From positions 20,398,001-20,462,000 of the forward strand of contig OZ024757.1 in NCBI GenBank assembly GCA_964016885.1: a stretch of 64,000 bases of DNA. Reading direction: 5' to 3'. The notes beneath the pieces are model-generated. The model was given only the letters and a program-made list of their open reading frames with translations, had not been told where the DNA came from and did not search any database. The stretch comes from Eledone cirrhosa (Eukaryota). This document shows positions 1-64,000 of the stretch, piece by piece (the first letter of the stretch is position 1; every line of letters begins with the position of its first letter). The position numbers and the translations under genes are program-made.

Positions 1-153
1 TCATTGCAATGGCAGGTGTAGTAGTAGTAGTAGTGGAGGAGAAGGTGGAGGTGGATGATAAATATTTTGATGACTAATTCACTTGGAGATTTAAAAAAGA
101 AATTTCTTTTAAGATTCTGCTTTCAGAAGGGCAGTGTGTGTGTATGTGCATTT

Positions 154-187
<34 letters not shown>

Positions 188-189
188 TC

Positions 190-775
190 ATAAATGAATT
201 GAGAGAGAGACTGAGCATAAGAGGAATCAAATGCTGCGTGCAGGAGAGGCGGTTACGCTGGTATGGGCATGTGATGCGTATGAAGGATGACAGCTGCATA
301 AAAAGGTGCAGAGCACTAGAAGTTGATGGAAACCGCGGAGTGGGGAGACCCAAGATGACTTGGGATGAGGTGATAAAAGCCGACCTTACCCAACTACACC
401 TCTCAAAGTCAATGACACACGACCGTGACTTCTGGCGTCACGCAGTAATACAGGGTACCCGACCTCCCATGGGTACATGCTGAAGCATATAAATAATATG
501 CCCCCCCCCCCCCCACCGCAAGGTGGTCGTGGAGGTGCCACGGCAAAAAAGCACCCAGCCCACACTGTAAAGTGGACGTGTAGGCGCCACGAATAAGCAC
601 CCAGCACTCACTGTAAATGAGGTTGGTGTTAGGAAGGGCATCCAGCTGTAGAAATCAAGCCAGATCAGTTCCTGTATGAGCAAGGCATGGTCAGCCGACC
701 AGACACTGCCCACAACAGGACAACCCGTCTAACCCATGCTAGCGTGGAAGAACGGACGTAAAACGGTGATGATGA
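190..775 (+). mobile_element. RTE-clade LINE 3' fragment (ORF C-terminus, 3' UTR, (GAT)n tail)
   Basis: ORF 55-483 contains RRLRWYGHVMRM...GRPKMTWDEVI, followed by the shared 3' UTR core ggttggtgttaggaagggcatccagctgtagaaa and a gatgatgat tail. Confidence 0.85.
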
Positions 776-993
776 TATATATATATGATAATAAGGGCGC
801 TGCGGAGTTGCAAATGGGTTACATATGAAAAAAGTTTGTCCTTCATCAGTGATCTTCCAACCATCATAGGTATTTCATCGCTTTAAAGACCATATACCTC
901 CGGTTGGTGCGAACAACGGCTAAAAAAAGCCGTTGGGACACGTAAATAAAGGGGACGCGAGGGTAAACAAACAAAATGGTGAGGCAACAGAAA

Positions 994-1044
<51 letters not shown>

Positions 1045-1299
1045 TTACACATATATATATATATATATATTTGTATATTTGTATGTAAACATACATAAGC
1101 ATATGGATACACACACACAATCATCATATACATATATATGTGATGATGATAATGATGATGATTGTTTGATTGGACTTTTTGGGGGGCAATGTTTTACAGT
1201 TGGATGCGCTTCCTGACACAACCTTTCTAGTCACATCTCAGGACATGCAGAGATACTGTAGCTATTGTACATATACAAACTTCAGCGTTTTTCTTACAC

Positions 1300-1330
<31 letters not shown>

Positions 1331-1394
1331 TACACACCCGACCCCCCACGAGTACAAGCCAAAGCTGAACCGTATATAAATATGCACCCACACC

Positions 1395-1800
1395 CTCCCA
1401 CTGCAAAAAAGGACCCAGCCCACACTACAAAGTGGTCGTGGAGGTGCCACGGCAAAAGAGGACCCAGCCCACACTGCAAAGTGGACTTGCCACGGCAAAA
1501 AAGGACCCAGCACTCACTGCAAAGTGGACATGGAGGTGCCACGGCAAAAAAGCACCCAGCCCACACTGCAAAGTGGTCGTGGAGGTGCCACGGCAAAAAA
1601 GCACCCAGCACTTACTGTAAATGAGGTTGGTGTTAGGAAGGGCATCCAGCTGTAGAAATCAAGCCAGAATCAGTTCCTGTATGAGCAAGGCATGGTCAGC
1701 CGACCGGACACTGCCCACAACAGGACAACCCGTCTAACCCATGCTAGCATGGAAGAACAGACGTAAAATGGTGATGATGATGATGATGATGATGATGATG
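1395..1800 (+). mobile_element. RTE/SINE 3' UTR fragment with about 4.5 internal 49-bp repeats and (GAT)n tail
   Basis: Same tail as 484-775; repeated aaagtggtcgtggaggtgccacggcaaaaaagcacccagc units. Confidence 0.75.
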
Positions 1801-1926
1801 ACGACACAGATTGAAACAATAGAAAGGAATCTAGGCAACCTTAGAATAAAAGAAGCAATAATCGTAAACAGAATACACCCACAAATCAATAATAGACTGC
1901 AATTAAGCACACAATACCTAACATAG
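1801..1926 (+). pseudogene. Penelope-like element GIY-YIG endonuclease C-terminal remnant
   Basis: Translates to ...NLRIKEAIIVNRIHPQINNR, resembling the LxIxEALxIxxxxPxLN C-terminal motif of PLE GIY-YIG domains. Confidence 0.5.
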
Positions 1927-2285
1927 AACTAGGAATAAAACACCAAACTTAGAAGGCCACTGTAATTATATGTGTAGTAACATGCCTGTATATATGTATG
2001 AGTGCGTTTACATTTGTGCATATGTGTGTGTGTGGGTGTATTTAAAAACAAAAGACGGTGAAAAAATAAAAATAAAATAACAATAATAAAACTACCTCTG
2101 CTAGCATGGTATAGTATGTTCCACTGGACACTGGATTAGTCCCTTTTATTTTGCTCAGAAGCAGAGATTTGAATCTTGAAATATCAAGACTTAATTAAAT
2201 TAAGGTAAAGCACAACACCTTGTTTTCACTCTTTATTCATGTATTTCACATTGTCATGGCTTTCAAACTTCAAATCTTATATATA

Positions 2286-3057
2286 CTAGCAGAAAAACCA
2301 CTCTTCGGGTGGTTTTCTGCTGGCATGTGTAGTGTGTATATTTAATATTATACGCAAGTATATATGCATGTAGATATGATCAAATAAAATCATAATTAAC
2401 AATATACACAGAAATTGAACGAAGACTGTGTTACACTGTCTTATATAATCAGTCACGTAATCCATGATACATTAAAAAAAGACGATATTATATATAAACT
2501 GCATTAGGAGAAAATTAGTGACGGAAATATATGAATATTTATTTAAACGATCACTAACAGGAAGTGTTGACATTTGAAAATTTTAAAGAAGTGAATCTTT
2601 AAATAAGTAATAAAATATATTTAATGAACAGCCGCAAAATTTAGTAGATAAATTATGTAATAATCATTCATTATTTATTCAAATCCTTTCATCCTTACGG
2701 GGTTGATAAAATAAAGTACCAGTAATGCTCTGGGTAATTGCTGGCCTTGTGCCAAAAGTAGAAACAATTATTTATTCAAAGTGGATTGGCAGTATCGGTA
2801 GAGGGTCAGACGCCATGCTTTGATGCATAGAGTTACAGCCCTTGCCATTCTGAGTTCAAATCTCGCCGAGGTTAACTTTGCCTTTCACCCTTCGGGGTCG
2901 ATAAAATAAAGTACCAGTAATGCACTGAGTAATTGCTGGCCTTGTGCCAAATGTAGAAACAATTATTTATTCAAAGTAATCCAACTTATTTTACTAAGGG
3001 GATAAAAAATTATAAACCGTACACACTCCCGCGTTTCTTACTTTATTATAGTTTAGA
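2286..3057 (-). mobile_element. Non-autonomous Helitron (family H1) carrying nested SINE-A copies
   Basis: Reverse complement of 57259-57728: TC start, 3' hairpin and CTAG end, inserted at A|T. SINE-A sequence lies at about 2684-2965. Confidence 0.8.
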
Positions 3058-3661
3058 TATATATGAATCTTTTTCGTGGCAAAATTATAAAGTCTACCTT
3101 GACTATTTCTGAGATAAACCAATTTAAGAATGCCAGTATTTCAGACAGGAATACGAAGATAGATATTTTTAGAAACAATTACTTCCCCAGTCAACTCTAA
3201 GGTCATTCAACCATTCAAACCAATCCCATGTTCAGTTGACAGTGACTATCACCACAACAGATTGCTACCACACCTATCCCGCCTTCTTCTTCTTCTCCCT
3301 CTCCTTACTACTACCAGATGAAGCCAAGCAGCCAGAACCAAAAATTTAAACTACTACTACCACCTCTGTTGGTCAACTAGCAGAGAATGAAGAATAGCCT
3401 CTGACAGAAACTTGACCTTTCCTCTCTAAATATGTGTGTAAAAACTAATAATTTCTCTTCTCCATTTTATTACTATTCGTATAAATATGCAATTTAACTA
3501 CACTTTGCATATCCGTTGTTGGAAAAACATATAATGCTGAAACCGGTACTACTATTAAATGTGGAAATACCCACTTTATAAAAAAATGTTTTGATATTAT
3601 ACGGAAAAAATCCCTCCAGCATTTTCTATTTTATTTATTTTTTTCCTTTTTGCTATTTGCT

Positions 3662-3940
3662 TCATCATCATCAACGTTTAACGTCCGTGTTCCACGCTTG
3701 CATGGGTTTGGACGGGGGTTTTCCCAATTGAGGCAAGAGTGTTTGTCTTGCTCGCATAGGACTATCTGGCGGGTTTTCTGCAGCTGGATGCCCTTCCTAA
3801 CACCAACCACATTTACAGTGTGGGGTTGGGAGGTTTTTACCGTGTTGCCTACACGGCCACATTACAGCGTGGACTGTGTTTTTTGTCGTGACACCTACAC
3901 GATCTCATTTGTTTCGGCCTGGATGGTGTGGCACCAACAT
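3662..3940 (-). mobile_element. RTE LINE 3' UTR fragment
   Basis: Reverse complement of the 3' UTR at 37430-37725 and 41140-41450. Confidence 0.75.
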
Positions 3941-3959
3941 ATATATCAACTCATGTGCC

Positions 3960-4220
3960 ACTTTAAACATAGATTGACATGTTTATCCCTCCTTTCTGAA
4001 ACAGTACAGAGAAGTACGGAATACCTCGGCCTGGAGGGAAGCCATAGTAGAGGTAGGTAAAAAAAGGCCTGGGTAGAGATAGTGAGAGCTGACCTCAAAT
4101 GGCTGAAACTCACAGAAGGAGATGACGAAGAAATGTGGTGAGTGGAGAGATGCTGTGTTAAAAAGGATTGGTCCGACCCATGCAAGCATGGCAAAAAGGA
4201 CATGATGGTGGTGATGATTT
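3960..4220 (+). mobile_element. RTE LINE 3' fragment
   Basis: Homologous to 35650-35915 (GR..KKAWVEIVRADL-type C-terminus and tail). Confidence 0.65.
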
Positions 4221-4780
4221 CAGCAATGACCAGTTATTCTTATTCAAAGAGAGAACCCCCGAACCATATAGTAAAAAAGTGAACTTCTTAACCACAGAGT
4301 CATGCTGTATTAATCTACCCTGGATGACACAAAAACACATATGTTTCTGGAGCATAAATATCCGAAATATTTCAGCAGCGACCAATTATTGTTGTTTTAA
4401 AGAGAGATGACATTTCACTGAAATGAGATCAATTTAGAAACCATTTTGCCTCAGCGAAGAAACCTGTCTTAGAACCATTAACTTCAAAGTGATTCCATGT
4501 AAACCCTCCTTGACCTTTTCAAGTGACAACTTTATCAATTCATATCCCATCTTCAATTCAGTTTATATATATGCATACACACACACACATGTATTTATGT
4601 ATATGTGAATGTATATAGATGTATGTATATCATCATACACCTGTTTTCTCGTGTGTGTGTGTGTGTGTGTGTTTTCTTCTTAGTGTTGATGGTGCAGAAT
4701 CTTGAAACAGTTTAACATTTGCAAAGAGGTTCTTTCACCATTTTCTATCACTTGAGGAAACAGATATATTGACAGCTAAC

Positions 4781-4795
<15 letters not shown>

Positions 4796-4875
<80 letters not shown>
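4796..4875. repeat. (GA)n microsatellite
   Basis: About 40 perfect GA units. Confidence 0.95.
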
Positions 4876-4878
<3 letters not shown>

Positions 4879-5197
4879 CACATGGCTTAGTGGTTAGAGC
4901 ATTGGTTTTACAATCGAAAGATTGTGAGTTCAATTCTCAGACCGGGTGATGTGTTGTTTCCTTGAGCAAGACACTTTATTTCACATTGCTCCAGTTTACT
5001 CAGCTGTAGAAATGAGATGATAGGGACCGGGGTCCATATCATTCCACTGCAAAGTGGTCGTGGAGGTGCCACGGAAAAAAAAGTACCTAGCACTCACTGT
5101 AAATGAGGTTGGTGTTAGGAAGGGCATCCAGCTGTAGAAATCAAGCCAGAATCAGTTTCCGTCCCACTCTTGCAAGCAGGGAAAAGCGGACGTAAAA

Positions 5198-5230
<33 letters not shown>
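4874..5230 (+). mobile_element. tRNA-derived SINE family B (tRNA head, central core, RTE-like tail)
   Basis: A box tggcttagtgg, B box gagttcaattc, core ccttgagcaagacacttt, 3' tail shared with RTE LINEs, (GAT)n end. Confidence 0.85.
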
Positions 5231-5232
<2 letters not shown>

Positions 5233-5415
5233 ATATATATATATATGTGTGTATAATAAACAACATAAGATGATTATTTCATTTACCAGTGGTTTCTTGA
5301 AAGCAAATAAATCTGCTTTCAGTCGTCAGAATGAAAAAAATCCTGATGTTTTTATTGAATGTGGATTTTTACCCACATTCAATAAAAACGCCATTATTTC
5401 ACCTTTTCATATAAA

Positions 5416-5758
5416 TCTAAACTATAATAAAGTAAGGAGTGCGGGACTGCGTACGGTTTATAATTTTTTATCCCATTAGTAAAATAAGTTGGATTACTTT
5501 GAATAAATAATTGTTTCTACGTTAGGCACAAGGCCAGCAATTACCCAGTGCATTACTGGTACTTTATTTGATTGACCCCGTAAGGATGAAAGGCAAAGTT
5601 AACCTTGGCAGGATTTGAACTCAGAAAGGCAAGGGCTGTAACTCTATACGTCAAAGCATGGTATCCGACCCTCTACCAATACTGCCAATCCACCGCCCCT
5701 TGAATAAATAATGAATGATTATTACATAATTTATCTACTAAGGGTGGTTTTCTGCTAG
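5416..5758 (+). mobile_element. Internally deleted Helitron H1 with SINE-A inserted at 5512-5699
   Basis: a|tctaaactataataaag start and ttttctgctag|t end. The SINE is flanked by the direct repeat ttgaataaataat (5499-5511 and 5700-5712). Confidence 0.8.
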
Positions 5759-5842
5759 TATATATAATTGGAAAAGAGTCTTAACATTTTGGACACTAGT
5801 CCTTCATCTGAAAATAGAATGAGAAATAAAAGATGATATATA

Positions 5843-8240
5843 TCATCATCATCATCATCGTTTAACATCCATTTTTCCACGATAGCATGAGTTAGATGGG
5901 TTGTCTCGTTAGAAGCTGATATGGGACTGTTTCTGGCTAGATTTCTATAGCTGGATTTACAGTGTGGGCTGGGAGATTTTTGTTATGACACCTACATAAC
6001 CACTTTAGAGTGTGGGCTGGGAGATTTTTGTTATGACATCTACATAACCACTTTACAGTGTGGGCTGGGAGATTTTTGTTATGACACCTACATAACCACT
6101 TTAGAGTGTGGGCTGGGAGATTTTTGTTATGACACCTACATAACCACTTTACAGTGTGGGCTGGGAGATTTTTGTTATGACATCTACATAACCACTTTAC
6201 AGTGTGGGCTGGGAGATTTTTGTTATGACACCTACATAACCACTTTACAGTGTGGGCTGGGAGATTTTTGTTGACACCTACATAACCACTTTACAGTGTG
6301 GGCTGGGTGATTTTTGTTATGACACCTACATAACCACTTTACAGTGTGGGCTGGGAGATTTTTGTTATGACACCTACATAACCATTTTACAGTGTGGGCT
6401 GGGAGATTTTTGTTGACACCTACATAACCACTTTACAGTGTGGGCTAGGAGATTTTTGTTATGACACCTACATAACCACTTTACAGTGTGGGCTGGGAGA
6501 TTTTTGTTATGACATCTACATAACCACTTTACAGTGTGGGCTGGGTGCTTTTTGTTATGACATCTACATAACCACTTTACAGTGTGGGCTGGGAGATTTT
6601 TGTTAAGACACCTACATACCCACTTTACAGTGTGGGCTGGGAGATTTTTGTTATGACACCTACATAACCACTTTACAGTGTGGGCTGGGAGATTTTTGTT
6701 ATGACACCTACATACCCACTTTACAGTGTGGGCTGGGTGCTTTTTGTTATGACACCTACATAACCACTTTACAGTGTGGGCTGGGAGATTTTTGTTATGA
6801 CATCTACATAACCACTTTACAGTGTGGGCTGGGAGATTTTTGTTATGACACCTACATAACCACTTTACAGTGTGGGCTGGGAGATTTTTGTTATGACACC
6901 TACATAACCACTTTACAGTGTGGGCTGGGAGATTTTTGTTATGACACCTACATAACCACTTTACAGTGTGGGCTGGGTGCTTTTTGTTATGACATCTACA
7001 TAACCACTTTACAGTGTGGGCTGGGTGCTTTTTGTTATGACACCTACATAACCACTTTACAGTGTGGGCTGGGAGATTTTTGTTATGACACCTACATAAC
7101 CACTTTAAAGTGTGGGCTGGGAGACTTTTGTTATGACACCTACATAACCACTTTAGAGTGTGGGCTGGGAGATTTTTGTTATGACATCTACATAACCACT
7201 TTACAGTGTGGGCTGGGAGATTTTTGTTATGACACCTACATAACCACTTTACAGTGTGGGCTGGGAGATTTTTGTTATGACACCTACATAACCACTTTAC
7301 AGTGTGGGCTGGGAGATTTTTGTTATGACACCTACATAACCACTTTACAGTGTGGGCTGGGTGCTTTTTGTTATGACATCTACATAACCACTTTACAGTG
7401 TGGGCTGGGTGCTTTTTGTTATGACACCTACATAACCACTTTACAGTGTGGGCTGGGAGATTTTTGTTATGACACCTACATAACCACTTTACAGTGTGGG
7501 CTGGGAGATTTTTGTTATGACACCTACATAACCACTTTCCAGTGTGGGCTGGGAGATTTTTGTTATGACACATGCACAACCACTTTACAGTGTGGGCTGG
7601 GTGCTTTTTGTTATGACACCTACATAACCACTTTACAGTGTGGGCTGGGAGATTTTTGTTGACACCTACACGACCATTTTACAGTGTGGGCTGGATGTTT
7701 TTGTGCTACCAACATAACTTTATTGAGTAAGGGTGGTGTGAGTGGAAGTTGGAGGGTGGTGTGGGAGGATGTAAGGAAGGGGGTATAGTGATTAAAAGGT
7801 GCCGACTGGATGTATGTTTGAGTTTGTGTGTACACGTGAAGGCGGGTCTTCTCTATTACTGCACAATGCCAATAATCTCGATCCTGTGTCATTGTCTTTG
7901 AGAGGTGCAAGTGTGCAAGGTCAGCGTTTATTACTCCATAGCTTCCATCAATTTTGATCGCCATGCACTTTTTTTATACAGCTGTCGTCCTTCATATGCA
8001 TCACATGACCATACCAATGCAATATCCTCTTTAAAATACTGCAGATGATCCCTCTAATGCCTAATTTCTCAGTTCATTTTTTCTTTGCCATTTGTGTATA
8101 TTTACTATTACACGTCCATCAGAGCATGAAAGCTTCATTTCTTTCCAATTTTTGCAGCCCCTCTGCACACAGTGCCCAGGTCTCACTTCACTACCATGCA
8201 ACATTGCTGTTCGTATACAAGCATCGTACAAGCTGCCCTA
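5843..8240 (-). mobile_element. RTE LINE 3' portion whose 3' UTR has expanded into a minisatellite
   Basis: Degenerate RT C-terminus at 7835-8240 (AIKIDGS...LHLSKTMTQDRDYW, like 36093-37313); tail read as catcatcat on + at 5843-5860. Confidence 0.75.
5956..7705. repeat. 48-bp minisatellite, about 36 copies
   Basis: Unit accactttacagtgtgggctgggagatttttgttatgacacctacata; 16-aa periodic ORF. Confidence 0.95.
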
Positions 8241-8669
8241 GACAGTCAGACATATTTTGTCCCGAAATAATTAATTAACTTATAAGTGAAATATTTCATA
8301 GCATTCGTAAATAAGATATCTTTTGAAAATAAATGTTGCTTTATATTTTTTTACTTTGTATCTGACACCAAGAGATCTGTGAAACTCCTCAATATTACAT
8401 ACAAAAATGTTTTCTGAGAGAAAAAAAAAAAATGAAGTACTTCTGTATCTGTGTGTGTGTATGGGCGTGGTGGAGTGGTGGTGGTGTCATCATTCAGATT
8501 TTTATGATAAACAAAGATAAGACCCTGCAGGCAAAATAACAAGTTATATTTATTTCATAGTGAGTTACATTTTTAAGCAGTGGGGTGAGAGAGCAGAGTC
8601 TAAATTTAGACAAAAATCTATCTCTAGTTCTGTCTTTTTAGCTGTAGATGTTTTTCTATGTACCTGTGC

Positions 8670-8753
8670 AAATACACACACACACACACACATATATATA
8701 CACATACATATACAAATACATATATATATACATACATATTCATATATATACAA

Positions 8754-8790
<37 letters not shown>

Positions 8791-8876
8791 TACATACATA
8801 TACAAATACATATATATATATATATTTTCATATATTCATATATATATATATATTCATATATTCATATATATACAAA

Positions 8877-8912
<36 letters not shown>

Positions 8913-8924
8913 TATATATACAAA

Positions 8925-8970
<46 letters not shown>

Positions 8971-8985
8971 TATATATACAAATGC

Positions 8986-9040
<55 letters not shown>

Positions 9041-9109
9041 CATATATTCATATATATACAAATGCATATATATACATATATTCATATATATACAAATGCA
9101 TATGTATAC

Positions 9110-9142
<33 letters not shown>

Positions 9143-9248
9143 TATATATATATATATATATATATTTATTTATATATATTCCCACCCTTGCAAGCATGGA
9201 AAAGCGGACGTAAAATGATGATGATGATGATTCATATATATATATATA

Positions 9249-9298
<50 letters not shown>

Positions 9299-9350
9299 AA
9301 TAATATGAACATAGATACATACATACATACATGCGTACATACATACATCT
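8670..9350. repeat. (TA)n/(TACA)n compound microsatellite
   Basis: Direct inspection. Confidence 0.9.
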
Positions 9351-9484
9351 CGTTGATGCTATTTACAAGAAATAAGTGTATATGTTTGTGGATGGCTGCT
9401 GTTATGATAAGACAATCTTAAGAGATGGCATAAGAATCATAATTCTCAAAACCTATAAGGCACGATCTGTGGAATCTATATGGG

Positions 9485-9945
9485 TGACGGTGGTGGTGGT
9501 GTTGTGGTGGTGGTGTTGTATGGTGTTGTTATTGTGGTGGTGGTGTTGTATGGTGTTGTTGGTGGTGGTAGTGGTGTTGTTGGTGGTGGTGGTGGTGGTG
9601 TTGTATGGTGTTGGTGGTGGTGTTGATGGTGGTGGTGGTGTTGTTGTTGTTGGTGTTGTTGTGATGGTGTTGTATGGTGGTGGTCGTAGTGATGGTGGTG
9701 TTGTGGCAGTGATGGTGGTGTTGTGGTGGTGTTGGTGGTGTTGATGGTGGTGGTGTTGTTGTTGGTGGTGGTGTTGATGGTGATGGTGGTGTTCTGGTAG
9801 AGATGGTGGTGTTGTGGTAGTGATGGTCGTGGTGGTGGTGATGGTGGTGTTGTGGTGGTGGTGGTCGTAGTGATGGTGGTGTTGTGGTGGTGGTGGTGAT
9901 GGCGGTGGTGTTGGTGGTGTAGTGATAGTGGTGTTATAGTTGGTG
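9485..9945. repeat. Cryptic (GGT/TGT)n trinucleotide repeat
   Basis: Direct inspection. Confidence 0.9.
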
Positions 9946-10000
9946 ACACACTTAACTAATAGATATCAAGTAGCACTGGCTTGACTACTTAGTAATAACT

Positions 10001-10049
<49 letters not shown>

Positions 10050-10241
10050 TATATATACATATATATATATGTATATACATATACATAAAGAGAGTCTGCA
10101 ATACTGAATAGGCAAGCCGAAACCGTTTGGTGCCACAGTTGGGTTTTTACATATACATATATATATACATATACATGTTTTTATATATATATATATATAT
10201 ATATAGATATACAAACACACTCACACAAATCTTTTTCTTAA

Positions 10242-11099
10242 CCCTTTAGCATTCACATTACTCTATATATACTATTATATTTTCATGGTAAAGGCTTTAC
10301 CTCACATAATATCTCACTGGAACAAACTACCTGCGTCAATTGTTAGCTGCCGAGACACTGCATCCTTTAAGACACTCATGCTTCCCGAAATACGCCAAAA
10401 CTACACCTGATGTGCCCCTTCCATACACATGCACACATGTGTGCACTGTTCATTTTACTGATGTTTGTGCATTGCCCTATGTACTGTACATGCACTTTTT
10501 TGATGGGTTGTGGTGCACAATATTTCATTATTATTATTGTTATTATATCATGACTCATACACTGTTTATTTTCCTGACATTTGTACATTATTCTATGTAC
10601 TATACATGCACCTTTGATGAGTTGTAGTGCACCTGAGCACTGTACACAATAATTTCATTATTATTATTATAACATTCACATTACTCTATACATACTATTA
10701 TATTTTCATGGTAAAGGTTTACCTCACATAATATCTCACATAACATTCACATTACTCTATATATACTATTATATTTTCATGGTAAAGGCTTTACCTCACA
10801 TAATATCTCACATAACATTCACATTACTCTATACATACTATTATATTTTCATGGTAAAGGCTTTACCTCACATAATATCTCACATAGTATTCACATTACT
10901 CTATATATACTATTATATTTTCATGGTAAAGGCTTTACCTCACATAATTATCTCACATAATATCGAATCTGTGAGATTTTGAAAGTATTTCTTTTGAGAA
11001 CAATACCTTAACATCAGTATAAGCGACCAGTTACAGCCAGTTTCAACAGAATAAGGTAGAGAATTCTGGCCGGTTTTGGCCGGTTTGTACATTAAAGGG
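10242..11099 (+). mobile_element. piggyBac-type MITE with internal ~60-70 bp repeats, interrupted by a CR1 3' end
   Basis: ttaa|ccctttagc ... ttaaaggg|ttaa termini with TTAA on both sides; same family as 47531-48194. Confidence 0.75.
10317..10670 (+). mobile_element. CR1-type LINE 3' end nested in the MITE
   Basis: Nearly identical to 52051-52435; (ATT)n tail. Confidence 0.75.
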
Positions 11100-11902
11100 T
11101 TAAAAGAGAAAAAAATATGAATGTAACTCTTAACATCATGTAATGATTTAGCAGAAAATGTCTCTAAATAGATTTGTTAATTCAAATTTTTACTAGTGGA
11201 CAAATCACTGAGGAAAATGTTAGTATTAGAGCAAAAACCTTAGGAAGGGTGCCCAGCTGTAGAAACCAAACCAAACCAAACCAAAACAATGTGTACAAGC
11301 AGGGCCTGACTGGTTTAACCTCAGCACACAACAGCTGTCTGATGATGATGATAATGATGATGCAGCTATAGTGATGTTTTGTACCTTTCCAAGAATGTCT
11401 TCCTAATGTGGGTTTTATGTGGTAGAGGACATTAATAGTACATTTTTAATACTGATACGATTGGTTTACAATATTTACAATGTTGACTTTCTCCAAATAA
11501 ATCCAAAATAGACTGGGTTCAGTTCATTTCTACATCAACATTTCGATGGTGACATGGGTTGGACACAACATTTTGTAGCAATGTTTTACAGCCAGATGCC
11601 CTTCTTGATACCAACCCTTTCAGACACGTCCTACAACATGCAGGGATACGGTTTACTTATTCTAAACCAGATATACATGGGTATAAATGCAATTCAGAAA
11701 ATTTAATTCAAATAAAAGCCCTTTAAAATGAGTGATTTTCATTTGTAGAACCAAATCTGGTTTTGGCCATATTGGTATCAAATGGCTTAAAGAAGAATTT
11801 TGAGAGGTTTACTAAAATTATTCATTATTCCATTACTAAAATAGTAACATAACATATGATTCTTATATAAAATTATGCTAGTAGATTTTAATGTTAAAAT
11901 GG

Positions 11903-12783
11903 GTGGTTTTGGCCAAGCTGGTATCAAAAGCAGAGCCTGGTTTTGGCCAAGCTGGTATCAAAAGCAGAGCCTGGTATTGGCCAGCCTGGTATCAAAAGCA
12001 GAGCCTGGTTTAGGCCAGACTGGTATCAAAAGCTGAGCCTGGTATTAAAAGCAGAGCCTGGCTTTGGCCAAGCTGGTATTAAAAGCAGAGCCTGGTTTTG
12101 GCAAGACTGGTATCAAAAGCTGAGCCTGGTATTAAAAGCAGAGCCTGGCTTTGGCCAAGCTGGTATTAAAAGCAGAGCCTGGTTTTGGCCAAGCTGGTAT
12201 CAAAAACAGAGCCTGGTTTTGGCCAAGCTGGTATCAAAAGCAGAGCCTGGTTTTGGCCAAGCTGGTATCAAAAGCAGAGCCTGGTTTTGGCCAAGCTGGT
12301 ATCAAAAGCAGAGCCTGGTTTTGGCCAAGCTGGTATCAAAAGCAGAGCCTGGTTTTGGCCAAGCTGGTATCAAAAGCAGAGCCTGGTTTTGGCCAAGCTG
12401 GTATCAAAAGCAGAGCCTGGTTTTGGCCAGCCTGGTATCAAAAGCAGAGCCTGGTTTTGGCCAGCCTGGTATCAAAAGCAGAGCCTGGTTTTGGCAAGGC
12501 TGGTATCAAAAGCAGAGCCTGGTTTTGGCCAGCCTGGTATCAAAAGCTGAGCCTGGTATCAAAAGCAGAGCCTGGTTTTGGCCAGCCTGGTATCAAAAGC
12601 AGAGCCTGGTTTAGGCCAGACTGGTATCAAAAGCTGAGCCTGGTATCAAAAGCTGAGCCTGGTATCAAAAGCAGAGCCTGGTATCAAAAGCAGAGCCTGG
12701 TATCAAAAGCAGAGCCTGGTTTTGGCCAGCTTGGTATCAAAAGCAGAGCCTGGTTTTGGCCAGCCTGGTATCAAAGGAGTTAA
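11903..12783. repeat. 34-bp minisatellite (about 25 copies) derived from a MITE end
   Basis: Unit gcctggttttggccaagctggtatcaaaagcaga; the array ends in tatcaaaggagttaa; a single-copy relative lies at about 26040-26082. Confidence 0.9.
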
Positions 12784-13071
12784 TGAAAATGTAGGCTATA
12801 GCTTAGCTCTATTGTAGGTTTCAGTTTTACTAACATGCCCAATCATACAACCTTGGGTGAGACACTACAACGAGATGTGTCAACCCACAGATAATCAGAT
12901 ATTTTACCCTTAGTCTATGTATGATATCAATTATGTTATTAATAATAAATACTGTCTGAAGATCTAGAGGTGATATATATTTTTGGCAACGTCACCATTC
13001 TATAAGTGAAATGTCTTGATAAAGAACATATTTTCAGAATATGATGATAATAATAATAATAATAATAATAA

Positions 13072-13778
13072 TTGTTTCTACTTTTGGCACAAGGCCAGCA
13101 ATTACCCCAGTACATTACTGGTACTTTATTTTATCGACCCTGTAAGTATGAAAGGCAAAGTTAACCTCGGTGGGATTTGAACTCAGAATGGCAAGGGCCA
13201 TAACTCTATGCGTCAAAGCATAGCGTGGTGATAATAATAATAATTGTTTCTACTATTGGCACAAGGCCAGCAATTACCCCAGTACATTACTGGTACTCTA
13301 TTTTATCGACCCCGTAAGAATGAAAGGCAAAGGTAACCTCGGCGGGATTTGAACTCAGAATGGCAAGGGCTGTAACTCTATACGTCAAAGCATGGCGTCC
13401 GACCCTCTACCGATACTGCCAATCCACCACCTAGTGGTGATAATAATAATAATGATTTCTTTATTGGCCACAAGGGCTGACATCAAGAAAAACATTACAG
13501 GCGGCACTGGACGGTACGATGTGGGTTTTGTGCGTGTAAAGATTTTTATTATTTATATAAGAAAAGAAAAAAAAAGACATAGAAACATAATTGTTTCTAC
13601 TTTTGGCACAAGGCCAGCAATTATCCCAGTGTATTACTGGTACTTTACTTTATCGACCCCCGTAAGGATGAAAGGCAAAGTTAACCTCGACAGGATTTGA
13701 ACTCAGACCGTAAAGGGACGTAACTATGCGAGAAAGCATGGTGTCCAACCCTCTACCGATACTGCCAATTCACTACCC
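13072..13778 (-). mobile_element. Cluster of three tRNA-derived SINE-A copies (~190 bp each)
   Basis: Repeated ttgtttctacttttggcacaaggccagcaattaccc...gggatttgaactcag (B box on minus strand) with (AAT)n tails. Confidence 0.85.
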
Positions 13779-13782
13779 TATA

Positions 13783-15110
13783 ATCATCATCATCATCATC
13801 CTTTCATTTTACGTCCACTTTTTCCCTGCTTGCCAGGGTGGGACGGGAACTGATGCTGGCTTGATTTCTACAGCTGGATGCCCTTCCTAACACCAACCTC
13901 ATTTACAGTGAGTGCTGGGTGCTTTTTTGCCGTGGCACCTCCACGTCCACTTTACAGTGAGTGCTGGGTGCTTTTTTGCTGTGGCACCTCCACGTCCACT
14001 TTACAGTGAGTGCTGGGTGCTTTTTTGCTGTGGCACCTCCACGTCCACTTTACAGTGAGTGCTGGGTGCTTTTTTGCCGTGGCACCTCCACGTCCACTTT
14101 ACAGTGAGTGCTGGGTGCTTTTTTGCCGTGGCACCTCCACGTCCACTTTACAGTGAGTGCTGGGTGCTTTTTTGCCGTGGCACCTCCACGTCCACTTTAC
14201 AGTGAGTGCTGGGTGCTTTTTTGCTGTGGCACCTCCACGTCCACTTTACAGTGAGTGCTGGGTGCTTTTTTGCCGTGGCACCTCCACGTCCACTTTACAG
14301 TGAGTGCTGGGTGCTTTTTTGCCGTGGCACCTCCACGTCCACTTTACAGTGAGTGCTGGGTGCTTTTTTGCCGTGGCACCTCCACGTCCACTTTACAGTG
14401 AGTGCTGGGGGCTTTTTTGCCGTGGCACCTCCACGTCCACTTTACAGTGAGTGCTGGGGGCTTTTTTGCCGTGGCACCTCCACGTCCACTTTACAGTGAG
14501 TGCTGGGTGCTTTTTTGCCGTGGCACCTCCACGTCCACTTTACAGTGAGTGCTGGGTGCTTTTTTGCCGTGGCACCTCCACGTCCACTTTACAGTGAGTG
14601 CTGGGGGCTTTTTTGCCGTGGCACCTCCACGTCCACTTTACAGTGAGTGCTGGGTGCTTTTTTGCCGTGGCACCTCCACGTCCACTTTACAGTGAGTGCT
14701 GGGTTCTTTTTTGCCGTGGCACCTCCACGTCCACTTTACAGTGAGTGCTGGGTTCTTTTTTGCCGTGGCACCTCCACGTCCACTTTACAGTGAGTGCTGG
14801 GTTCTTTTTTGCCGTGGCACCTCCACGTCCACTTTACAGTGAGTGCTGGGTGCTTTTTTGCCGTGGCACCTCCACGTCCACTTTACAGTGAGTGCTGGGT
14901 TCTTTTTTGCCGTGGCACCTCCACGTCCACTTTACAGTGGAATGATATGGACCCCAGTCCTATCAACTCATTTCTGCAGCTGAGTAAACTGGAGCAATGT
15001 GAAATAAAGTGTCTTGCTCAAGGAAACAACACATCACCCGGTCCGAGAATTGAACTCACAACCTTTCGATTGCAAGGCCAATGCTCTAACCACTAAGCCA
15101 TGTGCCTCCA
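13783..15110 (-). mobile_element. SINE-B with internal 49-bp unit amplified about 21 times
   Basis: SINE-B head at 14940-15110 and tail at 13783-13900; array at 13902-14938. Confidence 0.9.
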
Positions 15111-15254
15111 GTAATAATTATAATAATAAAATAAAAAAGTAAAAAAGATGTGTACAGCACCACACAAAAGGTAAACTTATATACGTGAAGCCCTATGGGA
15201 GACATTTCCGAAAAATAAAACAACATATGTGTTGACATATAGGTGTATATGTGT

Positions 15255-15283
15255 GTATGTGTATATATATATGTGTGTGTGTG

Positions 15284-15314
<31 letters not shown>

Positions 15315-15318
15315 AGTG

Positions 15319-15349
<31 letters not shown>

Positions 15350-15566
15350 TGAAATAACAGATTAAAGTTTAAGCAAAGAATCACTGCTTTCACCCTTATT
15401 TATCCTTATCGAGCCCTCTTTGGATTTTAGTCTTCAAATTTATTATTATTATTATTATTATTACTACTATATATATATATGCTTATTTAGCTCCCTCCGG
15501 TAGAGCTTAACCTTCACATACCATACATCTTGCTTATATATATATATATATATATGTGTGTATGTG

Positions 15567-15603
<37 letters not shown>

Positions 15604-15840
15604 AGTGTATATATATATATATATATATATTTATTGAAATAACAGATTAAAGTTTAAGCAAAGAATCACTGCTTTCACCCTTATTTATCCTTATCGAGCC
15701 CTCTTTGGATTTTAGTCTTCAAATTTATTATTATTATTATTATTATTACTACTATATATATATATGCTTATTTAGCTCCCTCCGGTAGAGCTTAACCTTC
15801 ACATACCATACATCTTGCTTATATATATATATATATATAT
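15255..15840. repeat. Tandem duplication (~285 bp x2) of a microsatellite plus inverted TE remnant
   Basis: tttattgaaataacagattaaagttt...catcttgcttata occurs twice; the same family occurs at 20612-20905. Confidence 0.85.
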
Positions 15841-16095
15841 ATAAGTATATATATCGACAGTCGAACGACTTTCGTCAAATCGGACCGAGTAAACAATGTT
15901 TCCGTTGGTCTTTCCAATTGCTAATGCTATCTATTGGCCGCAACTCCAGGTAGAAGAGGCAACATGAAATAAAGTGTCTTGCTCAAGGACATAACGCAAC
16001 GCCCAGTCCAGGAATCGATTTCACGACCTCACGATTGCGAAGCCAATTCTCTTACCACTCAGTCACGTGGCTTCACAATATGTATATATATATAT

Positions 16096-16452
16096 TAGCT
16101 GTTGAAATGGCCGGAGCTCTTTTCCTATTACCTACTCTACTATCCTAAGTATCGAGTACTCTGGTGTGTTATTGGTTCATCTGGTTCCTCACCACACTTT
16201 CTTTGTTTTATATATATATATATACATATATACTTATATATATATATATAACGAAGGAAATGTGGTAAGGAACCAGATGGACCATAACGCACCAAAGTAC
16301 TCAATACTTAGGGTAGTAGAGTGGGTAATAGGAACGAGGAGGACCCCGACGGCTGAGCTCAAGCTGTTTTGACGGCTAATTCTGGACTAAAAGTCCAGAA
16401 TTAGCCGTTGAAACGGCTTTAGCTCAGCCGTCGGGGTCCTACTCGTTCCTAT
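16096..16452. mobile_element. Fold-back remnants of a hammerhead-bearing (PLE-like) repeat family
   Basis: About 60-bp-arm palindrome at 16328-16452; relatives at 27797-27979, 34361-34557 and 41790-41890. Confidence 0.65.
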
Positions 16453-16465
16453 ATATATATATATA

Positions 16466-18585
16466 TGAGGGGTGGATAGGGCCTTTGAGTCCAGTAAGAC
16501 AATCTCTCTAGTGCTGGTGGCATGAATAAAAGCACCCAGTCGATGCTGTAAAGTGGAGGGGTAGAGAGGGCCCCTGAGTCCAGTAAGACAACCTCTCTAG
16601 TGCTGGTGGCACGAATATAAGCACCCAGTCCATGCTGTAAAGTGGTACTGGTGTTAAGAATGTATACTAATGCCAAAAACTATGAGCACAACAAATGAGA
16701 ATTGCAGCAACTGCATAAAGAGCAATAACACTAACCATGTCAGGGCTGCGCACGGTAGTGGGTGACTGGTGCGGCCATGTGCAAGAACCCCCGACCGTCA
16801 TCAAGCAATCGCACAACAGGAACAAGAACATGAAGACATTGCATCTCAGAGTTGTCACACTTAATGTTGGCACTCTAACAGGTAGATCTGGTGAGATAGT
16901 GGAGATGCTGGCAAACATCTCAGTTATAAGCTTTTCTGGGTGGGTAATGATGATGGGTTAGGTGGGGGTAGGCATTTTACTGGTTGAGAGATGGATCGAT
17001 AAGACAATAGAAGTAGTTAGAGTCAGTAATAGACTAATTGTAGGCAAAAGACTGCTGACAATCATCGGGCAGGCCTAGGTAAAGAAGAGAAAAACTGCTT
17101 TTACGAGCAACTTTTAGAAACAGCCGCAATGACAGAGGACGGAGACATCGTTATGCTAGCAGGGGACTTCAATGGTCATGTTGGACAGCTCCAGGATGGA
17201 TACATTGGGGTACATGGAGGGCACGGTTATGGTTCAAGAAATGAAGAAGGAGTGAGGCTTCTTGAATTTAGTGATGCAAGTGCACTAACCATTTGCAACA
17301 GTAATTTCAAGAAACCTACCAACCACCTAATAGCCTACAAATCAGGCGAGCACATAAGCCAGATTGACTTCTTGCTAGTTAGGCAGCGAGACAGACAGAT
17401 GGTGTCAAATACTAAGGCATACCCCGGGGAAGAATGTACCCCACAGCATAGGTTAGTCATTAGTGACATCTCAGTAAGCAAGAGACAGAATGAGACATAC
17501 AGGAAGGTGTGGAAAAGAAAGGTCTAGAAGCTAAAAGATCTTTCACTAAAATATAAATTTAGGAAAGCCCTTCAAGATGTGTATGACGAAAAAGAAGACG
17601 ATTTAGAGTCGTATGACATAGATGATAACTGGAATTTTTTACGTGACAACTTACTGCAGGCTACTGAAGAAACTTGTGGCTGGAGCAGAGCTCCAACCAG
17701 ACAGAGAGTAACCTGGTGGTGGAACAGCACGGTAGATAGGGCCATTAGAGACAAAAGACTAGCATGCAAGGCTTGGAAAAATGGTGGGAATAGAGAAGGA
17801 TACACAGTTGCTAAGAGAGAAGCTAGACATCAGGTGCACTTAGCACGCAGGGAGGCTGAGAGTAGGAGGTTTGCCAATGTTCTGCAATGGGAAGATCAGA
17901 GACATGCGGTGTTCCGCATTGCAAGGCAGTGTGTCAGTGCAAATCAGGATGTTGTTGGAGATAAATGCGTCCGGAATGATGCCGGTCTACTTAGTGTCAC
18001 AAATGATCAGAAAAAGGAGGCCTGGAAATGTCATTATGAGAGACTGATGAATGTGGAGAACGACAGAGGGACCAGCTATTGAGACTGATGAATATAGGGT
18101 CCAAGAGGCAATTAAGGAAATGAAAAATGGTAAGGCCGCTGGACCGTTGGGGATAGTTGCTGAGATGCTGAAGGCTTCAGGAGAAGTAGGCACCAAACCG
18201 GTTGCACGCATCATCAATCAAGCTATATATGGTGGCATCATACCCAAAGACTGGTACAGCAGTATTCTCATAAATTGCTACAAAGGTAAAGGGGATGCTC
18301 TGGAGAGGAGCAATTATAGGGGGATAAAGCTGATGGATCAGGTTATGAAAGTGACAGAGAGAATACTAGCGCAAATGATTAGAGAAAGGGTCAAAATAGA
18401 TGAGATGCAGTTTGCTTTTGTGCCTGGGAAAAGTACAACAGATGCCCTCTTCTTAGTGAGACAACTACAAGAGAGGTTCTTAGAGAAGAATAAGCCACTA
18501 TACTTAGCTTTTGTTGATCTAGAGAAGGCCTTTGATGGGGTACCCCAATCTGTCATCTGATGGTCCCTAAGGAAACCAGGTCTAG
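16466..18585 (+). pseudogene. RTE-clade LINE 5' half (APE endonuclease and RT N-terminus), frameshifted, 3' truncated
   Basis: TLNVGTLTGR, GDFNGHVG, SQIDFLL, NYRGIKL and FVDLEKAFD motifs across ORFs 16737, 17129, 17579 and 18051. Confidence 0.9.
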
Positions 18586-19102
18586 AGCACAGGTTCACAA
18601 CCTACTTCGGCCAAACAAAATCACGAAACGCCCCCTCCCCCCACCCCCTATTTTGCCATTTTTCAATATACTACTGATTTTAATATCAGTAGATTACTGG
18701 GCCAAATCAAGCTGCGTTAGAATCTTTAAAACTATTTCAAATTATATATTTTTGAAAGATAGACGTGAATGTTCTCAAAGAAAAAGCTTTTTTTTTTTTT
18801 TAAATTCTATATTTCATTGTTAGCTGTTGCAATATTTTGAGAGGATAGGCAATTCTACAATTCTACAATTCAAACTGTCAAGTCAAAATACAAAAGATGC
18901 AAAATATATATTATATATAAGAATTATGAAGGAAACATAAGATGTAAATAGTGAAATAGTGAATGAGAGAGAGTGTAAAATATATGTAAAATATATAAAT
19001 AGTCTTATCTGATGCAGCAAGGTGACATTATTTGATAGAGAAGATGAGGAGGAATAATATAAATCCTTAGAATCCATTCCAAGTAAAAAATGGTGGCCTG
19101 GA

Positions 19103-19140
19103 TACTTACCTAGAAATAGAAATAGAGAAATACATTAGTA
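19103..19140 (-). promoter_or_regulatory. Candidate recursive splice site (branch point, polypyrimidine tract, AG|GTAAGT)
   Basis: Minus strand reads tactaat gtatttctctatttctatttctag|gtaagtat. Confidence 0.55.
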
Positions 19141-19374
19141 ATCAATAAAATACCGGGATGAGACAGGTAAAAATAAAAATAAAGTATCATAAAAATATCA
19201 TAATAATGGTTTCTGACTTAGGCACAAGGCCAGCAATTTGGGGAGAGGGGAAATTGATTAAATCAGCCACAGTGTGTTACTGGTTATTTTATTAACCCCA
19301 TAAGGATGAAAGACAAAGCTAACCATGGCAGGATTTGAACTCAGAATGTAAAGAAACGTTAGGAATGTAAAGAA

Positions 19375-19406
<32 letters not shown>

Positions 19407-19662
19407 CAAAGGTATTGAGTTAGGAACTCAAAATAGTCTCTTACAACAAAATAGCTCTAAGAAAGAGATATTTCTGAGCCGTATATTATAATAGAATATA
19501 AAAGAAAAACGAACACAGATATATAGATATATGTGTTTCAAATGTCGAGTAAACCTGGCTGCTAATTTTAGTGGTGTGGGTTTGTGAGACTCGCTAGGAT
19601 GCCATGTGGGCTGTTTTATTTTTTATATATAGCATACATAGTTGTGTCTAGGATACTAATTT

Positions 19663-19740
19663 ATCACCCACTGATGAGCTTGGATTAGTATTTCTATTCA
19701 CAATTAATTTTGCGAAACAACAACAAGTTGTCTGGGTGAT
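19663..19740 (+). ncRNA. Type I hammerhead ribozyme
   Basis: atcaccca-CTGATGA-gc...gc-GAA-acaac-aacaa-gttgt-C-tgggtgat: 8-bp stem I, 5-bp stem III, GUC site. Confidence 0.75.
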
Positions 19741-20296
19741 TGGTAGTTACCACAATTCCGGTTTGTATTTATTTTCTTAATTTTTTCTTAAATTGAGACA
19801 AGTGAACCCTATTGTCTATAGTTAGTATTCTTTTCACTTTAGCGAATCAGGTCCCTTACGATTTGAAACACATATATCTATATATCTGTGTTCGCTTTTC
19901 TTTTATATTCTATTATAATATATATATATTTTTCTTTTTACTTCAAAAACCTTGTTTGTAAATAATAATATTCTTTCTTTCCCATTTCCTTAACATGTTC
20001 AACATCACATTATTTTCTCTCCAACATTTTATACCAACACAAATTCCCCCCTTTGATAATGCATGAAATGCTGAAACCGGTAATAGACAATTATTAAATA
20101 TATAAATAAATAAATAAATAAATTCCATTGTTAATTAATAAATAAATTAACTAATACCTTAACACTTCACACAAAGTAAAATATTTTGTTTTAAGCATTT
20201 TCTAACCCAGAAAAAAGAGAAAAAATAATAAAAGGAAAAAAAAAAATTTATCTTTCTAATAATCGTCTTTTTCTCCCTATTTTCATATATACTTAC

Positions 20297-20355
<59 letters not shown>

Positions 20356-20576
20356 TTAAGGTAAACATTGATGCAATTCAAATCAAGCACTCGACGCATT
20401 TTTTCCACATAGAAAAAACGGAGTATATTTAGAATGAGAAAATGCGAAGTACTATCAGATGTTAAAGTCCTTTATTGATAATGCTGTGATACATATTTCA
20501 ATGACAACAGTGGCCACACGATTCCATGTACCCAGTGTCGTGACATCACCAGACAGCTTCTTATACAAGGTTAGGC

Positions 20577-20611
<35 letters not shown>

Positions 20612-20615
<4 letters not shown>

Positions 20616-20704
20616 TATACTTGATATATATTTATTCTTATCGAGCCCTCTTTGGATTTTAGTCTTCAAATTTATTATTATTACTATATATACATATATA
20701 TATA

Positions 20705-20758
<54 letters not shown>

Positions 20759-20905
20759 GTAATAATAATAAATTTGAAGACTAAAATCCAAAGAGGGCTC
20801 GATAAGGAAAAATATATATCAAGTATATAAGAACCCTAGAGCAAACATTTATTAAAATAACAGATTAAAGTTTAAGCAAAGAATCGCTGCTTTCACCCTT
20901 AACAA
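20612..20905. repeat. Inverted repeat (~75-bp arms) around a (TA)n tract; TE remnant
   Basis: cttatcgagccctctttggattttagtcttcaaattt and its reverse complement. Confidence 0.75.
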
Positions 20906-21009
20906 ATGAGAAATGGTATAAACATAAAATATACTTAGCTACCACATCAAGACGTTAAAGGGTTAAGAAAAGAATGGGTGTGCATGTAAAGACGCTGCTT
21001 GAATCTATT

Positions 21010-21321
21010 GGTGCCACGGCAAAAAAGCGGCCAACCCACACTGTAAAGAGGACGTGGAGGTGCCACGGCAAAAAAGCACCCAGCACTCACTGTAAAGTGG
21101 ACATGGAGGTGCCATGGCAAAAAAGCACCCAGCACTCACTGTAAATGAGGTTGGTGTTAGGAAGGGCATCCAGCTGTAGAAATCAAGCCAGAATCAGTTC
21201 CCGTATGAGCAAGACAAGGTCAGCCGACTGGACGCTGCCCGCAACAGGACAACCCGTCTAACCCATGCTAGCATGGAAGAATGGACGTAAAACGGTGATG
21301 ATGATGATAATGATAATATAT

Positions 21322-21369
<48 letters not shown>

Positions 21370-21458
21370 TCATCATATACATATATATATACCGTCTAAC
21401 CCATGCTAGCGTGGAAAATCGATGTTAAACGGTGATGATGATGATAATGATAATATAT

Positions 21459-21510
<52 letters not shown>

Positions 21511-21611
21511 ATATCATCATCATATACATATATATATATACCGTCTAACCCATGCTAGCGTGGAAGAATGGACGTAAAACGGTGATGATGATGATGATAA
21601 TGATAATATAT

Positions 21612-21644
<33 letters not shown>

Positions 21645-21890
21645 CATATACATATATATATATCATCATCATATACATATATATATATACCGTCTAACCC
21701 ATGCTAGTGTGGAAGAATGGACGTAAAACGGTGATGATGAGGATAATGATAATATATACACACACACATATATATATATATACATATACATATATATATA
21801 TCATCATCATATACATATATATACCGTCTAACCCATGCTAGCGTGGAAAATGGACGTTAAACGAAGATGATGATGATGATGATGATATAG
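21010..21890 (+). repeat. RTE/SINE tail followed by about 4 tandem re-duplications of tail plus microsatellite (~150 bp)
   Basis: ccgtctaacccatgctagcgtggaa...gatgat recurs five times. Confidence 0.8.
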
Positions 21891-22086
21891 ACGTTAAATG
21901 TTAATGATGATACATAAACATATATATATATATATAATATATGTAGTAATAATATATGTAGTAATAAACTACATATATTATATATTACTACATATATTAT
22001 TGAAATGCTCAGTATTTACACCTTGAGCTTGTTAATTACAGGTATCAGTATGAGATATTAACTCTGCCTTTTATTTGTAAATATAC

Positions 22087-22126
<40 letters not shown>

Positions 22127-22138
22127 GTATGTATATAC

Positions 22139-22175
<37 letters not shown>

Positions 22176-22259
22176 AGTGGAGAGATGCTGTGCTGAATAG
22201 GACCCGTCCAACCCTTGCAAGCAGGGAAAAGCGGACGTATGATGATGATGATATATACA

Positions 22260-22311
<52 letters not shown>

Positions 22312-22431
22312 TATAGACATAGAATATTCGAAAATATTCTGTATGTTTATAATAAACATTTTGAAGACCTAATCGCTATAGAATAGAATACGTCACGTAT
22401 TACAATTAGATTCTCGATAAAAGCAAGGGAA

Positions 22432-23714
22432 GTAATCTACGCGTTTCATTCTTGTTAGAATTCATCAGGACTACATATCCAGTGCTTTTATCGAGAATGA
22501 CACAGCTAGAGACTTATAGAATACTTAGCTGTGTACAGGAACTGGTTTGAAAGAGCGGTTGCCGGTCCGGCAGAAATTAGAAATTGGAATAAATGCTCTG
22601 AAATAGCGATATATATGTGAATATAGACATAGAATATTCGAAAATATTCTGTATGTTTATAATAAACATTTTGAAGACCTAATCGCTATAGAATAGAATA
22701 CGTCACGTATTACAATTAGATTCTCGATAAAAGCAAGGGAAGTAATCTACGCGTTTCATTCTTGTTAGAATTCATCAGGACTACATATCCAGTGCTTTTA
22801 TCGAGAATGACACAGCTAGAGACTTATAGAATACTTAGCTGTGTACAGGAACTGGTTTGAAAGAGCGGTTGCCGGTCCGGCAGAAATTAGAAATTGGAAT
22901 AAATGCTCTGAAATAGCGATATATATGTGAATATAGACATAGAATATTCGAAAATATTCTGTATGTTTATAATAAACATTTTGAAGACCTAATCGCTATA
23001 GAATAGAATACGTCACGTATTACAATTAGATTCTCGATAAAAGCAAGGGAAGTAATCTACGCGTTTCATTCTTGTTAGAATTCATCAGGACTACATATCC
23101 AGTGCTTTTATCGAGAATGACACAGCTAGAGACTTATAGAATACTTAGCTGTGTACAGGAACTGGTTTGAAAGAGCGGTTGCCGGTCCGGCAGAAATTAG
23201 AAATTGGAATAAATGCTCTGAAATAGCGATATATATGTGAATATAGACATAGAATATTCGAAAATATTCTGTATGTTTATAATAAACATTTTGAAGACCT
23301 AATCGCTATAGAATAGAATACGTCACGTATTACAATTAGATTCTCGATAAAAGCAAGGGAAGTAATCTACGCGTTTCATTCTTGTTAGAATTCATCAGGA
23401 CTACATATCCAGTGCTTTTATCGAGAATGACACAGCTAGAGACTTATAGAATACTTAGCTGTGTACAGGAACTGGTTTGAAAGAGCGGTTGCCGGTCCGG
23501 CAGAAATTAGAAATTGGAATAAATGCTCTGAAATAGCGATATATATGTGAATATAGACATAGAATATTCGAAAATATTCTGTATGTTTATAATAAACATT
23601 TTGAAGACCTAATCGCTATAGAATAGAATACGTCACGTATTACAATTAGATTCTCGATAAAAGCAAGGGAAGTAATCTACGCGTTTCATTCTTGTTAGAA
23701 TTCATCAGGACTAC
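22432..23714 (-). ncRNA. Five type I hammerhead ribozymes (22432-22474, 22742-22784, 23052-23094, 23362-23404, 23672-23714)
   Basis: Minus strand: gtagtc-CTGATGA-attct-aaca-agaat-GAA-ACGCGT-A-gattac. Confidence 0.85.
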
Positions 23715-23841
23715 ATATCCAGTGCTTTTATCGAGAATGACACAGCTAGAGACTTATAGAATACTTAGCTGTGTACAGGAACTGGTTTGAAAGAGCGGTT
23801 GCCGGTCCGGCTGTGTCATTCTCGATAAAAGCACTGGATAT

Positions 23842-24194
23842 GTAGTCCTGATGAATTCTAACAAGAATGAAACGCGTAGATTACTTCCCTTGCTTTTATC
23901 GAGAATCTAATTGTAATACGTGACGTATTCTATTCTATAGCGATTAGGTCTTCAAAATGTTTATTATAAACATACAGAATATTTTCGAATATTCTATGTC
24001 TATATTCACATATATATCGCTATTTCAGAGCATTTATTCCAATTTCTAATTTCTGCCGGACCGGCAACCGCTCTTTCAAACCAGTTCCTGTACACAGCTA
24101 AGTATTCTATAAGTCTCTAGCTGTGTCATTCTCGATAAAAGCACTGGATATGTAGTCCTGATGAATTCTAACAAGAATGAAACGCGTAGATTAC
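23842..24194 (+). ncRNA. Two type I hammerhead ribozymes (23842-23884, 24152-24194)
   Basis: Same motif on +; predicted cleavage after A23878 and A24188. Confidence 0.85.
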
Positions 24195-24352
24195 TTCCCT
24201 TGCTTTTATCGAGAATCTAATTGTAATACGTGACGTATTCTATTCTATAGCGATTAGGTCTTCAAAATGTTTATTATAAACATACAGAATATTTTCGAAT
24301 ATTCTATGTCTATATTCACATATATATCGCTATTTCAGAGCATTTATTCCAA

Positions 24353-24423
24353 TATATATATATATATACATACATATATATCTATACATATATATATATA
24401 CATACATATATATATATATATAC

Positions 24424-24454
<31 letters not shown>

Positions 24455-24488
24455 CATACATATATATATACATACATACATATATATC

Positions 24489-24519
<31 letters not shown>

Positions 24520-25035
24520 CTATACATATATATATATACATACATATATATCTATACATATATATCTATACATATATATATATACATACATATATATCTA
24601 TACATATATATCTATACATATATATATATACATACATATATATCTATACATATATATCTATACATACATATATATCTATACATATATATATACATACATA
24701 TATATCTATACATATATATCTATACATACATATATATCTATACATATATATATATACATACATATATATATATACATACATATATATCTATACATATATA
24801 TATACATACATATATATCTATACATATATATATACATACATACATATATATACATACACATATATACATACACATATACATACATATATATATATATACA
24901 TACACACACATATATATATATATACACGTACATATATATATATACATACATATAAATACATACGTACATATATATATATATATACATACATACATACATA
25001 CACATACATACATACATACACATACATACATACAT
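24353..25035. repeat. (TA)/(TACA)/(TCTA) compound microsatellite
   Basis: Direct inspection. Confidence 0.9.
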
Positions 25036-25496
25036 AGATGGTGTAGGGTCTTATAACTATTTAAAGGGCAACTAAAGTAATGTAGCTGTAGAGTAAAGGG
25101 CTCTATTAAAAAGTAGCATGTTTATTGGGTTAACTTAATGCTATATATACTTAGGGGGGACCTCTGTGATGGCAAAATATAAACATGACTGGTATGATCG
25201 GAGGCAATGAAAATGTAAATAGAGGGAAGCTAAGAGCAGAGCATGTTTGATAATAGTTGTGGGAAACCTAGCTGATTCACTTCAATGTTAAACAAATTTC
25301 AGAAAGTATTATGACAAAAAAATTGTGAGGGCACACTATCTGTTTATCTATGTGTATGAGTAGATGGGCTGGTAGTAAGGGGCTTTTGTCCTTGTTTATG
25401 TTTTAAGGTAAATACCATTTATTTCCACATGGTGACAGAGTTGTTAAAACATAGGATGAAATACCTTGTTGGGTTTCTTTCATTTCCCTGCGTTAT

Positions 25497-25845
25497 GGAG
25501 GCACATGGCTTAGTGGTTAGAGCATTGGCCTCGCAATCGAAAGGTTGTGAGTTCAATTCTCAGACCGGTTGATGTGTTGTTTCCTTGAGCAAGACACTTT
25601 ATTTCACATTGCTCCAGTTTACTCAGCTGTAGAAATGAGATGATAGGGACTGGGGTTCCTATCATTCCACTGCAAAGTGGTCGTGGAGGTGCCACGGCAA
25701 AAAAACCACCCAGCACTCACTGTAAATGAGGTTGGTATTAGGAAGGGCATCCAGCTGTAGAAATCAAGCCAGAATCAGTTCCCGTCCCACCCTTGCAAGC
25801 AGGGAAAAAGCGGACGTAAAATGGTGATGGTGAAGATGATGATGA
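25497..25845 (+). mobile_element. SINE-B
   Basis: Full-length match to 4874-5230. Confidence 0.85.
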
Positions 25846-26454
25846 TACCCTTTTTGTGATTGTATTTCTAATGAAATACACTCTATTTCAATTAATTGAT
25901 GAATGTTTTTGAGGGATTTACAAAAAGTATTAATTATTGCATTACTTAGATAGTAACTTAACATATAATTCTTATTAAAAATTAGATTAGAATATTTCAA
26001 TTAAATAGGAACCCTTTAAAATGTCTGGTTTTGTTTCATAGAACCAGAGGTAGTTTTGGCAGGGCTGGTATCAAAAGGGATAAATATACATAAGTAACAG
26101 GAGAAACATTTATGTCAAATTCAGTACTTAACTGCTACTTTATTCTATCAACCCCTGGAAGATGAAAATGAAAATGACAGACTATAAGGTAACCCTTTCC
26201 ATACTATATTTTTAATGAAACACGTATTTTAATTAATTAATGAAGAATTTCGATGGATTTCCTAAAATTATAAATTATTTCATTAGTAAGATGGTATTTG
26301 TAACACAAATGAACCAAAGGTTGTTATCAAATTATGTTGGAAGATTTTAATTTAAATAGGAACCGGTTTTGAGTAGGTTTATATTATAATAAAGCGGTTG
26401 AAATTTATCCAGACAACATATTTAATTTAGTACTTTACTAAATTTTACTCCTGC

Positions 26455-27350
26455 TCTCAATGATTAGCTATGTTAATAACACAAAGGTAGCACAAGCAAT
26501 GAAGAACGTGGCTGATGCTACTCTTTTACAACAAGAACCGGATGCCATATGCAAATGGGCTGAGGACAACAACATGCAATATAATGCTGGAAAATTTCAA
26601 GCCCTACAATATCAATCTGCTAACACAAGGACCGTACAACACAGCTACACTGGACCAGGAGGGATCGAAATCCTCAGGTTGAATTTGATATGAGACCTGG
26701 GTATAGAGCTGACGATGCATCGTTTCATTCACACATCATGAAAATGGCGACAATCTGCAAGTGACTCACTGGCTGGATCTTGAGGACTTTCAAGACAAAA
26801 GACCGAGAAACCATGTTGGTACTATGGAGGACAGTTGTCCTAAGCCAACTGGATTATTACTCCCAACTGGGGTCACCCCCATAGTGTCAAACTAGTTATG
26901 GAGCTTGAGGCAATCCAATGAAGCTACACCAAGTGGTTGAAGGAGATGAGCTACTAGGAGATGATAAAATAATTAAAACTCTGCTCCTTGGAATGAAGGC
27001 GGGAGAGATATGCAGTGATATACATATGGAAGATCCTGGAGGGACTAGTAGCACCAAACTTTGGCATTCAGAGCTGGACAACTCTCGAACAAGACATCAC
27101 TGTGTAATGGCAAAGGTCCCCGTCTTTCACATTTAGAGAAAGGAGCAGATATTGCACTAGCCTGTAGTTCAAAGGCTCCTACTCTTTAACAAGCTGCCAA
27201 GAAACTTGAGAGATCTGTATGGCGTGGACATGGATGTTTTCAAGAAACATCTTGACACTTTGCTATCCAGGATCCTAGATGAACCCACAGCATAGAACGA
27301 ATGTAACCAAAGAGCACCAACAAGGAACTCCCTCCTATATCAATGCCAGC
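26455..27350 (+). pseudogene. CR1/L2-group LINE RT 3' fragment, degenerate
   Basis: ISYVNNTKV (YxDD-like), LQQEPDAICKWAEDNNMQYNAGKFQ and LDYYSQL motifs. Confidence 0.7.
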
Positions 27351-27421
27351 CAACACAGGGTGGGTATAGAAAGTGAAACAACAAGGGCGGATGCCTGGAA
27401 CAGGTAAAAGAGTATGTTATA

Positions 27422-27761
27422 TCATCATCATCATCATCATTTTACGTCCGCTTTTCCCTGCTTGCAAGGGCGGGACAGGAACTGATTCTGGCTTGATTGC
27501 TACAGCTGGATACCCTTCCTAACACCAACCTCATTTACAGTGAGTGCTGGGTGCTTTTTTCCTGTGGCACCTCCATGACCACTTTGCAGTGGAATAATAG
27601 GGACCCCAGCCCTATCATCGCATTTCTACAGCTGAGTAAACTGGAGCAATGTGAAATAAAGTGTCTTGCTCAAGGAAACAACACACCACCTGGTCCGAGA
27701 GTTGAACTCACAACCTTTCGATTGCAAGCCCAATGCTCGAACCACTAAGCCATGTGCCTCC

Positions 27762-27762
<1 letters not shown>
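27422..27762 (-). mobile_element. SINE-B
   Basis: Reverse-complement match to 4874-5230. Confidence 0.85.
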
Positions 27763-27796
<34 letters not shown>

Positions 27797-27801
<5 letters not shown>

Positions 27802-27979
27802 AACGAAATGTGGTAGGGAACCAGATGGACAATAACGCACCAAAGTACTCAATACTCAGGGTAGTAGAGTGGGTAATAGGACCAAGTATGACCCCGACGG
27901 CAGAGCTCAAGCCGTTTCGTCCAGAATTAGCCGTCGAAACGGCTTGAGCTCTGCCGTCGGGGTCATACTTGTTCCTATA
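27797..27979. mobile_element. Fold-back PLE-like remnant
   Basis: Palindrome at 27876-27979, same family as 16328-16452. Confidence 0.65.
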
Positions 27980-28982
27980 TATATATATATATATATATAT
28001 AATAGTAATGGGTATAATTGACATGTATATATGTGTATGTGTATATATATATGTATATATGTGTATGGGTATAATTGACATGTATATATGTATATATCCA
28101 GCCATAGATGTAAGAAAGACAGCAGGTAAGTAGCCAGTTAGGCTAGGTTATTTACTAGATGACATTTAATACTCACTGCTTTATCATCTCCCCAAAAAAA
28201 GGAAAATACACACACACACACATATATATATAAACACACACACACACACACACACGCATACATATATATAAACACACACACACACACACATATATATACA
28301 CACATATATATATATAAACACACACATATATATATATAAACACACACACACACATATATAGACACACACATATATATATATATAAACACACCACACACAC
28401 ACACACACACATCTATATATATATACACACACACACATATATATACAGACACAGGGTGTGGATGATAGAAAGAGATTTGTGGCATTGAGGAAGAGGGTGA
28501 GAGGATGAAGGAAGAGGGTGAGGGGGTGAAGGAAGAGGGTGAGGGGGTGAAAGGGAGGGACAGGGAAAAAGAAGGTAGGAAAGGGAATAACTCCAGAATC
28601 TGTTTTCACACTAAAGATACTCAGGGTGGCAGGCTTGGTGGGTGGAGGTGGAGGTGGAGATATGTGGAGGTAGGGAATGAGGGTGGAATCTACAAAGATA
28701 ATGAAATCATAATAACAATAATAATAATAAATAAATAAAATAAATAAAATCCATCAAGAAAGTAATAAAATTTTAAGTTTTCTATATTTGGGAGGTCTAT
28801 TCTGAGTGTATATGGAGTGACTGGGGAAGGGGAAGAGTGTCTGGGGAGTTAAATACCCCCCCCCCCTAGTAACCTTTCTCCCCCTCTCCATGAGACCTCT
28901 AACAAATTTTTAGTTAAAAAAAAATAGACTAAGACAAATCCTAAAAATAAAAAAAATAAAAATGAACTTTTGAAAATGAAAC

Positions 28983-30651
28983 TGTGAGTGGAATGGTGTG
29001 TGTTGGAGTGCGTAGAATGGCTTGTGTATATGTGAGTGGAATGGTGTGTGTTGGAGTGCGTAGAATGTCTTGTGTATATGTGAGTGGAATGGTGTGTGTT
29101 GGAGTGCGTAGAATGGCTTGTGTATATGTGAGTGGAATGGTGTGTGTTGGAGTGCGTAGAATGGCTTGTGTATATGTGAGTGGAATGGTGTGTGTTGGAG
29201 TGCGTAGAATGGCTTGTGTATATGTGAGTGGAATGGTGTGTGTTGGAGTGCGTAGAATGGCTTGTGTATATGTGAGTGGAATGGTGTGTGTTGGAGTGCG
29301 TAGAATGGCTTGTGTATATGTGAGTGGAATGGTGTGTGTTGGAGTGCGTAGAATGGCTTGTGTATATGTGAGTGGAATGGTGTGTGTTGGAGTGCGTAGA
29401 ATGGCTTGTGTATATGTGAGTGGAATGGTGTGTGTTGGAGTGCGTAGAATGTCTTGTGTATATGTGAGTGGAATGGTGTGTGTTGGAGTGCGTAGAATGG
29501 CTTGTGTATATGTGAGTGGAATGGTGTGTGTTGGAGTGCGTAGAATGTCTTGTGTATATGTGAGTGGAATGGTGTGTGTTGGAGTGCGTAGAATGGCTTG
29601 TGTATATGTGAGTGGAATGGTGTGTGTTGGAGTGCGTAGAATGGCTTGTGTATATGTGAGTGGAATGGTGTGTGTTGGAGTGCGTAGAATGGCTTGTGTA
29701 TATGTGAGTGGAATGGTGTGTGTTGGAGTGCGTAGAATGTCTTGTGTATATGTGAGTGGAATGGTGTGTGTTGGAGTGCGTAGAATGGCTTGTGTATATG
29801 TGAGTGGAATGGTGTGTGTTGGAGTGCGTAGAATGTCTTGTGTATATGTGAGTGGAATGGTGTGTGTTGGAGTGCGTAGAATGGTGTGTGTTGGAGTGCG
29901 TAGAATGGTGTGTGTTGGAGTGAGTGGAATGGTGTGTGTTGGAATGCGTAGAATGGGTTGTGTATATGTGAGTGGAATGGTGTGTGTTGGAGTGCGTAAA
30001 ATGGTTTGTGTGTACGTGAGTGGAATGGTGTGTGTTGGAGTGCGTAGAGTGGCTTGTGTATATGTGAGTGGAATGGTGTGTGTTGGAATGCGTAGAATGG
30101 GTTGTGTATATGTGAGTGGAATGGTGTGTGTTGGAGTGCGTAAAATGGTTTGTGTGTACGTGAGTGGAATGGTGTGTGTTGGAGTGCGTAGAGTGGCTTG
30201 TGTATATGTGAGTGGAATGGTGTGTGTTGGAGTGCGTAGAATGTCTTGTGTATATGTGAGTGGAATGGTGTGTGTTGGAGTGCGTAGAATGTCTTGTGTG
30301 TATGTGAGTGGAATGGTGTGTGTTGGAGTGCGTAGAATGGCTTGTGTATATGTGAGTGGAATGGTGTGTGTTGGAGTGCGTAGAATGGCTTGTGTATATG
30401 TGAGTGGAATGGTGTGTGTTGGAGTACGTGGAATGGTGTGTGTTGGAGTGCGTAGAATGGCTTGTGTATATGTGAGTGGAATGGTGTGTGTTGGAGTGCG
30501 TAGAATGGCTTGTGTATATGTGAGTGGAATGGTGTGTGTTGGAGTGCGTAGAATGGCTTGTGTATATGTGAGTGGAATGGTGTGTGTTGGAGTGCGTAGA
30601 ATGGTGTGTGTTGGAGTGCGTAGAATGGCTTGTGTATATGTGAGTGGAATG
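28983..30651. repeat. 48-bp satellite array (~35 units, heterogeneous)
   Basis: Unit gtgagtggaatggtgtgtgttggagtgcgtagaatggcttgtgtatat with point variants and partial-unit deletions. Confidence 0.95.
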
Positions 30652-31279
30652 TGTCCAAGAGAAAAAATTGGCATCAACAAAAATATTTTCAAAACAACAA
30701 ACTAACCAAAAAAGTGTGGTTTCACCAGCTTGTCTTATGACATGGCTTGATATTAAGAGAAACTAGCATTTGTTTTTATAATTGTGTGTGTTAACAAATT
30801 GTGTGTATTAAACGTTTTGAGAAGCTTATCATGCCTCAGTTATTACTTCAAATGTAGTGAGAGGTAATTCTCACAAAAAGAAATTGTATGAAAAATTCTA
30901 CTATATCTTATTTCTATTAAATTTAGTAGTTGGGATCCGGTGGTGCATGCTGGAGTAAGTAACCCTGGGACCAAACTCACTAAAAAAAACTAACCTTTTT
31001 AAATCCTCTCTTCCTTTTCTTTTTCTTTCCCTCATTATCATGCCCTCCCCCACCATATTCTATGTCCTTTCTCCATCATTAGCAGGAATGAAATGGGAAA
31101 TTATATATATATACTTACATGATTATAATCAATACATATTTAAGCGCAGGCATGCACGCATAATATCAGAAGGGAGGGATTGACCAGCCAAACAAAAGAC
31201 AAACCATTCAAGAGAGAAAAATATCAGAAGGGAGAGATTGACCAGCCAAACAAAAGACAAACCATTCAAGAGAGAAAAA

Positions 31280-31425
31280 TAGGTAGATAGATAGATCAAT
31301 GGATGGACAGATAGACACATGGATAGATAGATAGATAGATAGATCAATGGATGGACAGATAAATAGACACATAGATAGATAGATAGATAGATAGATCAAT
31401 GGATGGACAGATAAATAGACACATG

Positions 31426-31456
<31 letters not shown>

Positions 31457-31485
31457 CAATGGATGGACAGATAAATAGACACATG

Positions 31486-31520
<35 letters not shown>

Positions 31521-32245
31521 CAATGGATGGACAGATAAATAGACACATGGATAGATAGATAGATAGATAGATCAATGGATGGACAGATAAATAGACACAT
31601 GGATAGATAGATAGATAGATAGATAGATCAATGGATGGACAGATAAATAGACACATGGATAGATAGATAGATAGATCAATGGATGGACAGATAAATAGAC
31701 ACATGGATAGATAGATAGATAGATCAATGGATGGACAGATAAATAGACACATGGATAGATAGATAGATAGATCAATGGATGGACAGATAAATAGACACAT
31801 GGATAGATAGATAGATAGATCAATGGATGGACAGATAAATAGACACATGGATAGATAGATAGATCAATGGATGGACAGATAAATAGACACATGGATAGAT
31901 AGATAGATCAATGGATGGACAGATAAATAGACACATGGATAGATAGATAGATCAATGGATGGACAGATAAATAGACACATGGATAGATAGATAGATCAAT
32001 GGATGGACAGATAAATAGACACATGGATAGATAGATAGATCAATGGATGGACAGATAAATAGACACATGGATAGATAGATAGATCAATGGATGGACAGAT
32101 AAATAGACACATGGATAGATAGATAGATCAATGGATGGACAGATAAATAGACACATGGATAGATAGATAGATCAATGGATGGACAGATAAATAGACACAT
32201 GGATAGATAGATAGATCAATGGATGGACAGATAAATAGACACATG

Positions 32246-32276
<31 letters not shown>

Positions 32277-32318
32277 CAATGGATGGACAGATAAATAGAC
32301 ACATGGATAGATAGATAG
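31280..32318. repeat. GATA-based minisatellite (fixed core plus variable (GATA)n)
   Basis: gatcaatggatggacagataaatagacacatg(gata)n, about 21 copies. Confidence 0.9.
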
Positions 32319-32574
32319 AAAGAGAATTAGAGAGAGAGTGTGTTTAAGATGTTAATCAGTATGATAATGGTGCCAGTAGCTTGCATGAATAATGTGTCCT
32401 AGACATGTGTTGTCCACAATTAAAATATCAGTAGCCAAAGGCAAGTGCCAAGATTTCCAGTCTAGGAAACCTTCAGTTTTGCTGGCATTAAATAAATGGT
32501 TATAATCCAGCTTGTTGTGACATCTCTATAGGGATCAGAGAATATGTATGTTTGTGCAAAACACAGACGACGGA

Positions 32575-34014
32575 ATATACACAAGCCATTCTACGCACTC
32601 CAACACACACCATTCCACTCACATATACACAAGCCATTCTACGCACTCCAACACACACCATTCCACTCACATATACACAAGCCATTCTACGCACTCCAAC
32701 ACACACCATTCCACTCACATATACACAAGCCATTCTACGCACTCCAACACACACCATTCCACTCACATATACACAAGCCATTCTACGCACTCCAACACAC
32801 ACCATTCCACTCACATATACACAAGCCATTCTACGCACTCCAACACACACCATTCCACTCACATATACACAAGCCATTCTACGCACTCCAACACACACCA
32901 TTCCACTCACATATACACAAGCCATTCTACGCACTCCAACACACACCATTCCACTCACATATACACAAGCCATTCTACGCACTCCAACACACACCATTCC
33001 ACTCACATATACACAAGCCATTCTACGCACTCCAACACACACCATTCCACTCACATATACACAAGCCATTCTACGCACTCCAACACACACCATTCCACTC
33101 ACATATACACAAGCCATTCTACGCACTCCAACACACACCATTCCACTCACATATACACAAGCCATTCTACGCACTCCAACACACACCATTCCACTCACAT
33201 ATACACAAGCCATTCTACGCACTCCAACACACACCATTCCACTCACATATACACAAGCCATTCTACGCACTCCAACACACACCATTCCACTCACATATAC
33301 ACAAGCCATTCTACGCACTCCAACACACACCATTCCACTCACATATACACAAGCCATTCTACGCACTCCAACACACACCATTCCACTCACATATACACAA
33401 GCCATTCTACGCACTCCAACACACACCATTCCACTCACATATACACAAGCCATTCTACGCACTCCAACACACACCATTCCACTCACATATACACAAGCCA
33501 TTCTACGCACTCCAACACACACCATTCCACTCACATATACACAAGCCATTCTACGCACTCCAACACACACCATTCCACTCACATATACACAAGCCATTCT
33601 ACGCACTCCAACACACACCATTCCACTCACATATACACAAGCCATTCTACGCACTCCAACACACACCATTCCACTCACATATACACAAGCCATTCTACGC
33701 ACTCCAACACACACCATTCCACTCACATATACACAAGCCATTCTACGCACTCCAACACACACCATTCCACTCACATATACACAAGCCATTCTACGCACTC
33801 CAACACACACCATTCCACTCACATATACACAAGCCATTCTACGCACTCCAACACACACCATTCCACTCACATATACACAAGCCATTCTACGCACTCCAAC
33901 ACACACCATTCCACTCACATATACACAAGCCATTCTACGCACTCCAACACACACCATTCCACTCACATATACACAAGCCATTCTACGCACTCCAACACAC
34001 ACCATTCCACTCAC
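32575..34014. repeat. Exactly 30 identical 48-bp units, inverted relative to 28983-30651, flanked by a 19-bp direct repeat
   Basis: aaacacagacgacggaata at 32559-32577 and 34015-34033. Confidence 0.95.
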
Positions 34015-34314
34015 AAACACAGACGACGGAATAAAGTTGGGAAGTGAGTAAAGATGAGCAGAAACCTGTACAGTAAGTCTGTGAGTGTATGTATATGTGT
34101 ATGTAAGTGTGTGTGTGTGTGTGTATATATATATAGATGGGGAATTACCAGTTTAGACTAGTCAGACCATTGTTCAGTTTAGTACTCAATACTTAAGAAA
34201 ATAGAGTTTCTGCTCAATGGCTGAGCTCTTGCATTTTTTTCAGGCAGAAACTCCTTACAATATATATATATATAGTAAACTTTTAATCTGTGGCAGTAAT
34301 AAATACACACACAC

Positions 34315-34359
<45 letters not shown>

Positions 34360-34360
34360 C

Positions 34361-34557
34361 GAAGGAGGGGTGGTAAGGAACCAGATGGACCATAACGCTC
34401 CAGAGTACTCAATACTTAGGGTAGTAGAATGGGTAATAGGAAAATGTATGAGCCCGACGGCAGAGCTCAAGCCGTTTCGACGGCTATTTGTGGACCGTCC
34501 AGAACAGAAATAGCCGTCGAAACGGCTTGAGCCCTGCCGTCGGGGTCATACATTTTC
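34361..34557. mobile_element. Fold-back PLE-like remnant
   Basis: Palindrome at 34440-34557, same family as 16328-16452. Confidence 0.65.
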
Positions 34558-34579
34558 ATATATATATATATATATATAT

Positions 34580-34828
34580 ATCACCTTGACCGACCAGTCT
34601 GTCGAGCGGCGACGCTGGTCACAGCACGTCGTGGTGTTTTAGCCATAAGATAACGCCATCCCACTGGCTGGGAGGGCAGGCCGGTACTCATTTCTACAGC
34701 TGAGTAAACTGGAGCAACGTGAAATAAAGTGTCTTGCTCAAGGAAACAACACATCACCCGGTCCGAGAATTGAACTCACAACCTTTCGATTGCAAGCCCA
34801 ATGCTTTAACCACTAAGCCATGCGCCTT

Positions 34829-34830
<2 letters not shown>
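34580..34830 (-). mobile_element. SINE with SINE-B head and core but a different 3' part
   Basis: Head and core match at 34688-34830; distinct sequence at 34580-34687. Confidence 0.65.
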
Positions 34831-34879
<49 letters not shown>

Positions 34880-35649
34880 TTATATATATATATATAAATA
34901 TTAGATTTGTGATGTATTGAGAAAAGTGCCAATATCAGTACTCAATGCTCTAGCAGAGTGTATATATTAAGAAAAACAAAACAAGGTTTTCATTGATTAG
35001 GCTCAGTTATGAATGTTTCAATAACAACTTCAATGTGAAGCCTCGTTTTGTTCTTTATATATATGTATATATATATATATATATATAGGAAAATCTGCAT
35101 CGTAGAATCAAGACGTATCTGAGGAGCTTGTGTACCATGTCTATGTTAGCCACTGGGCACACTGAGTTCAGGCTGTGAACAGCTGACATCTCTATTCCAT
35201 AACCAGTTTTAGACGCTGCGTGATAACACCAACAAAAATTAAAATGGTGGTGATCTTGTTTGTTGGTTACAAGAGACAAATAAAAAAAAATATAAGATAA
35301 TTGCTATGGAAAGCGAAAATTTTGAAAATCATGGCGAACAATTTGAATGTATTCCTAAATACCATATATTGTCATTAAAAATGAAGTTGACATGAAATCA
35401 GCAGCATCTTTTTGTAAGGATTCACTGTTTTAAAATCCAATACTGCTGGAATAAAAATTACTAATTAAATCTAAGAGAAATTGCTGTCTATTTTATTACA
35501 ATATGATTGTTTTGACTTGTAGTTACCTTTCTTATGAGGGTTGGCTGAAAAGTTCACAGGCTGACTATGAAGGAGTGATTGATGCTAGAGCAGTGAAATC
35601 TTGCATGCATTAATTTCAACTCTTATTATTAATAACTGGATGAAAGCGA

Positions 35650-35915
35650 GGGTATGGACATGTGATGCGTATGGAGGACGACCGCTGGGTAAAGAAGTGC
35701 CAAGAAATCCCAGTAGAAGGAAGACGCAGTAGAGGAAGACCACGAAAAACATGGGTGGAGGTGGTGAGAGCAGACCTCAGATCGCTGAAGTTCACGGAGG
35801 AGATGACGAAGGACCGTGACAAGTGGAGAGATGCTGTGCTGAATAGGACCTGTCCCACCCTTGCAAGCAGGGAAAAGCTGACGTAAAATGATGATGATGA
35901 TGATGATGATGATGA
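35650..35915 (+). mobile_element. RTE LINE 3' end
   Basis: GHVMRMEDDRWVKKC...GRPRKTWVEVVRADL and a (GAT)n tail. Confidence 0.85.
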
Positions 35916-35995
35916 TAAATGTGTGTATGAACACATGCACATACGCAACAGCGTGTTGAAAAATATCCTAATCTCTTCATCTCTCTCTCTCTCTC

Positions 35996-36037
<42 letters not shown>

Positions 36038-36043
36038 TATATA

Positions 36044-37693
36044 GGAGAAGTACCTAGCCAAAGGTAAACCCCTCTACTTAGCTTTTGTCGACTTGGAGAA
36101 AGCCTTCGACAGAGTCCCCCGCTCCATTATCTGGTGGGCTCTTAGAAAACTAGGCATTGACGAATGGCTTGTGAGGGCTATACAAGCCATGTATAAAGAA
36201 ACAGTCAGCAAGGTTAGAATTAACAACGAATATAGTGAAGAGTTTAGCGTAAAAGTTGGCGTCCATCAGGGCTCTGTTCTCAGCCCCCTACTATTTATTA
36301 TTGCCCTTCAGGCTATAACAGAGGAGTTCAAGACAGGCTGCCCATGGGAACTCCTATACGCAGACGACCTGACACTCATAGCGGAATCAATGGCCGAGCT
36401 AGAGAAGAAATTCCAAACATGGAAGCACGGCCTAGAGTCAAAAGGACTTAAAATTAACCTGGCTAAGACCAAAGTACTAGTTTGTAGGAAAGAAAACAAG
36501 GCGGCGGTCCCTTCTGGGAAATGGTCGTGCTCGGTGTGTAGGAAAGGCGTAGGTAGAAACTCCATTTTATGTCCTAAATGCAAAGTATGGGTGCATAAAA
36601 GATGTAGTGGGATCACAGGTAAGCTAACTAAGAACATAGATTTTACATGTGGCCGGTGTTCTGGTGCAATAAGTAGCAGCAAGTGCCCACAAAATACTAG
36701 CTCTTTCAATTGCGCAGAGGGTTCTATAGAAATAGTGGACAGCTTCCGTTACCTGGGCGATAAAATCAGCAGTGGGGGAGGGTGCTCTGAAAGTACTGTA
36801 GCTAGAGTCAGAACTGGTTGGAAAAAGTTCAGAGAGCTTATACCACTATTAGCTGCTAAAGGGTTCTCCCTAAAAATGAAAGGCAGGTTGTACGATGCCT
36901 GCATACGAACAGCAATGCTGCATGGCAGTGAGACCTGGGCATTGTGTGCAGAGGATATACGCAGACTAGAGAGGAACGAAGCTTGCATGCTCCGCTGGAT
37001 GTGTAACAGTAATATACGTGAACGGCAGAGCATAAACGAACTAAGGAAAAAATTAGAGATAAGAGGGATCAGATGTTGTTTACTCGAGAGAAGGCTACGT
37101 TGGTATGGACACGTGATGCGCATGAAAGTCGATAGCTGTATAACAAAGTGCAGGGCAATAAAGATAGACGGTAGTCACGGAATAGGCAGACCTAGAAAAT
37201 CCTGGGACGAGCTGATAAACTCCGACATCACACACTTACACCTCTCCAAGACAATGTCACTGGACCGAGACCTTTGGCGGTACTCAGTAACAGAGAAGAC
37301 CCGCCTTACCTAAATATATAGTAAAACCTACTCCAGCCAGTAGGCATCTCTAACAAAATACACCCCGTCCCACCACCACCACCACCCCCACCCCATCCAC
37401 ACCACCCCGTTCTATGTAAAGTTATGTTGGTGCCGCGCCATCGAGGCCGAAACAAATGAGATCGTGTAGGTGTCACGACAAAAAAACACACAGTCCACGC
37501 TGTAATGTGGCCGTGTAGGCAACACGGTAAAAACCTCCCAGACCCACACTGTAAATGTGGTTGGTGTTAGGAAGGGCATCCAACTGTAGAAAACCTGCCA
37601 GACAGTCCTATGCGAGCAAGACAATCACTCTTGCCTCAAGTGGGACTACCCCCGTCCAAACCCATGCAAGCGTGGAACACGGACGTTAAACGT

Positions 37694-37724
<31 letters not shown>

Positions 37725-37725
37725 A
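36044..37725 (+). mobile_element. 5'-truncated RTE LINE: open RT frame with PHD-like finger, 3' UTR and (GAT)n tail
   Basis: FVDLEKAFD, GVHQGSVLSPLLF, LLYADDL, FRYLG and RRLRWYGHV in one open frame ending at the stop at 37313. Confidence 0.92.
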
Positions 37726-37736
37726 TCTCTATCTAT

Positions 37737-38025
37737 CTAAGGCGGGTAAAATTCCCGAGATCCATGGACGAGTTCTCTCCAGCGGTCTCTGTCCCTCATT
37801 ATCGCTGCCATGTCCTGCGTCTCCAACAGACCAGTGTCTGTCCTTAGGGCATCAACATACGTTAACCTTGGTCTTCCTCTTCTAGTGTGTCCATGTAGGG
37901 GCTCCCAAAGGAGTACTGAGTGCAATGTCAACTCTGGATGTCGGTGAGCATGTCCAGCTAACCTCAGTCTCTTCTGTGTCACTTTTGAGCTGACTCTTGG
38001 GATGCTCCCGTACAGCTCTGAGTTT
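37737..38025 (-). mobile_element. RTE-like LINE 3' fragment of a different family
   Basis: RLRLAGHAHRH...RGRPRLTYVDAL...DRDRWRELV. Confidence 0.75.
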
Positions 38026-38142
38026 TATATATATATCCAGAGAGTGTAACTTGAAGTTACTGTCGGTTCACCCAGGTGAGCACTCCATGTTTAGGTTCAC
38101 GTCAGTAGCGAAGTGTAGAGTTCAACAGAGTGTAATGTAATA

Positions 38143-38325
38143 ATTGTGTCTACTTTAGGCACAAGGCCAGCAATTACCCAGTGTATTACTGGTACTTTAT
38201 TTTATCGACCCCGTAAGGATGAAAGGCAAAGTTAACCTCGGCGGGATTTGAACTCAGAATGGCAAGGGCCGTAACTCTATGCGTCAAAGCATGGCGTCCG
38301 ACCCTCTACCGATACTGCCAATCCA
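38143..38325 (-). mobile_element. SINE-A
   Basis: Match to the 13243-13430 copy. Confidence 0.85.
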
Positions 38326-38832
38326 ATGTAATAATAAAAGGACGATTTGTTAAGCCATCATTACGTTTATTGATTGGTGATGTGTGTTTCGTTATTGATC
38401 AGCTCAAGGTTTGATCTGGAATCAAAAGCTCATCGGACCTCTGCTGTTGTAATGACAGAATGAATGGACATGGCATATAAAAATGTCTAACGTTCACATG
38501 TTGGTCAGTTTATGTCGTTTTGATTTGTGGTTTAATTGTGAGGAATGTTTCGGCCTGTATGATAGGTGGGTGGGGGGTGTAGTGACGAGGTAGTGGTGGT
38601 GGGGGGCAGAAGCAATGGTTGATGTGAGTAGCAGGGTGTGCTTATTTGGCTTGCCCTAGACAACATGTCCTGTGTATGTGGTGTGGTTGTGGTATGGCTG
38701 TGCTCAATAGGAGATGAAAGAATGCGGAGGGACGGGACGGGGGGGGGGGGGTCATCGGTTGTCAGGGGGGTAGTGGATGGGATTTCCTGTTTAGATATTA
38801 TTGTTAAAGGGCATAAGCGCTATAAGGAATTA

Positions 38833-39022
38833 ATTGTTTCCATTTTAGGCACAAGGCCAGCAATTACCCAGTGCATTACTGGTACTTTATTTTATCGACC
38901 CCCGTAAGGATGAAAGGCAAAGTTAACCTCGGCGGGATTTGAACTCAGAATGGCAAGGGCCGTAACTCTATACGTCAAAGCATGGCGTCCGACCCTCTAC
39001 CGATACTGCCAATTCACCACCC
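38833..39022 (-). mobile_element. SINE-A
   Basis: Match to the 13243-13430 copy. Confidence 0.85.
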
Positions 39023-39996
39023 TTTTAGGAATTAATGAGGTAATGCGAATGATATGAGGTTAGCATATGAAAATATATATAAAAAAACATATATATATAT
39101 ATATATATATATATGCTGGGATGAACACTAGGGAATGTGGAAGTGAGTATGGGGTAGAATATGAGGGTGGGCTATAGGAAGAGAGGAGAAAAAAACTTCA
39201 AATTTTAAGATGTCAGAAGAATTAAAATAACTTTTAAATCACACACTCTAAGTGTAATATTAACAAATTCATACACACACACACACACACACACACATGC
39301 ATACACACACACACACATGCATACATACACACACACATACATATGCATATGCACACACAGACACAGACACATCTCTACCTTGTCAGCTACCTTGCTGGCA
39401 GGCAATTTTGTGCATTATAGTGGTAATGCTTAAAATATTCAGAACGAGACTTTTTGTACGTGTATTATACATAATCCCACCATATATGCCTTTGTATACA
39501 CCAGTATTATGAACCACACTATGTTAGTGCCACTGCTAATATATGAGTAGGTAAAAACCCATCCTTCCCTTGTATAATACAGCTTTTCCAAAATTCTTCT
39601 ATTCAAAATAAAAGTGGAGATAATTGGTTTAGGTCGGCTGAATAAAATAGTAACAGCTTCAAGAAAGAAAACAAAGGCTAATAATACATTAGATAGCTTT
39701 CAATAAGGTTTCAAGAGCTTAAATATAATTACTTGAAATATGACTTAAAAAGAAGGGTAAATAATGAAGATTAAATGAAATATAATCTCCCTCGACCCAC
39801 CCCACCCACAATTCGCCAACAATAAATTGATCAATAAAGGTATATATTCTTTAGTAGGAAAAACATTAAAAAAAAAAGTTTGGAAGCAAAATCAGTAATT
39901 GAAATATTGTTTGGGTTATAGAAATATTGTCAAAAGCTGAAAATGAGATAACAAAAGTGAAAAATAAATGAAGCAGCATCCAGTCACACTTTATAT

Positions 39997-40047
<51 letters not shown>

Positions 40048-40085
40048 ATATTAACAAATGGAAAGTATATTTATAAAACCATATT

Positions 40086-40151
40086 TATTTTATTATACAT
40101 ATTTCAAGGGCCACCAAGGCAAATTATGGTGCGCTTTCATCAGATAAAATA
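40086..40151 (-). ncRNA. Minimal hammerhead ribozyme (family HH-C)
   Basis: tattttat-CTGATGA-aagcgcacca...tggtggccctt-GAA-atatgtat-A-ataaaata. Confidence 0.6.
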
Positions 40152-40230
40152 CAATACAGAATTAGTTTTATAAATAAATATTGACATACCCTGAAAAAAG
40201 ACAACCTTAACGGTTGGAGCTTCCTGGATA

Positions 40231-40262
<32 letters not shown>

Positions 40263-40300
40263 CATGGAAAAATAGACATTAAACGCTTATGATGATAATA

Positions 40301-40693
40301 CAAGGGCAATTCCAAAAGTAAGGTCTCCTTCCGATATTGCAACTTTTGCGTTAAAATCATGTGGATGGTGCTTCAGGAAACCTCAGGAACCAAAAGGCAG
40401 AGAGCACCCAGAGTGATCCGCCGATCTTTACGCATGTTTTCCTCGGAAGGAGACCTTACTTTTGGGATTGCCCTCTACATAATAACTGCGCGAAATTCGC
40501 ACTTGGCGGTAGCATTCAACGGGAGCTCCATTCTCAACGGCAGCCAAGCCAAGATTGAGCATCCCAGCGAAGCGCGCGCATGCTTGTTTGGAAGTGAAGG
40601 AAGCACCAATCACAACAGTGTTGCCAACAGCCGTACAAACAGTTTCTCTGCGTCCCCATCGCTTTGGAGACCTTACTTTTGGGATTACTCTCG
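40301..40693. mobile_element. Tc1/mariner-type MITE with an extra internal right TIR
   Basis: ta|caagggcaattccaaaagtaaggtctcc versus ggagaccttacttttgggattactctcg|ta; a second right TIR at about 40449-40476. Confidence 0.7.
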
Positions 40694-40710
40694 TATGTGT
40701 GTATATATAT

Positions 40711-40963
40711 ATATTGTTATACTTTGGGAGGGTCATGTTGCCAATAAGAAACACACGCACCAGTTGCTTTCACTTCAATTTATGACCTCTTCAGTGACTG
40801 AAAGAACTTTGACAATATATAAACAACCATCTGGTTGTGGAATCAACCAACCGGAAATTTATAAATTCCTAAATTTATAAATTTATTATAATAAATTGAA
40901 GTGAAAGCAACTGGTGCGTGTGTTTCTTATTGGCAACATGACCCTCCCAAAGTATAACAATAT
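40711..40963. repeat. Inverted repeat with ~72-bp arms in a (TA)n context (PLE-like inversion remnant)
   Basis: atattgttatactttgggagggtcatgttgcc...tcaatttat and its reverse complement at 40891-40963. Confidence 0.75.
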
Positions 40964-41015
40964 CGGTTTCAACACACGTTTTCAGATAAAGAATCTTGCT
41001 AAACAAATTCAGAAA

Positions 41016-41056
<41 letters not shown>

Positions 41057-41061
41057 CATAC

Positions 41062-41411
41062 AAAACCTACTAGTCAGTAGGCATCTCTAACAAAATACAC
41101 CCCCGTCCCACCCCATCCACACCGCCCCCTTCAATGCAAAGTTATGTTGGTGCCACAACATCCAGGCCGAAACAAACGAGATCGTGTAGGTGTCACGACA
41201 AAAAAACACACAGTCCACGCTGTAATGTGACCGTGTAGGCAACACGGTAAAAACCTCCCAGTCCCACACTGTAAATGTGGTTGGTGTTAGGAAGGGCATC
41301 CAGCTGTAGAAAACCCGCCAGACAGTCCTATGCGAGCAAGACAACCACTCTTGCCTCAAGAGGGAAAACCCCCGTCCAAACCCATGCAAGCGTGGAACAG
41401 GGACGTTAAAC

Positions 41412-41450
<39 letters not shown>
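41062..41450 (+). mobile_element. RTE LINE 3' UTR copy
   Basis: Near-identical to 37323-37725. Confidence 0.8.
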
Positions 41451-41889
41451 ACACACATATATATATATATATGTGCGTATGTATGACTGAAAACTAACCA
41501 ATGAATATGGTGAACTAACACTACAACAGAATCTGTGGTAGCATATGAGAAGGAATCAGGATAATATTCAAGCACTCTCAGACACGAGTCTACATGTTAA
41601 AACATATCTGAGGAGTTTGCAATTCCAGAGTTAGTTTCGATTATTAATAGATCATTCCTTGAGCTAATTGACAGTGAAACATATGTAATGTGTAATTAAA
41701 TATGTATATGATGCCACACTGATTCTTTGTTCCCTTATATATATATATATATATATATCAGAGAGGGTATGATAAAATACTAAATGCACCATAACCCACC
41801 ATACTTGGGGTAGTAGAGTGGGTAATATGAAAAGATTCAGGACCCCGACGGCTAAGTTCCGGCCATTTTAACAGCTAGATCCAAGTTCG

Positions 41890-42475
41890 GATATATACAT
41901 ATATATACATATAGATACATATGTATATATACATATATATACATACATAGGTATATATACACATATATACATATATACAGACGTACGTATATATACACAT
42001 ATATATATATACACACGTACATATATATACACATATACGTATATATACATATATACGTATATATACATACATATACGTATATATACATATATACGTATAT
42101 ATACATACATATACGTATATATACATACATATACGTATATATACATACGTATATATACATACATATACGTATATATATACATACATATATATACACACAC
42201 ACATATATATATATACACACATATATATACACACACATATATATATATACACATATATATATATACACATATATATATATACACATATATATATATATAC
42301 ATACACGTATATACATATATATATACATACATACACGTATATACATATATATATATACGTATATATACATATACATATATATACATATATATACATATAC
42401 ATATATATACATATATATACATATACATATACATATACATATATATATACATATACATATATATACATATACGTA

Positions 42476-42500
<25 letters not shown>
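41890..42500. repeat. (TA)/(TACA)/(TACG) compound microsatellite
   Basis: Direct inspection. Confidence 0.9.
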
Positions 42501-42506
<6 letters not shown>

Positions 42507-43152
42507 GGGTTGGACTGTTCACCTGGATCGCGAGGGGACTCAGTCCGCTGCTGTTGAAGGTGCCTTGTCGTCAGCAGTCTCTCATTTTGATGGGGTGACC
42601 TCCGACCCCCCACCAGCGTACGATACGATTCGCGGGGTGCCAGCATCGGACGCACTTCCCCTTTGGTCTGTCGTCGTGACCCTTTCTCGTCAGGCTGGAT
42701 GGCGCAGCGGTGGTCGCAGAGCGGCGTCCCGTTGAGAAACTGCCCACCACATATGTAGGGTCACTCTTGAGTGCTACTGGTAGCATGTAACCCAGTACAA
42801 CCTGTCGCATGGTCGGCGACTAAACCGGCAACCCCATCAAGTTTACTTGGTGAGGAGGGGGATTTTGGACACCCTGCAGGACAAAAACAAAACCTGACAA
42901 AGGGCGGAAGAACTCATAAGAGTCAGTGGGGCCATCCAAAAGTGTGTAAATATGTATATACACATGTACATATGTATTCATTTCATTACATTCAAACTAC
43001 TACATCAATACTATTGAGAGGAAGGGAAACATATGGAAATGAGAGAGAAAGAAAGAAAGAAGGAACTAATATATAGTTAAAAGTTTTCGCAGACTCTTAT
43101 CGGATTACCTTTAACATTTTATTGTTATACTACATATATATATATATATATA

Positions 43153-43498
43153 TCATCGTCATCATCATCTCATTTTTACGTCCGCTTTTTCCCTGCTTGC
43201 AAAGGTGGGATGGGAACTGATTCTGGCTTGATTTCTACAGCTGGATGCCCTTCCTAACACCAACCTCATTTACAGTGAGTGCTGGGTGCTTTTTTGCCGT
43301 GGCACCTCCACGACCACTTTACAGTGGAATGATAGGGACTCCAGTCCCTATCATCTCATTTCTACAGCTGAGTAAACTGGAGCAATGTGAAATAAAGTGT
43401 CTTGCTCAAGGAAGCAACACATCACCCGGTCTGAGAATTGAACTCACAACGTTTCGATGGCAAGGCCAATGCTCTAACCACTAAGCCATGTGCCTCCA
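43153..43498 (-). mobile_element. SINE-B
   Basis: Reverse-complement match to 4874-5230. Confidence 0.85.
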
Positions 43499-43873
43499 TA
43501 TGTATATGTATATGTGTATATACATGGGTGCATGTGTATGTATATGTGCGGGGACATAGAAATAGTCGGGCTGGGAGTGAAGGACCCCTAGCCTTTGTCA
43601 GGCCATTCTTTTAGGAGAAGGCAACTCAGGAAACTGGGATAACCCCGATATAAAACCTGCGGCTCAGTAGTTACCGATGATGTTGATCTTTTCTTCTTTT
43701 CGGGTTATAGCTACTGTCGCTCAGCGAGTGGAGTTGGCTCAGTGCACAGTCTTTCCTCACTTTAAAAAATATCTTCACGCACAGGCATTGCACGATAGAA
43801 TTAATTAATAATTATTAATAATGGTATATCGTGTAATGGCTATACTCGATAACAAGGGGTCAGCCATCATATG

Positions 43874-43904
<31 letters not shown>

Positions 43905-44944
43905 GTACATATATTACATATGAACATATGTAATATATGATACTCTAAAATCACATAAAAAAATGTGTTTTCCATATACTACAATTAGAATATAATTTGA
44001 GACAAAACGATAAATATAATTATAACTTCTCCGTAAACTAATAAAAATTAGAGTTATCTTTTCCTTTGAAAAGAAGCTTGTTTACATCTAATATCTAGTA
44101 ACATGTAAACTTTACATAAATATTAAAATTTCGTAAATTTATTTCTATCTTGATACAACTATAGAATATATAAAATAGTATACATCTTCTATACTAAAAT
44201 AGAATTACTTCCATATTCTTAAGCCATATATTTAAAATGTAAACATATCTTCGCACAACATATAACTTGTCGTATAAAGCTATATATATATATATCTATC
44301 TAAAATTATTTATCTATCAAATAAATAACATATATACTCACCAAAACTCTTTATATATATATATATATATATATACAACTAACCTCTTATAATATAATAA
44401 AATATACTTATATCTTCATAATATTAAACACACCAGTAGAATAGACCCTATCGTATATACGTGTATATATAAATACAATATATCTCTCGTATTTTAAATT
44501 AATATTCTCTCACTTTAACACATTTATTTCTAATTCACACATTATATTATAAATACTTCCAAAAATATATAATCAAATAATCAAATAAATAAAAATAAAT
44601 ATAATTATTTCGTTCTCTCTACACCCTCACAAATATGTCTTGGACAATTATATACGTACATTCCTATAAATATTCTGTTAGTAACTTTAACATATTTCTT
44701 CTTACAATCTTCGCTTATATTTTCTTCCACTCTAATAATAACCCCCATTATCTTTTCTAATTAAACAAAAAACAAAAATAAACTAATAATTATTTAAATT
44801 TACCTAGCGTCTAAACATGATCTTTTTTAGGTTTAACGTTATCCTCATTAGCATATTCATGATTTCAAGTTCTTCACTATTCAAATAGAACTCACAACAT
44901 TAAATTCTTGTCTGAATATGTCACTATCTGTAAACCAACTTTTG

Positions 44945-45005
44945 TATTTTATCTGATGAGAGCGTACCAAAATGTTGGTACCCTTGAAATATATATAATA
45001 AAATA
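44945..45005 (+). ncRNA. Minimal hammerhead ribozyme (family HH-C)
   Basis: tattttat-CTGATGA-gagcgtaccaa-aatg-ttggtaccctt-GAA-ATATATAT-A-ataaaata. Confidence 0.7.
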
Positions 45006-45046
45006 AATATGGTTCTATAAAGATAGCTTCCATTTATTAATATTAT

Positions 45047-45113
<67 letters not shown>

Positions 45114-45389
45114 TATACACAAATGCTGTCTGTGCTGAAAAGGAGCCATCCAACCCTTGCAAGGAAGGAAAAGCGAGTGTAAAATGATGACAATGATGAT
45201 AAATACATGTGTATGTATATATGATATATATAAATACATGTGTGTGTGTGAGTGTGTATATATGTATATATATATATGTGTGTGTGGTGTGCATGGGTGT
45301 GTTCACATATATATATATAAAGTCTACATACACATACATATATATATATGTACACACACACACAAATATATATAAACACATTCATGCAG

Positions 45390-45427
<38 letters not shown>

Positions 45428-45588
45428 ACATAATGACAGACATATATATACACATGCACACACATATATATGTATACACACACACACACACATATATATA
45501 TAAACACATTCACGCAGACACACACACATACACACACATATATATATATATATATAAACACACACATAATATAAACACATTCACTCAG

Positions 45589-45621
<33 letters not shown>

Positions 45622-45764
45622 AACATAATTGCAGACATATATATACACATGCACACACACATACATTAACACATCATACATGCATACATACAAACACAGA
45701 CACACATTCCGCACACAGACATACACGTACATAGACACATTCACACAACCATCTCTCTTATTTC

Positions 45765-46377
45765 TGTAGTATTGTGTATATAGCTTTTTTGTGTGTGCTT
45801 ATAGTACTGTGTAGATAGCATTGTGAGTATATAGCACTGTGTATATAGCTTTTTTGTGTGTGCTTATAGCATTGTGAGTATATAGCACTGTGTATATAGC
45901 TCTTTTGTGTGTGCTTATAGCATTGTGAGTATATAGCACTGTGTATATAGCTTTTTTGTGTGTGCTTATAGCATTGTGAGTATATAGCACTGTGTATATA
46001 GCTTTTTTGTGTGTGCTTATAGTAGTGTGTAGATAGCATTGTGAGTATATAGCACTGTGTATATAGCTTTTTTGTGTGTGCTTATAGTAGTGTGTAGATA
46101 GCATTGTGAGTATATAGCTTTTTTGTGTGTGCTTATAGTACTGTGTAGATGGCATTGTGAGTATATAGCACTGTGTATATAGCTTTTTTGTGTGTGCTTA
46201 TAGCACTGTGTAGATAGCATTGTGAGTATATAGCACTGTGTATATAGCTTTTTTGTGTGTGCTTATAGTACTGTGTAGATAGCATTGTGAGTATATAGCA
46301 CTGTGTATATAGCTTTTTTGTGTGTGCTTATAGTACTGTGTAGATAGCATTGTGAGTATATAGCACTGTGTATATAA
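45765..46377. repeat. Modular minisatellite (~52-65 bp units)
   Basis: gcattgtgagtatatagcactgtgtatatagcttttttgtgtgtgcttata with or without gtactgtgtagata. Confidence 0.9.
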
Positions 46378-46599
46378 ACTAAACCTATTTTGTAACAATG
46401 GAGGAATAGCACAAATGTGTTCCTACTTTAGAACTGAAGAAAATGTGATTCCTCTTATATTGATAAGCTTGTATTGAATGTCAAAACATCAATCACTTCC
46501 AGCTATCAATGTGTGGGATTGTATGTAGCTTCAGAATATGCTAGAAAGAGCACCCATATATCTCAGAAAAAAAAAACAACAAAGAAATGTACTCAATGT

Positions 46600-47032
46600 C
46601 CTACCTGTATGGACAAGTGATGTGTATGGACAAGTGATGATCATTAGGTGAAGAATTGCCAGTAGCTCTCGGTGGCAGGGAGTTACAGTGGAGGAAGACC
46701 AAGGAAAGCTTGGGCAGAGGTGGTGGGAGGCAGGGAGCTGCAGTGGAGGAAGACCAAGGAAAGCTTGGGCAGAGGTGGTGGGAGGAAGGGAGCTGCAGTG
46801 GAGGAAGACCAAGGAAAGCTTGGGCAGAGGTGGTAGGAGGAAGGGAGCTGCAGTGGAGGAAGACCAAGGAAAGCTTGGGCAGAGAAGGTGGGAGGGGATC
46901 TCAAAACGTTTAACCTTGCAGTATAACCTTACAGAAAAGGAATGTAACAAATGGAACAAGGCTGTGGTGGAAAAGATCCTTACAACCCATATAGGTATAG
47001 AAAAGCAAAAGTAAAAAGGCTGATGATGATGA
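46600..47032 (+). mobile_element. Degenerate RTE 3' end with a 55-bp internal tandem repeat (~3.7 copies)
   Basis: GGRPRKAWAEVV unit at 46686, 46741, 46796 and 46851. Confidence 0.7.
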
Positions 47033-47530
47033 TATTATTGATGAAACCATCTCAACTGTTCTTTCCTTTTGTAATTCAATGTGAAATGAAAAAAAAAAAA
47101 TGGATATATTTTTGAATTGAAATGATATGTGTGTGCATGTGTGAGTGTGTGTAATTTAAAATTAAATAATCTGTATTGAAATTTATCATAATATTTGGTG
47201 GGAACAAGAAACTTAGTTCAATAATATCTGATTTTAATACTCGTTGGTTAGGGCCTGCTTTATTCATAATTCATTTGGCTTGCTTCCCAAATTTTAACTG
47301 AATTTTGCTGCCAATAAAACGCTACTAAATAAGCACTTTCTTACAATATCTCTAGTTTCTTTTTTTTTAAAACCATCTATTGACTAGCTTAAACTTACTG
47401 CCAGCTATATATATATTAATCAATTTATAATGCAGATCAGGAAACAAACAGCATGTGAGATATCAATACAGCTTGAGCAATTGTAATCCACAAAACTTAA
47501 CCTTACAGAGCAGTTGGAGTATAAAGTTAA

Positions 47531-48194
47531 CCCTTTAGCATTCACATTATTTTATATATGCTATTATATTTTCATGGTGAAGGCTTTACCTCACATAACA
47601 TACACATTACTCTATATATACTATTATATTTTCATGGTAAAGGCTTTACCACACATAACATTCACATTACTCTATATATACTATTATATTTTCATGGTGA
47701 AGGCTTTACCTCACATAAACTCACATTACTCTATATATACTATTATATTTTCATGGTGAAGGCTTTACCTCACATAATACCTCACATAACATTCACATTA
47801 CTCTATATATACTATTATATTTTCATGGTGAAGGCTTTACCTCACATAACACTCACATTACTCTATAAATACTATTATATTTTCATGGTTAAGGCTTTAC
47901 CTCACATAATTATCTCACATAACATTCACATTACTCTATATATACTATTATATTTTCATGGTAAAGGCTTTACCTCACATAACATTCACATTACTCTATA
48001 TATACTATTATATTTTCATGGTAAAGGCTTTACTTCACATAATTATCTCTCATAATATCGAATCTATGAGATTTTGAAAGTATTTATTTTGAGAACAATA
48101 CCTTAACATCAGTTTGAGTGACCAGTTACAGTCAGTTTCAACAGATAGAGGTAGAGAATTCTGACCGGTTTTGGCCGGTTTGAACATTAAAGGG
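47531..48194 (+). mobile_element. piggyBac-type MITE with about 8 internal repeats
   Basis: ttaa|cccttt...aaaggg|ttaa; a partial minus-strand copy lies at 61334-61545. Confidence 0.8.
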
Positions 48195-48592
48195 TTAATT
48201 TTGCTTCCTACCTACCTGTCTACCCTCATAAAATATATCTAACATATATATATCTAAATAAGGCAGTCAATTGACAGAGATGTTAGAATGGTATGTGCTA
48301 TTCAGCTCTTTTGCCCTCTGTGTTCAAATCCGGCTCGGGTCAAATTTGTCGTTCATCCTTTCGAGGTGAATTAAAAAACAGGACCAGTCCAATACCAGGA
48401 TTGACTCTCTCACACTCTCTCTATTACACTCTTTCTATCTTCCTCTCTATTACACTGTCTGTCTCATTCTCTGACAGAAATTAGCAATGATTAAACCTGG
48501 AGAGGAGACATGATTCTCTAGGTTTAAATTGGCCAAGACATACCATATGTCACAACGGTGTCTCTTCAACTCCTTCACCAGTTATGGCTCTA

Positions 48593-48928
48593 CATCATCA
48601 TCATCATTTTACATCGCCTTTTCCCTGCTTGCAAGGGTGGGAGGACGGGAACTGATTCTGGCTTGATTTCTACAGTTGGATGCCCTTCCTAACACCAACC
48701 TCATTTACAGTGTGGGCTGGGTGCTTTTTTACTCTGGCGCCTCCACGACCACTTTGCAGTGGAATGATAGGGACCCCAGTCCCTATCATCTCATTTCTAC
48801 AGCTGAGTAAACTGGAGCAATGTGAAATAAAGTGTCTTGCTCAAGGAAACAACACATCGCCCGATCTGAGAATTGAACTCACAACCTTTCGATTGCAAGC
48901 CCAATGCTCTAACCACTAAGCCATGCCT
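48593..48928 (-). mobile_element. SINE-B
   Basis: Reverse-complement match to 4874-5230. Confidence 0.85.
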
Positions 48929-49304
48929 CTATATATATATATAATTCTAAATATGTTCATGTCCCATCTACTCCTTAATTTTTAAAGTAAAAAAAAAAAA
49001 CAAAGAAAACATGAATAGCTGGTTAACTCAGTTGATTAGAATATCTAAAAAAAAAAAAAACCCATTTGATATTAAACCACCTAAAACCACTCCTGGTTCT
49101 ATATTTATATAAAAACCTCCCGTCATAATTTGGTAGTGACCCCCCCAATGACATATTGAGAAAATGGTGGTGACAGCCAATGACACATTATCAAACCGAT
49201 GACGTCATCATACGACAGACAATGACACACTGCCAAGGTGATGATGTCTTCAGATATGACCAGCAATGACAGATTGACACGACACCATCAATTGTGACAC
49301 TGGA

Positions 49305-49775
49305 TGACACGCAGTAATACAGAGTACCCGACCTCCCATGGGTACAAGCTGAAGCATATAGACAATATGCCCCCCCACCCACCCCACTGCAAGGTGGTCG
49401 TGGAGGTGCCACGGCAAAAAAGCACCCAGTCCACACTGTAAAGTGGACGTGTAGGCACCACAAAAAAGCACCCAGCCCACACTGTAAAGTGGACGTGTAG
49501 GCACCACGAAAAAGCACCCAGCCCACACTGTAAAGTGGACGTGTAGGCACGACAAAAAAAGCACCCAGCACTCACTGTAAAGTGGACGTGTAGGCACCAC
49601 AAAAAAAGCACCCAGCACTCACTGTAAATGAGGTTGGTGTTAGGAAGGGCATCCAGCTGTAGAAATCAAGCCATGGTCAGCCGACCAGACACTGCCCACA
49701 ACAGGACAACCCGTCTAACCCATGCTAGCGTGGAAGAACGGACGTAAAACGGTGATGATGATGATGATGATGATA
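49305..49775 (+). mobile_element. RTE 3' end with repeated 48/49-bp UTR unit
   Basis: Homologous to 438-775. Confidence 0.8.
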
Positions 49776-50251
49776 ATGACACGTTGACAAGATGGTGTCA
49801 CTAGAGGTAAAAACAAACCCAAACACACTAAGGACCCAAAGCAGTATGGAACTTTACTTTACATTAATTTTTAAAGAAACACATTGATAATATATTTCAA
49901 CTATAATTTCCATTTGAAATTTAACATCTGGTGTGAGAAGAATATAAAAATACATACAATATACCTTTTCTAATTTCTAACTGGTCTGTATGTTACAAGA
50001 TTATTTATCTACCTGCATCAGGTTACTGAACTGGAACTAATTATTACTCCTATTTCATGGTCCAGTGATTTCTTTACACACCATTCAAAAGCTGAAGTCA
50101 GTCCTTTGATAATTTTCATGCCAATATACAAATTTGTAAAAACCATCCCATAGATTCCAGTGTTGAAACTACATAAAATAAACGACCATATATGCACACA
50201 TATATATAGACATATATATATACATATATGTATATACACGTGTATATATAT

Positions 50252-50596
50252 ATAGGCAAAATAATTAATGAAAGAGTTACAAGCCGTTAAATCATATCTT
50301 TATAAAGCTCTTACACATGTTTCACCCAAATGGGGCTCGTCTGAGGCAGATGTTAAGGTAAAGTTTTAATTATATACCCTATTCGGGTAAAATAATAATT
50401 TTACATCACAGTGCATATACTTAACCATGTGTATTTAATATGCACTGTGATGTAAATTTTACCCGAATAGGGTATATAATTAAAACTTTGCCTCAATATC
50501 TGCCTCAGGTGAGCCCCGTTGGGTGAAACATGTGTCAGAGCTTTATCAAGATATGTTTTAACGGCTTGTAACTCTTTCATTAATTATTTTGCCTAT
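50252..50596. repeat. About 345-bp imperfect palindrome with a degenerate hammerhead in each arm
   Basis: ataggcaaaataattaatgaaagag... versus ...ctctttcattaattattttgcctat; cAGgTGA-gccc..gggt-GAAAC..GTC. Confidence 0.75.
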
Positions 50597-50893
50597 CACC
50601 GTTCTGCTTAATCCTGTACCCTAAATATTAATTTTTTCTAATAAAGTACCAGTAATACACTGGGTATGTGCTGGCCTTGTGCCTAACGTAGAAACAATTA
50701 ATTTTCTCTAATATTTAACCCTGATAACCATAAGGAGTAGCTAGCGGTTAAGGGCTGAAACACTTGCTTGAGGGACTTTCTTCTGCTGTTCAGTTCTCCT
50801 GAGAGATTCTTACCACTTTGGTAATGTGTGGAAAAATATATTGTTACTTTCATGAAATACCTAGGCATTGCCGAGTGCCTCTACTAATTGTAA

Positions 50894-51416
50894 TCTATAT
50901 ATATAAAACTGAGGATGTCTGTCTGTGTGTGTGTGTTTGAATCCCTAAAACTCGAGAAGTACCCAACCAATTTTTTTCAAACTTTACATGTGTATTACTT
51001 ATGTTTCAGGGAGTGTTATGCACATAAATTCAACTTTTTGATCCCCTAGGGCCCGCATTAGGTGAAAAACTGCGTTTTTTCAGCTTTTTAGGGTTTTTTT
51101 TAGGCGTTACATCAGACCGATTTCCTTGAAATTGTAATTATGTATTAGTCAGTCTCTTCTTCATACCATGAGCAAAATCCAACTTTTTTATGGCCTAGGG
51201 CCCGCATTAGGTGAGGCGTGACGTCGAAATCGCATTCAGAGTTATTTCCCTTGGACTGCTTCATTGAGAAAAACTTTTAAGATTATCCAGCCATCAGAGT
51301 ATTCGGTTTATTTTCTTTACATATTGTCCAGGCAAGCAGTTTTTACACGGTTAGGTCTGTTGGCGGCTCGCGTTCCAAAATACCTTATCCCGTGCAACGC
51401 CGGGTACCACTGCTAG
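50894..51416 (+). mobile_element. Non-autonomous Helitron (family H2)
   Basis: a|tctatatatataaaactg start, 3' hairpin cccgtgcaacgccggg, ctgctag|t end. Confidence 0.85.
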
Positions 51417-51569
51417 TATAAAATAAATGTCTAAATGCCACATGATTTAAACTATAAAATGTTAAAGTCAAGATATCAGTAGCAGATAGAGAGAGGGGTA
51501 GAGAGGTCGATAGATAGATGGATGGGTGGGTGGATGGGTGGTTTGGTAGGAAGCTAGGTACAATACTGG

Positions 51570-52578
51570 ATAGATAGGTAACTAGCTAGATAGATATATA
51601 GACATCCAGACAGATAAATAGATAGACAGACATATAGATGGAAGGATGGATGGATAGATAGATAGATAGATAGATGGATGGATGGATAGATAGATAGATG
51701 GATGGATACATAGATAGACAGACATATAGATAGATGGATAAATAGATAGATGGATACATAGATAGATGGATAGATAGATAGACAGACATATAGATAGATA
51801 GATAGATGGATACATAGATAGACAGACATATAGATAGATGGATAAATAGATAGATGGATACATAGATAGATGGATAGATAGATAGACAGACATATAGATA
51901 GATGGATACAACCATCTCGCCAACTGCAACCCTGAGCGCCTCTTTGATCTCCATGTGTCTAACACACGTGGACATGCCTACAAGATAAGAAAACAGCACA
52001 GCTCCCATGACTTTCGCAGACATTTTTTCACGCTCAGAGTTGCTGAAGCATGGAACAAACTGCCTGCATCAGTTGTTAGCTGCCGAGACACTGCATCCTT
52101 TAAGACACTCATGCTTCCCGAAATACGCCAAAACTACACCTGATGTGCCCCTTCCATACACATGCACACATGTGTGTATCATGACTCGTGCACTGTTCAT
52201 TTTACTGATGTTTGTGCATTGCCCTATGTACTGTACATGCACTTTTTTGATGGGTTGTGGTGCACCTGGGCACTGTGCACAATATTTCATTATTGTTATT
52301 GTTATTATATCATGACTCATACACTGTTTATTTTCCTGACATTTGTACATTATTCTATGTACTACACATGCACCTTTGATGAGTTGTAGTGCACCTGAGC
52401 ACTGTACACAATAATTTCATTATTATTATTATTATAGATAGACAGACATATAGATAGATGGATAGATAGATAGATGGATAGATAGATGGATACATAGATA
52501 GACAGACATATACATAGATGGATAGATAGATAGATGGATACATAGATAGATGGATACATAGATAGACAGACATATAGA
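51570..52578. repeat. (GATA/GATG) complex repeat interrupted by a CR1 fragment
   Basis: Direct inspection. Confidence 0.85.
51910..52435 (+). mobile_element. CR1-type LINE 3' end
   Basis: TRGHAYKI...RRHFFTLRVAEAWNKLPASVV...FK motif and (ATT)n tail. Confidence 0.85.
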
Positions 52579-52579
52579 T

Positions 52580-53578
52580 AAATTTCTATATTAGCCACAA
52601 GAGCACAACAGAAGGGGACAAATACAAATGGGGAGTTTACATAGAGGTACATGAAAATAAAACTATTAATACAATAACAAATAACGATTGATATCCCCAA
52701 TAGGGGGGAGGGGGCGTTACACAGGGGTTGTACACACCTCGAAAAAATGTACAACCCTCCTCTCCAGGAGCACCAAGAGTGAGTACTCCCCTCCTATCTT
52801 CCTCTTTTTCCTCAACCTACAGGCTTATATAGAGAGAAGGCCCAACCACTCGGGCCATCTTTGCCACATTCACCTGACATACATATAGATATGTTTCTTT
52901 TATTTGCCACCAGGGCATCAAAAGTGGGACAAGTACAAAGAGGGGAGTTTACACAAAAAGGCGTCCTCAATAAGGAGGAGGCAATAACAAAATATAAAAA
53001 TAAAATAAAATAAAATATAACAAAAAATAAAATTTGTAACAAAATCCTCAATAGAGAGGAGGCGCCTTGGGGGGTCGCACATACCCCCGAAAAAAGTGTG
53101 CAACCCTTCTCCTCAGGAGCACAGAGAGGGAGTGCTCCCTCGTTCCTTCCTCTTTTCCACCTACAGGCTTATGTAAAGAGAAGGCCCATTCACACGGGCC
53201 ATTCTTGCCACTTTCACCCACCTTTCATAAAAACGACTGGGGTGGAGCACCTCTCTCTCCATCCTGATCCTTCTTCCGAAATGATATCGGAAGAAACGGA
53301 CCAGTTGTTGGCCAGAGAGAAAGGTGTCTGACCTCAGTCCTTTCAGACGCGTCCACCATACAACTTCTTTCACCATGGCTATTACGCACAGAAACACCGC
53401 CTCTCCTTCATCTTTGAAGGGGGGAGGCGGCTTGATTATTACAATAGACTCGGTGGTCAACCGGATCGGTCCCACCCTTGACAGCAGTTGTTCGACATAG
53501 CCCCACAGATCGGCTACGCCCGAGCAGTGTACCAATGCGTGTGCAACGGTTTCCTCGTCGCACACGTATCTGGGACAG
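52580..53578 (-). mobile_element. Tx1/L1-clade LINE 3' fragments (zf-RVT CCHC region and 3' UTR)
   Basis: ICPRYVCDEETVAHALVHC...LWGYVEQLL; related pieces at 54475-54640 and 57965-58500. Confidence 0.7.
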
Positions 53579-54673
53579 ATATAGATAGATGGATAGACAG
53601 ATAGATGGATGTATAAATGGCAACACAATATAAGTAAAGGGGTAATAGGATTGGAAGAAATAATAGCAGCTGGTGGTAAAAATCACATGACAGGTTATTC
53701 TATTATGTGATTCCCCCCCCCCCCCCCCCTCCCTCCCCCACAACCCATTTCATGTTAAAAAAAAAACAACAACACCACGCAAGCAAAAATACATTAAAAA
53801 AAAAAAACTCCCAATAAACCAACAAAAAGGAAGAATGATTGACCCATTGTGAAGGAGCTTCTTGAGTCATCCCTCCTTTGAAGGGGAAGCATTCTTTTTG
53901 TGTTTTTTTAATGGCTGGAATATGTGGCTTGCCACACCTGCATACCCATAGTTTTCTCTACTAACTGGAGCAGTTATGCCAACCCATTGTCAAGTTAATA
54001 GTTGTTCATCTGTAAAGCCACTGGCGTTCACATTGCCAAGGTCATCTAATTAAACTGATGATAACTGCATGAGCTAATGCTTACATGATTAACTAATTGT
54101 AAAAGAAAGTAGCAGCTGAGAAGCACCAACAAAATGATTATATTTACATACGAAGCCCATGCAAATAAGAATAAGTGGTGGTTGTTTGCTAAGACTACAT
54201 CACTTCTCCTCTTGCTAACACCCCATCCACCTCACTCACTGTTTTATCATCCATTCCTGTGGGCCTGTTCAGCAGAGAGGAATCAATGCTACATAAACAA
54301 GGGGCATGTGATCATGTGATCAGATAAATTTATGTATTTTAATTCTTTGCCAATTTCAATAATTCAATCAAAGTTTACAGAACCATCATATACCACCACC
54401 ACCACAACTACTACTACTACTACTGCTACTAATAACACCACCACTACTACCACTACTACTACTACAACCACTACTGCAGCCATCTCCCCATATTTGGTAA
54501 GCAACCCTTTCAGGCACATCCACCATACAACCTCTTTGACCAAGGCCACCAGACAGATAAAGACTGCCTGCGAATCTTCATGGACTCAGCTGTTAGTCGA
54601 ATCCATCCTACAGGTGGCAGCAGATGTTCGACATAAACTCATTTCATAATAATAATATCAATTTGATAAAAAT

Positions 54674-54858
54674 AATTGTTTCTACTTTAGGCACAAGGCC
54701 AGCAAATTACCCAGTGCATTACCGGTACTTTATTTTATCGACCCCGTGAGGATGAAAGGCAAAGTCAACCTCGGCGGGATTTGAACTCAGATCATAAAGG
54801 GACGTAACTATGCTGGAAAGCATGGCGTCCGACCCTCTACCGATACTGCCAATCCACC
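54674..54858 (-). mobile_element. SINE-A
   Basis: Match to other SINE-A copies. Confidence 0.85.
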
Positions 54859-54996
54859 GATAAAAATAATAAAACATAAAATGTATCAAAACAAGATAAA
54901 AACAATACAAGTTCAAAAACTTAATGTTTTAATATGATTACACACACACACGCGTGTGAATGTTTGTATATATATATATAAATATATATATATATA

Positions 54997-55870
54997 TGCA
55001 TCATCTCCACCGTGAGCTTCAGCGATCTGAGGTCTGCTCTCACCACCTCCGCCCATGTTTTTTGTGGTCTACCTCTACCACGTCTTCCTTCAAATGGCAT
55101 TTCTTGGGACTTCTTCACCCATCGGTCATCCTCCATGCGCATCACATGTCCATACCACCTCAGTCTCCTCTCCCGCACACTACAATTTATCCCTCTCAAA
55201 CACAGTTTCTCTTTCAACACATCCATGCTTGGTCGTTCTCGCACATTGACATTGCACATCCAACGGAGCATGCTTGCCTCATTTCTCTCCAGCCGTCGCA
55301 TATCCTCTGCAGTTGCTGCCCATGCCTCACTACCATGCAGCATCGCGCACCTCACACAGGCATCATATAACCGGCTTTTCGTACGCAGGGAGAAACCCTT
55401 CTTCGTCAGCAGAGGAAGCAGCTCCCTAAACTTCTTCCAACCCGTCCTTATTCTAGATACTATGGCCTCGGAACACCACCCCCTCACATGCTAATCTGAT
55501 CACCTAGGTGCCGGAAGCTATCAACCACTTCTATAGAACTCACCTGCATTTGAAAAATGTGTCTATCAATGCGACTTCTACTGTCAGAATGTAGTGTGCG
55601 AGAGAGGAGACTGCGGTGGTATGGACATGTGATGCGCATGGAGGGTGACCGATGGGTGAAGAAGTGCCAGGAAATGCCAGTTGAAGGAAGATGTGGTAGA
55701 GGTAGACCACGAAAAACATGGGCAGAGGTGGTGAGAACAGACCTCAGATTGCTGAAGTTCACGGGGGAGATGACGAAGGACCGTGACATGTGGAGAGATG
55801 CTGTGCTGAATAGGAGCTGTCCCACTCTTGCAAGCAGGGAAAAGTGGACATAAAATGATGATGATGATGA
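54997..55870. mobile_element. RTE LINE 3' region present as head-to-head inverted pieces
   Basis: Minus piece 54997-55570 (RIRTGWKKFRELLPLL...RRLRWYGHV); plus piece 55589-55870 repeats RRLRWYGHV through to the tail. Confidence 0.85.
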
Positions 55871-56132
55871 TATATATATGTGTGCGTGTGTGTGATGAGA
55901 TGTATGGTGGTACGAAGACAGGGAAAGGGCGGGTTCATGTTTATATTAAAGAGAAAAGCCTTGATAGAAACAAGTGCTTGGATTCCCAAGGTACTGACTA
56001 GGAAACGTTCAATGTTTATTTACTAACATACTTCCATCATATAACCTGTTAATGAAGCCAGTTAAGATGGGAAGGTGCGGGTGGGCATTTCTGCTGCTGC
56101 TGCTACTACTACTACTAATAATAATAATAATA

Positions 56133-56466
56133 ATTGTTTTTACTTTTGGCCCAAGGCCAGCAATTACCCTGTGCATTACAGGTACTTTATTTTATCGGCC
56201 CCGTAAGGATGAAAGGCAAAGTCAACCTCGGCGGGATTTGAACTCAGATCATAAAGGGACGTAACTATGCTGGAAAGCATGGCGTTCGACCCTCTACTGA
56301 TACTGCCAATCTACCGCCCCTTAGTTAACATAATAATGATTTCTTTATTAACTACAAAGGGTTTACAAAAAATACGTCAAAGACAGTACAGGAGAGTACA
56401 AAAATCGGTTTTTGCATGAGGGGTTACTCATGGAGAAAGCCCACAAGCGCCATAATCACCATGACC

Positions 56467-56501
<35 letters not shown>

Positions 56502-57252
56502 TGATGATTTCTACTCTAGGCAGAAGGTGAGCAATTTAGAGGGAGGGGGAAGTCGATTAAATCGACCCCAGTGCATTACTGGTACTTTATTTTATCGACC
56601 CCATAAGATGAAAGGTAAAGCCAACCATTGAACTTGAAAGGAAAAGGGTCGTAATTATATGCTGCAAAGCATGTTGGCGAACACTCTAAAGTACAGCCAA
56701 TCCACCGCCCTAATAATTGTTTCTACTTTTGGCACAAGGCCAGCAATCATCCCAGTGTATTACTGGTACTTTATTTTATCGACCCCGTAAGGGTGAAAGG
56801 CAAAGTTAACCTCGGCGGGATTTGAACTCAGACCATAAAGGGTGTCTGACCCTCTACCGATACTGCCAATCCACTGCCCTAATAATGGTTTCTGATTGAA
56901 GTACAAGGCCAGCAATTTTGGGGGAGGGCCAAGTCGATTAAAGAGACCTCAATGAGCTACTGATACTTTATTTTATTGACCCCGTAGGGATAAAAGGCAA
57001 AGTTAACCTGAGTAGGATTTCAACTGAGAATGTAAAGAACCTGAACAAATGCCACAAAACATTTTATTCAATGCTTTTGGCACAAGGCCAGCAATTACCC
57101 AGTGTATTACTGGTACTTTATTTCATCGATCCCGTAAGGACGAAAGGCAAAGTTAACCTCGGTGGAATTTGAACCCAGACGTAAAGGGGTGTAACTCTAT
57201 GCTGCAAAGCATGGTGTCCGATCTTCTACCGATACTGCCAATACACCGCCCT
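56133..57252 (-). mobile_element. Cluster of about five SINE-A copies and variants
   Basis: Repeated ggcacaaggccagcaatt...ggatttgaactcag. Confidence 0.85.
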
Positions 57253-57258
57253 AATTAA

Positions 57259-57728
57259 TCTAAACTATAATAAAGTAAGGAGCGCGGGACTGCGTACGGT
57301 TTATAATTTTTTATTCCCTTAGTAAAATAAGTTGGATTACTTTGAATAAATAATGAATGAATATTACATAATTTATCTACTAAATTTCGTGGCTGTTCAT
57401 TAAATATATTTTGTTTATTTAAAGATTCACTTCTTTAAAATTTCTGAAATGTCAACACTTCCGGTGGCGATCGCTTAAATAAACATATTCATTTTCTCCT
57501 AATTCAGTTTATATATAATATCGTCTTTTTTTAATGTATCATGGATTACGTTACTGATTAAATAAGACAGTGTAACGCAGTCTTCGTTCAATTTCTATGT
57601 ATTATATATTGTCAATTACGATTTTATTTGATGTATCATATCTACCTGTATATATACCTGCATATAATATCAATATACACACTACACATACCAGCAGAAA
57701 ACCACCCGAACGGTGGTTTTTCTGCTAG
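57259..57728 (+). mobile_element. Non-autonomous Helitron H1, uninterrupted copy
   Basis: a|tctaaac start; hairpin cagcagaaaaccacc-cgaac-ggtggtttttctgctag|t end. Confidence 0.85.
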
Positions 57729-57757
57729 TAATGATAATAATAATAATAATAATAATA

Positions 57758-57944
57758 ATTGTTTCTACTTTTTGGCACAAGGCCAGCAATTACCCAGTAC
57801 ATTACTGGTACTTTATTTTATTGACTCCGTAAGGATGAAAGGCAAAGTCAACCTCAGCGGGATTTGAACTCAGATCGTTAAGGGACGTAACTATGCTGGA
57901 AAGCATGGCATCCGACGCTCTACCGATACTGCCAATCCACCGCC
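57758..57944 (-). mobile_element. SINE-A
   Basis: Match to other SINE-A copies. Confidence 0.85.
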
Positions 57945-58379
57945 TTTAATAATAATAATGATTTCATTTATTAGCCACAAGGGCTGACATGTAGGGGACA
58001 ATACCAAGACACGGACAGCGGGGTTTACAATAAGATTGAGTAAAATTGCACAATAACAAAATCAATTTAACAATGCAAAACAAATTTAAAACCAAACTGT
58101 CTAAAAATAACAAAATAACCTCCTCAATAGAGAGGCGAACCACCCAGGGGCGACTCAGGTACCCCACCATTCCTGAATCACCCGACACTTCTAGGGTACT
58201 CGGGGAGGGCACCCCTCTCCTCCTCAAATTAACCAGCCTACAGGCACATGGTCAGAGTAGACCCACTCACACGAGCCATTCTCGCCACATTCATCCACCT
58301 TTCAGCAAATGACCTGGGGGGAGGGCAGCACTTCTCTCTCCACCCTCACCTTCCTTTCCAAGTGAAATCTGAAAAAGTT

Positions 58380-59790
58380 GATGAGGGATCAACTAAAGAG
58401 GAAAATGTCTGTCTTCAGTCCTTTCAACCAGGTCTTCCATACAACCTCTTTTGCAACTGCCACCAGACAGAGGAAAATTGCCTGCCATTCCTGGCCAAAA
58501 ATAATGGTTTATGATTTAGGCATAAGGCCAACAATTTTTTTTTGTATGTGTGGGGTGGGGTGGGGATGGGGAGTCAATTAATTTGAGGGATCGACCGAAG
58601 AGAAAAGTGTCTGTCTTCAGTCCTTTCAACCAGGTCTTCCATACAACCTCTTTTGCAACTGCCACCAGACAGGAAAATTGCCTGCCATTCCTGGCCAAAA
58701 ATAATGGTTTATGATTTAGGCATAAGGCCAACAATTTTTTTTTGTATGTGTGGGGTGGGGTGGGGATGGGGAGTCAATTAATTTGAGGGATCGACCGAAG
58801 AGAAAAGTGTCTGTCTTCAGTCCTTTCAACCAGGTCTTCCATACCTCTTTTGCAACTGCCACCAGACAGAGGAAAATTGCCTGCCATTCCTGGCCAAAAA
58901 TAATGGTTTATGATTTAGGCATAAGGCCAACAATTTTTTTTTGTATGTGTGGGGTGGGGTGGGGAGTCAATTAATTTGAGGGATCGACCGAAGAGAAAAG
59001 TGTCTGTCTTCAGTCCTTTCAACCAGGTCTTCCATACAACCTCTTTTGCAACTGCCACCAGACAGAGGAAAATTGCCTGCCATTCCTGGCCAAAAATAAT
59101 GGTTTATGATTTAGACATAAGGCCAACAATTTTTTTTTGTATGTGTGGGGTGGGGTGGGGAGTCAATTAATTTGAGGGATCGACCGAAGAGAAAAGTGTC
59201 TGTCTTCAGTCCTTTCAACCAGGTCTTCCATACAACCTCTTTTGCAACTGCCACCAGACAGAGGAAAATTGCCTGCCATTCCTGGCCAAAAATAATGGTT
59301 TATGATTTAGACATAAGGCCAACAATTTTTTTTTGTATGAGTGGGGTGGGGTGGGGATGGGGAGTCAATTAATTTGAGGGATCGACCGAAGAGAAAAGTG
59401 TCTGTCTTCAGTCCTTTCAACCAGGTCTTCCATACAACCTCTTTTGCAACTGCCACCAGACAGAGGAAAATTGCCTGCCATTCCTGGCCAAAAATAATGG
59501 TTTATGATTTAGACATAAGGCCAACAATTTTTTTTTGTATGTGTGGGGTGGGGTGGGGATGGGGAGTCAATTAATTTGAGGGATCGACCGAAGAGAAAAG
59601 TGTCTGTCTTCAGTCCTTTCAACCAGGTCTTCCATACAACCTCTTTTGCAACTGCCACCAGACAGAGGAAAATTGCCTGCCATTCCTGGCCAAAAATAAT
59701 GGTTTATGATTTAGACATAAGGCCAACAATTTTTTTTTGTGTGTGTGGGGTGGGGTGGGGATGGGGTGGGGATGGAGAATCAATTAATTT
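58380..59790. repeat. About 200-bp tandem repeat (7 copies) of a Tx1-LINE/SINE junction
   Basis: atttgagggatcgacc at about 58581, 58781, 58974, 59170, 59372 and 59574. Confidence 0.9.
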
Positions 59791-60785
59791 GACCCCAGTA
59801 CATCACCGGCACTTTACTTTATTTTATCGACCCTGTAAGGATGAAAGGTAAAGCTACCCTCAATGGGATTTGAACTCAGAACCTAAAGGGCTGTAATTAT
59901 ATGCTTGGGTATCAAGCTGGAACCATTGGCGATGGCTGCTTCTGACAGGACCTGCTGGGAGGAGTATTTGAGGACTCTGCTCCCATAACCCTCCATGGAA
60001 TAAGTGGCCAAAAAAGAAGAGAAGAGAAGAGATTTGAAGGAGCTTTAATTGTTATGAGTAACCACATAACAAGTTAAATGATCCCAGCAATATACTGGAG
60101 TTCATTCAATGAACTATATCCCTCCCTACCTCTCCAACAAATCTGTGGACTTGTGCCAAAAGTAAAAATCATGTGCAACCATTTTGAGCAAATGACATGA
60201 TTGGTAGAACAGAAGGAAACAGTTCAAATTTAACCTGACTTTGGACAAAAGCCAGCCAAACCCACTTCCAGGAACTTGCTTTGCCCATCTTCCTGTTTCA
60301 CAACCCAATTGGCATCCTACCAATTCTGCCAGCTACTATTAAAGAGGACCGAAATTCCAGTTCCAAGTAGGTACCTGTTTGAATAAATTCAACTTGTGTT
60401 ATTGATATTTATTACTTTCTTAGAGTTATAAATAATTTCCCCCATAAATCTGCCAAACATTTCTTCTAGATAGCAAACGATTAACTATCACAAAAACCAA
60501 TTGAATATAATTTCAACAACAGGGTTTAAAATGGGTGTATTATTGTATGAAGAAGGCTGAAAATACCCAATGATTCAAACAAAAGCACCTCTCTTTTTTA
60601 ATAGCCTACTCAGAGAGAGAGAGAGAGAGAGAGAGTTTGAAAATGGAAAAGAACTAGAAATAATATTTAGAAAAGAAGCAAAATGAGGAATGAATTGAAA
60701 AAAAAGAAGTGTTTTTTTGTAAAAGTGAGTGTGAAAATTCTCTGCCCTACAGTTAAGCTTTTACTGTTTCAATAGCAAATGAGAA

Positions 60786-60822
<37 letters not shown>

Positions 60823-62829
60823 ATATATTTCCATTTAAATTAGAAATTAGAAGCAATAACTATTCCTATTTTTAGAGATTTCACTCAGTTGTATTTGGGG
60901 TGGTGGTCACAGCTGGAATGACTGCTCTTGAACCAGTCTCCTGGGTTACTTTATCCTATTTCTAAAATATTACTTATATAGTGATAAAATATCAGGGCAA
61001 TAGACGGGCAGAATCAGTAGAGCAATGAGTAAAATGCTTTGTGGTGTTTAGTTATGTCTATTTACATTCTGAGTTCAAATCTCGCTGGGGTCAACTTAGC
61101 CTTTCAACACTTCTAGGGTTGATAAAATAAAGTACTAGTCAAATACTGAGGTTAATCAACTTTCCCCCTTATCCCCAAATTTCTGGCTTAGTGCCTGTTA
61201 GAAATAATTATTATGGTCAACTGCACATATTTAAAAAAAAAAAAACTTTCAGAGAAGGAAACAAAAAAAAGGTCTAAAATCTGTATCAAGCCCAGGTTCA
61301 CAAAGCTGGTGTTTATCCCAGTTTTCATGGTGTTAATCCTTTAATGTTCAAACCGGCCCAAACCGGCCAGAATTCTCTACCTCTATCTGTTGAAACTGGC
61401 TGTAACTGGTCACTCAAACTGATGTTAAGGTATTGTTCTCAAAATTAAATACTTTCAAAATCTCACAGATTCGATATTATGTGAGATAATTATGTGAGGT
61501 AAAGCCTTTACCATGAAAATATAATAGTATATATAGAGTAATATGAATGACTGAGAGTACAAAATTGCCCCCTGGACAGAACACCAGTTCATTGCAGGGT
61601 TAAACCCCCACCCAGCTATTGCTGGTATCATTTCCAGTTGAGTATACTGGAACAAAGTGAAAAGTGTTTTGCTCAAGAACTCAACACTGACCAGGAGTCC
61701 AACACACTTACCACTTGGCCACAGGCCTAGTGGTAAGTGTAAACAAACATTTTGATTATTAAAGTTGTTAGAAGGTCGAATAGTTTTGTAGGATTCACCC
61801 TAGTTCTCCGAGCTCTGAAATTCAAATCACAAAACGTCCAACTTTGCTTTTCATCCTTACAAGGTTGATAAAACAAGTACCAGTCTCGTACTGGGGTCAA
61901 TTCTTCCTCTATTATCTCTCTCTCTCTCTCCTTCCCTGGAAGAAATCTGTTATGTTCAGACCTGAAGAATGGACGGGATCCACCAGCTTTAAAATGATTA
62001 AGACATGCCTTATGTTAGGGCAGGACACCACTGCACTGACTCCATCAGGAGTTACGCGGGGAGGGAGGGAGGGACCACATTACAATAAATAATTAAATAA
62101 ACAAATAGAGACATACTTACTGAATGAAAAAGAAATCAGTCAGTGAAAGGGACTGCTGTTATGTCCATGGTGGTGTTTGTATTGATGATAGAGAAATAAA
62201 GAGCTATTGAAGTAGACAGTGTAATGTGGCTGGGAGAGAGAGAGAGGAAGATGACAGTACAGTGATGTTGTTGTGGTGGTGGTGTTGCTACTGTTATGTT
62301 GTGGTGGTGCTGTTGCTACTGTTGTAGTTGTGGTTATTGTAAATGGACAGATATAAAGTGATATTGAACGAAATGTGGATGGAAGAAAAGAAGTTAACAG
62401 TTTAGTGGTGTTGTTATTGTTACAATGGCAGTGTTGTTACTACTGCCAAGAGGTCAGTCAGGAAAGAAGGAAAGCTAACTATTTAGTTTATAAAACTGTA
62501 CAGAAAGATTTCTTTCTCTCTTTTTTTTTCTTCCAACTAAAATCTACACTCTCTTGTATCATGGTGCCTTGCCATACTTTCCTCCCTCCGAAATTTACTC
62601 CCCACATATAGTTCCTTTCTGTTTCGTCTTGGCTATTGTAATCCTTTTCCTTGTTTTCTTTATATGAATAAAAGTAACACCCACATATCTCTCTGTCTCT
62701 CGCATATACATACATACATATATATATATATATACAGATATATATATATATATATATACGAGAGATATATATGTTGATTTAAGACTTCACTGCTTGCAAG
62801 TGTTTTTTAAGCTTCATACCATGTCTCCC

Positions 62830-62900
62830 TATTTTATCTGATGAGAACGCAAATATCATCCCATGATGATATTTGTTTTTGAAATGCGCATAATAAAATA
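62830..62900 (+). ncRNA. Minimal hammerhead ribozyme (family HH-C)
   Basis: tattttat-CTGATGA-gaacgcaaatatcatc-ccat-gatgatatttgttttt-GAA-ATGCGCAT-A-ataaaata. Confidence 0.75.
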
Positions 62901-62935
62901 CATGGAACTCTATTAACCATCTTTTGATCTTATAT

Positions 62936-63000
<65 letters not shown>

Positions 63001-63035
63001 GTGTGTGTGTGTGTGTGTGAGTGTGTGTGTGTGAG

Positions 63036-63066
<31 letters not shown>

Positions 63067-63407
63067 GTATGTATAGAACATGTACATGAATATATGTATA
63101 TGTGTACATATATGTTTATAAATGTGTATGTATATATATATATATCATCATCATCATTTTACGTCCGCTTTTCCCTGCTTGCAAGGGTTGGACGGGTCTT
63201 ATTCAGCACAGCATCTCTCCACTTGTCACGGTCCTTCGTCATCTCCTCGCACAAAGGAACTGACACAGACACAAGGGGTTGAGGGTACTGGAAGGATTTC
63301 TTTCTTTTTTTTTTTTTTTTTTTTGTTGTTTAAGACAGTTGATAGATAATCCTAGAACATGTGGTAATCAACTGCAATAAAGATGCAGTAGCTGACAAAA
63401 TACACAC

Positions 63408-63595
63408 TCCACCACTACTACTACTACTACTGCCACCACTGCTACTGCTACTACTACTATTACTACTGCCACCACCACTGCTACTACTACTACTATTACT
63501 GCCACCACCACTGCTACTGCTACTACTACTACTACCACCACTGCCACCATAACTACTACAACTACAACCACAGCTACTGCAATCTCCACTGCTAC
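63408..63595. repeat. (CTA/CCA/CTG)n trinucleotide repeat
   Basis: Direct inspection. Confidence 0.9.
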
Positions 63596-64000
63596 ACAGT
63601 TACTTGATCTCTAACCCTAGTTATTACACACTGCACACATGGGCTGAGAACTGAACAGTGTGGCAGAGAGAGGGAGGGAGAGAAGGAGAGAGGGGGGAGA
63701 GGAGAGAGAGAGAATAAACATTATTGTACACAATAATTTTCATTATTTACACTCACTCTCACACACACAAATACATATTTAAGTACACATACACACAAAC
63801 ATGTAATATCAGAGAGGGTGGAGAAGTGACCATTAAAACAAAAGCATTTAAAAGGGACAGAGAAAGGGATGGAAAGAGAGTGATGCCAGAGACAAAAATA
63901 AAACATTCGTCCAGCAGGAGTCAGTTGATGAGGTGGGAAGGCTCTATGATAGAAACAGCAGCTAAACCTATTATATTTCTTCATCAAACCCACACTGTTC

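Follow-up and report, generated by a model that had tools for sequence, protein, structure and literature searches.

Within the 64,000-nucleotide stretch of Eledone cirrhosa DNA analysed here (the window), the locus at 22308-24353 consists of two back-to-back divergent arms of 310-nt units, 4.85 units on the minus strand and 1.75 on the plus strand. Unit position 1 is the first base 3′ of the predicted ribozyme cut, window 23879. On this numbering the inverted or 'short-end' arm (22308..23811, minus strand) runs through its 4.85 identical units from a 5′ end at position 177 to a 3′ end at position 130, or 139 when AT microhomology is counted, and the forward or 'tail' arm (23810..24353, plus strand) runs through its 1.75 identical units from position 242 to position 165. 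The arms meet 5′ to 5′ in a 2-nt microhomology (23810..23811), and the forward arm alone terminates in a 35-nt 'tail' (24319..24353, plus strand; unit positions 131-165) of a size that fits the 30-40-bp tail of Penelope-like elements (PLEs). The target is a (TA)n tract, present on the left at 22251..22307, where it is the source of the T at unit position 131 of the terminal copy, and continued on the right as (TA)n or TA-rich microsatellite at 24354..25036. The initial annotation described a single tandem array; five of the hammerheads are in fact on the minus strand and two on the plus, and the inversion that it overlooked is the most informative feature of the locus, carrying two fixed reverse-transcription start sites and the tail.

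Units within the array are 100% identical over their 310 bp. The unit has no reverse transcriptase (RT) or GIY-YIG ORF, the longest frame of its circularised form is 59 codons, and a search of the window for a PLE ORF gave no match, so that the original description of identical units devoid of RT or endonuclease frames is borne out. With 106 of 310 bases G or C the unit is below 50% GC, and once circularised it folds better than shuffled sequences do (z=-3.9). Homogeneity had also been taken to mean a very recent insertion; youth is supported, but the identity reflects the copying of one template as well, because haplotypes vary between arrays, 40 of them being represented among 104 arrays.

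Directly to the left of the array (21254-21889 and 22180-22250) a SINE-like end is repeated in tandem as 149-bp copies, together with (GAT)n and (TA)n, and a weak tRNA-like Rfam match at 25506-25563 (26.5 bits, E 0.032) is perhaps a SINE head. LINE-type fragments are at 17033-18560 (endonuclease and RT) and 36045-37313 (RT, then a PHD finger), and a Pfam scan of 15 of the 66 window frames for a host gene around the insertion detected only LINE-type RT, endonuclease and PHD fragments. One more hammerhead-like motif, the eighth and unrelated to the others, was picked up by a loose scan on the minus strand at 5329; its stem I has 7 bp.

Core and stems of a type I hammerhead are complete in all seven units: at 23842..23884 and 24152..24194 on the plus strand, with predicted cuts after 23878 and 24188, and at 23672..23714, 23362..23404, 23052..23094, 22742..22784 and 22432..22474 on the minus strand. 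A 16-bp helix extends stem I in every unit (23818-23833 with 23891-23906 on the plus strand) and is under selection across arrays. The seven cores, the stems, the flanking helix and the cut site are thus all where the initial annotation had placed them. It had proposed an Rfam Hammerhead_1 search; that family gave no match, and all seven motifs match Hammerhead_HH9 at 23 bits (E 0.035), well below the gathering score of 52. Its characterisation of the hammerhead as 'minimal' also has to be revised. Helix I has 6 bp with an internal loop, helix II has 4-5 bp, and helix III is a single A-U pair closed by a palindromic tetraloop. Helix II comes in two variants (A or T at unit position 287), with the base of the helix mismatched (U-U) in the one that predominates in the family. 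The minimal PLE hammerhead of PMC4209133 is one in which helix III is absent or only its conserved core is present, from which the motif of the 310-nt unit differs. Canonical metazoan type I hammerheads are described in the same account with geometry such as that found here and with cleavage expected as dimers; the motif, judged by its predicted pairing, fits that class, and dimer cleavage would be expected of it. The folding energies predicted are -0.5 kcal/mol for the hammerhead drawn as a monomer and -7.5 for the intermolecular helix III duplex.

Copies of the unit are numerous. The exact 43-nt ribozyme pattern, in the variant of the window alone, has 2,528 matches genome-wide against none for a reversed control, and so the motif is not there by chance. 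Further exact-pattern searches located 1,492 short-end junctions with TA (position 130/139; control 9) and 1,067 tail-end junctions with TA (position 165). The family therefore numbers at least 1,492 insertions and is dispersed, high-copy, mobile and young. Haemocyanin genes of seven units in the same genome place the host among the molluscs and would point to an octopod. Its arrays were sampled from 120 regions of one chromosome, C1 (1-184 Mb), taken from the first places listed in three pattern searches, which with the window gave 115 arrays, 112 of them complete; two regions (L198, L221) held no array above threshold, and L050 and L242, bounded by Ns, and L233, cut off, were dropped. For most arrays this choice by pattern selected one end, leaving orientation, second end and interior unselected. 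The mean array in the sample is 9.2 units, which extrapolates to roughly 10,000 or more units genome-wide. Two loci (L246, L250) represent a subfamily that has diverged further: its unit is 312 nt, about ten differences run through the whole array, and the end sequences are shifted. Six others (L041, L048, L071, L078, L077, L209) are 311-nt variants in which one base, C or T, is inserted two positions past the predicted cut in every unit; this extra base is compatible with stem I and is possibly a ligation-site scar.

The anatomy seen in the window is the rule. Ninety-five of the 112 complete arrays are two-armed, all of them divergent; 16 are one-armed (14 with the short end, two with the long end) and one is complex. 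Short ends fall at unit position 139 in 92 of the 95, and long ends at 165-172, again in 92 of the 95. Position 131 is C in internal copies and T in 68 terminal copies, which is what would be left if a (TA)n target annealed to the AU run at 132-139 and primed across the mismatch. Arm junctions are mostly overlaps of 0-5 nt or short fillers. At one of them (L166, C1 near 45,281,600) 272 bases of unrelated sequence stand between the arms, suggestive of a template switch to another RNA. Metazoan non-LTR retrozymes, where they have a target-site duplication, have one longer than 4 bp; within (TA)n a duplication cannot be defined, and the one insertion outside a microsatellite, L034, shows 12 bp.

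An inverted 5′-truncated copy together with a 30-40-bp tail on one end is the footprint described for PLEs (10.1101/2021.04.23.441226), and PMC11167929 showed for a PLE protein, after purification, that it cleaves both strands and extends them from two sites within the RNA which delimit the tail. Both traits are present here, the inverted 5′-truncated copy in 95 of 112 arrays and the one-end tail in the offset between ends at 130/139 and at 165-172, and the insertion anatomy strongly implicates Penelope-type machinery.

At their 5′ ends, in contrast to these two fixed starts, the arms stop anywhere in the unit. The ends are distributed uniformly (n=206, p=0.18) and do not pile up at the predicted cut, with four of 206 within 5 nt of it where 6.6 are expected. 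The cut is crossed once by 197 of 210 arms and twice by 171 of 210; in the two-armed arrays 90% of arms exceed one unit, and arm lengths follow a roughly exponential distribution. In 45 of the 95 arrays it is the short-end arm that is longer, and because either arm may be the longer neither was copied from the other; synthesis of the second arm on the first is ruled out on these lengths.

The two arms appear to go back to one template. Among arrays with long enough arms, 76 of 81 have the same majority haplotype on both sides, where 5,000 random re-pairings of arms averaged 8.6 and never exceeded 18. Twenty variants each fill a single sampled array. Passage through a single monomer was probed genome-wide with two variants. 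The first, 216G, occupies every one of the 18 units of L231; nowhere else in the assembly does it fill an array, its other occurrences being isolated units or part of one expanded arm. The assembly probably represents one haplotype, and missing parent arrays could lie elsewhere. The second, 88T, fills the 24 units (11+13) of L213, whose arms are longer than those of any other carrier. A single 88T unit in an array of the L213 background is a possible parent, though the presence of 88T on another background too leaves that assignment short of proof. Repeated copying of one RNA circle would explain together the shared haplotypes, the random 5′ ends, the crossing of the cut and the variants that fill arrays.

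The reading preferred here, with a probability of about two in three, is that of a young 310-nt hammerhead retrozyme inserted as two arms into TA microsatellites, likely by a Neptune-type RT rolling round one RNA circle from both cut ends. Arrays would be transcribed and their tandem hammerheads would cut, probably as dimers through the palindromic helix III, to release 310-nt monomers that a host ligase would close into circles. A Neptune RT/GIY-YIG protein would then cut both strands of a (TA)n tract. The terminal sequences are those expected if one DNA end primes on the AU run 132-139, with the target T overwriting position 131, and the other primes at 165-172, the enzyme presumably being the same protein. 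From each primer, synthesis would go on for about five laps on average round one shared, probably circular, template and stop at random phase, and the two cDNA ends are linked through short microhomology or filler. Multimer templates likely account for a minority of insertions, and long arms expand afterwards in the DNA. The retrozyme identity, the dependence on Penelope-type machinery and the re-insertion as multimers that had been put forward at the outset are supported by the genomic evidence. Counting against the preferred reading are the in-register deviations of three arrays and the later expansion of long arms, both taken up below, a haplotype change (at 276) that in L062 occurs part-way along one arm only, the sub-gathering Rfam scores, the weak monomer fold, the lack of sequence similarity between candidate helper and unit, a second Neptune family with similar end spacing, the dispensability of ribozyme cleavage for PLE insertion in vitro, the failure of eight of nine frog retrozyme dimers to cleave, and a sample that comes from one chromosome with one end pattern-selected.

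Circles would not be needed if the same two-primer Penelope-type insertion used a long uncleaved linear, or a multimeric circular, transcript of the parent array, which we regard as unlikely for the family as a whole. It would predict the absence of a pile-up at the cut equally well, and it accords with the weak helix III, with the majority U-U mismatch, which is as in a slowly cleaving axolotl motif, and with in vitro work in which ribozyme cleavage is dispensable for PLE insertion and unprocessed RNA is the main substrate (PMC11167929). It also has direct footing in three of the 95 arrays (L195, L240, L206), where a deviation occurs at the same lap in both arms, with 16 more units beyond a haplotype switch in one case; in-register deviations of this kind are impossible from a monomer circle and need a multimeric template or a coordinated switch. 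Single-unit changes inherited from a multimer should, though, be present in both arms, and within the zone covered by both arms 66 deviations are arm-specific against those three arrays with shared ones. Nor can a multimer spread a new variant through every unit, as with the 20 variants that each fill one sampled array and with 216G, for which there is no uniform parent array genome-wide, and arm lengths would shrink with each generation.

Still less probable is a nicked, non-covalent circle in which the ends of a cleaved monomer are held together by the hammerhead fold while the RT jumps from the 5′ to the 3′ end on each lap. The pairing of stem I places the two cut ends next to each other, such a molecule would yield uniform arrays with 5′ ends at random just as a closed circle would, and the genomic data do not separate the two. 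Such jumps should however leave indels at 310/1 that differ from lap to lap, and the only recurrent insertions nearby (after position 2, in seven arrays) are array-wide; covalent circles are moreover the documented product in coral, mussel and axolotl (PMC7229834).

A quite different route, in which short PLE-type insertions are later amplified and homogenised locally as satellites by unequal crossover, is a scenario that bioRxiv 10.64898/2026.07.22.740005 considers; it seems very improbable as the origin of these arrays. Secondary expansion is real: in arms of 15-45 units (L074, L053, L238, L166, L244) private variants are repeated at irregular spacing, and because of this the long arms can be said to have expanded in DNA after insertion. 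Unequal crossover needs more than one starting unit per arm, however, where a cleaved linear monomer gives at most 0.53 unit, and it is at odds with the preponderance and roughly exponential lengths of arms above one unit and with haplotypes shared between opposite arms down to the partial end units. Finally, an assembly artefact from palindromic long reads or collapsed repeats is scarcely credible. Inverted identical repeats are error-prone, unit counts are as assembled, and beside an N gap one array has been duplicated (L242/L060); yet in 95 arrays the arms have unequal lengths, two different fixed ends and unique flanks, and in short-read contigs of sequencing run X2, which may come from the same individual, loose TA ends occur at 24017 and at 24048, corresponding to positions 139 and 170.

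On the preferred reading, a variant that fills an array was present in the copied RNA, and comparison of array-wide with single-unit variants is informative about that RNA; positions 112-172, affected by the ends, were excluded from the mutation-spectrum tests. Where a substitution falls in stem I, stem II or the 16-bp helix, pairing is retained in seven of eight array-wide cases against three of 24 single-unit cases (p=2.6e-4), and the catalytic core has none of 39 array-wide variants as against six single-unit ones. Transmitted variants thus appear to be under selection for the RNA helices and, because array-wide variants keep pairing and spare the core, the templates that get copied would seem to need the fold. 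The array-wide class is also enriched in A>G on the sense strand (10 of 29 substitutions against 11 of 108 single-unit ones, p=0.002). Counted as independent array-wide gains, A>G makes up 16 of 46; it recurs at positions 276, 20 and 259, recurs on several backgrounds at a UAG in stem I, and nine of the 11 A>G sites are paired. A-to-I editing of the template would give such an excess and so would tolerance of G-U pairs, so that editing is a lead only. Tentatively, and at somewhat less than even odds, the arrays can be seen as the record of twin rolling-circle reverse transcription by a telomerase-related Penelope RT at both ends of a break, making a palindromic satellite in one step, with each array a clone of one RNA inclusive of its A-to-I edits, which would thus be written back into the genome.

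A candidate for the enzyme is at hand. The genome has 10,596 GIY-YIG candidates, of which 150 were scored; the long ORFs among them consist of an RT with a C-terminal GIY-YIG domain and a CxxxxCxxC linker, and by that motif, as given in 10.1101/2021.04.23.441226, they would be Neptune-type. One young family has 46 stop-free matches, 32 with identical scores, and back-to-back arms in six of 11 loci fetched, with ends 124 and 164 nt past the hammerhead cut; by the same measure the retrozyme ends are 130 and about 164 nt past its cut. The PLE unit (L181-L192) is 4,734 bp, with a 436-aa frame overlapping the 784-aa RT/GIY-YIG frame, occurs as a full tandem dimer at L181, and has in its pLTR a degenerate hammerhead (U3-A8 core, altered GAAA). 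Of other Neptune families two have different ends (76/142 and about 200) and one has similar ends (120/about 165). The initial annotation suggested searching for a PLE with the same pLTR, and none was found: the young family aligns to the unit with a score of 95 against 95.9 +/- 8.7 for shuffled sequence, and no significant similarity to an autonomous PLE pLTR was detected in 50 GIY-YIG regions or in that family, a comparison over a fraction of the 10,596 candidates, among which a matching PLE may exist. The young Neptune-type family, sharing geometry and not sequence, is accordingly a candidate helper by layout and not a demonstrated partner.

A match beside a GIY-YIG ORF at L082 proved to be the nested insertion of a sister retrozyme. 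This 314-nt family (L082:2440-2870; L131-L160) has 184 exact matches and is identical to the 310-nt unit in 214 of 326 alignment columns, with ends at 130 and 164, again counted from the hammerhead cut. It is older, at 66% identical columns, and has a different hammerhead and the same two ends; conservation is best from about 60 to 200, which may be a protein-recognition element. Further short hammerhead-bearing insertions lie in TA tracts (L120:6560-6730 and 7500-7710; L116; L129; L121), in some of which helix II again has a U-U mismatch at its base, and several retrozyme families share the TA target.

Twenty sequencing runs from 17 studies, none on record as RNA, contain 73-100% of sampled words from the unit. 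Run X2 has 631 contigs with the unit at very high depth, and X1 and X3, under two other organism codes, each have a single 340-nt circular contig at depth 26-34 identical to the minority variant present in the window; the raw reads of X23, with the organism code of X11, have no unit match in 1.9 Gb. Low-level cross-contamination is probably the simplest reading of the unit's occurrence in runs of other species, and horizontal transfer is not supported in the four runs examined (X1, X2, X3, X23).

How animal retrozymes spread is an open matter in the literature, where PMC7229834 puts forward copying of circles by RT, with PLEs as candidate source of the enzyme, and bioRxiv 10.64898/2026.07.22.740005, which links retrozymes to pLTRs, sets this beside local satellite amplification and leaves the mechanism unresolved. 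To this can now be brought more than 1,000 young insertions with the two-start-site footprint of PLEs and a mutation pattern of one molecule per array. A template, the two priming sites and an intact enzyme as candidate are thereby specified, and the step is open to in vitro test. If it occurs as proposed, satellite DNA could arise from RNA in a single step, the inverted copies and tails of PLEs would be explained, and RNA edits might reach the germline.

A literature search outside subscription journals, Repbase and supplements gave no description of two-armed retrozyme arrays or of a cephalopod retrozyme. Copying of circles by RT has been proposed before, and the search found no demonstration of it. 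Parts of the proposed mechanism have parallels elsewhere, with enzymes and templates that differ from those of the 310-nt retrozyme. In L1 twin priming two primers give a 5′-to-5′ inversion, L1 priming on poly(A) and not being known to make multimers, and repeated copying of one RNA template occurs in telomerase repeat addition and in the rolling reverse transcription of DRT2, the cDNA of which is not known to be integrated. MRC1 of Chlamydomonas was also considered as a described analogue and set aside, having 0 occurrences in PMC9977147.

Newt satellite 2 and the axolotl retrozymes (PMC7229834) have, like the 310-nt family, a 1-bp helix III with a palindromic tetraloop (HHR_Amex1) and the U-U mismatch of the majority variant (HHR_Amex2), with dimer-dependent cleavage to be expected; sequence and host are unrelated, and insertion anatomy is absent from that account. 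With metazoan non-LTR retrozymes in general (PMC7229834, PMC7761336, bioRxiv 10.64898/2026.07.22.740005) the 310-nt family shares a tandem unit of 150-450 nt that codes for no protein and includes a type I hammerhead, a GC content under 50%, the absence of LTR features, copies in the thousands, a predicted circle that is self-paired, and co-occurrence with PLEs. Those retrozymes are described as head-to-tail repeats; the present arrays are built of two arms in divergent orientation whose ends are fixed, and they have a PLE tail, (TA)n as target and a single haplotype in each array, none of which those texts describe. Cleavage and circles are demonstrated for published metazoan retrozymes (coral, mussel and axolotl in PMC7229834), and for the 310-nt family they are predicted. 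With Neptune-type PLEs that have the endonuclease (EN+; 10.1101/2021.04.23.441226, PMC11167929) it has in common the inverted 5′-truncated copy, the 30-40-bp tail on one end, two internal RT starts with a hammerhead upstream of them, extension of both target strands and a microsatellite target. It differs from them in that the unit has no RT or GIY-YIG ORF and each arm is many laps of a short unit, and from the four Neptune-type families inspected in having no pLTR sequence similarity beyond the resemblance of the hammerheads. On every feature testable in sequence, then, the 310-nt family is a non-LTR retrozyme, and it integrates like a PLE.

Follow-up and report, generated by a model that had tools for sequence, protein, structure and literature searches.

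The 64-kb window (the whole stretch of 64,000 nucleotides analysed here) contains two tandem arrays of one 48-bp unit that lie 1924 nt apart in opposite orientations (Table 1). The right-hand array, the block, divides into 30 identical 48-mers between 32575 and 34014, is scored by TRF at 100% matches and keeps its period for one further base, giving a periodic stretch of 1441 nt (30.02 units). It is bracketed by an exact, non-extendable direct repeat of 19 nt, with microhomology to the unit of 3 nt (ATA) at the left junction and 1 nt (A) at the right. The original prediction had named the 30 invariant units, which unit splitting and TRF confirmed, as well as the bracketing repeats, the two microhomologies and the reverse-complement relationship to the majority unit of the array about 1.9 kb away, and each of these held as described. 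The DNA between the repeats amounts to 1437 nt, and valid insert lengths run from 1437 to 1441 nt, depending on how the microhomologies are assigned; a count of exactly 30 units is one of these five readings and would arise by chance at about 5/48 (an estimate). Because the ATA microhomology sets the phase of the left end, the whole-number count is not independent evidence, and the phase of the right end is the sole free coincidence.

Table 1. Positions in the window of the two 48-bp arrays, the duplicated target and the left flank.
Feature	Position	Strand	Description
Inserted block	32575..34015	+	48-bp unit in 30 identical copies, with 1 nt more; + strand rich in C; without tail or non-unit sequence
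Target-site duplication, left copy, 19 bp	32559..32577	+	Overlaps the start of the unit by its last 3 nt (ATA)
Target-site duplication, right copy, 19 bp	34015..34033	+	First base (A) common to the unit
Donor minisatellite	28983..30651	-	About 35 units, G-rich on the + strand, inverted relative to the block; no flanking direct repeat
Donor outermost 85 nt	28983..29067	-	Identical to the right end of the block, with the same end phase; putative template
Unique left flank	32340..32558	.	Orthologous in a related species (~93% alike), where it continues into the right flank without the block

The left-hand array, which we regard as the donor, comprises 17 perfect units among about 35, a recurrent one-base variant, degenerate units and units of 72 bp, with 5 variant units among its first 18. 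Perfect identity to the block extends over at most 383 nt (8 units) within the donor, whose outer end matches the right end of the block over 85 nt, stopping at a variant base at 29068. The right end of the block and the outer boundary of the donor (28983) are in a common phase, a coincidence with a chance probability of about 2–6% that was noticed post hoc; this shared end and the count of exactly 30 units amount to one coincidence, not two. The probability of drawing 30 perfect units at random from such a donor is about 5e-10. A linear copy of the present donor was ruled out, as its longest perfect run is too short and variants occur among its outer units.

The unit has its source nearby and is private to this locus. 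Exact pattern matching over the assembly gave 49 (30 + 19) and 55 (29 + 26) copies of two unit motifs, all inside the block and the donor and equal in number to the counts within the window. In a DNA search of the assembly, the counts from which are lower bounds, the matches of more than 83% identity were those in the block and the donor, and distant matches were 69–76% identical and CA-rich. The local donor proposed in the original prediction is supported by this confinement, and no further genomic blocks of the unit, for which it had suggested a search, were found in the assembly. The left flank of the donor is unique and the right flank is unique for the first 174 nt, after which a probable LTR fragment begins. 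The confinement of the copies to two arrays and the unique donor flanks rule out the unit as a genome-wide satellite or part of a transposon, and since the donor flanks contain no direct repeat longer than 7 nt, the donor was also ruled out as an earlier insertion flanked by a target-site duplication (TSD). Between the two arrays, at 30813–30985, lies a 172-bp fragment of a dispersed repeat that is 94–98% alike to its other copies, which often occur as direct pairs with a spacing of 4–5 kb, next to frames resembling gag, protease and integrase; it is probably a piece of an LTR.

The claim that the block was inserted at a staggered break with a TSD is supported by the uniqueness of the 19-mer and of the left flank and by the corresponding site in a relative. 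There are two exact copies of the 19-mer in the whole 3.0-Gb assembly, both at the block, and no match beyond these two was found in the 64-kb window with up to 4 mismatches allowed. The 19-mer was therefore ruled out as a piece of a larger dispersed repeat, the alternative raised with the original prediction. In run X4, which derives from another organism ~93% alike over 230 nt (one contig, depth 21), the contig tracks the left flank to 32564 and then carries 30 loose letters, which read as the end of a single, diverged copy of the target running straight into the right flank; agreement by eye is 23/30 (7/10, 10/10 and 6/10), with a 3-nt gap. On this alignment the relative's site is empty with a single target copy, which is the check for an empty allele that had been suggested with the original prediction. 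Because the related species has an empty site, the block is an insertion with a TSD. A further 19 arrays of the window were checked for flanking repeats without a credible case; the longest candidate, of 16 nt, is an ATA run around a SINE dimer.

The insert consists of unit sequence throughout: neither end carries a poly-A or simple-repeat tail, no transposon termini were found around the block or the donor array, and the 30 identical units carry no editing or splicing marks. The predicted folding energy of one 48-nt unit is -2.6 kcal/mol, indicating little structure, and there are no Rfam ribozyme matches at E<=1 inside either 48-bp array, ruling out the unit as a ribozyme or structured RNA. 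A satellite carried on a DNA transposon (MITE, Helitron/Helentron) was likewise ruled out, as nothing intervenes between the TSD and the units and the donor flanks are unique next to the array. Elsewhere in the window, a two-armed array of 310 bp at 22299–24350 (4.9 copies, then ~1.7 inverted copies) lies between TA runs and has seven weak matches to hammerhead HH9 (E 0.099; 23 bits, where the cut-off is 52); it appears to be a retrozyme-like element.

We examined read depths for the presence of the block in three runs (X1–X3) of S1, the one well-covered sample of the same species as the assembly (organism A), which contain 0.60–0.62 of the words of 28600–35600. Runs X5–X20 contain small shares only, and no RNA run was among those listed, which has no bearing on expression. 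The unit is present in X1–X3, but contigs give no cover over 32330–32569, a gap that a filter can cause, and we saw no read or contig crossing either junction in these runs. The depths of the four unit contigs were divided by the copy numbers expected under each arrangement for X1 and X3; X2, in which the unit had collapsed into one contig, was left out. The most even fit was to the donor alone, with a coefficient of variation of 1.9% (X1) and 1.5% (X3), relative to 3.8% and 3.1% for a heterozygous block and 5.5% and 4.9% for a homozygous block. The donor-only fit implies a single-copy depth of 9.4 (X1) and 11.5 (X3) vs. 10.7 and 15.2 for the one-copy donor variant, a rough match, all of these depths being rounded contig means and the variant contig having been identified by piece coordinates rather than by its letters. 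The simplest reading is that S1 lacks the block, although a variant-rich second haplotype could hide a heterozygous copy. As the S1 depths fit a donor without the block, the block would be polymorphic, somatic or an artefact. We believe that it is probably real and the product of a single event, but the view that it is direct evidence of satellite seeding was too strong, with no junction-crossing read seen and S1 depths that fit its absence.

The reading that we favor, to which we assign a probability of about 0.45, is that one local event produced the block: synthesis from the left 3′ end of a staggered cut was primed on the array nearby, and the outermost donor unit was recopied ~30 times. 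That the block was made in one local event is likely, and the cutting enzyme was probably the endonuclease of a non-LTR retrotransposon. The 19-bp duplication requires nicks 19 nt apart, which would leave 3′ overhangs. The top-strand 3′ end at 32577 would act as the primer through its 3-nt ATA match to the G-rich strand of the donor (the top strand), and synthesis would run leftward along that template. Polymerase theta produces snap-back inverted insertions. The template could have been reached by either of two routes: the resected top strand may have folded back onto the donor, necessarily giving an inverted copy of the DNA to its left, or a tethered + strand transcript may have served as the template, with the same inverted product, such that a DNA template and a nascent RNA template would both fit. 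Synthesis would have stopped at 28983, slipped back by one unit (there is a perfect match of 37 nt in unit 2) and recopied unit 1, in a cycle resembling that of telomerase on its template, before the break was closed by joining at the 1-nt match. The stop at 28983 and the one-unit slippage would together account for the identity of the units, their end phase, their orientation and their distance from the donor. The more specific proposal is a telomerase-like reaction on an ordinary chromosomal minisatellite at a cut made by a retrotransposon: the enzyme, either a polymerase or the reverse transcriptase of a LINE, would copy a single unit as far as a fixed end of the template, slip back and repeat this 30 times to give a full-size homogeneous daughter array in one step. 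This we consider doubtful. The lack of the poly-A or simple-repeat tail of a standard product of target-primed reverse transcription (TPRT) counts against recopying, as does the need for a hard stop at 28983, to which the analysis could assign no transcript, promoter or host gene. So too does the near-perfect whole-number array at L181:1969–4718 (25 x 110 bp, 99%, with two interspersed variants), which has no TSD and indicates that whole-number arrays arise in place without one, and so does the lack of a second case in the 1.86 Mb surveyed.

Young copies of one SINE in this genome have TSDs of 9–24 nt (median 15) in 25 of 58 copies, vs. 13 of 1143 shuffled pairs, and because of this span the local LINE machinery can be said to make cuts of the 19-nt size. 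When the features expected of TPRT were compared with the block, its 19-nt TSD lay in the SINE range and the ATA microhomology was present at the priming junction, whereas a 3′ tail was absent. The 20 nt upstream of the target scored 0.55 bits against a profile of 42 SINE sites in the orientation that the recopying model requires, which falls within the range of those sites, and -6.05 in the other, which does not, a weak result in that 18% of random sites reach 0.55. Rightward of the block, on the + strand at 36045–37313, is an open 422-aa 3′ part of a LINE ORF containing RVT_1 with an inserted PHD finger, which by resemblance may be RTE-like. In the available part of its description, the RTE signature is a TSD that begins with T about 10 nt past a run of T (PMC6007223); in the G-rich sense the TSD of the block begins with T but has only TT at -10/-9, and the profile is weak. 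A survey for a host gene of the 140 longest of 396 unique ORFs, from ~120 kb on each side, returned domains of retroelements, a single match to DUF6451 and another that fell below threshold. An open frame of 662 aa on the minus strand (L040:309–2294), in unique DNA ~60 kb to the right of the window, has no Pfam match, and L045:6057–6545 (+), a possible exon, has a sub-threshold match to p53-inducible protein 11 (E 8e-4, 19.9 bits vs. a cut-off of 27).

Against a single event of recopying stands the possibility that the same kind of break caught an ordinary short inverted templated insert of 1–8 perfect donor units, which later grew to 30 by slippage or unequal exchange. The donor does contain a perfect run of 8 units, the genome is rich in minisatellites (584 arrays in 1.86 Mb), and tandem growth is seen in L043 (3 x 192 bp), L137 (3 x 184 bp) and L181 (25 x 110 bp, 99%). 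However, of 178 non-edge arrays with at least 10 copies, none but this block reaches 100% identity; a seed from the internal perfect run would leave the common end phase unexplained, and one from the outer end of the donor would be limited to 85 nt. We regard this course as possible but unlikely. Less probable still is that the block was rolled into the break from a circle, either a small DNA circle looped out of perfect units in the donor or a circle of RNA that Penelope-type machinery copied. It would account for the units being identical, a two-armed array with weak matches to the hammerhead lies elsewhere in the window, and satellite extrachromosomal circular DNA (eccDNA) has been implicated, in the available part of the account, in seeding new Drosophila arrays (PMC7403614). 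Yet the insertion lies 1.9 kb from the only source, with no copy elsewhere, so that a tethered template is needed: a free circle is unlikely since it would not land beside its only source, the odds of landing within 2 kb of it in 3 Gb being roughly one in a million (an estimate). Moreover, neither 48-bp array matches a ribozyme, one unit has little predicted structure, the block is one-armed and outside any TA run, and a circle has no reason to end in the phase of the donor boundary. Of the amplification originally proposed, the tiny template in place of a linear copy was upheld, the option of iterative copying agrees with the reading favored here, the free rolling circle of eccDNA or circular RNA was not supported, and the whole-number unit count, which might be taken as a sign of a circle, does not argue for one.

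It is also feasible, at a similarly low probability, that the block is not germline, being either an artefact of the assembly or the library, or a somatic change in the tissue that was sequenced. Its perfect identity, unique among the 178 arrays, would be consistent with this, as would the S1 depths that fit the donor alone in a sample whose donor make-up is close to that of the assembly, and the lack of a junction-crossing contig seen in S1. Conversely, S1, with 0.60–0.62 of the sampled words, may come from a different animal, and a heterozygous block could be masked if the donor on a second haplotype were richer in variants. Variants also persist in the other arrays, including the donor, so arrays in general were not flattened by polishing. 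We know of no assembler behavior that would leave an inverted local repeat inside a 19-bp duplication, which counts against an artefact.

The block shares features with several known systems, which are compared here on the basis of the available parts of the cited accounts. It is like the interstitial telomeric sequences inserted at double-strand breaks in consisting of identical repeats at a unique site, with an empty ortholog and in-register 3′ microhomology (PMC2246262); flank duplication accompanies 6 of the 130 loci from rodents and 4 of the 25 from primates (Table 1 of PMC2246262). It differs in that its unit is private and of 48 bp rather than a hexamer, with no dedicated template RNA or enzyme and a source 1.9 kb off (PMC2246262). 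L1 ORF2p breaks can carry sequence templated from nearby DNA and have TSDs of 12–18 bp (PMC11702581). The similar TSD length, the locally templated sequence and the inversions at the site are points in common, whereas there the local sequence joins an L1 or mRNA insert and the block is made of repeat units alone, 30-fold and tailless (PMC11702581). With the templated insertions of Pol theta or microhomology-mediated break-induced replication (MMBIR), the block shares microhomology priming, a fold-back inverted copy and repeated copying of one locus, but it has a clean 19-bp TSD, 1.44 kb of strict periodicity and a single source unit (PMC13065848). In terms of what is expected of that class, a nearby inverted template and junction microhomology are present, and a colinear copy is not.

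The seeding of Rsp-like satellites in Drosophila is comparable in that new arrays arise with junction microhomology, and a 32-bp flank duplication is described there in four clusters (PMC7403614). Rsp-like, however, is abundant, chromosome-wide, present on eccDNA and inserted into another satellite, whereas the unit of the block is private and moved once, by 1.9 kb, into unique DNA (PMC7403614). The spread to several distant loci expected of eccDNA seeding was not found, the exact copies being confined to two arrays. Metazoan non-LTR retrozymes form tandem arrays of 150–450 bp units with TSDs of >4 bp (PMC7229834), and the block resembles them as a tandem array inserted with a TSD longer than 4 bp, but it has a unit of 48 bp and no hammerhead, and it is not dispersed (PMC7229834). 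The block thus belongs to neither the retrozymes, the telomeric insertions nor the transposon-borne satellites. A literature search, with most subscription journals outside its scope, returned no description of a private minisatellite with a homogeneous, inverted daughter array between the copies of a TSD.

To gauge how common such arrays are, we surveyed 1.86 Mb, or 0.06% of the assembly, on four contigs (C18 20.0–21.06 Mb, which includes the window, C17, C23 and C14). This survey gave 584 arrays with a period of at least 12, and with the 63 edge arrays left out, 521 non-edge arrays remained, none of which is a second TSD-flanked private array. Flags were raised for 20 of the 337 non-edge arrays in 1.264 Mb, and the true TSDs by eye were those of this block and of 2–3 SINE multimers, the remaining flags being degenerate array edges. 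A further 184 arrays in 0.6 Mb, for which the rule was changed and only those of >=85% identity were printed, gave 6 flags, none of them a private TSD-flanked array. No private inverted pair besides the block and the donor was found among 135 complex arrays, and array-level copy numbers (>5) occurred only at this locus among 51 clusters of private inverted 24-mers. As the sample covers 0.06% of the assembly, many cases could exist genome-wide. Minisatellite density is very high in the tiles of all four contigs, with many arrays having grown inside SINEs. The ~190-bp SINE multimers at L043:5638–6247, L137:3227–3823 and L053:1194–1973 have 3–4 copies and one TSD of 14–19 bp each, consistent with either template re-use during insertion or later growth; L053 is less clear, as it is preceded by another SINE end.

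The founding of new satellite arrays has usually been argued from old, abundant satellites whose source is untraceable. Because the unit described here exists at one locus only, the source, target, orientation and both junctions can be read, and although the block may prove to be an artefact, it represents one case, unusually easy to read, in which a minisatellite founded a daughter array at a staggered break. The event stands alone, and no function is known for it. If reads confirm the block, an allele series from populations can separate one-step synthesis from a seed followed by growth. If telomerase-like recopying recurs genome-wide, it would constitute a route of satellite birth that requires neither circles nor gradual expansion.
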